This document shows, one piece after another, positions 1 through 64,000 of a DNA stretch of 64,000 nt. Position numbers and translations under genes: made by a program. This DNA comes from an uncultured Chloroflexia bacterium. GTDB lineage: Bacteria > Chloroflexota > Limnocylindria > Limnocylindrales > CSP1-4. Location of the stretch: assembly GCA_963768655.1 (NCBI GenBank), contig CAVYIM010000006.1, forward strand, positions 128,001 to 192,000, given 5' to 3'. The stretch's first letter is position 1; every line of letters begins with the position of its first letter. The notes beneath the pieces are model-generated. The model worked only from the letters and a program-made list of their open reading frames with translations, ran no database searches and was not told the origin of the DNA.

Positions 1-81
1 GGTCACGTCGCTCTCGAGTGGGCCGGCACTACCGGCTCCAGCGCCAACATCGCTCTCGATATCACCGGCTACTGGAAGTAG
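1..81 (+). CDS. 3' end of an upstream gene (partial), GHVALEWAGTTGSSANIALDITGYWK*
   Basis: Frame 1 is open from base 1 to TAG at 79-81 with GC3-rich codons. The terminal 'xxDITGYW' resembles the repeated beta-strand domains of secreted proteins. Confidence 0.6.
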   Translation, partial: GHVALEWAGTTGSSANIALDITGYWK

Positions 82-231
82 GGAGCGGGGGGAGGCGCGC
101 TCCTCGGCTCGTTGGACCCTCGCAGACGCTCGGAGGCCCCGGCCCGCGCCGGGGCCTCGGACCACGTGGCGGCGGGCGAAGGGACGCCCGGCTCGGGGCT
201 CGGCCAGGGGCTCGGTCCGGGTCCTCGCGCC

Positions 232-240
232 TGCTATACT
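232..240 (+). promoter_or_regulatory. Extended -10 promoter (TGcTATACT) for the purA leader and pur operon
   Basis: TG-N-TATACT at 232-240, about 7 nt before the start of a long base-paired leader. Confidence 0.6.
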
Positions 241-246
241 TCGGCC

Positions 247-433
247 GGCCTGGGGACCGAGGAACCCCGGGCTGCCAATGCCAATCGCCAAGGAGTGCAC
301 GTTGCCGCACGAAGGCGTGCCGTTCGCCCCGTGAGACGAACCACCACCTTCACGCCCCAGGGAGCCGCGGCGGCTCCTACGGAGGGGCAGTCTACCCAGG
401 TCCCCGGCCGCTCGGTCGAGGGCCTTTTGGTTT
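247..433 (+). ncRNA. Candidate structured 5' leader (riboswitch/attenuator-like or 6S-like rod) upstream of purA
   Basis: Nested complementary blocks: 247-258/399-409, 269-276/386-393, 291-295/374-378, 302-308/367-373, 311-315/347-351 and 322-326/337-341. A hairpin at 406-424 plus TTTTGGTTT follows. Confidence 0.5.
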
Positions 434-486
434 CCCGGGGTTGGCACAGGGACGACCGCCGGGGCGAGCACCGCAGGGAGGACTAG

Positions 487-1851
487 ATGCCCGCCACCGT
501 GATCGTCGGCCTGCAGTGGGGCGACGAGGGCAAAGGCAAGACGACCGACTTCCTGGCCGAGGGCGTTTCGGCCGTCGTCCGCTATCAAGGCGGCGACAAC
601 GCCGGTCACACGATCATGCTCGGCGAGGAAGTCTTCAAGCTCCACCTCGTCCCCTCGGGCGTGCTCTACCCGCACATCACGCCGATCATCGGCAACGGCG
701 TGGTCGTCAACCCGGCAACCCTCCTGACCGAGTTCGAGATGCTCACCAGCCGCGGCATCGAGGTCGATCGCGTCCGGGTCAGCAAGCACGCCCACGTGAT
801 CATGCCCTACCACATCGCTCTCGACGGAGCGATGGAGGCCCGCCTCGCGAAGGCCGCGGTCGGGACCACGCGGCGGGGAATCGGGCCCGCATACGCGGAC
901 CGCGCCTGGCGGATCGGCATCCGGATGGAGGACCTGCTCGACGCCGTGGCCCTTCGGGGCAAGCTGGCTCGAATCCTGCCCGAGAAGAACGCCACACTCC
1001 AGCGGCAGCATCGGGTCGAGGGTTTCGACCTCGACGAGCTGGTCGAGCAGGCGGCCGAATGGGGCCGGCGCCTCGAGCCCCGCCTGGCCGACACGACCCA
1101 GCTGGTCCAGGAACGCCTGGCGCGCGGCGAGCACGTCCTGTTCGAAGGGGCGCAGGGAGCGCTGCTCGACCTCGACCACGGCAGCTACCCGTTCGTCACC
1201 TCGTCCAACCCGATCGCCGGCGGCGCCTGCACAGGTGGCGGCATCGGGCCGCTGCAGGTCGACGAGGTCATCGGCGTGATGAAGGCCTACGCCACCCGCG
1301 TCGGATCCGGCCCGTTCCCGACGGAGCTGACCGACGCGATCGGCGACGGGATCACCGACCGGGGCCGGGAGTTCGGAACCACTACCGGGCGGCGCCGCCG
1401 GGTCGGCTGGTTCGACGCCGTGCCGCTGCGCTATGCCGTGGCTGTGAACAGCGTCAGCTCGATCATGCTGAACAAGATCGACATCCTCTCGGGTCTGGAC
1501 GAGATCCTGATCTGCATGGCCTACGAGGTCGACGGCAGGCGGGTCGACTGGTGGCCCTCGGACGCCGACGTCCTGGCCCGGGCGACGCCGATCTACGAGC
1601 GCTTCCCCGGCTGGGCCGAGCCGATCCACGCTTGCCGCTCCATGGCGGACCTGCCGGAGAACGCCCGGCGCTACGTGGACGCGGTCGAGCGACTCTCCGG
1701 GGCCCCGATCGCGCTCGTCTCGGTTGGGCCGGAGCGTCACCAGACCATCGAACGAATGGCTCGCCAGCAGCGGCCCAGGCCTTCTGCCGGTCCGGCCGCG
1801 GCGCCCGCGACTTCCATGCGCGCCGCCTCCGGCGCAGCGGTCGAGCGATGA
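487..1851 (+). CDS. purA: Adenylosuccinate synthetase
   Basis: QWGDEGKGK, RYQGGDNAGHT and GTTTGRRRRVGWFD motifs; RBS GGAGG. Confidence 0.98.
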   Translation: MPATVIVGLQWGDEGKGKTTDFLAEGVSAVVRYQGGDNAGHTIMLGEEVFKLHLVPSGVLYPHITPIIGNGVVVNPATLLTEFEMLTSRGIEVDRVRVSKHAHVIMPYHIALDGAMEARLAKAAVGTTRRGIGPAYADRAWRIGIRMEDLLDAVALRGKLARILPEKNATLQRQHRVEGFDLDELVEQAAEWGRRLEPRLADTTQLVQERLARGEHVLFEGAQGALLDLDHGSYPFVTSSNPIAGGACTGGGIGPLQVDEVIGVMKAYATRVGSGPFPTELTDAIGDGITDRGREFGTTTGRRRRVGWFDAVPLRYAVAVNSVSSIMLNKIDILSGLDEILICMAYEVDGRRVDWWPSDADVLARATPIYERFPGWAEPIHACRSMADLPENARRYVDAVERLSGAPIALVSVGPERHQTIERMARQQRPRPSAGPAAAPATSMRAASGAAVER

Positions 1852-3307
1852 GCTCGCCCGCCGGATCCAGCCAGCAGGCCGCCGGCCCGGCGCGAGTGCT
1901 GGTGCTCGGCGGCGGCGGCCGCGAACACGCCCTGGTCTGGAGCCTGGCGCGCGAGGCCGACGTCGAGGCCGTGATCGTGGCCCCGGGCAGCGACGCCATA
2001 GGCGAGGAGCCCAAGGTTCGCTGCATGCCGTGCGTTTCCGCCACGGACCCCGCCGCGGTCCTGGAGCTGGCCACCGCGGATAACGTGGATCTGGTCGTCG
2101 TCGGCCCCGAGGCGCCGCTGGCCGCCGGTGTCGTGGACGTGCTCGAGGAAGCGGGCGTGCCGACCTTCGGGCCGATCCGCTCGGCCGCGCGGATCGAATG
2201 GAGCAAGGCATTCTGCCGCGAGGTCGCCGCCGCCGCCGGTGTCCGGATGGCGCGCGGCGAGCCATTCTGGGCCCTCGAGCCGGCGCTCACGTACGCCCGC
2301 GAACTGGCCGCAGAGCCGGGGTCGCGCGGCGTGGTGGTCAAGGCCGACGGCCTGATGGCCGGCAAGGGCGTCACCGTCTGCGACGACCTCGCGCCGGCGG
2401 AGACGGCCCTGCGGGCGCTCTTTGCCGGCGCCCCGGCCGCGGCGGAGGCCGAGGCGGCTCGTCTCGCCGGCCGGCCCCCGGTGGTCGTGATCGAGGAGCG
2501 CCTCTTCGGGGCGGAGGCGAGCCTGATCGCCCTGTGCGACGACCACGGCGCGCTGGCCCTGCCCCCGGCCCGCGACCACAAGCGCCTGCTGGACGGCGAC
2601 CGCGGCCCGAACACAGGGGGGATGGGAGCCTACAGCCCCGTCCCAGACCTGCCCGAGAGCCTCTGCGCCACGCTCGTCGACATGATCCACGTGCCGATCC
2701 TGGCGGAGCTCACTCGCCGCGGTGCGCCGTTCCGCGGCGCGCTGTATGCGGGCCTGATGCTCACGCCCGAGGGTCCGGTCCTGATCGAGTGCAACGCCCG
2801 ATTCGGCGATCCCGAGGTCCAGGCGCTGCTGCCACGGCTCGCCGTGCCGCTGGGGCCGCTCCTCCTCGGCGCCGCGCGGGGCGATCTCGCCGGGGCAGCG
2901 GCTGAGCTCGGCCTGGTGAGCCGGCTGCTGCCCACGACCGGGGATGCGGCGGTCGCGATCGTCCTGGCGGCGGAGAACTATCCCGAAACGCCGCGCAGGG
3001 GCGACCCGATCGGCGGCCTCGCCGAGGCTGCGCGGGCCGGGGCCACCGTCTTCCATGCCGGTACGGTCCGCGGCGCCGACGGTGGGTACCGCACCAACGG
3101 TGGTCGCGTCCTCTCCGTCGTGGGCCTGGGGAACACGCTCGCCGCGGCGCGTGCCAGCGCCGAGAAGGCCGCGGAGAAAGTGACCTGGCAGGGGATGCAG
3201 CGCCGCCACGACATCGCTGCGAGACCGCCCGTCGCTGCTGACGCGAAGGCCGCGGCCGCCTCGCCGGCTCCAATCTCGGCCGCGGGATGGGAGGAGGGAA
3301 CGCCGCC

Positions 3308-3311
<4 letters not shown>
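1848..3311 (+). CDS. purD: Phosphoribosylamine-glycine ligase
   Basis: VLGGGGREHAL, VVKADGLMAGKGV, DHKRLLDGDRGPNTGGMG and ECNARFGDPE motifs. The ATG at 1848 overlaps the purA stop (ATGA). Confidence 0.97.
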
Positions 3312-4628
<1,317 letters not shown>

Positions 4629-4642
<14 letters not shown>

Positions 4643-5591
4643 AACGACGAACCCCGGGGATCCGCGCGCCTCCGGGCCCAGCCTCGCCGCCTCGAGCGGA
4701 TTCGTCCGGTCGGGCAAGGTGCGCGACCTGTTCGAAGTCGGCGATCGACTGCTGCTCGTGGCCAGCGACCGCCTCTCTGCGTTCGACGTCGTGCTGCCGA
4801 CACCGATTCCCGACAAGGGCCGCGTCCTGACCGGGCTGTCGCGCTTCTGGTTCGGCCAGACCGGCGACGTCATCGCCAACCATCTTCTCGCGACCGACCC
4901 GGCGGAGCTGCCGGCGGGCTTCACCGACGAGGCCGGCCGGCGCGAGCTGCGCGGCCGGATGATGATCTGCCGCCGCGCCAGGGTGCTGCCGGTGGAGGTC
5001 ATCGTCCGCGGCTACGTGTCGGGCTCCGGCTGGAAGGACTACCGCCGTACCGGGGCGATCTGCGGCATCGCGCTACCGGCGGGCCTGCGCGAGTCCGATC
5101 GCCTGCCCGAACCCATCTTCACTCCGTCGACGAAGGCCGAAGTCGGGCACGACGAAAACATCGGCTTCGACGCCATGGTCGAGCTCGTGGGCGGGCCGCT
5201 GGCCGAGCGTGTCCGCGCCGTCGCCCTGGCGCTGTATTCGCGCGGCGCCGCGATCGCCGAGAAGGCCGGAATCCTCCTTGCCGACACCAAGTTCGAGCTC
5301 GGCACCGCCGTCGATACGGGCGAGCTGATCCTGATCGACGAGGTCATGACGCCCGACTCGAGCCGCTTCTGGGACGCCTCCACCTACGAGCCGGGACACG
5401 CCCAGGCCAGTTTCGACAAGCAACCCGTGCGCGACTGGCTGGAAGCCCAGCCGTGGGACAAGACCTATCCAGGACCCGAGCTGCCGGCCGAGATCGTGGC
5501 CGGGACGCGCGAACGCTACGTGGCGGCGTTCGAGCGGATCACCGGGGCCGGCTTCGATCGCTACCTGCAGGAGGACACGATCGCCCGATGA
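4629..5591 (+). CDS. purC: SAICAR synthetase
   Basis: SGKVRDL, ASDRLSAFD, PIFTPSTKA, LADTKFE and DEVMTPDSSRFW motifs. Confidence 0.97.
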
Positions 5592-5911
5592 GCGAGTTCC
5601 GGTATGCCGTCAACGTGCTGCCCAAGCAGGGCATCCTGGACCCGCAAGGGCGGGCCGTGGAGCGGAGCCTGCCGCATCTCAAAGTCACGAACGTGTCGCG
5701 AGTCCGCGTCGGGCGGCGGGCCGAGTTGACGGTCACCGCCGACTCCGAGGCGGAGGCCCGTGCCCTCGTCGACGACCTCGCCAAAGAGCTGCTCAGCAAC
5801 CCGCTCATCGAGGCTTACACCATCGAGCTGCTGGAGGGCACCTCGTCGGCCGTGTCGTCCCCGGGCGCCGGCTCAGCCGCCGGTTCGGGCGCAGGGGTGT
5901 CGCGATCGTGA
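5588..5911 (+). CDS. purS: FGAM synthase subunit PurS
   Basis: ILDPQGRAV and LLSNPLIE motifs; located between purC and purQ. Confidence 0.95.
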
Positions 5912-6621
5912 GGATCGGCGTCGTCACCTTCCCGGGCTCCAACTCAGACGTGGACGCGCTCAACGCCCTGGCCGTCGCCGGCGTGGAGCCGGTTTCTCTG
6001 TGGCACGAGTCGCCCGACCTGCAGGGCGTGGCCGGGGTGATCCTGCCGGGCGGCTTTGCCTACGGCGACTACCTTCGAGCGGGCGTCATCGCGCGCTTCA
6101 GCCCGGTGATGCGCGGCGTCTCCGACTTCGCGGCCAGAGGCGGCTACGTCCTGGGGATCTGCAACGGCTTCCAGGTGCTGGCCGAATCACGGCTCGTGCC
6201 CGGCGCGCTGCTGCGCAACCGCTCGTTGCGTTTCGCCAGCAAGATCGTCGCCATCAGGCCCCAGCGCCTCGACTCGCCGTTCACCCACAAGGCGACCGGC
6301 GCGCCGCTGCACATCCCGATCGCTCACGGCGAAGGCTGCTACTACGCGGACGACGCCACGCTCGACGAGCTCGAGCGCAACGGCCAGGTGCTGTGGCGCT
6401 ACGTCCGAGCGGACGGCACGCCCGCCCTCGACCCGGACGATCCGGCCAACCCCAACGGCTCGCTCCGCGCCATCGCCGGCGTATGCAACGCGACGGGCAA
6501 CGTCGCCGGCCTGATGCCGCATCCGGAGCGGATGTCCGAGCCGATCCTGGGCAGCGACGACGGAATGCAAGTGATCCGGTCGTTCGTCGAGAGCGCCAGG
6601 GCCTGGGAGGCAGCGCGATGA
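5908..6621 (+). CDS. purQ: FGAM synthase glutaminase subunit PurQ
   Basis: [25 protein letters not shown] and GLMPHPER motifs. Confidence 0.97.
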
Positions 6622-9155
6622 GCGAGCCGACGACGAACCCGACCGCGCCGGCCACGCCGGCCCAGCCCGAGCCGCTCCATCGCCAGCTCGGGGTCACGGA
6701 TCAGGAGCTGGACGTAATCCGCCAGAAGCTCGGCCGCGACCCCAACCACACCGAGCTGGCCATGTTCAGCGTGATGTGGAGCGAGCACTGCTCGTACAAG
6801 AGTTCCAAGCCGCTGCTCAAGACGCTCCCGACGCGGGGCCACGGCATGATGGCCGGCGTCGGCGACAACGCCGGCGTGCTCCGGATCGGCGATGGGCTGG
6901 CCGTCGCGTTCAAGATCGAGAGCCACAACCACCCCTCCGCCGTGGAGCCGTACCAGGGCGCCGCGACGGGCGTCGGCGGGATCCTGCGCGACATCTTCAC
7001 CATGGGCGCCCGGCCGATCGCGGTCCTGGACGCGCTCCGCTTCGGCGACCCGACGGATCCGCGAACCCGCCATCTCGTGGACGGAGTCGTCCGCGGCGTC
7101 GGCGGCTACGGCAACTGCGTCGGCGTGCCCACCGTCGGCGGCGAGTTGGTATTCGACCCGAGCTACCAGGGCAACCCGCTGGTCAACGTCATGGCCATCG
7201 GCCTGCTCGAGGAGCGGATGCTGATCCTGGCCGAGGCTCCCGGGCCGGGCAACTACGTCGTGCTGTTCGGCTCAACCACCGGCCGCGACGGCATCGGCGG
7301 CGCGAGCGTCCTGGCCTCGGCGACCTTCGCCGACTCCGACCCGAACAAGCGCCCGACGGTCCAGGTCGGCGACCCGTTCGCCGAGAAGCTGCTGATCGAG
7401 GCCAGCCTGGAGCTGATCGATCGCCGCCTGGTCGAAGGCATCCAGGATCTCGGCGCTGGCGGCATCAGCTGCGCCAGCTCCGAATCTGCCGACAAGGCCG
7501 GGACCGGCATCCTGCTCGACCTGGACGCGATCCCGCGGCGCGAGCCCGGCATGGCGCCCTGGGAAGTGATGATCTCCGAGTCCCAGGAGCGGATGCTGGC
7601 CACCTGCCGGCCGGAGAACTATCCGGCCGTGCGCGAGGTGTGCGAGCGGTGGGGCATCCCGATCGCTCTCGTCGGCCGGGTGACCACCGATGGCGACATC
7701 GCCATCGTGGAGGGCGGTATCGGCATCGACGGCCTGCCCAACCCCGGGGCGAAGGAGATCGCCCGTATCCCCGCGAAGGCGCTCACCAGCGAGGCCATCG
7801 TCCACTACCGCCTCGCCTCGCCCCCCGCGCGACGCCGCCAGGCGCCCGCGCCGGGCATCCCGCTGACGGCCCAGGACGGGCTTCCGGAGCGGGGCATGGA
7901 TCCTGCCGCCGTCCTGGCTGCGCTCCTGGGCAGCCCGAACCTCTCCAGCCGGCGCTGGGTCTACGAGCAGTACGACGCCTGCGTCCAGAGCAACACCGTC
8001 GAGTGGCCCGGCCACGGGGCGGCGGTCCTGCGCGTCAAGGGCACGAAAAAGGCCCTCGTCGCCACCACCGACGGCAACCAGACCGTCAGCGCGCTCGACC
8101 CGTACCTGGGCGCCCAACTCTCGGTGGCCGAGGCGACGCGCAACGTCAGCATCACCGGCGCCCGCCCGATCGGGCTCACGAACTGCCTCAACTACGGCAA
8201 CCCGGAACGGCCGGAGGCCTTCTGGCAGCTGCAGGAGGCCGTTCGTGGCATGGGCGACGCCTGCCGCGCGCTCGGCATCCCGGTCACCGGCGGCAACGTC
8301 TCGCTCTACAACGAATATCCGGGCGGGGCGATCTCGCCGACGCCCGAGATCGGCATCGTCGGCCTGCTGGACGACGTCTCGCTGCTGGTCAGGCCACCGT
8401 TCACGACCGAAGGCGACAGCGTCGTCCTCGTGGGCTCCAGCGCGCCCGGCCTGGCCGGCTCGGCCTACGCCGCCCTGGCAGGTCTCGCGTCGGAGGATGC
8501 GCCGCCCAGCCTGGACCTGGATCGCGAGGCGGCTTTGCAGTCGTTCATCCGCGAAGCCATCGGGCGCGGTCTCGTGGCCTCGGCCCAGGACGTCTCCGGT
8601 GGCGGCCTTGCCGTCGCCCTGGCCGAGTGCGCCATGTGGGGCGGGCTCGGCGCCCGCCTCCGGCTCGGCGTGCTCGGCTCGCCGGCAATCGAACTATTCG
8701 GCGAGAGTCCCTCGCGAGTCGTGCTGTCGTGCCGGCCGCGCCACGCCCCCGCCATCGAGCTGCTGGCCCGCCAGTTCGGCCTGCCGGCCGCGACCCTCGG
8801 CACTGTCGGCGGGGATCGGCTCCGCATCGAGCTGACCGGGCAGGGAGCGACGGGCGCGGCGGAAGAGCGCGGCTCGCGCGTGGCGGACGCCCTGGACGTG
8901 GCCATCGTGGATCTCTGTCACGCCTGGGACCACGGCCTGGCCCGGGCCCTCGGCGTGGAGCCGTCCGCGGCCGAGAGCAACCCCGACCCGCACGCGCCGG
9001 ATAAGCCCGCACCCGCTCCCGGCGGCGCGCCAGCGCCCGGCGACGAGCCCGCGCCCGGAGACGCACCCGCGCCCGGCGGCGCGCCAGCGCGCGGCGGCGA
9101 GCCCGCGCCCGGAGACGCGCCCGCACCCGGCGGCGCAAGCGGCGGGGCCGCCTAG
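6618..9155 (+). CDS. purL: FGAM synthase subunit PurL (small type) with a Pro/Ala/Gly-rich C-terminal tail
   Basis: [34 protein letters not shown] and TGGNVSLYN motifs. Confidence 0.98.
9008..9136 (+). repeat. Imperfect tandem repeat (~54-bp period, 18-bp subunits) encoding PAPGG/PAPGD in the PurL tail
   Basis: The block cccggcggcgcgccagcg...gagcccgcgcccggagacgc occurs twice in frame. Confidence 0.8.
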
Positions 9156-9157
9156 CC

Positions 9158-10633
9158 ATGTGCGGCATCTTCGGCGCGGTGACCCCGGGCATGGATGCGG
9201 CGGCCGTCGCCGCGCTTGGCGTGTTCTCGCTGCAGCACCGCGGCCAGGAGTCCGCCGGGATCGCCGTCAGCGACGGCGAGCAAGTGATGCTCTACAAGGA
9301 TCTGGGCCTGATCGCCCAGGTCCTCGACGAGCGGCGCCTGCCGAGCCTGCGCGGCCCCCTGGCGATCTCCCACTGCCGCTACTCGACGACCGGCTCCACG
9401 GTCTGGGAGAACGCCCAGCCGACCTTCCGCCTGGGACGCGGCCGCTCGATCGCCATCGGCCACAACGGCAACCTGGTCAACACCCGGGAGTTGCTGGCGC
9501 ACCTCGAGGGCGGCAAGTCCAGGCTGTCCGCGACCACCGACACGGAGCTGCTGACCACTCTCCTGGCGGACGACCCCTCCGGGGACACGGTCGAAGCGCT
9601 GAAGCACGTCCTGCCGCTCGTTCAGGGCGCCTACTCGCTGGCCATCCTGGACGAAAGGCGAGTCATCGGCGTGCGCGACCCGTTCGGCTTCCGGCCTCTC
9701 GTCCTGGGGCGGCTTGAAGTGGCAGAGGGCGACCCGGAGGGGCGCCATTCGGGCGGCTGGCTGATCAGCTCGGAATCGGCCGCCATCGAGGTCGCCGGCG
9801 GCATCGTCGTTCGCGACGTGGAGCCGGGCGAGATCGTCATTCTCGAGGAGGGTGCCGAGCCGGTCTCGGTCCGCTTCGCCGAGGGCCACGAGCAACTGTG
9901 CGTCTTCGAGCTGATCTACTTCGGCCGGCCGGACTCGTACATGCTTGGCCGCAACCTCTACGAATCGCGGCGCCGGATGGGCGTGGCCCTCGCGGCCGAG
10001 GCGCCAGCCGCCGCGGACCTCGTCATGCCCGTGCCGGACACCGGAGCACCCGCGGCGGCCGGCTATGCCGAGGGTTCGGGGCTGCCATATCGCGAGGGCA
10101 TGGTCAGAAACCGCTATTCGGGCCGCACCTTCATCCAGCCGTCCCAGGGCATGCGCCAGCGCGGCGTCACCGTCAAGCTGAGCCCGTTGCGCGAGGTCGT
10201 GGCCGGCAAACGGCTCATCGTCGTCGACGACTCGATCGTGCGTGGCACGACCACCCGCCAGATAGTGGCTCTGCTGCGCAAGGCCGGGGCGACCGAAGTC
10301 CATCTCCGCGTCAGCTCGCCGCCGATCCATCATCCCTGCTTCTACGGCATCGACACGCAGATCGAGACCGAACTGATCGCGTCTACCCATTCGGTCGAGG
10401 AGATCCGCGAATTCCTCGGCGCCGACTCGCTCAGCTACCTCTCGATCGGCGGAGTCCTGGCCGCGCTGGACCTGCCATACGACCGCTTCTGCTTCGCCTG
10501 CTTCGACGGGCGCTACCCGGTCCCGGTGCCGTACGACACGACCCGCCACAAGTTCGTCCTCGAAGATGCGGTCGGCGAACCGGTGTCGCAGGGCGAGGCC
10601 GAGGCGCTCGCCAGGACGGCGCCGCATGGATGA
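9158..10633 (+). CDS. purF: Amidophosphoribosyltransferase
   Basis: N-terminal nucleophile MCGIFG, LQHRGQESAG, HNGNL, the PRPP motif VVDDSIVRGTT and CFAC Fe-S ligands. Confidence 0.98.
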   Translation: MCGIFGAVTPGMDAAAVAALGVFSLQHRGQESAGIAVSDGEQVMLYKDLGLIAQVLDERRLPSLRGPLAISHCRYSTTGSTVWENAQPTFRLGRGRSIAIGHNGNLVNTRELLAHLEGGKSRLSATTDTELLTTLLADDPSGDTVEALKHVLPLVQGAYSLAILDERRVIGVRDPFGFRPLVLGRLEVAEGDPEGRHSGGWLISSESAAIEVAGGIVVRDVEPGEIVILEEGAEPVSVRFAEGHEQLCVFELIYFGRPDSYMLGRNLYESRRRMGVALAAEAPAAADLVMPVPDTGAPAAAGYAEGSGLPYREGMVRNRYSGRTFIQPSQGMRQRGVTVKLSPLREVVAGKRLIVVDDSIVRGTTTRQIVALLRKAGATEVHLRVSSPPIHHPCFYGIDTQIETELIASTHSVEEIREFLGADSLSYLSIGGVLAALDLPYDRFCFACFDGRYPVPVPYDTTRHKFVLEDAVGEPVSQGEAEALARTAPHG

Positions 10634-11768
10634 GGTGCGCGGCGGCGCGGCGAGCGGCGCCAAGTCCGGCGGCGCCTGGGACGCGTACCGCCGCGCCGGC
10701 GTGGACATCGACGCGGGCGAACGGGCCGTGGACCTGATGCGGGCCTCCGTCGACGCCACGCGCCGGCCGGAGGTCATCGGCGGGCTGGGCGGCTTCGCTT
10801 CGGCGATGGCCCTGCCGGCAGGCATGCGCGAGCCGATCCTGGTCGGCTCCACGGATGGCGTCGGAACCAAGACGGCGATCGCGATGGCGCTGGGCCGATA
10901 CGACACGGTCGGCCACGACCTCGTGGCGATGTGCGCCGACGACCTGGTCTGCGCCGGGGCGGAGCCGCTCTTCTTCCTCGACTACGTGGCCGTGGGCCGA
11001 GTCTTCCCGGAGCGCGTGGCGGCGATCGTCGGCTCCGTGGCCGACGGCTGTCGCCTGGCCGGCTGCGCGCTGATCGGCGGCGAGACGGCCGAGCACCCGG
11101 GCCTGATGGAGCCCGACGAGTTCGACCTGGCCGGCTTCTGCGTCGGCGTCGTCGAGCGCGACCGGCTGCTCGACGGGACGGCGGCGCGGGCCGGCGACGC
11201 CCTGATCGGAATCGCCGCCTCCGGGCTGCACAGCAACGGCTTCTCGCTGGTGCGCCGGATCGTGGCCGACGCGGGCGTGGACCTGGGCGAGGGCTACGCG
11301 GATGTCGTGTGCCGGATCCTGGGCCCGGAGACGGCGCCGGAGCCGGAGACGGCCGACCTGACTCTCGGCGAGGTGCTGCTGACGCCGACCCGGATCTATT
11401 CGAAGGCGATCCTGGCGCTGCGGCGGCGCCTGGACGAGGCGGGCGCCTCTCTGGCGGGCGCGGCCCACATCACCGGCGGCGGCCTGCCCGGCAACGTGCC
11501 GCGGGTTCTGCCCGACGGTCTCGGGGCGCGCCTCCATCCGGGCGTCTGGCCGATGCCTTCGGTCATGAGGCTGATGGGAGCGCTCGGCGGGCTTTCTGGG
11601 GCCGAGCTGCGCTCGACCTTCAACGGCGGCCTGGGGATGGTCTGCGTCGTCCCGACCGGGGCCGAGAGGACGGCGGTTTCGAGCCTGGACGAAGACGGCC
11701 TGGCAGCCTGGCAGGTCGGCGAGGTGGTGACAATCGACGCGCAGGCGGCGCGCTATTCGGAGTCCTAG
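10626..11768 (+). CDS. purM: AIR synthetase
   Basis: YRRAGVDI, TDGVGTK, GGETAEHPG, SGLHSNGFSL and HITGGG motifs. Confidence 0.97.
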   Translation: MDEVRGGAASGAKSGGAWDAYRRAGVDIDAGERAVDLMRASVDATRRPEVIGGLGGFASAMALPAGMREPILVGSTDGVGTKTAIAMALGRYDTVGHDLVAMCADDLVCAGAEPLFFLDYVAVGRVFPERVAAIVGSVADGCRLAGCALIGGETAEHPGLMEPDEFDLAGFCVGVVERDRLLDGTAARAGDALIGIAASGLHSNGFSLVRRIVADAGVDLGEGYADVVCRILGPETAPEPETADLTLGEVLLTPTRIYSKAILALRRRLDEAGASLAGAAHITGGGLPGNVPRVLPDGLGARLHPGVWPMPSVMRLMGALGGLSGAELRSTFNGGLGMVCVVPTGAERTAVSSLDEDGLAAWQVGEVVTIDAQAARYSES

Positions 11769-11804
11769 CGGAACCTGACGGAGTCGACACGGAGGAGGAG
11801 CAGC

Positions 11805-14072
11805 GTGGCGCATCGGATCGCGGTTGGCGTTTCTGGAACCGGCAGCAACCTGCGTGCCCTGCACGCCCTGGCGTCGCGCTGCGCGCTCGACGCGGAGATA
11901 GCCCTGGTCTTCGCCGATCGCCCCTGCGCCGCCCTGGATTGGGCCGTGGAGCAGGGGCTCGAGACGCTGCTCGTGCCGGCAGCGCCACGGGGCGACGCCG
12001 CCGCCCGGGCCGCCGAAGACGCCATCCTCGCCGAGTCGGTCGGGGCCGTCTCGCCCGAGCTGGTGGTGCTGGCGGGCTACATGCGGCTCGCGGGTCCGGC
12101 GATGCTGGCCGCGTTTGCGGGCCGGATGATCAATCTCCACCCGGCCCTGTTGCCGGCGTTCCCCGGTGCGCACGGCGTGCGTGACGCGCTCACCGCCGGG
12201 GTCAAGGTGACGGGCGTGACCGTCCATTTCGTCGACGACTCGCTCGACGGCGGCCCGATCATCGTCCAGGAGGCCGTCCCGGTCCTGCCCAACGACACCG
12301 AGGAAACGCTGTTCGAGCGCATCCACGCGGTCGAGCACCGGCTGCTCCCGCGCGCGGTCGGCCTGTTCCTGGCCGGCGCGCTCTCGATCGAGCCGGAGGG
12401 TCGAACCGTCTGCATCGACGCCTCGAAGGCTGCCGCGAAGATGCCGGTCCCGCGCCGGGCCCTGCTCTCGGTCTCCGACAAGACCGGCCTGCCCGAATTC
12501 GGGGCCGGCCTGGTTCGCCTGGGCTTCGAGCTGGTCTCCACCGGCGGCACGGCTCGGGCGCTTCGCGCCGCGGGCCTGCCCGTCACCGACGTGGCGGCGG
12601 TCACCGGCTTCCCGGAGATGCTCGACGGGCGGGTCAAGACGCTCCACCCGCGGGTCCACGCGGGGATCCTGGCCGATCGCCGCGTGACCGCCCACCGCGA
12701 GCAGCTGGCCGCCGCCGCAATCGACCCGTTCGAGCTCGTCGTCGTCAACCTCTATCCGTTCGCCGCAGCGGCCGAACGGCCCGGCATCTCCTTCGAAGAC
12801 CTGGTCGAGGAGATCGACATCGGTGGGCCCTCGATGGTCCGCGCGGCCGCGAAGAACCACGCCTCCGTGGCGATCGTGACCTCGCCGGCTCGCTACGAGT
12901 CGGTTCTCGCCGCGATCGAGCGCGACGGTCGAGTGGGGGAGGGGCTCCGCTCCGCGCTGGCAGTCGAGGCGTTCCGCCATACCGGCGCCTACGACGCCCG
13001 CATCGCCGCGGAGCTGCCCGGCCGGATGGCCGAGGAGGGTTGCGGCCTGCCGGACGAGCCGGGCCTCCCCGGCGCCACCGACCCGTACCCGCCGGTCCTG
13101 GTCATCGGCCTGGAGAAGGTCGAGACGCTGCGGTACGGCGAGAACCCGCACCAGCAGGCCGCCCGGTACCGCCGCCCCGGCACGAAGAAGTGGGCCGGGC
13201 CGTTCGCCCTGGGCGGCTCGATCCTGCAGGGCAAGGCCCTGAGCTACAACAACGTGCTCGACGCCTCGGGCGCGTACAACATCGCCCGCCAGCTGCGCGG
13301 TCCGGCGGTCGTGATCGTCAAGCACACCAACCCGTGCGGCGCCGCGGAGCGCGCCACCCTCGAGGAGGCGTGGCTGGACGCTCTGGCCGGCGACCCGGTC
13401 TCGGCCTACGGCGGCGTCGTGGCCCTGACCCGCGAAGTCGACGCCGCCACGGCCGCAGGCCTGGCGTCGATCTTCCTGGAAGTGATCGTGGCGCCGTCCT
13501 ACTCGGCGGCCGCCCTGCAGATCCTCTCGAAGAAGGCGAACCTGCGGCTGTTGGAGGATTCGGTCCTCGGATCGGACGAGCTCGCGCCCCCGCCCGATCC
13601 GACGGGCTCTCTGCGCGTCGCCGGCGGCGCGGTGCTGGTCACCGCCCCGGACGTCCTGCCCGACGACCCGAAGACGTGGAAGATGGTCACGTCGCGGGCG
13701 CCGTCAGCCGGGGAGCTGCGCGACCTGGATCTGGCCTGGCGGCTGTGCCGCAGCGTCGTCTCGAACGCGATCGTGCTGGTCAAGGATGGCATGGAGATCG
13801 GCCTCGGGTCGGGCCAGACGAGCCGGGTCGACGCCGCCCGCCAGGCCGTCGCCAAGGCCGTCGCCTTCCACGGCGCCGACGCGCTGAAGGGCGCCGCCTG
13901 CGGCTCGGACGCGTTCTACCCGTTCCCCGACGCGTTGGAGGTCTGTCTCGAGGCGGGCGTCACCGCCTACGCCCAGCCCGGCGGCTCCATGCGGGACGCC
14001 GAAGTCATCGCCGTCGCCGAGGCCGCCGGCGCCGCGATGATGGTCACGGGAGTGCGCCACTTCCGGCACTAG
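11805..14072 (+). CDS. purH: Fused GAR transformylase (PurN) and AICAR transformylase/IMP cyclohydrolase (PurH)
   Basis: The N-terminal ~200 aa carry SGTGSNL, LAGYMR and NLHPALLPAFPG (PurN). They run without a stop into RALLSVSDKTG, GRVKTLHP, IDIGGPSM, RYGENPHQ and GVRHFRH (PurH). Confidence 0.96.
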   Translation: MAHRIAVGVSGTGSNLRALHALASRCALDAEIALVFADRPCAALDWAVEQGLETLLVPAAPRGDAAARAAEDAILAESVGAVSPELVVLAGYMRLAGPAMLAAFAGRMINLHPALLPAFPGAHGVRDALTAGVKVTGVTVHFVDDSLDGGPIIVQEAVPVLPNDTEETLFERIHAVEHRLLPRAVGLFLAGALSIEPEGRTVCIDASKAAAKMPVPRRALLSVSDKTGLPEFGAGLVRLGFELVSTGGTARALRAAGLPVTDVAAVTGFPEMLDGRVKTLHPRVHAGILADRRVTAHREQLAAAAIDPFELVVVNLYPFAAAAERPGISFEDLVEEIDIGGPSMVRAAAKNHASVAIVTSPARYESVLAAIERDGRVGEGLRSALAVEAFRHTGAYDARIAAELPGRMAEEGCGLPDEPGLPGATDPYPPVLVIGLEKVETLRYGENPHQQAARYRRPGTKKWAGPFALGGSILQGKALSYNNVLDASGAYNIARQLRGPAVVIVKHTNPCGAAERATLEEAWLDALAGDPVSAYGGVVALTREVDAATAAGLASIFLEVIVAPSYSAAALQILSKKANLRLLEDSVLGSDELAPPPDPTGSLRVAGGAVLVTAPDVLPDDPKTWKMVTSRAPSAGELRDLDLAWRLCRSVVSNAIVLVKDGMEIGLGSGQTSRVDAARQAVAKAVAFHGADALKGAACGSDAFYPFPDALEVCLEAGVTAYAQPGGSMRDAEVIAVAEAAGAAMMVTGVRHFRH

Positions 14073-14104
14073 GAGGGGCGGCGAGTGCGAGGTCGTCGGT
14101 CGTG

Positions 14105-15388
14105 ATGATGTGGAAGGCCGGGCGAGGGCTCAGCTCGGCCGCGACCAATTCGGCGAGGCTGTGTTCGCGGACCCGACGGGGAACCGCCGGCGTCGTCGCC
14201 CTGGCCACGACGTTCCTGGCGGTGGCCGTGGCGGGTTGCGGCTCGCCGGCGGCGAGCGTCTCCCCGTACGTCAGCCCTGCCCCTGCCCTCACGCCTGGAG
14301 CGAGCGCCAGCCCGACCACGGTGGCCACATCCGGTGCGTCCGCCTCGCCGCCCCAGGAGGGTGGCACCTTCAGGGACGGCGGGAGCCCGGCGGCCAATCT
14401 CGATTTCAGTCTCGCAACTCTTCTTCTCGACGGACGGGTCCTGTTCGCCGGCGGGCTCGAAGGTACTTCGGAGTTGTACGACCCGACGACCGGGACATTC
14501 CACCCAAGCGGATCGGGCCTTGGACGGTCCAATGACACGGCCACGCTTCTGCGCGATGGTCGGGTGCTCATCGTCGGGGGCGTCGACGCCGCGAGCCCGT
14601 ACGGAGACTACACGGCGTCAGCGGAGCTGTACGACCCCACAACCGGGACGTTCAGCCCGACCGGCAACATGGCAACCGCCCGGGAGAACCAGACCGCGAC
14701 GCTGCTCGGGGATGGTCGCGTACTCATCGTCGGGGGCGATCAGGAAGCTGGCGCCGACGACAACGCTCTGGCCTCGGCCGAGCTGTTCGACCCGGCCACC
14801 GGCAAGTTCAGCCCGACGGGGTCACTCAGGACCGCCCAGACCGGTCAGACTGCCACTCTCCTCAATGACGGCAGGGTCCTCATCGCCGGCGGCCTGGATA
14901 ACTCGAGCAATGTCGCTCAATCGGAGCTGTACGACCCGGCCACCGGCAAGTTCGGCCTGACCGGCTCGATGATGACCCCGCGTAGCGGCCAGACCGCCAC
15001 GCTCCTGTCAGACGGCCGCGTTCTCATGGCGGGAGGTTCAGACAACGCCAATCAGTCCCTCTCGTCGGCAGAGATCTACGACCCCGCGACGGGCAGGTTC
15101 ACCCGTACCGGCTCGATGACTGAGACCCGTGATAACTTCCTCGCCACGCGACTCCTGGATGGTCGAGTTCTCCTGGCGGGTTGCGGTAACGCTTGCACCG
15201 ACGATTCGGCCGAGCTGTACGACCCTGGCACCGGAACCTTCACGGCTACCGGCTCCCTGCCGCCTGGGCTTGCGGCACAGACCGCCACGCTGCTGCCCGA
15301 CGGACGAGTTCTGCTCCTACTGGAGGACCACTCCCCCGAAACGAGCGGCAAACCACCTGTGGCCACGGCCGAGCTGTACCAACCCTGA
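14105..15388 (+). CDS. Kelch-repeat (7-blade beta-propeller) lipoprotein
   Basis: Hydrophobic signal ending in the lipobox VAGC, an S/P/T linker, then seven ATxLxDGRVL..GG...SAELYDP repeats. The start codon is uncertain. Confidence 0.85.
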   Translation: MMWKAGRGLSSAATNSARLCSRTRRGTAGVVALATTFLAVAVAGCGSPAASVSPYVSPAPALTPGASASPTTVATSGASASPPQEGGTFRDGGSPAANLDFSLATLLLDGRVLFAGGLEGTSELYDPTTGTFHPSGSGLGRSNDTATLLRDGRVLIVGGVDAASPYGDYTASAELYDPTTGTFSPTGNMATARENQTATLLGDGRVLIVGGDQEAGADDNALASAELFDPATGKFSPTGSLRTAQTGQTATLLNDGRVLIAGGLDNSSNVAQSELYDPATGKFGLTGSMMTPRSGQTATLLSDGRVLMAGGSDNANQSLSSAEIYDPATGRFTRTGSMTETRDNFLATRLLDGRVLLAGCGNACTDDSAELYDPGTGTFTATGSLPPGLAAQTATLLPDGRVLLLLEDHSPETSGKPPVATAELYQP

Positions 15389-15674
15389 TAGCCTCGAACG
15401 CCCTGCCGTCTCGGGTGCGATCAGGAGTCTCACTGGCCGGGCTTCGCGGGCCGCGGTAGGAATATCGGGCCCTTTCCCGCGCCACTCGCCGGGGTAGACT
15501 GCGCCAGTCGCCGTTGTGGTCGAGTGGAGGTCGTGTTCTGTGGCGCTGTCGACTCGCGGCAAAGTTGCGGCCGGACGCCCTTCGGGCGGTCACGGACAGG
15601 CCGCCAGTTCGATCGCCGCCGGCAACCTGACGACCGCGGCGGGCTCAGGGCTGCCCGTGCCGAGGTCCGAGTTG

Positions 15675-16691
15675 ATGTCTGCCGGACGAAGCATCGTCCG
15701 CTGCATGAGACGCGTCACGGCCGGGACCGATCCGAGCCGCTACGCCGCCGGCGACGTCACCCAGCTGCTCGGCGACGCGGCCCGCATCGGTGCGCTGGCC
15801 AGCATCCTCGACCCGGCCGCCGGCTTGGTCTCGCTCGCCGCCGTGGGTTCGGGCGCCGGCGCCGAAGGCGATTCGCCCGACGAAGTGGTAGAGCGGCTCC
15901 GCCGCAACTTCGGCCAGCTCGGATACCTGCAGGGTGTGCTCGACGAGAACCTCAGCCAGCTCGACGGGCAGCTCGCCGGGCTGGACGGACTCCCGGACGG
16001 CCCGGCGGCCGCTGAGCTGCCCGAGCTGCCGGCCGACCTGGCGGCACTTTCGGACGGGGAGCTTCGCGCGGCCCGGTCTGCCTGGGCCGTCCGCGCGGAC
16101 GCCGATTTCGACGCCCTCATTCGGGCGCAGGAAGAGATGAACGACCTCGACGATCGCCGGCGCAACCTCGACCATCAGGTCGACGCGATGAGCGATCTCC
16201 TGGCCCGCCTCGACGAGGCCGGCACCACTCTCGTGCCCGCCCACCTCGGAGACACGCTCTGTTACGGCCTCGGCTGGCACCTCGCCGGCGACTCGACGCG
16301 AATGTGCGGGTCGCTGCGAGAAAGTCGAGCGCAGGCCAGGGCTTCCGCGAGACCAACCGTGGCCGCGGCTCAGATGCCCGCGGCGGCGCCGGCTTCCTCG
16401 GCGGCTGGCCCGGCTGCGACGACGCCCTCTCCCGCCAGGTCCAGGGGCACGCCCTTCGCCGAATGGGCGGCGGCCAACAAGTTCGAAGGCGGCCGGCTCG
16501 CGATCCTGCAGTCCCTGGCCGGGTTGCAGCGCTGGTGCGGCTTTTACGACGCGCTGACCGGCACGATCCAGCGTCAGCTGGTCCAGCTCCGGGCGCACGC
16601 CGACGCGGCCAGCGCGGCACGGCGCCTTCTCTCGGCGGAGCTGCAGCGCCGCGCCCTCGAGGCGAGCGACAAGCCGGCGTCCGCCAGCTGA
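15675..16691 (+). CDS. Hypothetical alpha-helical/coiled-coil protein
   Basis: Long GC3-biased ORF with heptad-like L/Q/E patterns. The start is uncertain (15516, 15675 or 15705). Confidence 0.6.
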   Translation: MSAGRSIVRCMRRVTAGTDPSRYAAGDVTQLLGDAARIGALASILDPAAGLVSLAAVGSGAGAEGDSPDEVVERLRRNFGQLGYLQGVLDENLSQLDGQLAGLDGLPDGPAAAELPELPADLAALSDGELRAARSAWAVRADADFDALIRAQEEMNDLDDRRRNLDHQVDAMSDLLARLDEAGTTLVPAHLGDTLCYGLGWHLAGDSTRMCGSLRESRAQARASARPTVAAAQMPAAAPASSAAGPAATTPSPARSRGTPFAEWAAANKFEGGRLAILQSLAGLQRWCGFYDALTGTIQRQLVQLRAHADAASAARRLLSAELQRRALEASDKPASAS

Positions 16692-16831
16692 TTCCGGGTC
16701 GAAGCACGGTCGATCGCTCGGCGGCCAGGGACCGTCGAGCCGAAGCGCCGCGCCTGGGGGCAGTGCATGGCCCGCCGCGGCCGACCAGCGCGGCTAACCG
16801 TGGCGTGTCGGCCCTGATACCATCGGGCTCC

Positions 16832-18472
16832 ATGAGCCCACAAGATCGCTACTACATCACCACGTCCATCGCGTATGCCAACAACCGCCCCGGCCTCCAC
16901 ACCCTGTACGAGGTCATCGGGGCTGATGTCCTGGCGCGATGGCACCGCATGAAGGGCGATCGGACGCGATTCCTGACCGGCATCGACGAGCATTCGGTCA
17001 ACATCGCCCAGCGCGCGGCGGAGCTGGGCATGACGCCCAAGGCCTTCGTCGACGAAAACGTGGCGCTCTTCAAGGCGGCCGAGGACGCGCTGCTCATCAG
17101 CCCCGACCGCTTCATCCGGACGACGGATCCGGACCACATCCGGGCTGCCCAGGAGATGGTCCGCCGGGCCCATGCCAACGGCGACATCTACGTCGGCGAC
17201 TACGAGGGCTGGTACTGCCCGGCGGAAGGGTTCAAGACGCCTTCCGACGTGATCGAGACGGCCCAGGGAACCCGCTGCCCGAACCATCCGACGGTCGAGC
17301 TGCAGTGGCTGTCCGAGCATAACTGGTTCCTGCGCCTGTCGGCCTACCAGGCGCGCCTGGAGAAATTCTTCGAGGACCATCCCGACTTCGTCCAGCCCGA
17401 CTTCAGGCGCAACGAGATGCTGGGGTTCATCCGCGGTGGTCTCGAGGACTTCTCGATCAGCCGGTCGGGGACCGCCTGGGGCATCCCGTTCCCGATCATG
17501 CCCGACGGCTCGTCCGCCCAGCTTCCCGACGGCAGCTGGAATCCCGATGCCGGCACTATCTACGTCTGGTATGACGCCCTGATCAACTACGTCACCGGCG
17601 CCGGCTTCCCCGACGACCGCGAGGCCTTCGAGAGCTGGTGGCCGGCCGACCTGCACGTCATCGGCAAGGACATCGCTCGTTTCCACTCGATCTACTGGCC
17701 GGCGATGCTCTGGAGCGCCGGGCTGGAGGCACCGCGCCGGGTCTGGGTTCACGGCTGGTTGCTGGCCCAGGGCGAGCGCATGAGCAAGAGCCTGGGCAAC
17801 TTCCTCGACCCGCTGGACGTCGTCCACACCCTCGGATCCGACGGCGCCCGATACGTGACGCTGCGCGAGGTCGCCTTCGACCGCGACACGGACGTGTCGT
17901 GGGAATCGTTCGTGCGTCGCTACAACGCCGACCTGGCGAACGACTTCGGCAACCTGCTGAACCGGACCGTTTCGATGGCGAACCGCTACTTCGAAGGCGA
18001 GCGCCCGGCGGTGGGGCCGGCGGCCGGCCTGGCCGCGGCCTGGACCGGGACGCTGGCGACCTACATCGATCGCCTCGAGGGCTGCCTGCTGCACGATGCC
18101 CTCGCGGCCCTGTGGGAGTTCGTCGGGGCGGCGAATCGGCTCGTGGACGCGGAGCAGCCGTGGGCGCTGGCGAAGGCCGCCAGGGCGGGCGACGCGGAAG
18201 CCGGAACGCGGCTCCGGGCGGTGCTGGGCGACCTGGTCGAGGCCTGCCGCCTCGTATCGCTGGCGGCGGCCCCGTTCATTCCGCGGGCCGCTGCGCGGGC
18301 GCTGGCCCAGCTCGGCTACGAATACGGCTACGCCGCCGACGGCACTGGCGGGCCGGCGATCCTCGAGGAACTGCACTGGGGCGCTCGGGCCGCCGAAACG
18401 GGCCACCTCGGCGCCGCCGAGCCGCTCTTCCCGCGCCTCGAGACCGAGGCCGCGACCCCGGCCGCAGGCTAG
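16832..18472 (+). CDS. metG: Methionyl-tRNA synthetase (short form, no C-terminal tRNA-binding domain)
   Basis: YYITTSIAY, FLTGIDEH, FIRTTD, IYVWYDALINY, HVIGKDI, RMSKSLGN and YNADLANDFGNL motifs; adjacent to tatD. Confidence 0.95.
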   Translation: MSPQDRYYITTSIAYANNRPGLHTLYEVIGADVLARWHRMKGDRTRFLTGIDEHSVNIAQRAAELGMTPKAFVDENVALFKAAEDALLISPDRFIRTTDPDHIRAAQEMVRRAHANGDIYVGDYEGWYCPAEGFKTPSDVIETAQGTRCPNHPTVELQWLSEHNWFLRLSAYQARLEKFFEDHPDFVQPDFRRNEMLGFIRGGLEDFSISRSGTAWGIPFPIMPDGSSAQLPDGSWNPDAGTIYVWYDALINYVTGAGFPDDREAFESWWPADLHVIGKDIARFHSIYWPAMLWSAGLEAPRRVWVHGWLLAQGERMSKSLGNFLDPLDVVHTLGSDGARYVTLREVAFDRDTDVSWESFVRRYNADLANDFGNLLNRTVSMANRYFEGERPAVGPAAGLAAAWTGTLATYIDRLEGCLLHDALAALWEFVGAANRLVDAEQPWALAKAARAGDAEAGTRLRAVLGDLVEACRLVSLAAAPFIPRAAARALAQLGYEYGYAADGTGGPAILEELHWGARAAETGHLGAAEPLFPRLETEAATPAAG

Positions 18473-18487
18473 CTCGGGCGGGCGGCC

Positions 18488-19339
18488 GTGCGCCTGATCG
18501 ACAGCCACGCCCATCTGCAGTCCGAGCCGTTCGAGACCGATCGGGCGGCAGTCATCGAAGCCTCCTTCGATGCCGGGGTCGAGCGTCTGCTCGTGCCCGC
18601 CTGGGACGCCGGGTCGTCCGCTCGGGCGCTGGCCCTGGCGCAGGCCGATCCTCACATCGACGCGGCGGTGGGCGTCCACCCGCACGACGCCTCGGCCTGT
18701 TCCGAAGCCGATTGGTCGGAGGTCGTCCGCCTGGCTGCCGATCCGAGCGTCGTGGCGATAGGCGAAACCGGCCTGGACTTCGACCGCATGTATTCCCCGC
18801 CGGAGGCGCAGCTCGCCAACCTCCGACGCCACCTGCGCCTGGCCCTGGACACGGGCAAGCCGGCGATCCTGCATTGCCGTTCCGCGGAGGGGCGCCGAGA
18901 TGCCCAGGACGCGCTCCTCGCCGAGCTCCGGGCCGCCGGCTGCGGGGGAGAGGCGGCGCGCGCCGTCTTCGGAGATCGTCCGCCCGCGGTGCTCCACTCC
19001 TTCTCCGGACCTGTCGACTACGCCGAGGCCGCGCTGGAGCTCGGGCTCGCCATCTCGTTCAGTGGCCTGGTGTTCCGTCGAGGCGAAGAGGCGTCCGCCC
19101 AGGTCGCGCGGCTCGTCCCCGTTGAGCGGCTGCTGATCGAGACCGACTCCCCGTACCTCGCGCCTCCGGGCGTCCCGCGGGGCTCCGTGCCCGGTTTCGG
19201 CGGCCGGCGCAACTCGCCGCCGTGGGTCCGCGTCACCGGGGAGTGGCTCGCGCGGCAGCGCGGCGTGAGCCCCGATAGCATTGGCACAGGCCTCGTCGCC
19301 GCGTACGACGCCACTTTCCGGAGCCACTCCCCGGGCTGA
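18488..19339 (+). CDS. tatD: TatD family metal-dependent nuclease
   Basis: IDSHAHL, GVHPH, AIGETGLD and LLIETDSPYL motifs. Confidence 0.93.
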   Translation: MRLIDSHAHLQSEPFETDRAAVIEASFDAGVERLLVPAWDAGSSARALALAQADPHIDAAVGVHPHDASACSEADWSEVVRLAADPSVVAIGETGLDFDRMYSPPEAQLANLRRHLRLALDTGKPAILHCRSAEGRRDAQDALLAELRAAGCGGEAARAVFGDRPPAVLHSFSGPVDYAEAALELGLAISFSGLVFRRGEEASAQVARLVPVERLLIETDSPYLAPPGVPRGSVPGFGGRRNSPPWVRVTGEWLARQRGVSPDSIGTGLVAAYDATFRSHSPG

Positions 19340-19391
19340 AGGCACGCCGGGCTCGTGGACCGCCGGAATGCCAGCCATCGAGGAGACGACC

Positions 19392-20811
19392 ATGACGGAC
19401 CGGAGCTTCCAGTGCGCCAACGACGAATCGCGAGCGCGGCTCGCGCGACTCATCGCGACGCTCACTCCGGCCCGGGTGGGGGTCGATGCGGGCGGTGGCT
19501 GGACGGTGGCGTCGGCACTCGCCCACATGGCGTTCTGGGACCGCTGGCAGGCGGCTCGCTGGCGCGAGACGCTGTCCGGTGAGGGCATGGCCCCCACGCA
19601 GGACACCCGCGCGTCCGAGACCCTGGCCAACATCGCTCTTGAGTCGCTCCTGGCCGGGATCGCCCCCGCGGATCTCCCGGCGATGGCCCTTGCGTCGGCG
19701 GAGGAAGTGGACGGCCTCATCGCGAGCGCCCCGGACGTCACAGTCGAGGCGATCGAGGGAGGCGTGACCGACTATCTCCTGCACCGCCACCGCCACCGGA
19801 ACGAGCACATCGACCAGATGGAGCGGGCGCTCGAAGCCGCCTCCCCAAGGGTCGCAGACCGCAGTTTCGTCGCTCGAAACGCCGCCAGCCGGCAGCGCCT
19901 CGCTTCAATCGTGGAACGCCTGCGCGAGTCGGACATGACGCTGATCACCGAGGAGGGCGGCTGGACCGTGGCCCAGGCTCTCGCCCATGTCGCGTTCTGG
20001 GATCGGTCGACCGCAGCCCGCTGGAAGGTCGCTCGGGCGAGCTGCCGCCGAAGGCAAGCCCCTCGATCCGTTCCAGATCTCATATGCCCTGCTCGACGGC
20101 CTCAACCCGCCGCTGGCGGAAATGGTGGATGCCTGGACCGGCCGATTGGGCGTAGCCATTGGCCGCGAGACGCTGGACTCGGCGGCCGCGGTCGATGCGA
20201 TCATCGAGTCGCTGGCTGACAGCCTGCCGGATTCGCTCATCGCCGAGAAGCCCAACCTCGTGGGGCGCTGGGTTCATCGCGAGGCGCACATCGAACAGCT
20301 GGAGCGAGCGCTGGCAGCAGGACGTCCTGCGGCGGCTCCGGTCGATCGCTCGTACGACGCCCGCAATGAGGCGAGTCTGGCTCGGCTGCGCGATCTCCTG
20401 GGCCAACTTTCGGCCGCCGACCTTGCTCTTTCCCCCGGAGAGGGCTCCTGGACGGTCGGCCAGACGCTCGGGCATCTGACGTTCTGGGACCGCTTTCTCG
20501 CGTCCCGATGGCGAGCGGCGGTTGCGGCCGGGCCTGGTGAACAGCCGTCATTCCTGCCGCACGAGCTGGCCGATCTCATCAACGACGGGCTTCCGCCCAC
20601 CTGGTTGGCGTTCGCGTCGAGCTCGCCGGAGGCGGCCATCGCCGAGACGCTGGCGGCGGCCGAGGCGGTCGATAACCTGATCTCAGGCCTGCCGGAGACG
20701 GCGCCGATCGAGGCTGTCCTGGCCGGCCGACCGGCGCTCCTCGACCGCTCGATCCACCGTCTGGAGCATCTCGAGGGGCTGGAGAAGGCCATCGCCGCAC
20801 GCCGCGGATGA
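19392..20811 (+). pseudogene. Protein with three tandem DinB/MDMPI-like domains, split by a +1 frameshift near 20040
   Basis: Three repeats of DRS(F/Y)..N..S..RL..L....GWTVxxxLxHxxFWDR..RW...HRxxH. Repeat 2 switches from the 19281 frame to the 19987 frame at gctcgggcg-a-gctgccgcc. Confidence 0.75.
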
Positions 20812-20997
20812 CCTGGCGGGGCGGGTCAGCCCCGCCAGACCGGCCGGTTCGAGCTTCGATCCGGGCCGTCGATGTGTGGACAGCGCGCACCGCGGTGGGG
20901 CTTTTGGCCTACCCGTTCTAGTACATATGGCGTACCATATCCCGGCAATCGTCCGCCCTCCGTCCCCAGGGGTAGCTGTCAGTTGGAGGTAGAGAAC

Positions 20998-21138
20998 ATG
21001 CGCCTTACGTCTCGCGGCCAGGGCCTCGCGGAATATGCCCTCATCCTGGCGCTCATCGCCATCCTCGCGATTACCGCTCTGCTCTTCCTGAGCGGCCAGA
21101 TCGACTCGATCCTGAGCGCCATCGGCAACGCGCTCTAG
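20998..21138 (+). CDS. flp: Flp/type IVb pilin
   Basis: MRLTSRG|QGLAEYALILALIAI prepilin G/xxxxEY motif; RBS GGAGG. Confidence 0.9.
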   Translation: MRLTSRGQGLAEYALILALIAILAITALLFLSGQIDSILSAIGNAL

Positions 21139-21155
21139 GCGCAGGACCAACACAT

Positions 21156-21185
21156 CGAAACGGGCGGCACGAGCCGCCCGTTTCG
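21156..21185. terminator. Stem-loop between convergent flp and methyltransferase genes
   Basis: Perfect 13-bp stem: cgaaacgggcggc-acga-gccgcccgtttcg. Confidence 0.75.
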
Positions 21186-21253
21186 CGATTCCTGCGGGTC
21201 GCGCCCTTTTGGCCTGCGGCGCGGGCGAGACGGACCGGTCCCCCTGGCGGCCC

Positions 21254-22024
21254 CTAAGTCCGCTTCCTCGCCTTCCAGACCTCTTCGCAGGGCCAGCGGC
21301 GGGCCCAGTCGGCAGTCACATACTTGGCGGGGGCGGCTGAGCCTTCCGGAGCCTGGATCTCGATCAGATCCTGGATCTCGAAGCCGCTCTCGCGCAGCAG
21401 CCTGACCATCTCGCCGTGGGGGATGTTGAACTCCACGGAGTCGTCGTCCGACCATTCGAAGCGATGCATTCCGAACTGGGCGCGAAGAAGCGACTCGACG
21501 GCCGCTGCATCCTCGGCGTCAGGGCTGCAGAGCATGAAGAGCGGGCTGGACTTCAGGAAGTGAAGCCGCCCGCGCGGACGCAGCAGCCGTGCCGCCTCGG
21601 GAATCCAGCGAAATGGATCGGCCCAGGTCGCAGCGCCGTACTCGGAGACGGCGAAGTCGAAGCTGGCGTCGGGCAGGGGCACGGACTCCGCGTTGCCCAG
21701 CAGCAGCGGGAACTCCAGGGCGTGCTCGGCCTGAAGCCGCCGAGCCGTCTCCAGCTGCCCGGGCGAGTTGTCGATCCCGACCGGCCTGGCACCCCGGCGC
21801 GCCAGCCAGGCCGAGACGTACGCGGTGCCACAGCCCAGCTCGATGGCGTCCAGGCCGGCCACGTCCTCGAGCATCCCGAGATCGGCTTCCGGGACGCCCC
21901 AGATGCCCCAGGTCGGTTCATGCAAGGCCCAGTGGCGCTCGCCCGAGGCAGCCCAGTCGGGCGCCCAGCTATCCCACACGGCCCGGTTGCGTTGCGCGTA
22001 GTCGGGCAGCTCGAGGTCGCTCAT
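21254..22024 (-). CDS. Class I SAM-dependent methyltransferase
   Basis: IELGCGTA motif I, GIDNS and GNAESVPLPDASFDFA. Confidence 0.92.
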   Translation of the reverse strand: MSDLELPDYAQRNRAVWDSWAPDWAASGERHWALHEPTWGIWGVPEADLGMLEDVAGLDAIELGCGTAYVSAWLARRGARPVGIDNSPGQLETARRLQAEHALEFPLLLGNAESVPLPDASFDFAVSEYGAATWADPFRWIPEAARLLRPRGRLHFLKSSPLFMLCSPDAEDAAAVESLLRAQFGMHRFEWSDDDSVEFNIPHGEMVRLLRESGFEIQDLIEIQAPEGSAAPAKYVTADWARRWPCEEVWKARKRT

Positions 22025-22053
22025 CGCCCAAGCATCGCACGTGGAGGCGGCGC

Positions 22054-22082
22054 TTGACAGTCCAAGCGGCCCTGGTTAGGCT
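22054..22082 (+). promoter_or_regulatory. Sigma-A type promoter of groESL
   Basis: TTGACA (22054-22059), 17 nt, TAGGCT (22077-22082). Confidence 0.85.
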
Positions 22083-22083
22083 G

Positions 22084-22110
22084 TTAGCACTCTCATTGGT
22101 AGAGTGCTAA
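22084..22110. promoter_or_regulatory. CIRCE element (HrcA operator)
   Basis: Perfect TTAGCACTC-N9-GAGTGCTAA immediately downstream of the promoter. Confidence 0.97.
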
Positions 22111-22290
22111 TGAGTCGGTGAGGTTTCGGAGCGACGTGGCGCTGCCGTGATAGCAGGCCGCCGGCCCGAAGGCCCCGCCGACGGAGCATTCAGTAGGAGC
22201 GGCGGCGTCGACCAATCGGCGCCCCATCAGATCCACATCCAGGAGTCGCGACGGCTGGTACGAGCCGGTCGTCTACAGGAGGATTGCGCG

Positions 22291-22605
22291 TTGGCAACGG
22301 CCACTGCGACCAGCAAGAAGCTTCGGCCCCTCGGCGATCGCGTCGTCATCAAGCCGACCCCTCGCGAAGACATGACCAAGAGCGGCATCGTCCTGCCGGA
22401 CACGGCCAAGGAGAAGCCGCAGGAGGGTCTCATCCTCGCCGCCGGCCCCGGGAAGATTCTCGATGACGGCACGCGAGAAAAGATGGACGTCAAGGAAGGC
22501 GATCGGGTCCTGTACTCGAAGTACGCCGGCACCGAGTTCAAGGTGGACGGCGAGGAGCTCCTCATCGTCAGCCAGAAGGACATCCTGGCCATCGTCGAGC
22601 CGTAG
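22291..22605 (+). CDS. groES: Co-chaperonin GroES (TTG start)
   Basis: LRPLGDRVVIK, TKSGIVLPDTAKEKPQEG and YSKYAGTE motifs; AGGAGG RBS before the TTG. Confidence 0.97.
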   Translation: MATATATSKKLRPLGDRVVIKPTPREDMTKSGIVLPDTAKEKPQEGLILAAGPGKILDDGTREKMDVKEGDRVLYSKYAGTEFKVDGEELLIVSQKDILAIVEP

Positions 22606-22632
22606 CGTCCGTCAGGCGCACGTCGACACTGA

Positions 22633-24315
<1,683 letters not shown>

Positions 24316-24333
24316 CCACTCAGACGGACAGGT

Positions 24334-24368
24334 AAGAGGGCCCCGGGCGTGTAGCCCGGGGCCCTCTT
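24334..24368 (+). terminator. Terminator hairpin after groEL
   Basis: 15-bp stem: aagagggccccgggc-gtgta-gcccggggccctctt. Confidence 0.8.
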
Positions 24369-24472
24369 CCTACAGGGTGAGACAACCGCTCACCAGGCAG
24401 CCGTTCGTTTGACACTTACCTGGGACCCGCTCAGTGTGGCTCCACAAGTCAGGCCCCAGAGGAGGACACATA

Positions 24473-25447
24473 GTGTTCCGCGCCCCCAGACCAGCTCTCT
24501 CCCTGTTGCTCGGTCTCGTAGTCGTCGTTGCCAGCGCGTGTAGCGCCGCCGCCACCACCGCGCCCGGTGGGGGAGGCGGTACTTCCGGCGCACCGACTTC
24601 CGCAGCTTCCGGCGCCCCGACCGCGATGGCATCCGGCGCGCCAACGGCGGCGGCCTCGGCCGCCAACCCTAATGACCCCAATTCGATCATCACGGCCGCC
24701 ATCTCGGGCGGAGAGAAGATCAAGTCGTTCCACATCGACATCGAGGTCAGCGGGACGATCAAGGCGGCGGCCCTCAAGGCCGAGGCTGGCAGCGCAGGCG
24801 CCGGCATCACCAGCGACATCAAGCTCGACGGCACGTCCCTCACGGGCGACGTCGACGTGGCCAACCAGGCTGCCCATCTCACGTTCACGGTGCCGCCGAT
24901 GGCGATGCTTGGCAACGTGCCGCTGACCGGCGACCTGATCCTCAAGAACTCAATCCTCTATTACAAGGTCAGCCTCCTGGGCACCAAGTACACCAAGATG
25001 GACCTTGCTTCCCTGGGCGGCAGCCTCGGGGCCCTGAGCAGCAGTCTCCCGGTCGCAGTCCCGACCGCCGCCGCCTCGACGTTGAACATCACCGATGAGA
25101 TCAATCAGCTCCGGGCGGAGATGAACCAGGCCGGCGTCAAGGTGACGCTGGTCGGCGTGGAGCAGATCGGCGGCCAGGACGCCAACCACCTCAACATATC
25201 GTTCCCGCTTGCAACGCTCAACGCCGAGATCGCCGCCGCGGCGCCGAGCACCGGCCCGGTCCCGACGATCGACTCCGCGTCTCTCGATGTGTGGATCTAC
25301 AAGGCCAACGCTCAGCTGGCCAAGATCGAGCTAAAGGGCGCCTCGTCCACGCTCGGCAACCTCGACGTCGTCGTGACGATCACCAACTACGATGCCCCCG
25401 TCACGATCAAGGCTCCGGCGGCGAGCGAGATCAGCCCCGCCTCGTAA
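24473..25447 (+). CDS. LppX/LprAFG-like lipoprotein 1
   Basis: GGAGG RBS plus GTG, lipobox ASAC, beta-rich body (KSFHIDIEVSG...GDVDV...LYYK...DVWIYK) and a YDAPVTIKAP terminus. Confidence 0.75.
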   Translation: MFRAPRPALSLLLGLVVVVASACSAAATTAPGGGGGTSGAPTSAASGAPTAMASGAPTAAASAANPNDPNSIITAAISGGEKIKSFHIDIEVSGTIKAAALKAEAGSAGAGITSDIKLDGTSLTGDVDVANQAAHLTFTVPPMAMLGNVPLTGDLILKNSILYYKVSLLGTKYTKMDLASLGGSLGALSSSLPVAVPTAAASTLNITDEINQLRAEMNQAGVKVTLVGVEQIGGQDANHLNISFPLATLNAEIAAAAPSTGPVPTIDSASLDVWIYKANAQLAKIELKGASSTLGNLDVVVTITNYDAPVTIKAPAASEISPAS

Positions 25448-25658
25448 CCGACCACGCCCGGGGCGCGCCCGGGCCGATGATGGCCACCGGGCCTGACAGC
25501 TTACCGAAACCCCGGGTCACACCGGGGTTTCGGCGTTCCTGGACTTCGGCCGGTGGCAGGCGCCGGCCGGCCGCTCGCCGACGCGGGCCGGGGTCATTTG
25601 ACACGACTCCCTCGGGCCAGCAGTCTCTCCCTGCACACGCACACAGGGAGGGTGAGTC

Positions 25659-26486
25659 GTGATCCGTGTTCCAAGGCCGGGGCTGGTCTTCGTCGCGCTC
25701 GCAGGCGCCGTCATCGCCGGCGGCTGCGGCGGCAGCTCCGGCACTCCAGCGGCCCCGCCGATCAGCGATCCGAACGTCGTCATCACCAGGTCCGTTGGCG
25801 CGGTGCCGGCGGTCACGTCGGTCCACGTCAAGGTCGAGGTCGGCGGCAAGGTGAACGCCGGCGCTCTGTCGGGCTCGGGCTCCGGCGGATTCGGTCTGAG
25901 TGGCAACTTGGATCTCACCGGGACGACGGCCGAGGGCGATGTTGACGTAGTCAATCAGGCCACCGACCTCAAGATCACGCTACCCAGCCCGCTCGGTAGC
26001 GGCGAGGTCATCGTCGTTGAGGGCAACCTGTACTACGAGTTCAGCCTGTATGGCGGCAAGTTCAGCGAAACCAAGCTCAGCGACGCCGTGCCGATGAGCA
26101 TCCCGAGCCCGGGTGCCGTGGCCAGCGTTGACCCGTCCGCGGCGATGGCCGCGCTGACCAAGGCCCTGGACGACGCGGGTGCCAGGGCGACTCTCATGGC
26201 CGACGACAAAGTCGCCGGCAAAGACGTGTACCACGTCTCGGTGTCGATCCCGGTCGACAAGATCAACGCCCTGCTCGCCGCCGAGGGCGGTTCTGCCACG
26301 GCAGGCATGAAGCTCGACAGCGCGTCCTTCGACTACTGGGTGTACAAGGACAGCGTGCTGCCTGCCAAATTCGAGATCAAGGGCGACGCCGGGACGTTGG
26401 GCAGCCTCGACGTCGTCGTGACTTTGACCGGTTACAACGAGGCTGTGAACATCAAGGCCCCCGCGGCGAGCGACATCGGGGCCTGA
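25659..26486 (+). CDS. LppX/LprAFG-like lipoprotein 2
   Basis: Lipobox AGGC; SVHVKV, GDVDV, YWVYK and YNEAVNIKAP, paralogous to lipoprotein 1. Confidence 0.78.
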   Translation: MIRVPRPGLVFVALAGAVIAGGCGGSSGTPAAPPISDPNVVITRSVGAVPAVTSVHVKVEVGGKVNAGALSGSGSGGFGLSGNLDLTGTTAEGDVDVVNQATDLKITLPSPLGSGEVIVVEGNLYYEFSLYGGKFSETKLSDAVPMSIPSPGAVASVDPSAAMAALTKALDDAGARATLMADDKVAGKDVYHVSVSIPVDKINALLAAEGGSATAGMKLDSASFDYWVYKDSVLPAKFEIKGDAGTLGSLDVVVTLTGYNEAVNIKAPAASDIGA

Positions 26487-26663
26487 AGACGGCGGGCGCG
26501 CCCGCCCCAGTCGGCCTGGATCCCTGGGCCGGCCCGGGGTCTCGTCCTCGGATGCTCAGTGGCGCGATTTCGATCGGTTCCGGGGCGCTTCAGCGAGTCC
26601 ATCCTGCGCGACTTGCGGGGAGGCGATAGAGTCATGCGTCGGCGCCCCGACAGGAGGATTTAC

Positions 26664-27710
26664 GTGTTTCTTCGCAGGTCTATCGCAACCGCGGCCAGCG
26701 GCCTGGTCGTGATTGTCGCGCTCGTTGCCGGCTGCAGCTCCAGCACGCCGTCGCTGTCTGACCCGCACAAGATCCTGGACAACATGGTCAACGCGATGGC
26801 GGGCGTCAAGTCCGTTCATTTCGAGCTGACGGCCCTTGGGCAGATGCAACTCGGCGTTACGCCCACGGCAGGCCCCACGGACACGAGCTCGCCCACGGAC
26901 ACGAGCTCGCCCACGGACACGAGCTCGCCGGCTGCGTCCGAAAGCCCAAGCGCCGTCGCTTCGGCAACGGCTTCGGCCAGCGTTACGGCTTCGGCCAGCG
27001 GGTCCGCGGCGGCAAGCGGTTCGCCCGCGGCGAGCCTCACGCCGGTTCCGACCGCGACGCCCGCGCCCACTCCGACGCCGGTGCCCACTCCGACGCCGGT
27101 GCCCACTCCGACGCCGGTGCCCACTCCGACGCCGGGGCCCTTTACGATTCCGCTCGATGGCACGACGGCCAGCGGCGACATCGATCAGGCCAATGCCGCC
27201 GCCCACATCACGGGCACGGTGCCGGGGATTCCGGACTTCGCCGGAGAGATCATCGTGGTCGGCGGCAACGCGTACCTGCGGGCTCCGGGCCAGAACATCT
27301 ACTCGACTGAGGCCGCCAGCAGCCTCCCTCTCGATCCCTCGAGCGGCCTCCTGTCGGAGTTCCAGACGATCCTGACCACCGCCGACAACAAGGACCTGAA
27401 TCCCAAGCTGATCGGGATCGAAGCGAGGCCGGGAGGCTCGTGCTATCACATCCAGGTCCAGGCCACGCCCGATCTCGTCTACAACGTGATGGACCTCACC
27501 GGCCAGGGTGTCGGGTACGCCATCGCGGACATATGGATCTATCAGAGCAGCTTCCTCGTCGAGCACATCGAGCTGCACACGAGCGACCCCGTGGCCGGCT
27601 CGGCGGCGATCCGCCTGGTCCTGTCCGAGTACAACAGCGTCGCCCCGATCGAGGCCCCGGCCGCGGGCCAGTTCGACCCGTCCGGGCTCTCCGCTCCGGC
27701 TGCCACGTAA
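26664..27710 (+). CDS. LppX/LprAFG-like lipoprotein 3 with an internal Ser/Thr/Pro repeat insertion
   Basis: AGGAGG RBS plus GTG, lipobox VAGC, KSVHFEL, GDID, IWIYQ and YNSVAPIEAP. Confidence 0.75.
   Translation: MFLRRSIATAASGLVVIVALVAGCSSSTPSLSDPHKILDNMVNAMAGVKSVHFELTALGQMQLGVTPTAGPTDTSSPTDTSSPTDTSSPAASESPSAVASATASASVTASASGSAAASGSPAASLTPVPTATPAPTPTPVPTPTPVPTPTPVPTPTPGPFTIPLDGTTASGDIDQANAAAHITGTVPGIPDFAGEIIVVGGNAYLRAPGQNIYSTEAASSLPLDPSSGLLSEFQTILTTADNKDLNPKLIGIEARPGGSCYHIQVQATPDLVYNVMDLTGQGVGYAIADIWIYQSSFLVEHIELHTSDPVAGSAAIRLVLSEYNSVAPIEAPAAGQFDPSGLSAPAAT
26874..26927 (+). repeat. 3 x 18-bp exact tandem repeat (PTDTSS)
   Basis: cccacggacacgagctcg x3. Confidence 0.92.
27065..27135 (+). repeat. 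~4 x 18-bp tandem repeat (PTPTPV)
   Basis: gcccactccgacgccggt x3 plus 17 bp. Confidence 0.92.
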
Positions 27711-27788
27711 CCCCGCCGGACGATCGGGCCCCGGCGCTTTCCGGGCGCCGGTAAGCCGGCGCCATTCGGCCGCTTCTACAATCTCGGA

Positions 27789-30566
<2,778 letters not shown>

Positions 30567-30688
30567 CCGGCGCCAGTGGCCGAAATCGCAAGACCCATCG
30601 CCCGGCGGGCCGGTACCATGGGTCGGCCATCGGCCGGGACGCTTCAGTCGGCCTCAAGCAATCGAATCCAGGTAGGACACACACGAAG

Positions 30689-31249
30689 ATGACAAAGTCG
30701 AACGTATCGCGATCCAGCCGCGTCAAGGTTGGCGGCAAGAACTCCGTTGAGCCGTGCGCCTGCTGCGGCATCGCCCCGGACCCGCGCGGCCGCCCGCTTT
30801 CGATCACCTTCGAGCAGCCGGATGTGTTCGACCAGATTCACCCCGCGCTTCTTGAAACCTGGGGCGGCGACCCCTTCCTTGCGATCAAGAACGTCGGCTT
30901 CTTCCTTCGGGTCATCCTGCCGGTGAAGCTGGACGGCGGCTTCGCGATCGATTTCGGGACCTGGCTGGAGATCGACAACGAGGATTTCCGGACGGCCTGG
31001 CAGACCTGGAACTTCCCAGAGTACAAGGATCTCGAGATCGAAGGCTACGTGGCCAACCAGATCGCGCCGTTCGACAGGTTCGCGCACGCGCTGGCCAAGG
31101 TGACCGTTCGAGAGCCGGAACAGGTCCCGTACCTGACGAGCAGCGAAGACGAGGCCTTCACGAAGCTGCTGACCGATACCTGGCCGCACGCGAAGGTGCT
31201 CGCGCCCTACGCGGATCTGCTGAAGTCGGAGCTCCCGCTCGAGGGCTGA
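30689..31249 (+). CDS. DUF2199-like protein
   Basis: CACCG...F.QPD, FFLRVILPV..FGTWLEI...F...W pattern recalled for DUF2199. Confidence 0.65.
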   Translation: MTKSNVSRSSRVKVGGKNSVEPCACCGIAPDPRGRPLSITFEQPDVFDQIHPALLETWGGDPFLAIKNVGFFLRVILPVKLDGGFAIDFGTWLEIDNEDFRTAWQTWNFPEYKDLEIEGYVANQIAPFDRFAHALAKVTVREPEQVPYLTSSEDEAFTKLLTDTWPHAKVLAPYADLLKSELPLEG

Positions 31250-31310
31250 CCTCGACGTCGGTCGCCGTTCCGAGGCCGGCCGCGCCCGCGGCGCGCGATA
31301 CGATCACATC

Positions 31311-34306
<2,996 letters not shown>

Positions 34307-34737
34307 CCGCGTACGTCGCCGAAGAGAAGCCTCGGACGTCCAGCGGCGTCGATCGCTCGGGAGGGAGTGGCATGGTCCTTCGCCGCTGCAGCCCTGCTGG
34401 CTTCGGCCTGCCCGGCTCCACCGGGCCCGCGTCACCGGGGATGAGCAACGCCACCGCGGCAACGTCCATGCCGCAGCCGGCAAGCCGGCGGGCCTGAAAC
34501 CGCCAGATACGCCGGGTGGAAGTGCAAGACGCAGTTGGCGCGGTCATTCCACCTGGCTGCTCGTTCTGCGCGCTCGATCCACGCTCAGCGAGGCGGTCGA
34601 ACCGCGATTCCTGGCGAGGCCGGGCCCGAAACTGGCGTCCACTGCTCCTGGGACGCGTATTCGAAAGAGACCCGGCAGTCTCGGCCGCCCATGTTTGCGT
34701 GCCGGACCGAGCCGACCGCGTCACGCGCCCGTCGCGC

Positions 34738-35577
34738 TCAGCCCATGGCCGAGTTGATCTGGCCCCAGATCCAGGCGGGGCGCCACGGGACGTCAGGTCC
34801 CAGCAGCATCCGCGGCGCGACCCAGTGCGGGCGCCAACCACGCGCCTCCAGCTCGCGCCGCCCAGCGGCGTTCTCCTCGGGAATGCCGGCCCTGGCGTAG
34901 CCGTCGGGCGGCGCGAGGTGGCGGTGCAGCTCGAGCAGGTAAAGCCCGTCCTCGAGCCTGGGCGCGATGATTGCCGCGAAGGCGCGGTCAGACGGAAGCA
35001 GGAAACCGCGCATCCCCGGCACGTCATCGAGCACCCAGCCGCCCGCCTTCGAGAGCTCGGCCAGTACCGGGCGGCGGTCTTCGGCCGTGGCGAGCCTGTC
35101 GAGCTCGAAGACGCGGGGCAGATCGTCCGGCGTCATCGGCCGGAGGCGCGCACCAGCAGGCGGCTCGGGCTCGCGGCCCAGGTGGTCGCCGTCCATCTCG
35201 TGGTAGTGGGTCACCAGCCGAAAGCCCAGCCGCTCGTACAGCGGGCGGCCCGCCGCCGTGGCAACGAGCGAGAGGGTCGCGCAGCCGGCGTCCCGTAGCC
35301 TCCGGCACAGCTCCTCCGTCATCGCCCGTCCGTACCCGCGGCCTCGCACCGGCTCGTCAACGACCACGGCTCCGAGCCACCCGACGGTGCCACTCGCGGT
35401 CGCCAGGCCGGTCGCGACCACACGGCGGTCGATGGTGCCCACCAGCGGCTGGCATGAGGGCGTGCGCAGGACGATATGGTAGAAGTGACGCCGGTCCCGC
35501 CATCCCTGGGCGAGTGCCAGGGCCACGGCCGCGTCGATGTCGGCCTCGGTCATGGCCCGGATCTGGAAGCCGCTCAT
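34738..35577 (-). CDS. GNAT family acetyltransferase (two-domain)
   Basis: VVVDEPVRGRGYGR acetyl-CoA motif and GRPLYERLGF. Confidence 0.9.
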   Translation of the reverse strand: MSGFQIRAMTEADIDAAVALALAQGWRDRRHFYHIVLRTPSCQPLVGTIDRRVVATGLATASGTVGWLGAVVVDEPVRGRGYGRAMTEELCRRLRDAGCATLSLVATAAGRPLYERLGFRLVTHYHEMDGDHLGREPEPPAGARLRPMTPDDLPRVFELDRLATAEDRRPVLAELSKAGGWVLDDVPGMRGFLLPSDRAFAAIIAPRLEDGLYLLELHRHLAPPDGYARAGIPEENAAGRRELEARGWRPHWVAPRMLLGPDVPWRPAWIWGQINSAMG

Positions 35578-35592
35578 GGGCGCACGCCTCCC

Positions 35593-36438
35593 TCAGCCGA
35601 ACGCGAATCCGAGCAGGCTCCAGATGAGCGTCGGTCGCCAGGCAGGCGCCGGGCCGCGCAGCATCCGGGGCGTCTCGAAAGCGGGCGTCCATCCCCACTG
35701 TGCCAGCAGGCGGCGTCCTGCAGGATGCCCGCTCGCCGCAGCGGCCCGAACGACCTGCGTCCGCCCGTTCGCGAGGTAGCGGAGCAGGTCGAGCAGGCAG
35801 GCTGCGTCGGCGGGATCCGGGGCAACCAGGGCGGCCGACTCGGCCTGGATCGACACCAGGAATCCGAGCACCTCCGCGCCGGCCCCTGTTTCGAGGAGCC
35901 AGCCCCGATCTGCGAGAGCGCCCAGGAGCGCGCGGCGGTCCTCGCCGGTCGCTCGGAAGTCCAGCGCGCCGACCCGGTCGACGTCGGCCAGTCGCATGCG
36001 TCGCAGCACCGTGCCTGGGGGAGGCGTGGGCGCCGCGCCAAGTGGTGCCGCTTCGTGGATCTGATACATGGCGTCGATGCGGAAGCCCATCTTCTCGTAG
36101 ATCGGCCGGCCCAGGTCCGAGGCGATCAGCGCGAGGGTTCGGCACCCGGCCGATTCGAGGGCCCCGCACACGTGTTCGGTCATCGCGCGGCCCAGGCCCT
36201 GCCGCCGCAGGCGCGCGTCCACGAAGATGGACCCTACCCAGCCCACCGGCCCGTTCACCACGCCCTGGCCGGTGGCCACGACACTGCCGTCCATCGTCCC
36301 GACCAGCGGCTGGCAGTTTGGGGTGGCCAGCATGAGCTCGAGGAACGGGCGCCGATCGTCCCAGCCGCCGGAGTGCAGCAACTCCACTGCCGGGCCGATG
36401 TCGGCGGCGGTCATGTCGCGGATCTCGAAGGCGGTCAT
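35593..36438 (-). CDS. GNAT family acetyltransferase, tandem paralog of the previous gene
   Basis: FVDARLRRQGLGR and GRPIYEKMGF; colinear similarity with 34738-35577. Confidence 0.9.
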   Translation of the reverse strand: MTAFEIRDMTAADIGPAVELLHSGGWDDRRPFLELMLATPNCQPLVGTMDGSVVATGQGVVNGPVGWVGSIFVDARLRRQGLGRAMTEHVCGALESAGCRTLALIASDLGRPIYEKMGFRIDAMYQIHEAAPLGAAPTPPPGTVLRRMRLADVDRVGALDFRATGEDRRALLGALADRGWLLETGAGAEVLGFLVSIQAESAALVAPDPADAACLLDLLRYLANGRTQVVRAAAASGHPAGRRLLAQWGWTPAFETPRMLRGPAPAWRPTLIWSLLGFAFG

Positions 36439-36577
36439 CGATCCCTCGGGTTCGTACTCGGGAGAGCACAACTGTACGATGGGCGAGCGATCCGTGACGC
36501 CCCGGCACAGACTCGCAAGCCGCTCCGGCCGGACCTCGGGTCGCTGAGGTGGTGTTCGGTCCGGTATCATCCCCGCC

Positions 36578-36883
36578 ATGGCCACGCTGTCCCGTGCCGA
36601 CGTAGAGCACGTAGCCCACCTGGCGCGCCTCGGTCTGACCGAGGAGGAGTTGGCGCGCCTGGAAGGGCAGCTCAACCACATCCTCGACCAGTACGCCATC
36701 CTCACCACGCTCGACACGGAGCACATCCCGCCCACGGCCCAGACGATCGAGCTGGCGAACATCCTGCGCGAGGATGCCGTCGCCCCGTCGCTGACCGCGG
36801 ACGAGGCCCTGGCCAACGCCCCTGAGCGCAGCGGCGACCACTTCGTCGTGCCGGCGATCCTCGGCGGCGGAGGGGGCGCGTAG
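36578..36883 (+). CDS. gatC: Asp/Glu-tRNA amidotransferase subunit C
   Basis: VEHVAHLARL, LRED and ALANAP..FVVP motifs. Confidence 0.96.
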   Translation: MATLSRADVEHVAHLARLGLTEEELARLEGQLNHILDQYAILTTLDTEHIPPTAQTIELANILREDAVAPSLTADEALANAPERSGDHFVVPAILGGGGGA

Positions 36884-36886
36884 GCC

Positions 36887-38497
36887 ATGGCCGATCTCAC
36901 CCGCCTCCACGCCCATGAGATGGCGCGCCTGCTGCGTCGCGGCGAGGTCAGCTCGCGAGCGCTGACCGAAGCACACCTGGCGGCCGCCGAGCGGCAGAAT
37001 CATGCCCTCAACGCCTGGTTGGCGATCTACCGCGCCGACGCCCTTGCCGGGGCCGACGCCGCCGACCGGCGCCTGGCCGAGGCGCGCCGCGCCGGCCCCG
37101 CCGCTCTCGCCGCCCTGCATCCGCTTTGCGGCGTGCCGGTGGGACTCAAGGACCTCGTCTCGGTCAAGGGCGGCCAGGCCACGGCCGGCTCGAAGATCCT
37201 GGCTGGCTACATCGCCCCGTTCGACTCCACGGTCACCGCCCGCCTGCGCGAGGCCGGCGCGGTGATCCTGGGCAAGACCAACATGGACGAGTTCGCCATG
37301 GGCTCGTCCACGGAGCACTCCGCCTACGGTCCGGCGGCAAATCCCTGGGACCTGACGCGCGTCCCGGGCGGCAGCTCGGGTGGCTCGGCGGCGGTCGTCG
37401 CCGCGTACCACACGCCACTCGCCATCGGCACGGACACGGGCGGCAGCATCCGCCAGCCGGCGTCGTTGTGCGGCATCGTCGGGCTCAAGCCCACCTACGG
37501 CCGCGTCAGCCGCTTCGGCATCGTCGCCTACGCCAGCTCGCTCGACCAGATCGGGCCGCTCGCCCGCGATGCCCGCGACGCCGCCCTGCTGCTGCACGCC
37601 GTATCCGGCCGCGACGAGCGCGACGCCACGTCGGCGCCCGAGCCGGTGCCCCATGAGCTGCTGGCCCTTCCCGACGGCGACGACGAGGCGGCTGCCTACC
37701 TGCGCGGCCGCCGCATAGCCCTGCCCCGCGAATACTTCGTCGAGGGCGTGGAGCCCGGTGTCGCCGCCCGCGTTCGCGAGGCCGTGGCCGCCATGGAGCA
37801 GGCCGGCGCGAACGTCGAAGAGGTCTCGCTGCCTCACACGGACTACGGCCTGGCCGCGTACTACATCATCGCCCCGGCCGAGTGCAGCTCCAACCTGGCC
37901 CGCTTCGACGGCGTCAGGTACGGGCTCGCGGACCGGAGCTCGGGTGAGTTCATCGCCGATTACCTGCGTACGAGAGGCGCCGGTTTCGGGCCCGAGGTCA
38001 AGCGCCGCATCATGCTCGGCACCTATGCCCTTTCGGCCGGCTACTACGACGCGTACTACCTGAAGGCGCAGAAAGTGCGGACTCTCATCAAGGCGGACTT
38101 CGACGCGGTCTGGGCGGCCGGCTTCGACGCGATCTGCGCGCCGACGAGCCCCACCGTCGCCTTCCCGTTGGGCGCCAAGCTGGCGGATCCGGTGGCGATG
38201 TATCTCCTTGACGTCTGCACCCTTCCGATCAACATGGCCGGTCTGCCGGGAGTGTCGATCCCGGCCGGTCTCTCGGACGGTCTCCCGGTCGGCCTGCAGA
38301 TCGTCGGGGCGCCGTGGACCGAACTGCCGATGCTTCGTCTGGCCCGCGCGTACGAGGCGATCACGGCCAGAGCAACCTGGCGGGCCATCGAGCCCGCCGA
38401 GCTGCACCTGACCGACGATCCGACCACGCCCAGCCCGGTCGAGCGGATGCGGCGCAACGTAGACGCCACCGCCACGGGTTCGGGCGGCCAAGCCTGA
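36887..38497 (+). CDS. gatA: Asp/Glu-tRNA amidotransferase subunit A
   Basis: [35 protein letters not shown] and [22 protein letters not shown] motifs. Confidence 0.97.
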
Positions 38498-38507
38498 GGA
38501 CGCACCG

Positions 38508-39770
38508 ATGACCACCCCGACCACCCGCTCCGACAACCGCCTGACCACCGACCCCTCGATCCTGAACTCGCAGGCCGAGCCCGAGCGCCCGCCGCTCTCG
38601 ACGCGCGTCTTGGCGCGCCGGGTCGACGAAGTTCCACGCTCCGGAATCCGGCGCTTCTTCGACATCCTGGCGACGATGACCGACGTCATCAGCCTGGGCG
38701 TGGGCGAGCCGGACTTCGACACGCCCCAGCAGGTGATCGAGGCCGGCCGGCACAGCCTGGCCTCGGGCAGGACTCACTACGCCAGCAACTACGGGACCAT
38801 CGAGCTGCGCCGCGCCCTGGCCCACCATCTCGAGCGCCTCTACGGCGTCCGCTACGACCCGACCGAAGAGATCCTGATCACCATCGGCGCGTCGGAGGCG
38901 CTGGACGTGGCCGTTCGGGCCACGATCGACCCGGGCGACGAGGTGATCCTCCATGAGCCGTCATACGTTTCGTATCGGCCGGCGGTGATATTTGCCGGGG
39001 GCGTACCCGTGGGCGTGCCCACCACTATCGAAGACGACTTCGCCCTCGATCCGGCCAGGGTGGAGGCGGCCATCACGCCGCGGACCAAGGCCATCCTGCT
39101 CAACTACCCGTCCAATCCGACCGGCGCCGTCCTGCCGCACGAGGTCCAGGACGAGATCGCCCGCATCGCCGTCCGCCATGACCTGCTCGTCTACAGCGAC
39201 GAAATCTACGACCGGCTCGTCTACGGCGGCTACCAGATGCGGACCATGGGCGCGCTGCCGGGCATGCGCCGTCGAACCGTTCTGATGGGCGGCTTCTCCA
39301 AGGCTTACGCCATGACCGGCTGGCGGATCGGCTACATCTGCGCGCCTTCGGAGATCCTGGAGGGGATCCTCAAGGTTCACCAGTACGTGATCATGTGCGC
39401 CCCCACGGTCGCCCAGGACGCGGCCCTCGAGGCCCTCAAGACCGGCGAGCCCGACATCCAGCGCATGGCGGCCGACTACGACCGGCGTCGACGGCTGATC
39501 GTCGACGGCTTCAACGCCATCGGCCTGCGCACCTTCGAGCCGCTCGGCGCCTTCTACGCCTTTCCCCAGATCACCTCGACCGGGCTCAGCAGCGATGCCT
39601 TTGCCGAGGCCCTCCTGCAAGAGGAGTCCGTCGCCGTGGTCCCCGGCACCGCCTTCGGCGAGGCTGGCGAGGGCCACGTCCGCTGCTGCTACGCCACCAG
39701 CGAGGCCGAGTTGCGCGAGGCGCTCGTCCGCATCGAGCGCTTCGTCAAACGTCGAAGAGGCGATGCGTGA
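38508..39770 (+). CDS. PLP-dependent class I/II aminotransferase
   Basis: SLGVGEPDF, NYPSNPTG, SDEIY and FSKAYAMTGWRIG motifs. Confidence 0.95.
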   Translation: MTTPTTRSDNRLTTDPSILNSQAEPERPPLSTRVLARRVDEVPRSGIRRFFDILATMTDVISLGVGEPDFDTPQQVIEAGRHSLASGRTHYASNYGTIELRRALAHHLERLYGVRYDPTEEILITIGASEALDVAVRATIDPGDEVILHEPSYVSYRPAVIFAGGVPVGVPTTIEDDFALDPARVEAAITPRTKAILLNYPSNPTGAVLPHEVQDEIARIAVRHDLLVYSDEIYDRLVYGGYQMRTMGALPGMRRRTVLMGGFSKAYAMTGWRIGYICAPSEILEGILKVHQYVIMCAPTVAQDAALEALKTGEPDIQRMAADYDRRRRLIVDGFNAIGLRTFEPLGAFYAFPQITSTGLSSDAFAEALLQEESVAVVPGTAFGEAGEGHVRCCYATSEAELREALVRIERFVKRRRGDA

Positions 39771-41266
39771 CGACTGCATCTGTGGCCGGCGGCAGGAGCC
39801 GGGCGCTGGAGCGCTACGAGGCCGTCATCGGCATCGAGATCCACTGCCAGCTGCGGACCGCCAGCAAGATGTTCTGCGGCTGCTCCACCGCGATCGATGG
39901 GGCAGTCCCGAACAGCCACTGCTGCCCGGTCTGTCTGGGCCTGCCGGGCGTGCTGCCGACGATCAACAAGACCGCTGTCGAATGGGTTCTGGCCACCGGC
40001 TTCGCGATCGAGGCCACCGTCGCGCCCACGACCCGCTGGGATCGCAAGAACTACTTCTATCCCGATCTGCCCAAGGGCTACCAGATAAGCCAGTACCAGT
40101 TGCCGCTGGCAGCCAACGGCCGGCTGGCATTCGATACGAGCGAAGGCCCGTTCACCGTTCGAGTGAGGCGCGCCCACCTCGAAGAGGACACCGGCCGGCT
40201 GATCCACGACGAGCTGGACGGCCGGCGGGTCAGCCTGATCGACTTCAACCGATCGGGCATGCCTCTGATGGAGATCGTGACCGAGCCCGACATCCGGACG
40301 GCCGAGCAGGCCCGCCGCTATGCCGAGGAGCTGCGGCTGCTGATGCGGACGATCGGCGCCTCGGACGCGGAGATGGAGAACGGCCAGATGCGGGTCGAGG
40401 CCAACGTCTCGATCCGGCCGCGCGGCCGGGAGGCGTTCGGGACGCGGGTCGAGGTCAAGAACATGAACTCGATGCGGGCCGTGGAGCGGGCGATCGCGTT
40501 CGAGATCGAGCGCCAGGCCGAGACTATCGATGCCGGTGGGACGATCCACATGGAGACACGCGGCTGGGACGAGGCGCGCCAGTCCACGTACCACATGCGG
40601 CCCAAGGAAGAGGAGAACGACTACCGGTACTTCCCCGAGCCCGACCTGCCGCCGCTGGTGACAACGCCCGAATGGCTGGCCGATATCAAGGCCCGGCTGC
40701 CGGAGCTGCCGTCGGCTCGGCGGGGGCGCTACCGCGAGGTCTTCGGTCTGTCCGCCTACGACGCGGATGTGCTGGTGAACGACGCGCCTGCCGCCGCCCT
40801 CTTCGAAGGTGCGCTGGCGGCCGATGCGTGTGTGCCGGCCAAGCTCCTCGCCAACTGGGTAACCGGCGAGTACCTGCGCCTGGCCAAGGGCGGGGAGGGG
40901 AGTGGCGGCGGAGCGGCAGGCCGCGTGGTGCCGGCCGAACTGGCCGCTCTGGTCAAGCTCGTCGCCGACGGCGCGATATCGGGGACCAACGCCAAGGAAG
41001 TCCTGGCCGAGCATTTCGCCTCGGGCGCCGGCGTGGCTTCGATCGTGGAGGCGCGCGGCTTCCGCCAGATCTCCGACGCCGGGGCCCTCGGCGCGGCAGT
41101 CGAGCAGGTGCTCGCCGCCAACCCGGCCGCCGTGGCGGACTATCGAGCCGGCAAGTCCGCGGCAGTCGGCTTCCTCGTCGGCCAGGTCATGAAGGCGACG
41201 CGCGGCCAGGCGAACGCGGGCATGGTGCAGACAGCGCTGCGCGAGCGGATGGACAGGCCCGAGTAG
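39767..41266 (+). CDS. gatB: Asp/Glu-tRNA amidotransferase subunit B
   Basis: VIGIEIHCQL, RKNYFYPDLPKGYQISQ, HLEEDTG and DYRYFPEPDL motifs; GTGA overlap. Confidence 0.97.
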   Translation: MTTASVAGGRSRALERYEAVIGIEIHCQLRTASKMFCGCSTAIDGAVPNSHCCPVCLGLPGVLPTINKTAVEWVLATGFAIEATVAPTTRWDRKNYFYPDLPKGYQISQYQLPLAANGRLAFDTSEGPFTVRVRRAHLEEDTGRLIHDELDGRRVSLIDFNRSGMPLMEIVTEPDIRTAEQARRYAEELRLLMRTIGASDAEMENGQMRVEANVSIRPRGREAFGTRVEVKNMNSMRAVERAIAFEIERQAETIDAGGTIHMETRGWDEARQSTYHMRPKEEENDYRYFPEPDLPPLVTTPEWLADIKARLPELPSARRGRYREVFGLSAYDADVLVNDAPAAALFEGALAADACVPAKLLANWVTGEYLRLAKGGEGSGGGAAGRVVPAELAALVKLVADGAISGTNAKEVLAEHFASGAGVASIVEARGFRQISDAGALGAAVEQVLAANPAAVADYRAGKSAAVGFLVGQVMKATRGQANAGMVQTALRERMDRPE

Positions 41267-41284
41267 GGCGGGGAAGGAGAGCGT

Positions 41285-41560
41285 ATGGGCCCGGTCAACC
41301 TCATCTGCTGGGTCGTCGGAGTCCTGCTCATCATCGTCGGCTACACCCGCGCCCGCGGGCCGTGGAGCCGCTACCAGGCCCTCAAGGAGCAGGAGGCGAA
41401 CCTTGCCCGCTACGAGGGCTGGCGCGGCACGCGCCTCCGCGACGAGGGCCCCAGCGCGGCAACTCTGATGGCCCAGGAACTGCGCCGTCAGGCGCAGGTC
41501 GGCGCGATTGTAGCTGTAGCCGGCTTCGTGGTGGTGTTCGTGGGGTTCGCTGTTCGGTAA
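41285..41560 (+). CDS. Small two-TM membrane protein, unknown function
   Basis: AAGGAG RBS and hydrophobic N- and C-terminal helices. Confidence 0.8.
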   Translation: MGPVNLICWVVGVLLIIVGYTRARGPWSRYQALKEQEANLARYEGWRGTRLRDEGPSAATLMAQELRRQAQVGAIVAVAGFVVVFVGFAVR

Positions 41561-42008
41561 TCTCGGACCGGGCGGTGCTGCGGACGCGGACGTCGCCCGC
41601 GGCTCCGCTGCCTTCCCCGCTGAGGGCCGACGCGGCGCAGTCGCCGTCAAGGGCTGCTTCGCGAACGGCGGTTTGCCGGCGGGCGCGGCAGAGCGCACTC
41701 TACTTCCCGCGAACGCAAACAGTACGACTGCCCCGGCGTCGCGCGGCGTCCTAAGATGTCCGGAATCCGGCGGCACAGATGTGCAATGCTAAGCTCCACA
41801 TGGGGCCAGACGCCGTCTGGAGTTGGCGGCGCTGCGCCGGAGTGGTGGAGTCGTGGCGCGAGAGGCAATAGCTTGCGCGAAGCTCACCAGTGTCAACAGG
41901 GTGGATCGATGTGATGCTGTCGAGCGCGGCGGGGCGAACGGTCCCCGATAGCCGCGCAGGGGCGTGCGGCCGTGGAAGTCGCAGGCCGGCAACGGTGTGG
42001 GCGAAGCC

Positions 42009-43565
42009 ATGAGTGATCGATCGCCCGCCCTCGGCCTGGGCCACGATCGAAGGTTTGCCGTCTTCGCAGCCGCGTGCGCCGTCGCGACGCTCGGGATGTG
42101 TGGCGTCGATATCCTGGCGGCCCCGGCCGCGCGTCGTCCGGGGCAGGCCGTCGTCACCGCGCTGCTCGTGGCGACGGTCCTGGCGGGAGTCTGGTTCATC
42201 AAGCGCGGCTTCACTCCGCGCATTCTCATGTCGGCCGGGGCCACTTTGATGGTGCTCGGTGTCGCGGCGGGGATATGGCTGCCGGACAGCCTCGACGCCG
42301 CCCTGATCCTGCCGCTGGCCGGCGCGGTGCTGGCGTTGCCGGCGGTGCGCGGGCGACCGCTGCTGCTCCTGCTGGTCGTCGCGTTCGTCGCGACCATGGT
42401 CGGCGAGGTGGTGGGATCCGTCGGCCCGGGCACGGATGGATCGGAATCGCTGCTGTCGCTGCTCGAGTCGGGGGTCATGCTGGCCTTCACTTTCGGCTTG
42501 CTGTGGTGGGTCGGCGATCGCTGGTGGAGGGCGGACGAACAGGCTCGGGTCGCGCTGGCGAGCCAGCGCAGGCTGCTGGAGGTCAACGAGCGTCTCCTCT
42601 CGACGCTGGATCCTCAGGGCGTCTTCGAACTCATCGCCGACTCCCTCAAATCGGTGGTGGCCTATGACAACCTGACCATCTATCGCGTCGACAGATCGGC
42701 CGGCGTCCTGGTCCCTGTCCTGGCGCGGGACCGCTTTGCGAAGCTCATCATCGAGTCCACGTTTCCGATCGATCGCGGTCTCACGGGCTGGGTCGTAGCC
42801 CACGGCGCCGCGGAGTGCGTAAACGATGCCCTTCACGACCCGCGCGCCCACACCATTCCGGGCACACCGGCTGAGGAGGAATCGCTCATCGTGGTGCCGC
42901 TCCTGGTCGGCGGCGAGGTCGCGGGGACGCTGAACGTGGGCCGCATGGGTGAAGAGGAGGCCCATTTCAGCGACGGGGAGTTCGAACTTGCGCGCCTCTT
43001 CGCGGGTCAGGCGTCGATCGCCCTGCGGAATGCCGAGACGCTGCGCGCCGTCGCCACTCGGGCGGAGACAGATGCCCTGACGGGGCTCCGAAACCGTGGC
43101 GCCTTCGATGACCGGCTGGCGGCACTGATGGCCGACCCGAGCGTTCAGCCGCTCGTCCTCGTGATGCTCGACCTGGACGGGTTCCACGACTACAACAACG
43201 TGCATGGGCACCCGGCCGGGGACAGCCTGCTCCAGGCCGCCGCCGCGGCCATCACGGCATCCGTCCGCGAGGGCGACCTCTGCTTCCGCTACGGTGGCGA
43301 CGAGTTTGCGCTGCTGCTGCCTGGAACGGACGAGGAGAGCGCTACGCAGATCGCCGAGCGGGTGCGCCTAGCCATCGCCGCAGTGGACAGCAGCGGCACT
43401 CCAGGAGTCACTGCCAGCGTCGGTCTTGGGATAGCGCCCCGTGATGCTCAGGCAGCCGGAGCCCTGGTCGCTGCCACCAATTCCGCGCTATACCGCGCCA
43501 AGGGGTCGGGCGGCAACCGCGTCGAAACGTGGAGTCGCATCAGCACCGCCACGGGCGGTCGGTGA
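42009..43565 (+). CDS. Membrane-anchored GAF + GGDEF diguanylate cyclase
   Basis: Multiple TM helices, a GAF region (GLTGWV..SLIVVPL), DALTGLRNR and RYGGDEF with an upstream RxxD (REGD) I-site. Confidence 0.92.
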   Translation: MSDRSPALGLGHDRRFAVFAAACAVATLGMCGVDILAAPAARRPGQAVVTALLVATVLAGVWFIKRGFTPRILMSAGATLMVLGVAAGIWLPDSLDAALILPLAGAVLALPAVRGRPLLLLLVVAFVATMVGEVVGSVGPGTDGSESLLSLLESGVMLAFTFGLLWWVGDRWWRADEQARVALASQRRLLEVNERLLSTLDPQGVFELIADSLKSVVAYDNLTIYRVDRSAGVLVPVLARDRFAKLIIESTFPIDRGLTGWVVAHGAAECVNDALHDPRAHTIPGTPAEEESLIVVPLLVGGEVAGTLNVGRMGEEEAHFSDGEFELARLFAGQASIALRNAETLRAVATRAETDALTGLRNRGAFDDRLAALMADPSVQPLVLVMLDLDGFHDYNNVHGHPAGDSLLQAAAAAITASVREGDLCFRYGGDEFALLLPGTDEESATQIAERVRLAIAAVDSSGTPGVTASVGLGIAPRDAQAAGALVAATNSALYRAKGSGGNRVETWSRISTATGGR

Positions 43566-43757
43566 AGTCGACTTCCACCAGAAGAAGCGCCAGGGCGGGG
43601 TGGGTACCGGGCGGACGTGGCCCGAAGAGGCCTCCTTCCAATAGATCGGCGGAGTGAGGTCCGGACCATCCGAGCGCGGGGAGAATACGGGTGTCCGCTT
43701 GCCGCGACGATTGGACCGCCGGCGGTCGACCGCGAAGAGACGAACACTCCAGGCAGC

Positions 43758-43823
43758 ACGTACGACGCCGTCCCCCCGGGACGGCGTCGTACGTCGTGTC
43801 GGCGGCGTCGTACGTCGTGTCGG
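43758..43823. repeat. 17-bp inverted repeat hairpin with a 21-bp tandem duplication of its right arm; probable terminator
   Basis: acgtacgacgccgtccc-ccc-gggacggcgtcgtacgt at 43758-43794; cggcgtcgtacgtcgtgtcgg x2 at 43782-43823. Confidence 0.8.
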
Positions 43824-43829
43824 AGTGGC

Positions 43830-44327
43830 TCAGCCGCGCGGCATCCGTCCTAGCTCGATGGCGGTGCAGCGGTCCATGACCACCGCCAGCCCGCCCGCGG
43901 CGGCGATGCGGGCACTCTCCCAGTTCACGATGTCGAGCTGGAGCCACAGCGCTCGAGCTCCGACCGCTACGGCGTCGCGGGCGATCTCTTCAGTCAACTC
44001 CGCCCGGCGGAAGACGTCGACGATGTCGATGGGACCGCCGCTGGCAGCCTCGGCCAGCGTGGCGACGGCCGGCACACCCTGGACGACGGTTTCGTTCGGG
44101 TTGACGGGCACGCACTCGTAGCCGGCGGCGAGCAGCGTGCGAAAGACCCCGAACGACGGCCGGGCCGGGTTCGATGAAGCGCCTACGACGGCGATGCGGC
44201 GGGCGGATCGGAGCAGTTCGAAGATGCCCCGATCATCCAGCAACGGCACGGTGCCAGGCTCAGGCCGGTGGCCCGCGGGCCGGCCTGCCACGAGTGCTTC
44301 GTCCGAACTCGACCGGTCGGTTGCCAT
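43830..44327 (-). CDS. CoA-binding protein (YccU-like)
   Basis: IAVVGASSNPARPS, PVNP, IDIVDVFR, LWLQL and VVMDRC motifs; AAGGAG RBS. Confidence 0.92.
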   Translation of the reverse strand: MATDRSSSDEALVAGRPAGHRPEPGTVPLLDDRGIFELLRSARRIAVVGASSNPARPSFGVFRTLLAAGYECVPVNPNETVVQGVPAVATLAEAASGGPIDIVDVFRRAELTEEIARDAVAVGARALWLQLDIVNWESARIAAAGGLAVVMDRCTAIELGRMPRG

Positions 44328-44341
44328 GGGGCTCCTTTGTG

Positions 44342-45502
44342 TCAGGCCGTGGGCGACGGTTCGACCGTGGGCGACGGTTCGACCGTGGTGGACGGCGCCG
44401 GCGTCGGTCGCGGCGGACCGTTCTGCAGGGCCGCCATCACGCCGGCAAGCCGGCCGTCGAATCCGGACGGCATGGGCTTGCCAAAGTCGCTCAGCGTGAT
44501 CCCGCCGGCCGCTACGTCGAACATGATCGTTGCCGGCAGCGTGTCCCTGGCCGCGTAGCGCAGGACCGCCTGGCTCGCAGCCACGTCGTAGCGCTTGAGC
44601 ACGCTTACGACGAGGCACGGTTTGACGTCCGGCAGGACGAGGCTGGCGTCCGTGTCCAGCGCCACGACGCCGGCTTTCCTGGCACAGGCCTCGCGGATGA
44701 CGCCGGCTCCGGTGAGATCGGGCATGGCCAGGATCACATCGGCCTTGCCCTTGATGAGCCCGTCTGTCACGGCCCGACCCGTCGCCGGGTCGTTCGACCT
44801 GTTGGCGTACGCGACGGTCACCTGGACGTCCGGGTTTGCCTCTTCGGCGCCGTTCCGGAAGCCGTTGGCGTAGTTGGCCGTCCGCACGTCAGTCGCCGTG
44901 AAGCCGACCATGCCGATCGTGCCGGTGCTCGTGACCGAGCCGGCCACGAACCCCGCCAGGTATCCCGCCTCGGCCTCATCGAAGACCAGCCCGTGGACGT
45001 TGGACGGGGCGCCGTCCGGGATCGTCTGGTCCAGCTCGAAGAACTGAGTGGTCGTGTTGCCCGCGGCGGCGTCGAGCACCGCCTGGGCCGCCTCGGGACC
45101 GACGGTCACGACGACGGTCGACCCTTCATCGGAGGCCTTCTGCACCGCGGCCGTGAGGTCGGCCATCGAAGCGGGCGTGACGAGCGTCGGCGTGGCACCC
45201 AGCCGCCCGGCCGCATCCTGGATACCCTGCCAGGCGAGCTCGCTCGGCGTGCCGTCGCCGGACTCACCGATGGCCGAGATCAGGACGACCGACGCGACGG
45301 CGTTCGTCGGGGCTGGAGTTGGCGGGGCCGGCGTCGGCGTCGCGGTGGGACCGAGGGTGGGCGTGGTCGCCGGGCCGGTGGACGTCGGTGTCGGTGGCTT
45401 CGGTGGGTTGGAGAAGAAGCTGCAGCCCGAGACCAGGGCGGCGGCGGCCACGATGGCGCATGTAATTGCCATGGGGGACCCGGATCGGGACGTACGGCTC
45501 AG
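44342..45502 (-). CDS. BMP family (PnrA-like) nucleoside-binding lipoprotein; start is CTG at 45502 or ATG at 45472
   Basis: Lipobox VSGC, FDEAEAGYLAG, GTIGMVG, GFRNGA and SVLKRYD. Confidence 0.85.
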   Translation of the reverse strand: MSRTSRSGSPMAITCAIVAAAALVSGCSFFSNPPKPPTPTSTGPATTPTLGPTATPTPAPPTPAPTNAVASVVLISAIGESGDGTPSELAWQGIQDAAGRLGATPTLVTPASMADLTAAVQKASDEGSTVVVTVGPEAAQAVLDAAAGNTTTQFFELDQTIPDGAPSNVHGLVFDEAEAGYLAGFVAGSVTSTGTIGMVGFTATDVRTANYANGFRNGAEEANPDVQVTVAYANRSNDPATGRAVTDGLIKGKADVILAMPDLTGAGVIREACARKAGVVALDTDASLVLPDVKPCLVVSVLKRYDVAASQAVLRYAARDTLPATIMFDVAAGGITLSDFGKPMPSGFDGRLAGVMAALQNGPPRPTPAPSTTVEPSPTVEPSPTA

Positions 45503-45695
45503 CGTGAGGCTCCTTAGGTGGATGCGTTGGCGCGATTGTACGTAGGCGAGGTCTTTCTGGGGCGGCGTGCGGCGTCTCACATGGCGGCGCCTGAGCCAGG
45601 CGGTTTCGCGGAGGGGATCGGCCGGTTGCCGGATGGGCGGCGCTCGCCGGGGCGGCTAGCATGGCGACATCGCGGGAGCAGTCGAGGAGAACGAC

Positions 45696-46640
45696 ATCGA
45701 ACCCAGGGACGAACGCATCGAAGTTGCCGGCCGCCTCAGCCTGCGGGTACTGCGCTGGGAGCCCGGGGCCGGCGCTGATCCGCCCGCCCGGCCCGCGGCC
45801 AGTGCCGGTGCTGGCCCGGAGCCTGCGGGGGATGGCGCGCCGTTCCTGCTCGTCCACGGTCTGGCCTCCAATGCCCGGCTCTGGGACGGAGTCGCTCCGC
45901 GGTTGGCCGCGGCCGGGCACCGCGTGGCCGCCGTCGACCTCCGCGGCCACGGCCGTTCCGACAAGCCGGACGGCGGCTACGACTTCGCCACGATCTCGGA
46001 GGACTTGCGGGCGCTCATTGCCGGACTCGGGTTCGAGCGGCCGGTCCTCGTCGGCCAGTCGTGGGGCGCCGGCGTCGCCCTCGATTTCGCCGTCCGGCAT
46101 CCAGGACTTACCCGCGGCATCGTCCTGGTGGACGGCGGATTGACGGACCTGCGCGACGCCTTCCCGACGTGGGAGATCTGCTGGGAGCGCCTGGCCCCGC
46201 CTCAGCTCGTGGGCCTGCCGCTGAGCGACGTGGAGGGCTACTTCCACCAGAACCACGCCGACTGGCCGGCCGAGGGGCTGGAGGGTTCGCTGGCCAACTT
46301 CGAGATCCGGCCGGACCTGACCATAGCCCCGTGGTTGACGCGCGAGCACCACAGGGCCATCCTCGAATCGATGTGGGGTCAGCGAACTGCCGATCTCTGG
46401 GCCGCGCTCCGAGTGCCGGCTCTGGTCGTTCCCGTGGACGGCGGCGAGGGCGACTGGACGAAGGCGAAGCGCGCCGGGGCGGACGCGGCCGAGGCGGCGA
46501 TGCGTTCCGCCGGCGTGCCGTGTCGGGTGCAGTGGTTCCGCGGCGATCACGACATCCATGCCCAGCACCCGGCTGAAGTGGCGGAGGGGCTGCTTGCGGC
46601 GGATCGTGACGGCCTCTTCTCCGGGGCCGTTCCGGCGTGA
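45696..46640 (+). CDS. Alpha/beta hydrolase; apparent ATC start
   Basis: FLLVHGLASN (upstream of the called ORF at 45903), DLRGHGRSD, the GQSWG nucleophile and a catalytic His (GDHDIH). Confidence 0.85.
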   Translation: MEPRDERIEVAGRLSLRVLRWEPGAGADPPARPAASAGAGPEPAGDGAPFLLVHGLASNARLWDGVAPRLAAAGHRVAAVDLRGHGRSDKPDGGYDFATISEDLRALIAGLGFERPVLVGQSWGAGVALDFAVRHPGLTRGIVLVDGGLTDLRDAFPTWEICWERLAPPQLVGLPLSDVEGYFHQNHADWPAEGLEGSLANFEIRPDLTIAPWLTREHHRAILESMWGQRTADLWAALRVPALVVPVDGGEGDWTKAKRAGADAAEAAMRSAGVPCRVQWFRGDHDIHAQHPAEVAEGLLAADRDGLFSGAVPA

Positions 46641-47932
46641 GCTCCGCCGTCCTGCCGCGCATCCTCACGATCATGGGCTCGGGCGAGACGACGCCCACGA
46701 TGGCCCGCGCCCATCGCGCCGTCCTCGATCGGCTGGGGGAGCGGCCGGTGCCGGCGGTCTTGCTCGATACGCCGTACGGCTTCCAGGAGAACGCCGACGA
46801 CATATCCGATCGCGCTCTCGACTACTTCCGAGACAGCGTCGGGAATCCCTTCACCGTCGCCACGTTCCGTTCGGCCGACGTCGATGCGCTGGTCCGCGAG
46901 ACCGCCCAGGTTCGGATCCGTGAGGCGCGACTTGCGTTCGCGGGGCCCGGCAGCCCCACCTACGCGCTGAGGCAATGGGCCGGCACGGAGATACCGCGCC
47001 TGTTGGCCGCGAAGCTCGCGCCGGGCTCGCCTGGCGGCGCCGTGACCATGGCAAGCGCGGCGGCGCTCACCCTGGGCCGCTTCACCATCCCGGTCTACGA
47101 GGTATACAAGGTCGGCGAGGCGCCCCGGTGGCTTCCCGGGTTGGATCTGCTTACGCCTCTGGGCCTCTCTGTGGCGGTAGTCCCTCACTACGACAACGCC
47201 GAGGGCGGCAACCACGACACCCGCTTCTGCTACATGGGCGAACGGCGGCTGCGCGTCCTAGAGGCCGATCTTCCGGACGACGTCTTCATCCTGGGCGTTG
47301 ACGGGCACACGGCCCTGGTCATGGACCTGGACGCCGGATCGGCGTCGGTTCTGGGCCTGGGCACGGTCACCGTACGCAAGGACGGCCGGAGCACGGTCTT
47401 CTCGGCCGGGTCCGAGGTGGCGATCGCGGAGCTCGTCGAGGCTGCTTCCGCGGCCGACCGGGGCACCGTGGCAAGCCAGCCGCCGGCCGCCCCTTCGATC
47501 GGCGTTCTGGCCGAGGCTTCGTCCTCGCGTCCGCTTCGTGAGGAGGTGGCGAACCTCGAGCGCATCTTCCAGACCTCGCTCGACGAGTGCGACGCTCCGG
47601 CCGCCGTCCGGGCGATCCTCGCGCTGGAGGAGACGATCCAAGCCTGGTCGCGCGACACAGACCAGTCCGACGCGCTGGCCGGGGCCCGCTCGGCCCTGCG
47701 GGCTGCGATCGTCTGCCTGGGCGAGATGGCGGTGGCGGGCTCACGGGATCCGGCGGAGACGGTCGGCCCGTTCGTCGAAGCCCTGCTGGCCGAGCGCCTG
47801 CGCGCCCGTGAGGCCCGCGACTGGGCCGCCGCCGACGCCATCCGCGACCGGCTGCTGGCCGCGGGCGTCGAGCTCCACGACACGCCCGACGGCACCAGGT
47901 GGGAGTTGCGCCCGGCTGCGCCGGCGAGCTGA
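46637..47932 (+). CDS. Peptidase S51/cyanophycinase-like (GATase-fold) protein with a C-terminal CysRS-type helical domain
   Basis: MGSGET, FAGPGSP, ASAAA and VVPHYDN; C-terminus DWAAADAIRDRLLAAGVELHDTPDGTRW. Confidence 0.7.
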   Translation: MSSAVLPRILTIMGSGETTPTMARAHRAVLDRLGERPVPAVLLDTPYGFQENADDISDRALDYFRDSVGNPFTVATFRSADVDALVRETAQVRIREARLAFAGPGSPTYALRQWAGTEIPRLLAAKLAPGSPGGAVTMASAAALTLGRFTIPVYEVYKVGEAPRWLPGLDLLTPLGLSVAVVPHYDNAEGGNHDTRFCYMGERRLRVLEADLPDDVFILGVDGHTALVMDLDAGSASVLGLGTVTVRKDGRSTVFSAGSEVAIAELVEAASAADRGTVASQPPAAPSIGVLAEASSSRPLREEVANLERIFQTSLDECDAPAAVRAILALEETIQAWSRDTDQSDALAGARSALRAAIVCLGEMAVAGSRDPAETVGPFVEALLAERLRAREARDWAAADAIRDRLLAAGVELHDTPDGTRWELRPAAPAS

Positions 47933-48035
47933 GAGCGCAGGCAGCGCCGCTCGCCCGACGCCGCGGCCGACATCGAGTCGCTCGCCGCCTGCCGACAGCT
48001 CGTGACTCCCCGCCGACGCGGTACCCTTACCTCCC

Positions 48036-51000
48036 GTGACAGTCGCGCCGAATGACTTCGTCCACTTGCACCTCCATTCCGAGTTCAGCCTGCTCGATGG
48101 GCTCGGGCGCATCAACGAGCTTGCCGACCAGGGATCGGCGCTCGGCTTCGACGCGATGGCGATCACCGACCACGGCGCCCTCTACGGAGCCGTGGCGTTC
48201 GTCCAGGCGACGACCGCGCGGGGCATCAAGCCGATCGTCGGGGTCGAGACCTACGTGGCCCGGCGAAGCATGCGCGACAAGGAGGGCAAGGCCGACAGCC
48301 AGCCCTTCCACCTCGTCCTGCTGGCCGAGAACTGGGAGGGCTACCAGAATCTCTGCCGTCTGATCACCGACGCCCATCTTGACGGTTACTACTACAGGCC
48401 GCGGATCGATCATGAACACCTGGCGAAGCATTCGAAGGGCCTGATCGGCCTGTCGGCCTGTCTCAGCGGCGAGGTGGCCAGGGCGCTCGAGGTCGACGAC
48501 TGGGACCTGGCCCGCAAGACCGCCGGCGACTACCGCGACATCTTCGGCCGGGACCGCTTCTTCCTCGAGTTGCAGGACCACGGCCTGCCCGACCAGCGGG
48601 TGCTCAATCCCAAGCTGCTCCGCCTCGCCCCCGAAGTCGGGCTCGACCTCGTCGTCACCAACGACCTGCACTACGTCCGCCGGGAGCAGCACGACGCCCA
48701 CGACGTGCTGCTGTGCGTGGGTACGGGCAGCAATCTGGACACGCCCGGGCGGATGCGGTTCGACTCGAACGAGTTCTACCTGAAGTCGGCGGCCGAGATG
48801 GCCGCGCTCTTCCCGGACAACCTCGACGCCATCCGTCGCACCCGTGCCATTGCCGAGATGGTCAGTTTGAAGCTGCCGTTCGGCCAGCTCCGGATTCCGT
48901 CATTCCCGGTCCCCGAGGGCGAGACCATCGAGAGCTGGCTGCGCAAGGAGTGCCAGGCCGGCCTGGCCCGCCGCTACGGCACCGTCACGCCCGAGCTCCA
49001 GGCCCGCCTCGACTACGAGCTCGATGTCATCTGCCGCATGGGCTACGCCGGCTACTTTCTGATCGTGGCCGACTTCACGAAGTTCGCCCGCGACCAGCAC
49101 ATCGCCATCACCGTCCGCGGCTCCGCGCCCGGGTCCATCGTGACCTACACCCTGGGCATCACGCCGGTCGACCCGATCCACTACCAGCTGCCGTTCGAGC
49201 GCTTCCTCAATCCCGACCGCGTGACGATGCCTGATATCGACGTCGACTTCGAGGACGGGCGGCGCGAGGAAGTCATCAACTACGTCAGCCGCAAGTACGG
49301 CGCCGATCACGTGGCCCAGATCATCACCTTCGGCACCATGCTCGCTCGGGCCGCCATTCGTGACGTGGCCCGGGTCGTCGGCATGAGCTACGGCGAGGGC
49401 GACCGCATTGCCAAGGCGGTCCCGAACCAGCTCGGAATCAGGCTGGACGAGGCGATCGAGATGAGCCCGGTGCTCAAGGAGATGTACCAGAGCGAGCCGC
49501 CGGTGCATCGCGTCATCGAATTCGCCAGGCAGCTGGAAGGCGTGGCCCGGAACGCCTCGACACACGCGGCCGGCGTCGTCATCAGCCGCGAGCCGCTGAC
49601 CGAGCTGATGCCTCTGCAGCGCGCGACCAACTCAGACGCGGTCATGACCCAGTACGAGATGCATGGCGTCGACGCGCTGGGCCTGCTCAAGTTCGACTTC
49701 CTGGGGCTCTCGAACCTGACCATCCTGCGCCAGGCGGTCGACCTGATTCGCGAACACCGCGGGCAGGAGATCGACCTCGAGAAGATCCCGCTCGACGACT
49801 CGAAGACCTTCGAGCTGCTGGCCTCGGGCGAGACGACCGGCGTGTTCCAGCTCGAGTCGGCGGGAATGCGGCGCTACATCCGTGAGCTCCGGCCGAGCAC
49901 TGTGTTCGACCTGGCGGCCATGGTCGCGCTCTACCGCCCCGGCCCGATGGACAACATCCCGGCCTACATCCGGCGCAAGCACGGCGAAGAGAAGGTTACC
50001 TACCTGCATCCGCTCCTCGAGCCATATCTCAATCGAACGTACGGCGTCTTCGTCTACCAGGAAGACATCATGTCCGCCTCGACCGCCCTGGCCGGCTTCA
50101 CCGGTCCCGAGGCCGACATGCTCGGCTACGCGATCCGCAAGAAGAAGGCCGCTCTCATGAACGAGATGCGCCACAAGTTCGTCACCCAGGCCGCCGAGCG
50201 GGGCGTCAAGCCGCAGGTGATCGACGCCGTCTTCGCCGCCTTCCAGCCCTTCGAGCGCTACGGCTTCAACAAGGCTCACGCCACCTGCTACGGGCTGATC
50301 GCTTACCAGACGGCGTACTTGAAGGCGAACTACACGGTCGAATACATGACCAGCGTCCTGACGGCTTTCCGAGACAACGAAGAGAAGGTCGCCGCCGCCG
50401 TCGCCGAATGCAGGCGCCTGGGCATCGAAGTCAGGCCGCCCGACGTCCACCGCTCGTTCGTCGAGTTCACGGTCGAAGACGACGCCATCCGGTTCGGCCT
50501 GCTGGCTGTCAAGAACGTCGGCGAGGGCGCGATCGAATCGATCATCGCGGCGCGTCAGGCCGATGGCGACTTCCGGTCGCTGGCCGACTTCTGCGCCCGG
50601 GTCGATCTCCGGCTGGTGAACCGGCGCGTCCTCGAGTCGCTGGTCAAGGTTGGCGCGATGAATCGGTTCGGGCATCCGGCCCAGCTGCTCGAGGCGCTCG
50701 ACGACGCGCTTGCCGCCGGCCAGGCCGCCCAGCGCGACCGGACCAGCGGCCAGACGGCGCTCTTCGACATGGGTTCGTCGCCGGAAGCCCTGGAGCGACC
50801 CCTGCCGGCGGTTCCCGAGGCGCTTTCTCGCGAACGGCTGCGCTGGGAGAAAGAGCTGCTCGGGCTGTACCTGTCGGAGCATCCGCTCGGCGCGCTGGCG
50901 GAGCAGATCGCCCAGTACGTGACCGCGTACTCCGGGGACCTCAAGGATGAGTCGCTCGATGGCCAGCGCGTCGTGATGGGCGGCATCGTCACCGGGCTGC

Positions 51001-52001
51001 GGACGGTGGTCACGCGGAGCAAGGAGACCATGGCCGTCGCCACGCTCGAAGACCTGCAGGGGACGCTCGAGGTGGTCGTCTTCCCGCGGATGTACGGAAC
51101 CTCCGGCGGCACGTTCGCGGAGGGCGCGATCCTGCTCGTGGCCGGCCGGGTCGACCATCGTGGCGAGGAGGCGTCGTTGCTCGCCGACGCGGTCTGGGTC
51201 TGGGAGGATGCCGCCGCCCGTGGCCCGGCGGCGATTGCCGGAGAAGTTGCCGCGGGGGATCGTGGGAGGGGCGGCAGCCGACGCTGGTCACCGGGGAGCG
51301 GCGCAGGGAGCGGCTCGGGGAGTGGCAACGGGAACGGTAACGGCGGCGGCAACGGGAACGGCTACGGCAACGTCCACCCGAAGCCCACCGCCGGCCCGGC
51401 TCCGGCCGCGCCGCCTCTGCCCATCACGCCGCCCGCGCCCGTCGCCCCCGTCGCGCCCATCGCCCCCGTCGCGCCCAGAGTTCGCGTCTCGCCGCTGCGG
51501 GGCGGTGGAGTGACCGTGCTCGATGCGCCGCCGTCACCCGCGCCGGGCTCCGCCGCGTCCCTGCCGCCCGCGCCGGGAGTGGCTGCGTCGCTGCCGGCGG
51601 AGCCCCTCTCGTCCGCGCCTGCCCCTAAAGACCTGGCTGCCCTGGCGCCCGACCGCGAGGAGCCGCCGCTGCCCGATGAGGCGCGAGACGTTGCGGCCCG
51701 TGCATCCGCGGCGCCCACGACCCCGCTCGAGGCTCCGGAAACGGGCGTCCTCCAGGTACGCTTCACCAGGGGCGCGGACACCGACCGCATCGTGTGGGCG
51801 ATGGAGGAGCTGCGGGCGATGCTCAAGGAACATCCCGGCTCGACACGCGTGGTCTTCCACATCCCGGGGCCCGGTGGAGCAACGCTGCCGCTCGAGATCC
51901 GCAGCGGCGTTGCCTACGACGCCGAGCTTCTCTCTGAGGCCCGTCGGCGCCTGGGGGAGGGTCTGGTCCGCCTCGAGCTCTCGGTCGGGGGCAGGGCGTG
52001 A
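48036..52001 (+). CDS. dnaE: DNA polymerase III alpha subunit
   Basis: FVHLHLHSEFSLLDG PHP domain, RGSAPGS, MPDIDVDF, LLKFDFLGL, YGFNKAH and an OB fold. Confidence 0.98.
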   Translation: MTVAPNDFVHLHLHSEFSLLDGLGRINELADQGSALGFDAMAITDHGALYGAVAFVQATTARGIKPIVGVETYVARRSMRDKEGKADSQPFHLVLLAENWEGYQNLCRLITDAHLDGYYYRPRIDHEHLAKHSKGLIGLSACLSGEVARALEVDDWDLARKTAGDYRDIFGRDRFFLELQDHGLPDQRVLNPKLLRLAPEVGLDLVVTNDLHYVRREQHDAHDVLLCVGTGSNLDTPGRMRFDSNEFYLKSAAEMAALFPDNLDAIRRTRAIAEMVSLKLPFGQLRIPSFPVPEGETIESWLRKECQAGLARRYGTVTPELQARLDYELDVICRMGYAGYFLIVADFTKFARDQHIAITVRGSAPGSIVTYTLGITPVDPIHYQLPFERFLNPDRVTMPDIDVDFEDGRREEVINYVSRKYGADHVAQIITFGTMLARAAIRDVARVVGMSYGEGDRIAKAVPNQLGIRLDEAIEMSPVLKEMYQSEPPVHRVIEFARQLEGVARNASTHAAGVVISREPLTELMPLQRATNSDAVMTQYEMHGVDALGLLKFDFLGLSNLTILRQAVDLIREHRGQEIDLEKIPLDDSKTFELLASGETTGVFQLESAGMRRYIRELRPSTVFDLAAMVALYRPGPMDNIPAYIRRKHGEEKVTYLHPLLEPYLNRTYGVFVYQEDIMSASTALAGFTGPEADMLGYAIRKKKAALMNEMRHKFVTQAAERGVKPQVIDAVFAAFQPFERYGFNKAHATCYGLIAYQTAYLKANYTVEYMTSVLTAFRDNEEKVAAAVAECRRLGIEVRPPDVHRSFVEFTVEDDAIRFGLLAVKNVGEGAIESIIAARQADGDFRSLADFCARVDLRLVNRRVLESLVKVGAMNRFGHPAQLLEALDDALAAGQAAQRDRTSGQTALFDMGSSPEALERPLPAVPEALSRERLRWEKELLGLYLSEHPLGALAEQIAQYVTAYSGDLKDESLDGQRVVMGGIVTGLRTVVTRSKETMAVATLEDLQGTLEVVVFPRMYGTSGGTFAEGAILLVAGRVDHRGEEASLLADAVWVWEDAAARGPAAIAGEVAAGDRGRGGSRRWSPGSGAGSGSGSGNGNGNGGGNGNGYGNVHPKPTAGPAPAAPPLPITPPAPVAPVAPIAPVAPRVRVSPLRGGGVTVLDAPPSPAPGSAASLPPAPGVAASLPAEPLSSAPAPKDLAALAPDREEPPLPDEARDVAARASAAPTTPLEAPETGVLQVRFTRGADTDRIVWAMEELRAMLKEHPGSTRVVFHIPGPGGATLPLEIRSGVAYDAELLSEARRRLGEGLVRLELSVGGRA

Positions 52002-52373
52002 ACGCACCTCGGGGCGATCCCGATCTGCGGGCGGCCGGGCAGACCCACCGCCTGCTTTCGGGTCGCCGCCGCTACCTCGTCGGCGCCGCGGTCGTGGCTA
52101 TCTGGCTGCTCGTCGCCCTGGTGGTGGGACTGGCCACCGCGAGCGGCGTAGTCTGGTTCTGAGGGCGGCGCCGCGCCTGACACGGCTCCTGCGCAACCCT
52201 TCGGCTCGACTCCCGGCTACAATGCGCGCGGCTGCCCCTGCTTGCTCGGCCGTGGTCGACGGGGCAGAGGGGGCAACCGACCCGGCGGAGCCGTCGGGAA
52301 CTCGGGACGACGGCGCCCCCGGGGGCGTCTCAGCGGAAACGTCGCTACCAGCCGGGATCGGGGACGTTTGGCA

Positions 52374-54182
52374 ATGAATGGGCAACAACCATCGCCGGGC
52401 CGAAGGGCCCATCCGGGGGTAGGGGGGACGGCAGGGAAGCGCCAGCGGTCTGTTCCGCCCGCGGTCGCTGCATTCTTCTCGGCCCTGTTTCCCGGGGCCG
52501 GGCAGGCCGTGGCGGGCAGGCCGCGCCGAGGGGCGATCGTGGCCATGCCATTTCTCGTGGTGGTGGCCGCTCTCCTTGTGATCGCCATCGTCGATCGCCA
52601 GAGCGTGGAGAACGGTGCCTTCAACCAGCAGTGGTTGACCAACCTGTTGTTCGTCGACATCCTGGCGCTCATCTACCATCTCTGGGCCGTTTTCAATTCG
52701 TACGTGCTGGCAAGCCGGGGCCAGCCCCGGACGGACCGCAGGAAGACCACCGCCAGGAAGTGGGCGGCTACGTTCGGTGTTCTGGTGATCGTCTCGGGAA
52801 CGGTGGTGTTCCAGCACGCGGCTCTCGCCTCGGTGGACATGGGCTGGCAGCACGATCTTTCATGCTGGTCGGCCCTGACGCCATGCTTCGCCAGCAGCGA
52901 CACGCTCGCTCCGGGCCAGACGATCGCGATGGACTCGAACGATCCAGATGATCAGCAGCTGGCCACCGATACGCCAGACGACACGGGTCCTGTTCCCTCG
53001 AACAGCCCGTCCTTCGACTCCAACGCGACGTTCGACATAAGCGCCCTGCCGTCGATCGCGACAACGCCCGACTCGGTGAACTGGGCTGCGGACGGACAGC
53101 TGAACGTGTTGCTCGTCGGCGTGGACGCAGGGCTCGGGGGCGGGCGCAGCACGGGCCTGAGGCCGGACACCATGATCGTGCTCCACGTCGACATCGCATC
53201 CGGTCGAGCGGCCCTGATCGGCATCCCGCGGAACACGATGTGCGTCCCGCTACCGCAGCAGATCGCGGTGCACTACTCCAGCAGCGTCAACGGCTGCCCC
53301 GCGTATACGTGGCCCTACATGCTCAACTGGCTCGCCAACGACGCGGGATGGAACCACCCAAGCTATTACCCGTTCTTCCAGGGCAGCGGCCTCGAGTACA
53401 CCCGCGCCATGACCGCCACCCAGGAAGCCATCGGAACGCTGACGGGCCTGACGATCGATGGTTTCGTCGTCATCAACCTGATGGGCCTGGTCAATCTCAT
53501 CGACGATGTCGGCGGGATCAACATCACCGTTCCAACTACGGTGGCCGACTACCCCTGCGGTCCGAAAGGCACGTTCCAGTCGAAATGGCGGGTCTGCGAC
53601 CTCAACCCGGGTGCTCCGGCCGGAAGCTCCAGCAAGGTCCACTACGGGTACGAGGTTCCCGAGGACTCGCCTACGGTGATTGCCCACATGATCGCTGATG
53701 CCGCCCAGTCAGGCGGGAAGCAATCGATCTCGTGGAGCTCCGGGGCCGACATAGCCTTCACCATCAAAGCCGGCGCGCAGCATATGGATGGGGATTGGGC
53801 TCTCGCATACGCCCGAACTCGCATCTACTCCAGCGACTACGACCGGATGATGCGCCAGCAGCTGGTTCTCAAGTCCATGCGCAACACCCTCGACCCGTGC
53901 ACGCTGCTGCCACAGATACCCAGCCTCGTCAACAACCTCGGCACGGCGTTCTGGACAAACATGCCACTAGGCGATGCCTCTCAGTGGGCGGGCATGGCCA
54001 AGTACATCGTCGGCGCCAACGTCAAGAGCATCACCCTCGACCCCAAGACGTTGGGGACCAACACCACCTACATCAACGCGACGTCCTGGGCCACCATCAA
54101 GAACCTCGTGGCCCACAGCCTGGACAACGTTCCTCCCGTAAGCGCGAGCGGCGGTGGCGGCGGGAGCGGCTTCAGCTGCTGA
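52374..54182 (+). CDS. LCP (LytR-CpsA-Psr) family cell-wall ligase with N-terminal TM helices
   Basis: NVLLVGVD, RPDTMIV, IGIPRN, ALAYARTR and DYDRMMRQQ motifs. Confidence 0.92.
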   Translation: MNGQQPSPGRRAHPGVGGTAGKRQRSVPPAVAAFFSALFPGAGQAVAGRPRRGAIVAMPFLVVVAALLVIAIVDRQSVENGAFNQQWLTNLLFVDILALIYHLWAVFNSYVLASRGQPRTDRRKTTARKWAATFGVLVIVSGTVVFQHAALASVDMGWQHDLSCWSALTPCFASSDTLAPGQTIAMDSNDPDDQQLATDTPDDTGPVPSNSPSFDSNATFDISALPSIATTPDSVNWAADGQLNVLLVGVDAGLGGGRSTGLRPDTMIVLHVDIASGRAALIGIPRNTMCVPLPQQIAVHYSSSVNGCPAYTWPYMLNWLANDAGWNHPSYYPFFQGSGLEYTRAMTATQEAIGTLTGLTIDGFVVINLMGLVNLIDDVGGINITVPTTVADYPCGPKGTFQSKWRVCDLNPGAPAGSSSKVHYGYEVPEDSPTVIAHMIADAAQSGGKQSISWSSGADIAFTIKAGAQHMDGDWALAYARTRIYSSDYDRMMRQQLVLKSMRNTLDPCTLLPQIPSLVNNLGTAFWTNMPLGDASQWAGMAKYIVGANVKSITLDPKTLGTNTTYINATSWATIKNLVAHSLDNVPPVSASGGGGGSGFSC

Positions 54183-54242
54183 CCTGATCGGAGCCGGGCC
54201 GCGGTTTCCGAGTGCCGTCGATCGGCCGGGCGGATTGGAGTG

Positions 54243-54267
54243 TGGTGCCGACGGCGGGAGTCGGCAC
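54243..54267. repeat. Distal att site: 19-bp copy of the tRNA 3' end with an inverted core GTGCCGAC-N7-GTCGGCAC
   Basis: 54243-54261 is identical to 61653-61671. A perfect 8-bp inverted repeat (54245-54252/54260-54267) surrounds a 7-bp spacer. Confidence 0.93.
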
Positions 54268-54312
54268 GGATAGGGTCCGTTCGTGCTCAGGAGCACCCCG
54301 AAAAGGGCCAGT

Positions 54313-54335
54313 GTGTTCCCATGGGTGTTCCCATC
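54313..54335. repeat. Probable integrase arm-type site (left)
   Basis: gtgttcccatgggtgttcccatc, a tandem GTGTTCCCAT repeat, identical to 61537-61559. Confidence 0.8.
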
Positions 54336-54361
54336 GCGTCCGGAAATGGCGCGCGGAGCCC

Positions 54362-55510
54362 CTACGACGTCCGTCTCAACGCACTGTCGACGCGGTCCGC
54401 CGCATCCCGCAGGCTCGCGTCCAGGACGCCGGTGTAGTGGTGTGTCATGGCCTCGGCGGCATGGCCCAGGGCCGCCATCGCTACGCGCTGGTGAACGCCC
54501 TGCGCCGCCAGGACGGTCGCGAACCCGTGCCGGAGATCGTGCAACCGGACATCGCCAATAGCTGCTGCCAGCATCGCGTCGCGGAAGTGGCGGTCGAGCG
54601 TGTTTGGATGCCAGGCGAAGAGTCGGCCGTCGATCGGTGCGGGCTGCGTTTCGCGCCAGGCGAGGTACTCGCGCACGGCCTCGACGGCGAGCGCCGGCAT
54701 AGCGACGGTTCGGACGCTGCTCGCGGTCTTCGTTTCCCGCAGCCGCGCACCCTGGCCTGGCACGCGGCCGTACTGGCCGTGCACCGTCAGGATCGCTGCC
54801 TCGAGATCGACGTCGCCGGCCCGAAGGCCGAGGATCTCCCCGCGGCGGAGGCCGCAGGCGCCCGCAAGCAAGACGATCGGGTAGAGCCTGGTCCGTGCGG
54901 TGGCGTCGAAGATCGCGCGGAGCTCGTCGGGCCCGATTGTCGGGACCTGCCGCTTCTCGGCCGCCGGAGGCGCGTCGACCAGGGCGGCGACGTTGCGCGC
55001 CACCAGACCCTGGGCCTGGGCATAGCGAAGGGCGGACGACAACCGAACCAACGTGTGAGCACCAGGGCCGCCCCAGGATCGGACAGCCGCACGGACGTCC
55101 TCGACCGTTAGTTCGTGCAGTCGGATCGCGCCGAGCGATGGGCGGATTCGTAGCTTCGCGTCCAACTCGTACGCCTCAAGCGTCAGTGGGCGGACGCGGT
55201 CCTTGCAGCCCTCAAGCCAGGAGTCGACAACCTCAGCTACGGTCGTATCGATCGAGCGCAACGAGACTCCCGACTCCTGCAGCTCGACGAGGTCGCGCAG
55301 AAGCTTCGTGCCGGCCCTTTCCGCCTCTCTCTTCGTCGGATACCCCGCCGTCCGGGGTCGTCGCCGCGTGCCGGTCTCGTCGACGTAGCTGCCCTGCCAG
55401 CGCCAGCGGCGCACACGGAACTTGTCCGTCGACTCCACGACGGAGCCCTGGCCGCGGTGGCGGGTTTGCTTGCCATGCTTGCCGTTTGGGTTCGGCATGT
55501 CTTCCATCAT
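54362..55510 (-). CDS. Tyrosine recombinase/integrase
   Basis: GLRRGE, TKT, HDLRH, LGH and the catalytic Tyr (THHYT); N-terminal arm-binding-like GQGSV...W region. Confidence 0.96.
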   Translation of the reverse strand: MMEDMPNPNGKHGKQTRHRGQGSVVESTDKFRVRRWRWQGSYVDETGTRRRPRTAGYPTKREAERAGTKLLRDLVELQESGVSLRSIDTTVAEVVDSWLEGCKDRVRPLTLEAYELDAKLRIRPSLGAIRLHELTVEDVRAAVRSWGGPGAHTLVRLSSALRYAQAQGLVARNVAALVDAPPAAEKRQVPTIGPDELRAIFDATARTRLYPIVLLAGACGLRRGEILGLRAGDVDLEAAILTVHGQYGRVPGQGARLRETKTASSVRTVAMPALAVEAVREYLAWRETQPAPIDGRLFAWHPNTLDRHFRDAMLAAAIGDVRLHDLRHGFATVLAAQGVHQRVAMAALGHAAEAMTHHYTGVLDASLRDAADRVDSALRRTS

Positions 55511-55673
55511 CCTCCAGTAGATTGGCGAGACGGTCGCGGCGCGCATACACGACGCGCTTGCTGATACGCGTGCAGGCTTCGGGGTGCCGACGCATCAGGA
55601 CGCGGACGTGGGCGGGCGGGATGCCGAGCTCGCCGGCGACCTGGGCGACCGAGAGCAACGGTTGATCGGTCAT
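55233..55673 (-). CDS. Excisionase-like HTH protein whose C-terminal part overlaps int out of frame
   Basis: LLSVAQVAGELGIP winged-HTH start; located between rep and int; ATGA overlap with the rep stop. Confidence 0.7.
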   Translation of the reverse strand: MTDQPLLSVAQVAGELGIPPAHVRVLMRRHPEACTRISKRVVYARRDRLANLLEDDGRHAEPKRQAWQANPPPRPGLRRGVDGQVPCAPLALAGQLRRRDRHAATTPDGGVSDEERGGKGRHEASARPRRAAGVGSLVALDRYDRS

Positions 55674-57136
55674 GCAGAACTCGTGGACGGACCCGATGGC
55701 CCTGATCTTGCACTGAGCGTCACCTGCACCCGCAGGCGCCGTCGAGGATCCACCGACTTGATGACCGTACTGGACCTGGCACTGACTCTCAATGTCGGGC
55801 TCGCTCGAAAGCTCGCCGCCACCGCGCGCTCGGCCGGGCTCAAGCCCGATCCGGCGTAGTGGAAGCTCCGCCGGATGACGACCTGGTCGCCGACGGCCCG
55901 GGCACGGATCTGAGTGAGCCAGGGATCGGCCTGGGCTCGATACTGCGCCCGGACGGCTCGTAGCGCTCCGAACGTCACCGAGTAGCGTCGGGCCTTGGTC
56001 AGGAAATGACCACGAAAGCCCAGGCTGTGGGCCCAGCGGGGGCTGATCCGCCAGGCTGAGCGCATCAGGGCCCGAGCATGATCGGATAGGTCGGCTCGTT
56101 CGATCACTCCCTCAACCCGGATCCGTCGATCGAGACCACCACCGGCTTGGGCGTCCTTGGTGGCGTATTTCGCGAGGTAGCCCGCGACGCCGGCTCCCTG
56201 CCCGTCGCCGGCGCGCGGGCTACCGGTGTTCAGCGGTCTCGTGTCGATCTGGTCACCCCAGCGGATCATGACCTCTCGACCACCCGGTCCCGCCACCGTG
56301 ACCGCTACGCGCGCCGCGGTGCGGGCGACGGCTCCCGCTAAGCGCTCCGCCGTCGCTCCTCCCGTCGGCGCGGTGTCGGGACCGTCGGGGCCGTCGAGGC
56401 GGATGACCGCATGGAGGTGGACCGATCCACGAGCCTGGAACTCGGCGACCTTGGCATAGGCGACACGGACCCCGGTGCGCAGGGCCGCAACGCTAAGTCC
56501 GCACAACGCCGCGAGCTCGCGCGGCAGGTACGTGACCGTGCGCCGCCAGAGAGCTCCGAGATTCGCGTTCCACAAGGCCGCGGCCTCGTAGTCGTAGCAG
56601 TCCGGACAGAGGGCCTGGCCGATCCGTGGATCGTTATCGGCATGAGGCTCCATACAGCGGAGCGAGACGCCATGCTCGCAGGTAGCAAGACCACCGGGCT
56701 CGCAGGGCCGTTCGCCACCAGCGTCGACGACCCTGCGATGCACCGTGCCGAACGATGGTGCGGTCAACGTCGCGAAGACGAGCGGGTGCGAGGCAACCGA
56801 GGGCGAGACGCCTCGGGCCTCATCACCCGCCAATCCAGCCGCCACGAGGAAGTAGGCGTCGCGGCGATACCGCTCGGAGCAGGGGGGACATCGTGACTCG
56901 CGTCGATTGCCACAGGCAACCAGAACGAAGCCTGGAGCCTCCGCTCTGGTCGACCGCCGGGCAAGGACTGCGCCTGTCCTTGCCGAGACGGCGACCGCAT
57001 CGCCTTCGAGGCGGATCGGCGACGTGCACCCGCCGGTCCGCCGGATCAGCTCGACGACTGCAGGTGCCCCGGAGCCGTAGCGGCGTGAGAGGACGGCCAG
57101 GGGCTCGAGCGGGGATGGGGACGCAGACTCGACCAC
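55670..57136 (-). CDS. RepSA-type rolling-circle replication initiator
   Basis: GGCTSPIRL, CGNRRESRCPPCS, FATLTAPSFG, CPDCYDY, the HUH motif (HLHAVIRLDG), YLAKYATK and WAHSLGFRGHFLTKARRYS. Confidence 0.92.
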   Translation of the reverse strand: MVESASPSPLEPLAVLSRRYGSGAPAVVELIRRTGGCTSPIRLEGDAVAVSARTGAVLARRSTRAEAPGFVLVACGNRRESRCPPCSERYRRDAYFLVAAGLAGDEARGVSPSVASHPLVFATLTAPSFGTVHRRVVDAGGERPCEPGGLATCEHGVSLRCMEPHADNDPRIGQALCPDCYDYEAAALWNANLGALWRRTVTYLPRELAALCGLSVAALRTGVRVAYAKVAEFQARGSVHLHAVIRLDGPDGPDTAPTGGATAERLAGAVARTAARVAVTVAGPGGREVMIRWGDQIDTRPLNTGSPRAGDGQGAGVAGYLAKYATKDAQAGGGLDRRIRVEGVIERADLSDHARALMRSAWRISPRWAHSLGFRGHFLTKARRYSVTFGALRAVRAQYRAQADPWLTQIRARAVGDQVVIRRSFHYAGSGLSPAERAVAASFRASPTLRVSARSSTVIKSVDPRRRLRVQVTLSARSGPSGPSTSSA

Positions 57137-57145
57137 GGCCTACTC

Positions 57146-57571
57146 CTAGGCGGTCTGCTCGGGGCGACGGAGCTGCTGGGGGACCTGGTTCTTCGGGATG
57201 GCGGCGCGAACCGCCGTCGCCCGGAACGAATAGGCGAGCCTTGGCCGAGAGCCCGAGACGTCCACGTAGGCCGTCACGGTCAGCCCCTCGAACGCGACCG
57301 CCGGGAACGGCGAACCTGAAGGCGCCTGCGGCAGCACAGGCGGCGTCCGCGAAGCGATCTTGACCCGGACGACCTTGGTTCTCGCGTCGGGATCGGCGTC
57401 GAACACCGAGATCACCCATACAGGCAACCCCGAGTCGCGATCGTGGGCCTGGACCTTCTGCTCGCGCGTCGAGGCCTCGAAGTCGACGACCTGTTCGACG
57501 CCGCCAACGGCATATGCCCCGTGCGGAAATGCCTGGTCCATGCTGATGGGGATGTGTCTACCAAGCGCCAT
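57146..57571 (-). CDS. SCO3933-like 'plasmid replication, integration and excision activator' family protein
   Basis: AFPHGAY..V..V.DFE...Q..D..SGLPVW...D.DP...VKI....PV.P...V.FEGLTVTAYV...LAYSFRA pattern; AAGGAG RBS. Confidence 0.8.
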   Translation of the reverse strand: MALGRHIPISMDQAFPHGAYAVGGVEQVVDFEASTREQKVQAHDRDSGLPVWVISVFDADPDARTKVVRVKIASRTPPVLPQAPSGSPFPAVAFEGLTVTAYVDVSGSRPRLAYSFRATAVRAAIPKNQVPQQLRRPEQTA

Positions 57572-57587
57572 GTCTGTCTCTCCTTGT

Positions 57588-57612
57588 CTGATTTCGACCA
57601 CACCGAAATCAG
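57588..57612. promoter_or_regulatory. 9-bp inverted repeat just upstream of the RBS of the element's core operon
   Basis: ctgatttcg-accacac-cgaaatcag. Confidence 0.5.
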
Positions 57613-57729
57613 CCGACGCGTTGGGCACAGCTATCGCCGGAAGCCCGCGTCAAGCGGCTCGAAAAGTGGGGGCGACCCTCGGGTGTTTCCCGGATGCCTT
57701 ACCGGGACCTGGGCCGGTCGCCGAAGAGG

Positions 57730-57758
57730 ACGCTAGGCCGACGGATCGGGAGCGTCAA
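57730..57758 (-). promoter_or_regulatory. Sigma-A type promoter for the activator-rep-xis-int operon
   Basis: Minus strand TTGACG, 17 nt, TAGCGT. Confidence 0.6.
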
Positions 57759-58163
57759 GGGGTTCAGCGTACGATTCCACGTACCATTTGCGGCACACGG
57801 TGGCCGCGCTTGCCCCTGTCAGCGCACGAACGCCATTCCTGCTGTCGCCGGCAGCCGGCGGCCACGAACCTTGATCGCAGCGGACATGGGACCGCCCAAG
57901 GCGCAGCCGTCGGCCTACCCGAGGCCGCGAACCTCGAGGGTGATGACTCGGCAGATCGCTGCGACCGGCGAGTATGGCCCGGGACGAGGCCACCGGGCGA
58001 GTTCGCCTCTTATCGCCGCGATCCGCGGTTGGGAAGCACACGGAGGGGGCGGGGGCTTGTTACGAGTTTCTCTACTGCATCAAGGCTGTCCCGCTCCTTC
58101 GATCCTCGCCTTGGCGCAGTCGAACGACGGATTGGCACCCGAGGGCGTCCTTGTCCAGGCCGA

Positions 58164-58627
58164 CTAGATAGGCGGGTTGCGGGGGTCTCGCACGTAGAAA
58201 GCAAGGCGCCGACTCGCTCGGGCCGGCCATCAACCGTCGCAGAGATGGTGTAGGCATCGAACTTCGGGAACTTGATCTGCGTCTCGAATGCGAGTGGTAG
58301 ACGCATCTTGGCGCCCTTTTCCAACGTCGGCGGTCGACCAGTCTTGAACGCCAACGAGAACGACGGTACAACGGCCGTTCCGTCCGTATCTTCGAAGGTG
58401 ACCTCAAGGGTGTGCTGGTCGTCGGTTTCCAGGTAAGGGATCAGTACCCCGCACGCAATGTGCAGCGGGATTGCCCCTTCAAGGCTAGTCGCGAAGATAT
58501 GGTCCCACGCCCCGCCCATGATGTAGAGCTTCCCGTTTAGGACCTCTGCGCGATCGGCCAGTATGAGAAACTCGACATCGGCGTGAGCCACCGGCAGCCC
58601 GGAAGCTCGGGACCGTGAAGTAGGCAT
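58164..58627 (-). CDS. DUF6941-like protein, probably with a 1-bp deletion near 58220
   Basis: FLILADRAEVLNGKLYIMGGAWD...FPKFDAYTI..TVDG. The plausible end ASRRLAFYVRDPRNPPI* lies in the -1 frame (TAG at 58166-58164). Confidence 0.7.
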
Positions 58628-58645
58628 TCTAGGTACCTTCGTATC

Positions 58646-58671
58646 ACTGGTGTAAACTTCGCTTACACAGT
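58646..58671. promoter_or_regulatory. Palindromic operator in the divergent DUF6941/TA promoter region
   Basis: ACTGGTGTAA-acttcgc-TTACACAGT (GTGTAA/TTACAC inverted repeat) in an AT-rich gap. Confidence 0.6.
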
Positions 58672-58701
58672 ATACAGCACGCTGAACACGGAGGCGGGGC
58701 C

Positions 58702-58980
58702 GTGGCAAGACCGTTCATCGATGAGTTGCGCTTGGCGGGCGCGGAGGATGAACTATCGCGGCACCAGGTGTCCGTCGACGAGGCGCTGGAGGTATCTTGG
58801 AATACTCCGCGGTTCTTCCGGGACAAGGTTCAGGGTCGGCAGCTAATGATCGGAAAGACGGACGGAGGAAGGTTGCTTACAGTCGTAGTTGAACCGACCG
58901 ATACACACGGGGCATGGGACGTCGTCACTGGCTGGGACTCAAGCCAGGGAGAAAGAACAGCATGGCAAAACGCAAAGTAG
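58702..58980 (+). CDS. BrnT-like (RelE-fold) toxin
   Basis: HQVSVDEALEV, IGKTDGGRLLTVVV and VVTGW..S..ER pattern; 92 aa; toxin-first gene order. Confidence 0.75.
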   Translation: MARPFIDELRLAGAEDELSRHQVSVDEALEVSWNTPRFFRDKVQGRQLMIGKTDGGRLLTVVVEPTDTHGAWDVVTGWDSSQGERTAWQNAK

Positions 58981-59438
58981 CGCCCTCCGGGGACCAGAAC
59001 GACATGGACCTAGAGCAAATCGACGTCGAACTCAGAAACCCGAGCGTGGTCTTGTCCGTCCGCCTCGACGGCGACACGGCCAAGGCGCTCCATCAGCTCG
59101 CTCGCAAGCGTGGCGAACGCGTATCAGAGGCACTTCGCGAGGCGGTCGTCGCCTGGGTCGCGTCGGCAGCCGCGGAAGCCGAACCCGTCTATCGGGCGAC
59201 CTACCTCAACAAGGTCGTGGCTGTCAGCAGCCACTCGGTCCGAAATCGAGGAACTTGGGCAACAGCAACGCCCGTTCGAGTCTGGCCTACCAGAGGAAAC
59301 CTGGCGGACCTCGTCGGCCGCCGCACAACCGCTCTTGCGAACCGCTTAGGCGCGACGGCCCCGGCGTGGCAGCCCAACGTCAACCCTGACCTCCAATTTG
59401 TGAGGACGGGCCGTTTCAGGCAGGACAAGAACGGCTAG
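58962..59438 (+). CDS. Ribbon-helix-helix (CopG/BrnA-like) antitoxin with a long C-terminal extension
   Basis: VVLSVRLDGDTAKALHQLARKRGERVSEALREAV RHH motif; overlaps the toxin 3' end. Confidence 0.75.
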   Translation: MAKRKVAPSGDQNDMDLEQIDVELRNPSVVLSVRLDGDTAKALHQLARKRGERVSEALREAVVAWVASAAAEAEPVYRATYLNKVVAVSSHSVRNRGTWATATPVRVWPTRGNLADLVGRRTTALANRLGATAPAWQPNVNPDLQFVRTGRFRQDKNG

Positions 59439-59447
59439 CGGCGGCTC

Positions 59448-60155
59448 CTAGCCGACGAGCTCCGTGATGTCAGGGTCTGCCCAAAGACGATAGAGGCCAA
59501 CGGTGCGGCGAGCCGGGTGGGGCCACCAGGATCCCACCAGTACCGCGACGCTCACCTTCAGTGGCAGAGCGGCGTTCTTGGGCCAGTCGACCGCCCGAAC
59601 GGAAGCAGTCCGGTCGGCGAATTCAGCGACCTGCCTGCCCCGGTCGTCGAAAAGCCTGAGCCGGCGGGGACGCCCATGGCTTCGTTCAAGCGCCCACAAC
59701 GACCCTGCATCGGCCCGCATCAGCTCAACGGGGGGCACAGTGGGAAGATCCGAGCTGAGGCGAAGCCTGTCGGGCGCAAGGACGAGTTGGAGCAACTGTC
59801 TCGGTCCTCGATGCCGAAGCTGCCGAGCCGCCCATGCCGCCGAAGCGACCGCGAGTGCGAGCACCACAAGGTCGAGGAGGTTCGGGTGAGCGAGACCGGC
59901 CACTCCAGCGACCGCCAGGACTGCCGCAATGCCGACCGCCGAAGAGAAGTTGTACCAGCTGAGTCGCGGTGGCACCCAGGTGGCGGTAACGGTGGCAGTC
60001 CATGCGGGGCAGTCGTCCGGTACACCCTCCCAGCCCGCGTCCGAGAACATGGGCACTTCCTCACCCAGGATGTTCTTGGTCATGAGCGTGTGGTGGAGGG
60101 ACCGCAGCCACGCCCTGATCCGGCCGGGCTCGTCCTGAAGCGTTGGTTTACTCAT
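59448..60155 (-). CDS. Hypothetical membrane protein (2 TM plus a beta-rich C-terminal domain)
   Basis: 235-aa ORF with GAGG RBS and two hydrophobic helices. Confidence 0.65.
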   Translation of the reverse strand: MSKPTLQDEPGRIRAWLRSLHHTLMTKNILGEEVPMFSDAGWEGVPDDCPAWTATVTATWVPPRLSWYNFSSAVGIAAVLAVAGVAGLAHPNLLDLVVLALAVASAAWAARQLRHRGPRQLLQLVLAPDRLRLSSDLPTVPPVELMRADAGSLWALERSHGRPRRLRLFDDRGRQVAEFADRTASVRAVDWPKNAALPLKVSVAVLVGSWWPHPARRTVGLYRLWADPDITELVG

Positions 60156-60423
60156 CGTGAACCTCGGCGTTCATGGATGCTGTCCATCAGGCTAGCGGGT
60201 GCACAAGTACTCCGTCGGCCTCGATCTGCTGATGCCCTCCCCGATCGAGTGATCGGAGAGAACCACGGACGAGAGCTAACGCGTCATGCGGAGCGCACCA
60301 AGCGCAGCGGTGGCCTGGCGCCGCCCATCGTCACCAGGACGCGGCCCGGTAGAGACGTGGGATCCAGATCCCCGACGAGCGGGTTAGCCTTGGAACCGAC
60401 TCCTCTCGCGCCCACCAATTCCC

Positions 60424-61374
60424 TCAAATCCCTCCACTCGCCGTAACGCCGGCGCGAAGCGTCGACCAGAGTGTTTGACATTCATTGGGATCGAGCCCAC
60501 TTGTCCAAATGTGGATGTGCTGGCGACCTCTTCCGGCGACACGCAGGACCGGTCCGCGCTTCGATTGCTCGGCGCTCGCAAAATAGGACCAGGGCAACCA
60601 CGAGTCTGGCAGGACCAAGTAGCCGGTCCTGTACACGGCCAGTTCGCGGCTCCGGTCCTGGCGCTCTCCGATCGTCGATAGCGCTGCCATTAGCCACGGA
60701 AACGCCAACAAGAAAGCCGCCACGACGAGACCATTGGGCGTCCAAAGTGGGTCTTGAAGAGCGAACGCGCAAAGGCCTATTGCGACGCCCGCGACCAACA
60801 CCTTCCACCCAAACTCACTCGCCCGGATCTGCACCAGCGTCCACGTTGACACTCGACCCATGCTGAACGTCAGGACCGGTTGGCCCGCGTCCAAGGGCAG
60901 AATCGGTTCCTGGGCTGGAAGAGGCTCACCGAGCAACCGCTCCAAGACCTCTCGCTGCCCGGCCCCAAGCACTCGCAGTGGGATAAGTAGCGGTGGGCAG
61001 CAATGCTGGGGGATCACAAGAAAGCCACCCTTGGCGAGCGGCCGGCCAAAGCGCGTCGCAGGGAAGCGGCGCGGCTGTGAGCCCTCCGACTGAACAGACA
61101 CGGCGCCAGGGCTCACGACAATTCTTGTCTCTGAACGCGTCCGCAACGCATTTCGGACGATCAGGATCAGCAGCGCGGCTACGTACAACATCCCCAGTCT
61201 CGCCGGCTCGGCCGGTGGCGTAAGGCATACTAGGATCAACGCGACGACCAGGACCATGAGGCGACGGTTTGTGCCGCCGAACCTCAGACTGGCTCGCAGG
61301 CGCTCCGCCATGTCGAGTCGATAGGCCAGTTCCACCCGGTCGCCTGCCTCGTTCGCCAAGTCGCCAGTCCCCAT
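60424..61374 (-). CDS. Hypothetical membrane protein with two (2TM + soluble) modules, YcxB-like
   Basis: 316-aa ORF; TM pairs followed by 'LLIPLRVL' and 'LPWSYF' segments. Confidence 0.6.
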   Translation of the reverse strand: MGTGDLANEAGDRVELAYRLDMAERLRASLRFGGTNRRLMVLVVALILVCLTPPAEPARLGMLYVAALLILIVRNALRTRSETRIVVSPGAVSVQSEGSQPRRFPATRFGRPLAKGGFLVIPQHCCPPLLIPLRVLGAGQREVLERLLGEPLPAQEPILPLDAGQPVLTFSMGRVSTWTLVQIRASEFGWKVLVAGVAIGLCAFALQDPLWTPNGLVVAAFLLAFPWLMAALSTIGERQDRSRELAVYRTGYLVLPDSWLPWSYFASAEQSKRGPVLRVAGRGRQHIHIWTSGLDPNECQTLWSTLRAGVTASGGI

Positions 61375-61536
61375 TCAGATGGGAGGAAAACCACGGGCCA
61401 CGATCATACAGACCGGCGGCCTGGCCGAATTGCCTCCTGGTCAAATCGGTTGCCCTGCGCGTGAAAGCCATCGACAAGGATGGACGTGGTTGCATTCGAC
61501 GGCAGTCCAGCGAGCATCCTGGCGTCCCCGCGCCGG

Positions 61537-61559
61537 GTGTTCCCATGGGTGTTCCCATC
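61537..61559. repeat. Probable integrase arm-type site (right)
   Basis: Identical 23-mer to 54313-54335 in the same orientation, ~95 bp inside the tRNA-side att. Confidence 0.8.
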
Positions 61560-61652
61560 TCCGCCGGATTACGGCAGGAACGGGTCAAATGGGACCGCTT
61601 CCAGGCCCGATTTGAGCACGAATCGGGCGTTATCGAGACAGGGGGAGGGGGT

Positions 61653-61739
61653 TGGTGCCGACGGCGGGAGTTGAACCCGCATGACCTCACGGCCACTCGA
61701 TTTTGAGTCGAGCGCGTATGCCAGTTCCGCCACGTCGGC
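61653..61739 (-). tRNA. tRNA-Leu(CAA) with encoded CCA
   Basis: The reverse complement GCCGACGTGGCGGAACTGGCATACGCG CTCGA CT CAA AA TCGAG...GGTTCAACTCCCGCCGTCGGCACCA gives a cloverleaf with a long variable arm. Confidence 0.97.
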
Positions 61740-61895
61740 ACGGCCAGGCGGCATGGTACAGCCTGCGGGCGTCGGGTTGGCGCCGGCGCCGTCCGGCGGC
61801 CTGAGTCGAGCCCGCCAGATGCTAAGCTCCCAGCCAGACTCGAAGCATCGCGGCCCGGATCGGCGACCGCGTGGCGAGGCCGCACTGGAATGGAC

Positions 61896-62528
61896 ATGGC
61901 TGACGGGCAAGTCTTGACAGACGAGGTGGAGGCGAACGCTGGCAGGGTCGAGGATCCCGGCCAGAAGATCGACATCGCCCTGGTCGGCCAGGCCGTCCGT
62001 GGCGAGCTGGCGGCCTTCAACCAGCTGGTCGTGCGCCACCAGGACCACCTGTTCGCGCTCGTGTACCGGCTGGTTCCGGATCGCGACCAGGCGGCCGATG
62101 CCGTCCAGGAGGCCTTCCTCAGCGCCTACCGCAACATCGGCTCTTTCCGTGGCGGGAGTGTCAAGAGCTGGCTCGGGCGGATCGCCGTCAACGCGGCGAT
62201 GGATCTCCAGCGAAACCGCCGTCGCCGGCCAGCCCAGCCCTACCCGGAGCTCGAAGACGAGAGCTGGCAGCCCGCGGCGGCGGAGGACGTCGAGCCCGAG
62301 CACAAGGCCATCGCCGCGGAGCGATCCCGCGTCCTGGCAGCGGCCCTGGCAGCGCTGCCCTTCGAGCAGCGCAACTGCATCGTGTTATACGACGTGGACG
62401 GCTACGACTACGGGGAGATCGCGCGGATCATGGGCGTCTCCGTCGGGACCGTGAAGTCGCGTATCCACAGGGGCCGCCTCGCGCTCCGCGCCGCCCTGGC
62501 GCCGGCAAGGGAACTGTTCCGTGGCTGA
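61896..62528 (+). CDS. ECF RNA polymerase sigma factor
   Basis: DAVQEAFLSAYR, SWLGRIAVN and YGEIARIMGVSVGTVKSRIHRGR motifs. Confidence 0.95.
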   Translation: MADGQVLTDEVEANAGRVEDPGQKIDIALVGQAVRGELAAFNQLVVRHQDHLFALVYRLVPDRDQAADAVQEAFLSAYRNIGSFRGGSVKSWLGRIAVNAAMDLQRNRRRRPAQPYPELEDESWQPAAAEDVEPEHKAIAAERSRVLAAALAALPFEQRNCIVLYDVDGYDYGEIARIMGVSVGTVKSRIHRGRLALRAALAPARELFRG

Positions 62529-62546
62529 GATCGTCAGGGAGATGTG

Positions 62547-63383
62547 ATGGACCGAACCGCCCCGACTCACGCAACCCACGACCAGCTGCTTCTGGCGCGC
62601 CTCTATGGCGGCGACGTCGACGAGCTGGAGCGGAGCCGGGCTCTCGATCAGATTGCGACGTGCCAGGACTGCGCGGACGTCTTCGCGGATCTGGGGTCTA
62701 TCGCCGCCGCCACCGCGGCTCTCCCGACTCCACCCCGACCGCGCGACTTCACTCTCACCGAGGCCGACGCGGCTCGTGTCGGCCGGCGTGGCACAGGCTG
62801 GGGGATCTTCGACTGGCTCGGTCGAACGAGGGCTCTGGGGGGCTCGATGGCGGCCGCCGGGCTGGCCGGCCTGGCGCTCGTGGGGGCCCTCTCGGTCTTC
62901 GGGCAGGGCGCCGGAAGTGCCGCCTTGACCGGACAATCGACTATCGCCGCACAGAACACTGGAGGCACACCGGGCGAGGCGGCGTACAATGCCGCTTCTT
63001 CGGTTCCGGATCAGAACGGCGGCACGACACTCGCGGGCCCGAGCTCGACTGGCATCCCGCAGATCGTCGCCGTCTCCCCAGTCGCACCGCCGGCCTCCGT
63101 CCCATCCGCGTCTGCGACCGGGAAGCTGCCGCCCTCCGACCAGCAGCAAGCCGGCTCCGGCAAATCTACGTCGGTGTCGTCCAACTCTCGACCGGCGAGC
63201 GTTCCTTCGGGATCCAAGAGCGAGCACTCCGGCGGCGGCTCCTCCGGCCCCGCCGGCTCGACAGGTTCGGGCGGCGGGCCAGACCCGAGGAGCCTCGCGC
63301 TCGTCGCCTTCGCCGGGCTGGCCATCCTCGGCGCATTGCTGCTGACCGTTCCTCGCTTCGCCGTCAGCCGGGCTCATCGCTAG
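62547..63383 (+). CDS. Probable membrane anti-sigma factor (ZAS-like, QxxxCxxC)
   Basis: Directly downstream of the ECF sigma; HDQLL...QIATCQDC, PRDFTL, a TM helix, an S/G/P-rich linker and a C-terminal TM helix. Confidence 0.8.
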   Translation: MDRTAPTHATHDQLLLARLYGGDVDELERSRALDQIATCQDCADVFADLGSIAAATAALPTPPRPRDFTLTEADAARVGRRGTGWGIFDWLGRTRALGGSMAAAGLAGLALVGALSVFGQGAGSAALTGQSTIAAQNTGGTPGEAAYNAASSVPDQNGGTTLAGPSSTGIPQIVAVSPVAPPASVPSASATGKLPPSDQQQAGSGKSTSVSSNSRPASVPSGSKSEHSGGGSSGPAGSTGSGGGPDPRSLALVAFAGLAILGALLLTVPRFAVSRAHR

Positions 63384-63556
63384 AAGGCTTGCATCGCCCG
63401 CCCGGCTCCGCGCCTGGTGCGGGTTCGCCCGTCGCGCACCGCCTTCGGTCCATCTCGCGCCGCTCTCAGCTGTCCGTTCGAACCTCGATCGCGGCGTAAA
63501 CTTGGGCAGCCGTCGATCGTTGCGCCGGCCGCCGAACCGCTCAGCCGGAGGCCCAA

Positions 63557-64000
63557 ATGACGCGCTTGATGCTGCTCGACAGCAACGGCCTCATCTACCG
63601 CGGCTACCACGCTCTCCCGCCGTTGACGACCAGCAAGGGCGAACTGGTCAACGCCGTCTTCGGCTTCTGCAGCATCCTGCTGCGAGGGATCCAGGATGTT
63701 CAGCCCGAGTACGTCGCCGCCTGCTTCGATCTGCCGGGCCCAACCTTCCGCCACGAGCAATTCGCCGCCTACAAGGCCACTCGGGCACCCATGCCGGACG
63801 ACCTCCGCTCCCAGTTCCCGAAGGTGCGAGAGGTCGTGGCCGCGCTCGGGATTCCGGTCTACGAGATGGCCGGGTACGAGGCGGACGACGTCATCGGCAC
63901 GATCACGCGCGACCTGGACGCGCGTGGCGTCGACACGACGGTCGTGACCGGCGATCTCGACATGCTCCAGATCGTGACCGAGCACACGCGGTTGATGACG
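63557..64000 (+). CDS. polA: DNA polymerase I, 5'-3' exonuclease domain (partial, runs off the window)
   Basis: MTRLMLLDSNGLIYRGYHALP, NAVFGF, TFRH...YKATR, YEADDVIGT and VTGDLD motifs. Confidence 0.92.
   Translation, partial: MTRLMLLDSNGLIYRGYHALPPLTTSKGELVNAVFGFCSILLRGIQDVQPEYVAACFDLPGPTFRHEQFAAYKATRAPMPDDLRSQFPKVREVVAALGIPVYEMAGYEADDVIGTITRDLDARGVDTTVVTGDLDMLQIVTEHTRLMT

What the first reader, a model, noticed from the sequence alone, without database searches (positions are those of the whole stretch)
232..486. Unassigned ~190-nt structured leader with an overlapping terminator in front of the purine operon (candidate new riboswitch or attenuator)
Seen: an extended -10 (TGcTATACT) is followed by ~160 nt that can fold into one irregular rod of six nested helices. 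The 3' strand of the basal helix (GGCC, 406-409) can alternatively form the hairpin 406-424 followed by TTTTGGTTT. Other competing pairings exist (361-367/371-377, 314-319/351-356, 263-271/434-442). Known: pur operons are often controlled by purine, ZTP or PRPP riboswitches, and I could not match the conserved cores of any of them here. Inference: either an undescribed purine-sensing attenuator or a 6S-like small RNA co-transcribed with purA.
Basis: partly seen in the sequence, partly recalled or inferred. Interest (0 to 1): 0.72.

Follow-up and report, generated by a model that had tools for sequence, protein, structure and literature searches.

The report
Translated purA leader with built-in terminator
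A conserved leader of about 190 bases in front of the purine-synthesis operon of uncultured soil Chloroflexota carries a transcription stop signal inside small translated reading frames that end exactly at the first gene, so it probably tunes purine synthesis by how closely ribosomes follow RNA polymerase, not by a classic riboswitch.

Summary
The promoter, the leader and the terminator are real, and the element has no Rfam match.

- **Distribution.** The element occurs about once per genome in one family of Limnocylindrales MAGs: 36/36 same-genus genomes and 42/44 family genomes with the family model. Outside the family it was found in 2/106 class genomes and 0/147 other phylum genomes sampled.
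- **Position.** It lies directly upstream of purA in 68/69 loci.
- **RNA structure.** Three helices (P2, P3a, terminator) covary.
- **Translation (new).** A Shine-Dalgarno-led 10-codon ORF (302-334) stops in the P2 loop GUGA. The overlapping GUG opens a second ORF (331-486) that crosses the terminator and stops at the purA AUG. This frame holds 0 stop codons in 5,955 codons of 121 leaders, against 60 and 40 in the other frames. It occurs in 29 different lengths.

Best reading: a ribosome-coupled, pyrBI-like attenuator, perhaps sensing purine NTPs at a G-rich tract. A riboswitch is not excluded. There is no experimental evidence.

The parts
232..240 (+). Extended -10 promoter box TGCTATACT. The transcription start is inferred about 6-8 nt downstream.
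   Evidence: Conserved in 37 same-genus sequences. A TATACT-like box sits at the same place in other genera. The consensus promoter scan found no -35/-10 pair. The start site was not mapped.
250..271 (+). 5' hairpin CCUGGGG/CCCCGGG. Its sequence is genus-specific. Other genera carry a GUCCUCGA segment and a CGGGC..GCCCG hairpin instead.
   Evidence: Fold of 248-273: -16 kcal/mol, z -2.94. The sequence is variable but mostly self-complementary. Not tested formally for covariation.
290..295 (+). Shine-Dalgarno-like AAGGAG, 6 nt before UUG 302.
   Evidence: AGGAG is nearly invariant in the genus. A script found an SD-like motif 3-11 nt before the conserved start in 64/68 loci; the other 4 were confirmed by eye.
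302..334 (+). sORF1: UUG plus 9 codons plus UGA (LPHEGVPFAP*).
   Evidence: Translation. In 54/64 loci the ORF from the SD-proximal start stops in the P2 apical region. In 8/64 it runs to the purA start instead.
311..351 (+). P2 hairpin (311-315/347-351, 317-319/342-344, 322-326/337-341). The apical loop 327-336 contains GUGA 331-334.
   Evidence: In the inner helix 5/5 pairs show compensatory changes and 94% of cells are paired, in 61 sequences of other genera.
331..486 (+). ORF2: GUG (overlapping the sORF1 stop as GUGA) plus 50 codons plus UAG, directly before the purA AUG.
   Evidence: Translation. The frame ends at -6..+1 of the purA start in 102/121 leaders, with 29 different lengths. Stops per frame: 0 against 60 and 40.
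361..377 (+). P3a hairpin GGAGCC/GGCUCC. It is 7-10 bp long in other genera.
   Evidence: z -3.09. Compensatory changes in 6/7 pairs.
378..397 (+). G-rich tract (UACGGAGGGGCAG) followed by the near-invariant UCUACCC block.
   Evidence: The 15 nt before GUCUA are 51% G, 22% A and 3% U, against 36/17/12% in the rest of the leader, in 66 loci. The GGGGCAGUCUACCCAGGUCCCCGG block is invariant or nearly invariant in 36 genus members.
398..433 (+). Intrinsic terminator: stem 398-409/414-425, U-tract 425-428 and 431-433. It lies inside ORF2.
   Evidence: -18.2 kcal/mol. Covariation in 6/10 pairs. Present in all aligned homologues.
434..486 (+). Variable spacer, still in ORF2. It holds the purA SD GGGAGGA 476-482 and the stop UAG 484-486.
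   Evidence: Variability is about 0.29-0.30 at all three codon positions within the genus, yet the ORF2 frame never holds a stop. The gap from the end of the R1 match, which already includes the U-tract, to the purA start is 5-347 nt in relatives.
487..1851 (+). purA (adenylosuccinate synthetase), the first gene of the purA-purD-purB-purC-...-purL operon.
   Evidence: Pfam PF00709, E 1.2e-172; downstream genes in the same call.

Best explanation
The region is the translated leader of the purine operon and works as a ribosome-coupled transcription attenuator, the same logic as the E. coli pyrBI (pyrL) leader.

Proposed sequence of events:
1. Transcription starts just after the -10 box at 232-240.
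2. Ribosomes load at the Shine-Dalgarno sequence 290-295 and translate the 10-codon sORF1 (302-334). This melts the 5' arm of hairpin P2. Translation terminates at UGA in the loop tetranucleotide GUGA.
3. Ribosomes re-initiate on the overlapping GUG (331-333) and translate ORF2. ORF2 runs through the 3' arm of P2, hairpin P3a, a G-rich tract, the whole intrinsic terminator (398-433) and the spacer.
4. ORF2 translation stops at UAG 484-486, touching the purA AUG 487, so ribosomes are handed on to purA.
5. If the leading ribosome is close behind RNA polymerase when the terminator is made, it covers the 5' arm (398-409). The hairpin cannot form and the operon is transcribed.
6. If polymerase runs ahead, the hairpin forms and transcription ends near 425-433.

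I propose that the distance is set by polymerase pausing at hairpins P2/P3a and in the G-rich tract (381-390) when purine NTPs, above all GTP, are scarce. Low purines would then give read-through and more purine synthesis.

Shown by computation: the conserved promoter, the helices, the terminator, the purA linkage, and the two frames with their phase conservation. Inferred: that the frames are translated, the re-initiation, the coupling, the pause, and the identity and sign of the signal.
For: **Cis-leader**
- purA starts 5-347 nt after the element, on the same strand, in 68/69 loci. In many the distance is only 5-20 nt.
- Both out-of-family hits are also upstream of purA.
- There is one copy per genome.

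**Terminator and helices**
-. On a MAFFT alignment of 61 sequences from other genera, 131 cells carry changes on both sides of a pair. Shuffles give 41.6 +/- 7.2 (0/500 reach the observed value) and slid controls give 36-67.

**Translation**
- An SD-like motif lies 3-11 nt before a conserved UUG/GUG/AUC/AUU start.
- sORF1 stops in the P2 apical region in 54/64 loci, mostly at the GUGA.
- In 8 of the other 10 loci, and in the out-of-family locus L201, the ORF from that start instead runs straight to the purA start. This includes L084, L089 and L101, which have lost GUGA. L201 was read by eye on the sequence; the script was off by one base.
- The GUG frame ends with a stop at -6..+1 of the purA start in 102/121 non-identical leaders. 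There are 29 different ORF lengths (37-149 codons). The stop matches the phase: UGAUG, UAGAUG or UGAC(A/G)UG.
- Between the GUG and 6 nt before purA there are 0 stops in this frame, against 60 and 40 in the other two (121 leaders). After removing redundancy the counts are 0, 50 and 34 (102 leaders).
- The spacer evolves fast at all three codon positions (0.29-0.30) yet stays open.
- purA has no SD-like motif at -18..-5 in 19/68 loci, all with an overlapping or closely preceding stop.
- purA/purD themselves overlap as AUGA at 1848-1851.

**G-rich tract before the terminator**.

**RNA-library contigs** from 3 runs of 3 studies bridge about 381-385 to 509-636, across the terminator into purA. This is weak evidence: the contigs come from relatives and DNA carry-over is not excluded.

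**Precedent**
- pyrBI: the terminator lies within the 135-bp leader peptide gene and tight coupling prevents the hairpin (passages of PMC4824070 and PMC5021804).
- A uridine-rich stretch lets UTP alter coupling, and mgtM adenines let ATP do so (passages of PMC3641672).
Against: - There are no expression, ribosome or 3'-end data for this uncultured lineage.
- All the starts are non-AUG (UUG, GUG, AUC/AUU), and the ORF2 GUG has no SD of its own.
- In 19/121 leaders the GUG frame does not stop at the purA start. In the 6 loci checked it stops 13 nt inside purA.
- 8 of the 129 leaders examined have no GUGA.
- Within the genus the structured part of ORF2 is conserved at all codon positions (0.07/0.06/0.10). 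purA third positions vary at 0.20. The RNA or DNA sequence itself is therefore constrained beyond what simple coupling needs.
- The near-invariant GCAGUCUAYCC block is unexplained.
- The ribosome has only about 32 codons to catch polymerase. PMC4824070 (passage) says this is unlikely in the first 100 bp without pausing.
- No pause was shown.
- A GTP-sensitive pause raising purA, which consumes GTP, is only sensible because the operon also carries the de novo genes.
Confidence: 0.5

Rival explanations
1. A metabolite-binding riboswitch. P2, P3a and the conserved loops form an aptamer for a purine-related ligand. The invariant GGG (384-386 region) pairs either with the CCC of the P2 loop (ligand-bound, terminator forms) or with the UCCC of the terminator 5' arm (antiterminator). 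On this reading the reading frames only pass ribosomes on to purA.
For: - The architecture fits: promoter, multi-helix RNA, terminator, biosynthetic operon.
- The helices covary.
- Nucleotide-level conservation includes synonymous positions.
- A GNRA-type loop is kept as GCGA in L089, where the stop codon is lost. The GNRA class is recalled knowledge.
- GGG/CCC/UCCC are invariant, so a switch is possible.
- No known purine or ZTP riboswitch is present elsewhere in the genome, which is 88.6% complete.
Against: - It does not predict the open frame ending at the purA start.
- The one variable pair of the proposed pseudoknot does not covary: 22/61 sequences are non-pairs at columns 91/163.
- The out-of-family copies lack the GUGA loop.
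- The distribution is very narrow: one family.
- There is no match to any Rfam riboswitch.
Confidence: 0.2
2. A sensing arrest peptide (TnaC-like). The sORF1 peptide M-[LP]-E-E-G-A-x-[FS]-[AV]-P stalls the ribosome at Pro-UGA when a purine metabolite is present. This blocks re-initiation on GUG, so ORF2 is not translated and the terminator forms.
For: - The sORF1 length (mostly 10 codons) and the residues E-G-A and F/S-A/V-P recur across genera.
- The last codon is Pro before UGA in most.
- The stop sits where a stalled ribosome would cover the GUG.
Against: - The last residue is R or Q in several genera, and the AUC-class peptides differ (IARG...).
- There is no wobble-type variation in sORF1 within the genus (0.03/0.07/0.07), so RNA constraints explain the conservation equally well.
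- Eight loci have no separate sORF1.
Confidence: 0.08
3. An unregulated arrangement. The leader ORFs merely provide translational coupling for purA. The terminator is a constant partial stop that sets the operon's expression level, with no signal sensed.
For: - Coupling signatures are present.
- No ligand or pause was demonstrated.
- 4-nt overlaps are common in this operon.
Against: - A strong terminator (-18.2 kcal/mol) conserved across more than 40 genera between a promoter and an essential biosynthetic operon is costly without regulation.
- The conserved P2/P3a helices and the G-tract would have no role.
Confidence: 0.12
4. An independent small RNA (6S-like or other trans-acting sRNA) that ends at the terminator and merely sits next to purA.
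For: It has its own promoter and a strong terminator about 190 nt apart. One 54-nt RNA-library contig ends at 433 (record 26).
Against: - There is no 6S match and the rod is not conserved.
- It is always upstream of purA, often with no space for a second promoter.
- The frame is open to the purA start.
- RNA-library contigs bridge the terminator.
Confidence: 0.02
5. ORF2 encodes a functional small protein of about 50 residues.
For: The frame is open and ends in a stop-start junction.
Against: - The length varies from 37 to 149 codons.
- The C-terminal half evolves equally fast at all codon positions.
- The conserved part shows no wobble pattern.
- No family matches in Pfam or NCBIfam.
Confidence: 0.03

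Closest known systems
E. coli pyrBI leader (pyrL) attenuator
   Same: - A promoter-proximal leader of a nucleotide-biosynthesis operon.
- An intrinsic terminator inside a leader ORF of about 45-50 codons.
- Tight ribosome-polymerase coupling prevents the hairpin.
- An NTP-rich tract upstream lets the NTP pool set the coupling (passages of PMC4824070, PMC5021804, PMC3641672).
   Different: - The operon is a purine operon, not a pyrimidine operon.
- The tract is G-rich, not U-rich.
- The leader is read in two stages: a 10-codon ORF, then a GUGA stop/start overlap placed in a hairpin loop.
- ORF2 ends exactly on the start codon of the first gene.
- Extra covarying hairpins are present.
- There is no sequence relation to pyrL.
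- The lineage is Chloroflexota.
- Nothing has been tested experimentally.
Salmonella mgtCBR leader, short ORF mgtM (ATP-sensing by coupling)
   Same: A purine NTP is read through polymerase behaviour at conserved purines inside a short translated ORF. The ORF's peptide sequence is not conserved (abstract and passages of PMC3641672).
   Different: - mgtM responds to high ATP.
- It controls a virulence and Mg2+ transport operon through alternative stem-loops.
- No intrinsic terminator is defined there.
- It is unrelated in sequence.
Amino-acid operon attenuators (trpL type)
   Same: A leader peptide, a pause hairpin containing the start of the ORF, and an intrinsic terminator before the first gene.
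   Different: - sORF1 has no run of regulatory codons.
- The ORF does not stop before the terminator but crosses it.
- No conserved 2:3 antiterminator could be shown.
Purine-pathway riboswitches (purine RF00167, ZMP-ZTP RF01750, ykkC-type PRPP/ppGpp)
   Same: The same position and the same expression platform: a terminator in front of pur genes.
   Different: There is no covariance-model match and the cores differ. The element is translated.
tnaC leader (arrest peptide ending Pro-UGA)
   Same: A short leader ORF that mostly ends Pro-UGA and whose ribosome position decides downstream transcription.
   Different: tna uses Rho, not an intrinsic terminator. The peptide conservation here is explained equally well by RNA structure.

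Membership tests
Known Rfam riboswitch/leader families (all 4227 models) | Covariance-model match to the region | tested here: not met
   cmscan of window 1-3000 at E<=10 gave no hit within 232-486. RF00167 and RF01750 have no hit in the whole genome.
6S RNA | Match to RF00013 | tested here: not met
   0 matches at E<=10 in the own genome, while the control genomes were detected.
6S RNA | Conserved extended rod with a central bubble | tested here: not met
   MFE z -0.68. The basal helix is not conserved in 36 same-genus sequences.
Ribosome-coupled (pyrL-type) attenuator | Intrinsic terminator between the promoter and the first structural gene | tested here: met
   for the terminator. purA lies directly downstream in 68/69 loci.
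Ribosome-coupled (pyrL-type) attenuator | Leader ORF with a ribosome-binding site that extends through the terminator | tested here: met
   SD plus start. The ORF2 frame has 0 stops against 60/40 and ends at the purA start in 102/121 leaders. That it is translated is inferred, not measured.
Ribosome-coupled (pyrL-type) attenuator | NTP-rich pause tract just upstream of the terminator | tested here: inconclusive
   The tract is 51% G and 22% A, against 36% and 17% elsewhere. No pause was shown.
Ribosome-coupled (pyrL-type) attenuator | Read-through depends on translation and on the NTP pool | not testable with these tools
   Needs reporter or in-vitro assays.
trpL-type amino-acid attenuator | Run of codons for the regulating amino acid in the leader peptide | tested here: not met
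   The peptides M[LP]EEGA.[FS][AV]P contain no such run.
trpL-type amino-acid attenuator | Conserved antiterminator that competes with the terminator | tested here: inconclusive
   GGG/UCCC pairing is possible but invariant. MFE partners of the terminator 5' arm were inconsistent, and the script failed on many sequences.
Metabolite riboswitch (new class) | Covarying multi-helix aptamer with conserved junction or loop nucleotides | tested here: inconclusive
   The helices covary and the loops are conserved. The proposed pseudoknot has no covariation.
Metabolite riboswitch (new class) | Direct ligand binding | not testable with these tools
   Needs in-line probing or ITC.
Arrest peptide (TnaC-like) | Peptide-level (not nucleotide-level) conservation and an invariant C-terminal Pro | tested here: inconclusive
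   The last residue is P in most but R or Q in several. There is no wobble signature.

The most novel reading that the evidence does not exclude
The leader is a dual-coded sensor. A structured RNA lies inside a relay of two reading frames, and the loop GUGA of a covarying hairpin is at once the stop of the first frame and the start of the second.

A purine signal decides whether ribosomes pass the relay. That decision sets both terminator read-through and purA translation. The signal could be read in one of three ways:
- GTP-dependent polymerase pausing in the G-tract.
- A ligand bound by the P2/P3a RNA.
- A stall of the conserved 10-residue peptide at Pro-UGA.

This would be the purine counterpart of pyrBI attenuation, with a re-initiation checkpoint of a kind I have not seen described.
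Probability: 0.3. Interest if true: 0.8.

Novelty: new variant of a known kind. Interest (0 to 1): 0.62.

Why it matters
- NTP sensing by transcription-translation coupling rests on very few cases: pyrBI, and mgtM for ATP.
- In the searches run here I found no purine-operon example. I also found no example in Chloroflexota, where coupling itself is unstudied.
- This element gives a compact, testable 250-nt module. It has clear predictions for start-codon, stop-codon and frameshift mutants and for GTP/ATP titration.
- It is also a caution for riboswitch hunting. A leader that looks like an orphan riboswitch (conserved, covarying, terminator-bearing, no Rfam hit) carries an open reading frame that only frame-aware comparison reveals.
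- It explains how purA can lack a Shine-Dalgarno sequence in a quarter of these genomes.

Tried and rejected
**Tried, led nowhere or rejected**
- The whole-leader MFE as evidence of structure is not significant.
- The 6S idea is rejected.
- RNAalifold on the family-wide MAFFT alignment recovered only the P2 inner helix and part of the terminator. The helices were then set by hand and counted.
- Mutual information with APC was dominated by phylogenetic signal.
- A script to find the MFE partner of the terminator 5' arm failed to locate the arm in 48 sequences. It gave mixed partners in the rest, so it is not used.
- Pseudoknot (P2 loop CCC with GGG) and antiterminator (GGG with UCCC): both are invariant. 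The one variable position does not covary.
- Pairing of the 5' segment GUCCUCGA with CUCGAGGA: one compensatory case (L080) and one wobble case (L148) were seen by eye. It is absent in several clades, including the window's genus, and was not counted formally.
- Model R1, built from the genus only, under-detected family members: 111/151. That tally includes one hit in the unpublished genome G141, from which no sequence was fetched or used. R2 found 42/44.
- L102 was a false R1 hit, terminator-like only.
- The promoter consensus scan found nothing.
- Depth figures of the RNA contigs cannot rank leader against purA, and parts without cover are not evidence.
- The run shares were small (0.06-0.13), so no habitat claim is made from them.
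- Pfam and NCBIfam gave nothing for ORF2. The second query (an L050 range) was a guessed frame and is not used.
- Literature searches found no description of this element: purA, riboswitch, Chloroflexi: 0 papers; 2 papers, listing only, unrelated; Limnocylindria, riboswitch: 0. Supplements were closed and not consulted. About 1.7 million PMC articles are outside the search.
- Not used: the metagenome scan, protein homology searches, and structure prediction.
Full report
**What is at the coordinates**

The window starts with the end of a gene (stop at 79-81). A GC-rich hairpin at 133-158 probably terminates that gene. Then comes the region in question, followed by purA (487-1851), purD, purB, purC and purL.

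The box TGCTATACT (232-240) is there. The leader folds locally into four hairpins:
- 5' hairpin, 250-271
- P2, 311-351
- P3a, 361-377
- terminator, 398-425, followed by UUUUGGUUU

The whole 198-nt stretch does not fold better than shuffled sequence (z -0.68). Fold energy in this 70% G+C context proves nothing. Rfam has no match at E<=10. The genome has no match to 6S, purine or ZMP-ZTP models either (genome 88.6% complete).

**Conservation and linkage**

- blastn finds the region in 36 of 36 other genomes of the genus at 78-97% identity. It finds it in none of 24 genomes of the neighbouring small-genome family.
- A covariance model of the genus (R1) hits 111 of 151 family genomes, in 41 of 49 genera. 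The tally includes the window's own genome and one unpublished genome, G141, from which nothing else was used.
- A family-level model (R2) hits 42 of 44 sampled family genomes. It hits 0/6, 0/49, 2/50 and 0/1 genomes of the other families of the class, and 0 of 147 genomes outside the family in a phylum-wide sample.
- These are samples. The element was 'not found in those searched' elsewhere, which is not the same as absent.
- An exact-pattern scan of species-representative genomes returned 81 loci. Their titles name Chloroflexota / 'Candidatus Limnocylindrales' MAGs from soil, peat and fen, with three odd labels. Which GTDB family names these correspond to is only my recollection.
- purA begins 5-347 nt after the element on the same strand in 68 of 69 loci. 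The 69th (L102) is a false hit.
- Both out-of-family hits also precede purA.
- In many genera, and in two members of the window's genus, the purA ribosome site follows the U-tract at once. purA must then be read from the leader's promoter through the terminator.

**RNA structure**

Within the genus the core is almost invariant, so covariation is thin: 4 pairs with double changes against 1.1 +/- 0.9 in shuffles (4/500).

Across 61 sequences of other genera, aligned by MAFFT without reference to structure, the helices P2, P3a and terminator are well supported:
- 81.8% of cells are paired, against 75.6% in shuffles and 34-49% when the partner is slid.
- 131 cells carry changes on both sides, against 41.6 +/- 7.2 in shuffles (0/500) and 36-67 in slid controls.
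- The P2 inner helix has compensatory changes in 5 of 5 pairs.

Possible long-range or alternative pairings remain unproven, because the bases involved do not vary or the pairing is absent in several clades. These are the 5' GUCCUCGA with CUCGAGGA, and GGG with the loop CCC or with the terminator UCCC.

**The reading frames**

This is the finding that changes the interpretation.

*sORF1.*
- A Shine-Dalgarno-like AAGGAG (290-295) lies 6 nt before UUG 302. The spacing is like that of purA's own site.
- From UUG, 10 codons run to UGA 332-334 (LPHEGVPFAP*).
- The same layout recurs across the family, with start UUG, GUG, AUC or AUU and mostly 10, sometimes 8-9 codons.
- In 54 of 64 loci this ORF stops in the apical region of P2, mostly at the UGA of the loop GUGA.

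*ORF2.*
- The GUG of that GUGA (331-333) opens a second frame. It runs through the rest of P2, P3a, the G-rich tract, the whole terminator and the spacer to UAG 484-486, directly before AUG 487.
- In 121 non-identical leaders with a GUGA loop, this frame ends with a stop at -6..+1 of the purA start in 102. There are 29 different lengths from 37 to 149 codons.
- The kind of junction follows the phase: UGAUG, UAGAUG or UGAC(A/G)UG.
- In the 6 loci checked among the rest, the frame stops 13 nt inside purA.
- Between the GUG and 6 nt before purA the frame holds no stop codon in 5,955 codons. The other two frames hold 60 and 40. After removing redundancy the counts are 0, 50 and 34 in 102 leaders.

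*Where GUGA is missing or the start is in another phase.*
- This concerns L084, L089, L094, L095, L101, L104, L105 and L107.
- There the ORF from the SD-proximal start runs straight to the purA start. That is 8 of the 10 such loci.
- The same holds for L201 of the other family, read by eye.

*purA ribosome site.* purA lacks a recognisable Shine-Dalgarno motif in 19 of 68 loci. All of these have a stop overlapping or closely preceding the start.

**What kind of selection acts**

Mean minor-allele fraction by codon position, in 33 genus members:

| Region | Position 1 | Position 2 | Position 3 |
|---|---|---|---|
| purA | 0.04 | 0.01 | 0.20 |
| ORF2, structured part | 0.07 | 0.06 | 0.10 |
| ORF2, spacer part | 0.29 | 0.30 | 0.30 |
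| sORF1 | 0.03 | 0.07 | 0.07 |

- purA shows the usual coding pattern.
- The leader peptides are not conserved as proteins.
- The structured part is constrained as nucleic acid.
- The spacer drifts freely except that it must stay open and end at the purA start.
- This is what one expects if the act of translation matters, not its product.
- ORF2 matches no Pfam or NCBIfam family.

**Mechanism**

An intrinsic terminator inside a translated leader ORF that ends at the first structural gene is the layout of the E. coli pyrBI (pyrL) attenuator.
- There, the terminator lies within the 135-bp leader-peptide gene, and a closely following ribosome prevents the hairpin (passages of PMC4824070 and PMC5021804).
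- A uridine-rich stretch lets the UTP pool set the coupling (passage of PMC3641672).
- The same paper describes mgtM, where conserved adenines in a short ORF with a non-conserved peptide let ATP alter coupling.

By analogy I propose the following:
- Ribosomes relayed from sORF1 to ORF2 suppress the terminator when they keep up with polymerase.
- Polymerase is slowed at P2/P3a and in the tract before the terminator when purine NTPs are low. That tract is 51% G and 22% A, against 36% and 17% elsewhere.
- Purine shortage therefore opens the operon.

The frames, their phase conservation, the terminator and the tract are shown. Translation, re-initiation, pausing, and the identity and sign of the signal are inferred.

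RNA-library contigs of relatives from three runs of three studies bridge the terminator into purA (about 381-385 to 509-636). This fits read-through transcripts. They are contigs only, and DNA carry-over is not excluded.

**What remains open**

- The strong nucleotide-level conservation is more than simple coupling needs. It includes the near-invariant GCAGUCUAYCC between the G-tract and the terminator, and the covarying P2 and P3a.
- It leaves room for a ligand-binding RNA embedded in the frames (riboswitch rival, 0.2) or for a protein partner.
- The conserved 10-residue sORF1 peptide, which mostly ends Pro-UGA, could be an arrest peptide (0.08). The data fit RNA constraints equally well.
- A constant, unregulated partial terminator (0.12) cannot be excluded without experiments.

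**Novelty**

- The element is in no Rfam family.
- Four full-text searches found no description of it (supplements and non-CC articles were not searched).
- The kind of mechanism is known (pyrL type).
- The new features are the purine operon, the lineage, the two-stage relay with a hairpin-loop GUGA as stop/start, and the exact hand-over to purA.
- I class it as a new variant of a known kind.

Noticed in passing
window 133-158 (both strands): A perfect GC-rich hairpin GAGGCCCCGGCGCGGGCCGGGGCCUC lies about 50 nt after the stop (79-81) of the upstream gene. It gives weak sub-threshold Rfam hits (BjrC68, raiA-hairpin) on the minus strand. It is probably the upstream gene's terminator, which would insulate the purA leader promoter.
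   Followed up: no
window 1848-1851: The purA stop and the purD start overlap as AUGA. Overlapping stop/start junctions are thus used within this operon too.
   Followed up: partly
L074 (G103:C72), between the leader and purA: The spacer is 347 nt long and the ORF2 frame stays open through all of it (149 codons) to a stop just before purA. It may hold an insertion that was forced to keep the frame, or a real small gene.
   Followed up: no
L201, L202 (genus g57 of another family of the class): Only 2 of 9 genomes of this genus, and none of the other 41 genomes of its family that were sampled, carry a diverged copy of the leader before purA. These copies have a different P2 loop with no GUGA. 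This suggests either an old element lost many times or a transfer.
   Followed up: partly
window 384-397 and homologues: The block GCAGUCUA(C/U)CC between the G-tract and the terminator is nearly invariant across the family, also at synonymous positions of ORF2. No pairing partner or known motif was found.
   Followed up: partly
loci L156, L160, L161: Three records with the exact leader pattern are labelled Sulfotelmatobacter, Thermoleophilia and Dormiibacterota. This is likely mis-binning or labelling, not a wider distribution.
   Followed up: no
window 2690-2739 (-): A sub-threshold hit to D12-methyl RNA (24.3 bits against a gathering score of 57, E 0.15) inside purD. Most likely chance.
   Followed up: no
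window 263-271 and 434-442: A perfect 9-bp complement (AACCCCGGG / CCCGGGGUU) links the 5' hairpin and the first bases after the U-tract. It is seen in the window's close relatives only.
   Followed up: partly

Follow-up and report, generated by a model that had tools for sequence, protein, structure and literature searches.

A RepSA element without transfer gene in a Chloroflexota genome: a candidate satellite sharing a promoter box with a conjugative element

Published work restricts AICE modules to Actinomycetales (PMC3218068) and calls elements of this kind without tra remnants or possibly mobilizable (PMC3218068, PMC2440964). The window analysed here, a stretch of 64,000 nucleotides from an uncultured Chloroflexota bacterium, contains such a tra-less module, raising the question of what this element is and how it might spread. 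With moderate confidence, we read it as a tRNA-integrated mobilizable satellite with AICE-type replication, whose core operon would be switched on by the Phd/YefM-domain regulator of a co-resident ICE and which would leave via the secretion system of that ICE.

The element comprises 7,410 bp between 19-bp att cores at tRNA-Leu(CAA) and carries act-repSA-xis-int on the minus strand. Its ends and core genes are:

54243..54261, no strand: att core on the integrase side, duplicate of the tRNA-Leu 3′ end
54313..54335, no strand: paired 10-mer repeat, predicted integrase arm-type site (23 bp, the same as 61537-61559)
54362..55510, minus strand: tyrosine integrase, 382 aa (PF00589, E 1.6e-21; catalytic R...HxxRH...Y present)
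55233..55673, minus strand: likely excisionase (xis-like) with N-terminal HTH, its tail overlapping int in another frame
55670..57136, minus strand: RepSA-family HUH rolling-circle initiator (PF20199, E 1.9e-131; H240-x-H242, Y320/Y324)
57146..57571, minus strand: Pra/SCO3933-like 'activator' (Act), predicted OB-fold ssDNA-binding protein
61537..61559, no strand: paired 10-mer repeat, predicted arm-type site on the cargo side, kept in 5 of 7 occupied loci
61653-61671: second att core, the 3′ 19 bp of tRNA-Leu(CAA)
61653..61739, minus strand: tRNA-Leu(CAA) (ARAGORN; Rfam RF00005)

The direct repeat (54243-54261 and 61653-61671) is exact and has no other copy in the 3.37-Mb genome, which bears out the 7.4-kb element between att repeats of the original prediction; the tRNA was the sole Rfam match. 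Among 30 loci of the genus, the tRNA-Leu site was unoccupied in 21, with an LCP gene 69-217 bp from the core; seven had an element-type end, one a small insertion and one no flank. Of the attributes that define an IME, an own recombination module, a specific integration site and an empty site in relatives are present; regarding the relaxase/oriT side of that definition, there is an HUH Rep and a conserved nick-type motif, and a T4SS gene is absent. From the AICE definition (Ghinet 2011), the element has an integrase (tyrosine or serine type) with att sites and a replication protein of the RepSA, RepAM or Prim-Pol kind, but lacks an FtsK/SpoIIIE-domain Tra inside the element and an actinomycete host. 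The joint of 61652 to 54262 that a circle would create was not among the matches listed from six runs, which contained contigs of relatives only. Four related loci were considered as possible circles. L025 carries terminal repeats; because it finishes in tRNA-like DNA, it was taken to be an integrated copy that broke at the att sites. In L236, L263 and L271, the att cores beside recombinase ends are equally compatible with tandem arrays and with circles.

Integrase copies in L046, L048 and L054 are 93-94% identical, and the xis-like frame, whose HTH matches are weak and below cut-off (PF12728, E 0.022; phrog_66, E 0.0026), is kept at 146-148 aa in L046 and L054. The HUH and tyrosine motifs of RepSA are invariant or almost so across 61 sequences. 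Against the NCBIfam equivalog for pSAM2 RepSA the protein reached 396 bits, under the 700-bit cut-off, and pSAM2 and pMR2 were absent from the plasmid matches.

The stop codon of act and the start codon of Rep are 9 bp apart, and neither FtsK nor GntR had a Pfam match in the 12 element ORFs, in a scan that also took three flanking genes; the absence of both genes from the element had been predicted correctly. An element of this build could be a satellite of phages, or it could be an AICE served in trans by the host FtsK or by an FtsK-type Tra. Int-xis-Rep-SSB cores resemble satellites, and every genome of the genus has FtsK. We nevertheless regard this explanation as very unlikely: PHROGs detected no capsid families in nine element ORFs, neither the element nor 73 proteins of relatives' elements include a capsid or packaging gene, the genome lacks a PF03237 terminase, and extra FtsK-domain matches above 50 bits beyond the chromosomal gene occur in only 2 of 51 genus genomes (G122, G303).

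As the original prediction thought probable, the host is not an actinomycete: its genus belongs to the Chloroflexota, and same-genus RepSA sequences nest among Chloroflexota-titled loci. RepSA exceeded the cut-off in 28 of the 51 genus genomes, and among 401 genomes of the class strong matches are confined to the window's genus. In a quick tree, from which 10 Reps with partial or frameshifted sequence were excluded along with one duplicate, 34 Chloroflexota or same-genus sequences form one side of a branch with an SH-aLRT of 99; since this tree had neither outgroup nor AU test, the actinobacterial origin is something we infer and do not read from it. FtsK HMM matches were found in none of 32 Chloroflexota-titled RepSA loci versus 29 of 47 actinobacterial ones. 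Tra is also absent in 10 of the 47 actinobacterial loci having at least 5 kb upstream (L088 and L101 are excluded from this count, both matching Tra), and Frankia elements without tra or rep are on record (PMC3218068); the class is thus wider than the non-actinomycete one first proposed.

The Chloroflexota RepSAs are one Tra-less clade under purifying selection, with a median dN/dS of 0.19 for repSA and 0.14 for act. The closest relatives lack tra as well, and the element looks like a member of a selected family, not like a single deletion derivative, in line with the earlier claim. If the element were the remnant of an AICE in decay, without tra and passed on by vertical descent, this would agree with the frameshifts that split Rep in 9 of 29 examined copies, including the C3 and C9 copies of the window genome itself, and with the classification of tra-less elements as remnants in PMC3218068 and PMC2440964. 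However, some of these frameshifts may be read errors, because the same assembly also splits the chromosomal ftsK, and the dN/dS values point to maintained function. Elements bounded by att sites, obtained from 16 of 40 regions, measure 5.5-10.9 kb, use tyrosine or serine recombinases at many integration sites and carry unrelated cargo. The core of the window genome's C9 copy is 99.3% identical to that of G014 over 1,743 nt, at 81.3% for the host ftsK, and cargo and flanks of the two do not align; a sibling core has thus passed between species recently. Across 392 pairs, which are not independent, the identity of elements barely follows that of their hosts (Spearman 0.13). A mere remnant is therefore largely refuted, and we give it next to no credence. 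AICE modules without Tra, once dismissed as remnants, constitute in the Chloroflexota an active family under selection.

Two features lie upstream of act, the second of them at the edge between core and cargo:

57953..58035, minus strand: conserved HD-domain gene remnant, located inside the HD gene of L051-type elements
58056..58084, minus strand: predicted double-strand origin, starting with a CTTGAT nick-type motif, at the core/cargo boundary

CTTGAT is the pC194 nick site (PMC2440964). The origin motif was found in 62 metagenome contigs, and a related motif adjoins actinobacterial RepSA loci. In 99 of 101 near-identical pairs, identity is confined to the side downstream of the motif and breaks off 0-4 nt before TTGA. 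The HD gene is intact in relatives bearing XRE, NUDIX and HD genes.

Act had been taken for a regulator. What backs the label 'activator' is an NCBIfam match to SCO3933 that is weak (19 bits versus a cut-off of 80; E 9e-4) and the source name of one relative. By its predicted structure, Act resembles OB-fold proteins that bind ssDNA rather than a classical transcription factor. The AF2 model has a pLDDT of 89 (the single-sequence fold was poor, with 46). Its top fold match was SAG0934 (= Orf22) with Z 7.1, rmsd 3.9 and 93 aligned residues, the caution level of the tool being Z 8; SSBs followed with Z 6.9-6.0, the top matches being tied, and OrfM is also in the list. Overall, the lists were filled by SSB- and OB-type chains. 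In sequence searches, Act had no Pfam family at E 0.1, hence no DUF961 match, and its profile found nothing in the PDB. With this model, the mode of action of Pra-family proteins, a long-standing question, can be tested directly. Small OB-fold proteins head comparable modules of accessory protein, FtsK-like protein (where present) and RCR initiator, namely HelP of ICEBs1, Orf22/23 of Tn916 and OrfL/OrfM of ICESt3 (PMC3542172, PMC12614216), with helP-conQ-nicK as precedent for the gene order (PMC3542172). Unlike this group, Act has no Pfam sequence match, its score is tied with that of ordinary SSBs, and its partner is an HUH Rep, not MobT. HelP itself is characterised by stimulation of PcrA/UvrD and by a requirement for it in RCR, and helP together with nicK sufficed for replication.

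The control region of the core operon contains:

57730..57758, minus strand: predicted core-operon promoter (-35 TTGACG, 17 nt, -10 TAGCGT), followed by a conserved leader of ~160 nt
57767..57786, minus strand: paired-GTAC box, predicted Phd/YefM-type site, two 8-mers with a 12-bp period, 8 nt upstream of the -35

The promoter was deduced from conservation, its pattern being kept in 23 of 30 copies; a generic sigma-70 scan returned 0 sites. As single-stranded DNA, neither the promoter region (z -0.44) nor the origin region (z -0.29) folds better than shuffles, and an Frpo/sso reading of the former was dropped. The promoter-leader block is 69-71% alike to the promoter-leader of the PRTRC operon of an ICE-like element of the genus. 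The window's box scores 34.3 bits with two mismatches to the consensus, under a matrix trained on RepSA promoters only, which have three training sites in the 3.37-Mb genome. Beyond these, the matrix found two genome sites of at least 29 bits, both inside one relaxase island; the next genome score was 20.4, and shuffles reached at most 21.8. The exact pattern has 39 sites in 26 of 51 genus genomes (reversed control, 0). None of 46 actinobacterial loci carries the box. Among act-bearing Chloroflexota elements, 37 have the box only, 6 an XRE gene only, 5 neither and 0 both. Paired GTAC by itself is common at codon-multiple spacings, with 42 cases at a 12-bp period.

The box also precedes three operons of the ICE-like element in G020, encoding pilin, VirB4-VirD4-relaxase and PRTRC, and the matching operons in G303, G417, G433, G423, G429, G014 and G416. 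The absence of a transfer gene together with a box common to the transfer operons of a conjugative element makes the element a likely satellite. Of the helper ICE or phage proposed, there are signs of a conjugative helper, the phage option being without support. The first genes of the ICE-like element encode the Phd/YefM-domain proteins Phd1 and Phd2, at 480.6-481.3 kb of G020:C6; these phd genes head the pilin operon, have no adjoining toxin gene, and the box stands in front of 5 of 6 such operons. At least two GTAC occur within 200 bp upstream in 17 of 19 phd loci (genome mean, 0.39), and in L025 a divergent phd of the element's own lies immediately ahead of act. The known operators of YefM and Phd are paired sites with a GTAC core, spaced 12 and 13 bp (PMC1802561), resembling the window's two sites. 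Binding of the box by the helper's Phd-domain proteins is likely in our judgement; given binding, activation is somewhat favoured over repression.

The characterised Phd and YefM proteins are repressors with sites over the -10 (PMC1802561); the sites described here are located ahead of the -35 and recur at many promoters of mobile elements. Alternatively, a host stress regulator could read the box, or the box could be a repressor site, satellites and ICE answering one host signal with no switch from helper to satellite. This is improbable, although the promoter by itself is near the housekeeping consensus, known Phd/YefM proteins repress, and the window genome has two other PF02604 genes. Against it, no host gene has a site of at least 21 bits, ICE Phd queries missed both of those PF02604 proteins (E 0.14 or worse), the box is not over the -10, and three copies remain integrated in the window genome, which shows no ICE Phd.

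In this genome (88.6% complete), VirB4, VirD4 and an ICE-type Phd were not detected, and the search for a helper within it, as suggested originally, thus gave none. Genomes with ICE and satellite together are G433, G020, G303 and G014; bins can misplace mobile DNA. Helper VirB4 is present in 7 of 51 genus genomes (three full length) and hence rarer than the satellites. This rarity would suit an element that excises and replicates on the signal of the helper regulator, or on its release, but spreads by transformation, vesicles or generalised transduction instead of the T4SS. Such a route is also compatible with a common box indicating co-regulation only, with a VirD4/HerA-type and not TcpA-type coupling protein of the helper candidate, and with movement of box-less Tra-less relatives; because these also look mobile, the cores of G431b and G020a being 92.3% identical in hosts at 83.4%, the box is not required for spread. 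We still consider it unlikely, as the operons that carry the box are precisely those for pilin, T4SS-relaxase and PRTRC, along with other relaxase islands, which would be expected of a transfer regulon, and viral contigs and phage records contain neither RepSA nor the origin motif.

The best reading remains a mobilizable satellite of AICE descent which, after loss of tra and of the regulator it once had, came under the regulon of a helper ICE, following SGI1/MGI logic. Without helper, the act-rep-xis-int operon would be quiet and the element integrated. Phd-domain proteins of the helper would bind the paired-GTAC box and activate the operon, and Xis and Int would excise the circle. RepSA would nick at CTTG/AT and yield single-stranded copies, assisted by OB-fold Act in the manner of HelP or an SSB; it would also serve as relaxase, with the strand leaving by way of the coupling protein and T4SS of the helper. 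The cargo could be reshuffled where Rep initiates and terminates at the nick site. Historically, an actinomycete AICE may have entered the genus and then lost tra, and in one branch the XRE/NUDIX/HD regulatory block may have been swapped for a promoter block related to that of the ICE. A bolder version, which we offer only tentatively and rather doubt, would have a Phd/YefM antitoxin-fold protein act as master activator of a T4SS ICE with a Tad pilus in the genus, its operator captured by a guild of satellites, among them a dsDNA-transfer element from actinomycetes that has shed Tra and uses RepSA as ssDNA relaxase, the 'Pra activator' as HelP-like ssDNA-binding factor and the nick site as cargo-swapping point.

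With AICEs of the pSAM2/pMR2 type (pra-tra-rep-xis-int; PMC3218068, PMC2440964) the element shares the RepSA-family HUH initiator, a Pra-like gene first and xis-int last, tRNA 3′-end integration and a pC194-type nick motif, and its basal relatives retain XRE, NUDIX and HD genes; it differs in having no Tra, no Kor/XRE, a Chloroflexota host and a box shared with a T4SS ICE. According to PMC5704250, Streptococcus IMEs with RCR-initiator relaxases (MobT, Rep_2, PHA00330, Viral_Rep) likewise combine an integrase, an RCR initiator as putative relaxase and variable cargo, and 35 of 118 lack a coupling protein. Our case differs: the passages covered do not list RepSA as such a family, the phylum is another one, and the candidate helper has a VirD4-type coupling protein, the few known mobilisations by such relaxases having used TcpA. 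The same paper describes SGI1/MGIs as triggered by AcaCD/SetCD through a helper's regulatory box before the satellite's excision and replication genes. At the level of sequence, the window element has the equivalent, a helper-type box at its excision/replication promoter; in contrast to SGI1/MGIs, the box consists of paired GTAC sites, a Phd/YefM-domain protein is the candidate regulator, and the nicking enzyme is the element's own.

New here are the OB-fold model of Act, CTTGAT as core/cargo edge and the box common to ICE operons; the dso-like motif and the shared box had not been part of the original prediction. A literature search, mostly outside subscription journals and not extending to the first pSAM2 Pra papers, turned up no paper on RepSA elements in Chloroflexota, on a Pra OB fold or on a regulator of conjugation of the Phd type. 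If the regulatory link is true, a dsDNA-transfer element is converting into a T4SS satellite, and a Phd/YefM protein gains a new role as conjugation switch.

The cargo of the window element consists of:

58010..58627, minus strand: DUF6941 protein (PF22091, E 5.9e-15), its frame continuing into the origin region
58702..59438, plus strand: likely type II toxin-antitoxin pair, BrnT-like (58702-58980; PF04365, E 5e-4, below cut-off) and RHH (58962-59438; PF01402, E 1.6e-5)
59448..61374, minus strand: two predicted membrane proteins (59448-60155 and 60424-61374) without family

The two membrane proteins had no Pfam match over cut-off and no NCBIfam, PHROGs or PADLOC match, and PADLOC had no match in the cargo as a whole. 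Across the family, the cargo includes restriction-modification, TIR, ECF sigma and secreted proteins.

The element occupies 7,410 bp between the copies of a 19-bp direct repeat (54243-54261 and 61653-61671), which has no other copy in the 3.37-Mb source genome and whose right copy forms the 3' end of tRNA-Leu(CAA). The paired 10-mers found at 54313 and again at 61537 resemble integrase arm sites. The core genes are as follows:

57146-57571, minus strand: act, first gene of the core
55670-57136, minus strand: repSA (PF20199, E = 1.9e-131)
55233-55673, minus strand: xis-like ORF with a weak HTH match
54362-55510, minus strand: int, tyrosine integrase

The spacing from act to rep is 9 bp. The cargo comprises a DUF6941 gene, a BrnT-like/RHH pair and two membrane ORFs, and its GC content is 63% compared with 68% in the core. 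Family searches of the element ORFs gave no match to FtsK, GntR or capsid families. The original prediction of int, xis, RepSA and act between att repeats without a transfer gene was thus borne out by the repeats, the gene set and the lack of an FtsK match. The xis-like ORF overlaps int for 278 bp (55233-55510) in a different frame, and its length of 146-148 aa is the same at two further loci (L046, L054).

Across 30 loci of the genus, the tRNA-Leu(CAA) site was empty in 21, carried an element-type end in seven and a small insertion in one, and lacked the flank in one. At L151, L152 and L156, this tRNA gene is joined to the cargo-side end of the element with other cargo, no Rep and a missing or truncated integrase; these are stripped derivatives. 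Outside the element, a host DnaE-like protein (48036-52001; named by eye from its sequence) bears a long C-terminal Gly/Asn- and Pro-rich linker followed by a small extra domain.

Also the expectation of a non-actinomycete host held. All closest RepSA relatives are among the 32 Chloroflexota-titled loci of the 79 returned, some of them titled Candidatus Limnocylindrales. In a quick, unrooted RepSA tree (81 rows; 10 partial Reps excluded), a single branch with SH-aLRT 99 separates the 34 Chloroflexota or same-genus rows from all others, and the same-genus sequences nest within the Chloroflexota-titled loci. Of 51 genus genomes, 28 had a RepSA match above the cut-off, and strong matches among 401 class genomes were confined to this genus. 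The source genome contains three RepSA element copies and a single ftsK, which is chromosomal. The RepSA loci, some of which have short flanks, served to build an FtsK HMM; it matched none of the 32 Chloroflexota-titled loci compared with 29/47 actinobacterial ones. The alignment gap from act to rep was 14-48 bp in 29 of the 31 loci with both genes. The element falls outside the AICE definition on two counts, Tra and host. Tra-less RepSA loci occur in Actinomycetota too (10/47, each with at least 5 kb upstream). Att-bounded elements, delimited in 16 of 40 regions, measure 5.5-10.9 kb, lie at several tRNA genes, and carry a tyrosine- or serine-type recombinase and unrelated cargo. Still smaller elements, at L024, L026, L065 and L066, combine RepSA with a short ORF and a serine recombinase; no act gene was found in any of them, and L024 and L065 show an origin-like motif.

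The predicted core promoter TTGAC-17-TAGCGT is conserved in 23 of 30 element copies. A short way upstream of the -35 region lies a box (57767-57786) of two 8-mers with GTAC cores and a 12-bp period. With a matrix built from 15 RepSA promoter strings, the source genome yielded five sites of at least 29 bits, three of them training sites; the next score was 20.4 and the maximum in shuffles 21.8. The two non-training sites precede a relaxase gene and an xis-like gene in a Replic_Relax island at tRNA-Ser(TGA) (C5:511500-519500), which also encodes an integrase. No coupling protein or T4SS gene was seen in this island, which is likely a second satellite type. The exact box pattern gave 39 sites in 26/51 genus genomes (control 0), and a stricter pattern matched 5/201 family genomes, every one in this genus. 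Among 48 act-bearing Chloroflexota sequences, a set including the matrix training sequences, 37 had the box without an XRE gene, six an XRE gene without the box and five neither; the box was found in 0/46 actinobacterial RepSA loci. In the quick tree, the XRE/NUDIX/HD type is the first branch of the main lineage, and the window element retains an HD-gene remnant.

The box also occurs in an ICE-like element. In genome G020, it precedes a phd-phd-virB2-like-prgI-Tad pilus operon (33.4 bits), a virB4-M23/SLT-virD4-like-relaxase operon (36.2 bits) and a PRTRC operon (24.3 bits). Corresponding positions score in G303, G417, G433, G423, G429, G014 and G416, and a smaller G424 island has a box ahead of virD4. 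In two ICE-like loci, a stretch matches the element promoter block at 69-71%. The ICE pilin operon opens with PF02604 Phd/YefM-domain genes without an adjacent toxin gene; the box stands before five of six ICE phd operons and the sixth has a variant. At least two GTACs lie within 200 bp upstream at 17/19 phd loci (genome mean 0.39). In one RepSA lineage, a divergent phd of its own immediately precedes act, and the box is absent. According to passages of PMC1802561, YefM and Phd both repress; the YefM sites have TGTACA cores spaced by 12 bp and the Phd sites GTAC cores spaced by 13 bp. For the candidate Phd regulator, we tentatively favour activation through the box rather than repression, because the box lies upstream of -35 and three integrated copies persist without this Phd.

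On balance, we lean towards a mobilizable satellite whose core operon would be activated by the Phd/YefM regulator of a helper ICE and which would exit via the helper T4SS. It would work like the IMEs with RCR-type relaxases and the helper-triggered islands described in parts of PMC5704250. The helper model is weakened because the same passages tie known RCR-initiator mobilisation to TcpA helpers, because Tra-less relatives without the box also seem mobile, and because neither a helper in the source genome nor a circle was found: Phd2 and VirB4 queries matched 23/51 and 7/51 genus genomes, neither matched the source genome, and no attP junction was seen in six sequencing runs, which contain relatives only. 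Our literature search found nothing on a Chloroflexota RepSA element family or its box regulon.

In the ICE-like element (G020:C6 ~440000-481600, with L162, L279 and L328; also L194 and L281-L284), a Tad/Flp pilus cluster occurs together with VirB2-like, PrgI, VirB4, VirD4-like, Replic_Relax and PRTRC genes, and Phd-domain genes stand at the head of the element; pieces of it adjoin tRNA-Arg(TCG) in three genomes. Small islands (L163, L290, L349-L360) with GTAC-rich intergenic DNA carry a serine recombinase and virD4-like and relaxase genes, from which their single Phd gene is divergently oriented; these islands could act in trans as a source of the regulator. At L194 and L157 (G433), IS21-like insertions interrupt a window-type element located at tRNA-Leu(CAA), and directly past one of these insertions comes the ICE pilin operon.

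A 29-nt block (58056-58084), the predicted replication origin, begins with CTTGAT, the pC194-family nick site according to excerpts of PMC2440964. Its pattern matched 62 metagenome contigs, and act, rep, HD, NUDIX or XRE genes followed in 24 of 33 contigs with at least 1 kb downstream; related motifs adjoin actinobacterial RepSA loci. Among 62 distinct motif copies, 101 non-independent pairs reached 90% similarity or more on one side; in 99 of them only the downstream side did so, and identity ended 0-4 nt ahead of TTGA. In RCR plasmids, replication terminates at nick-like sites. The finding that 99%-identical cores border unrelated DNA one base upstream suggests that Rep itself may join new cargo at the CTTGAT site. 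An orphan copy of this motif, with CCTGAT instead of CTTGAT, lies at C8:81426-81452 of the source genome, with no Rep nearby.

Act matched NCBIfam SCO3933 weakly, 25/99 homologues also matched this family, and one relative is annotated 'plasmid replication, integration and excision activator'. An AF2 model from 99 sequences is all-beta (pLDDT 89). Its top fold match was SAG0934 (Z 7.1 over 93 aligned residues, rmsd 3.9); bacterial SSBs tie with it at Z 6.9-6.0, and ICESt3 OrfM scored Z 5.6, all below Z 8. In Foldseek, SSBs topped the list with E > 0.02. We infer that Act is probably an ssDNA-binding replication accessory. SAG0934 is Tn916 Orf22, a HelP homologue in the order helP-conQ-nicK (PMC3542172, in part), and AICEs have the order pra-tra-rep (PMC3218068, in part). 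The main-text portions of PMC12614216 consulted mention neither AICEs nor Actinobacteria.

Median dN/dS was 0.14 for act (intact in 28/29 copies) and 0.19 for rep (20/29). The C9 element of the source genome and that of G014 share act-rep at 99.3% identity over 1,743 nt and a 4.2-kb core at 96.6%, whereas the host ftsK genes are 81.3% identical and neither cargo nor flanks can be aligned; this is the pattern of recent transfer, subject to possible bin error. Frame splits in the source genome affect ftsK (C7:170744-171275) and both sibling repSA genes (C3:512141-513440, C9:289270-290567), and could reflect indels of the assembly instead of genuine breaks. At L236, L263 and L271, several tRNA-Pro att cores lie in series with cargo in between; the origin motif and an att core are separated by 168 bp in L263, a Rep-less mini-element. 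Rep-less cargo adjoining tRNA-His at C2:55809-57907 of the source genome matches the G014 RepSA element's cargo at 75-83% identity.
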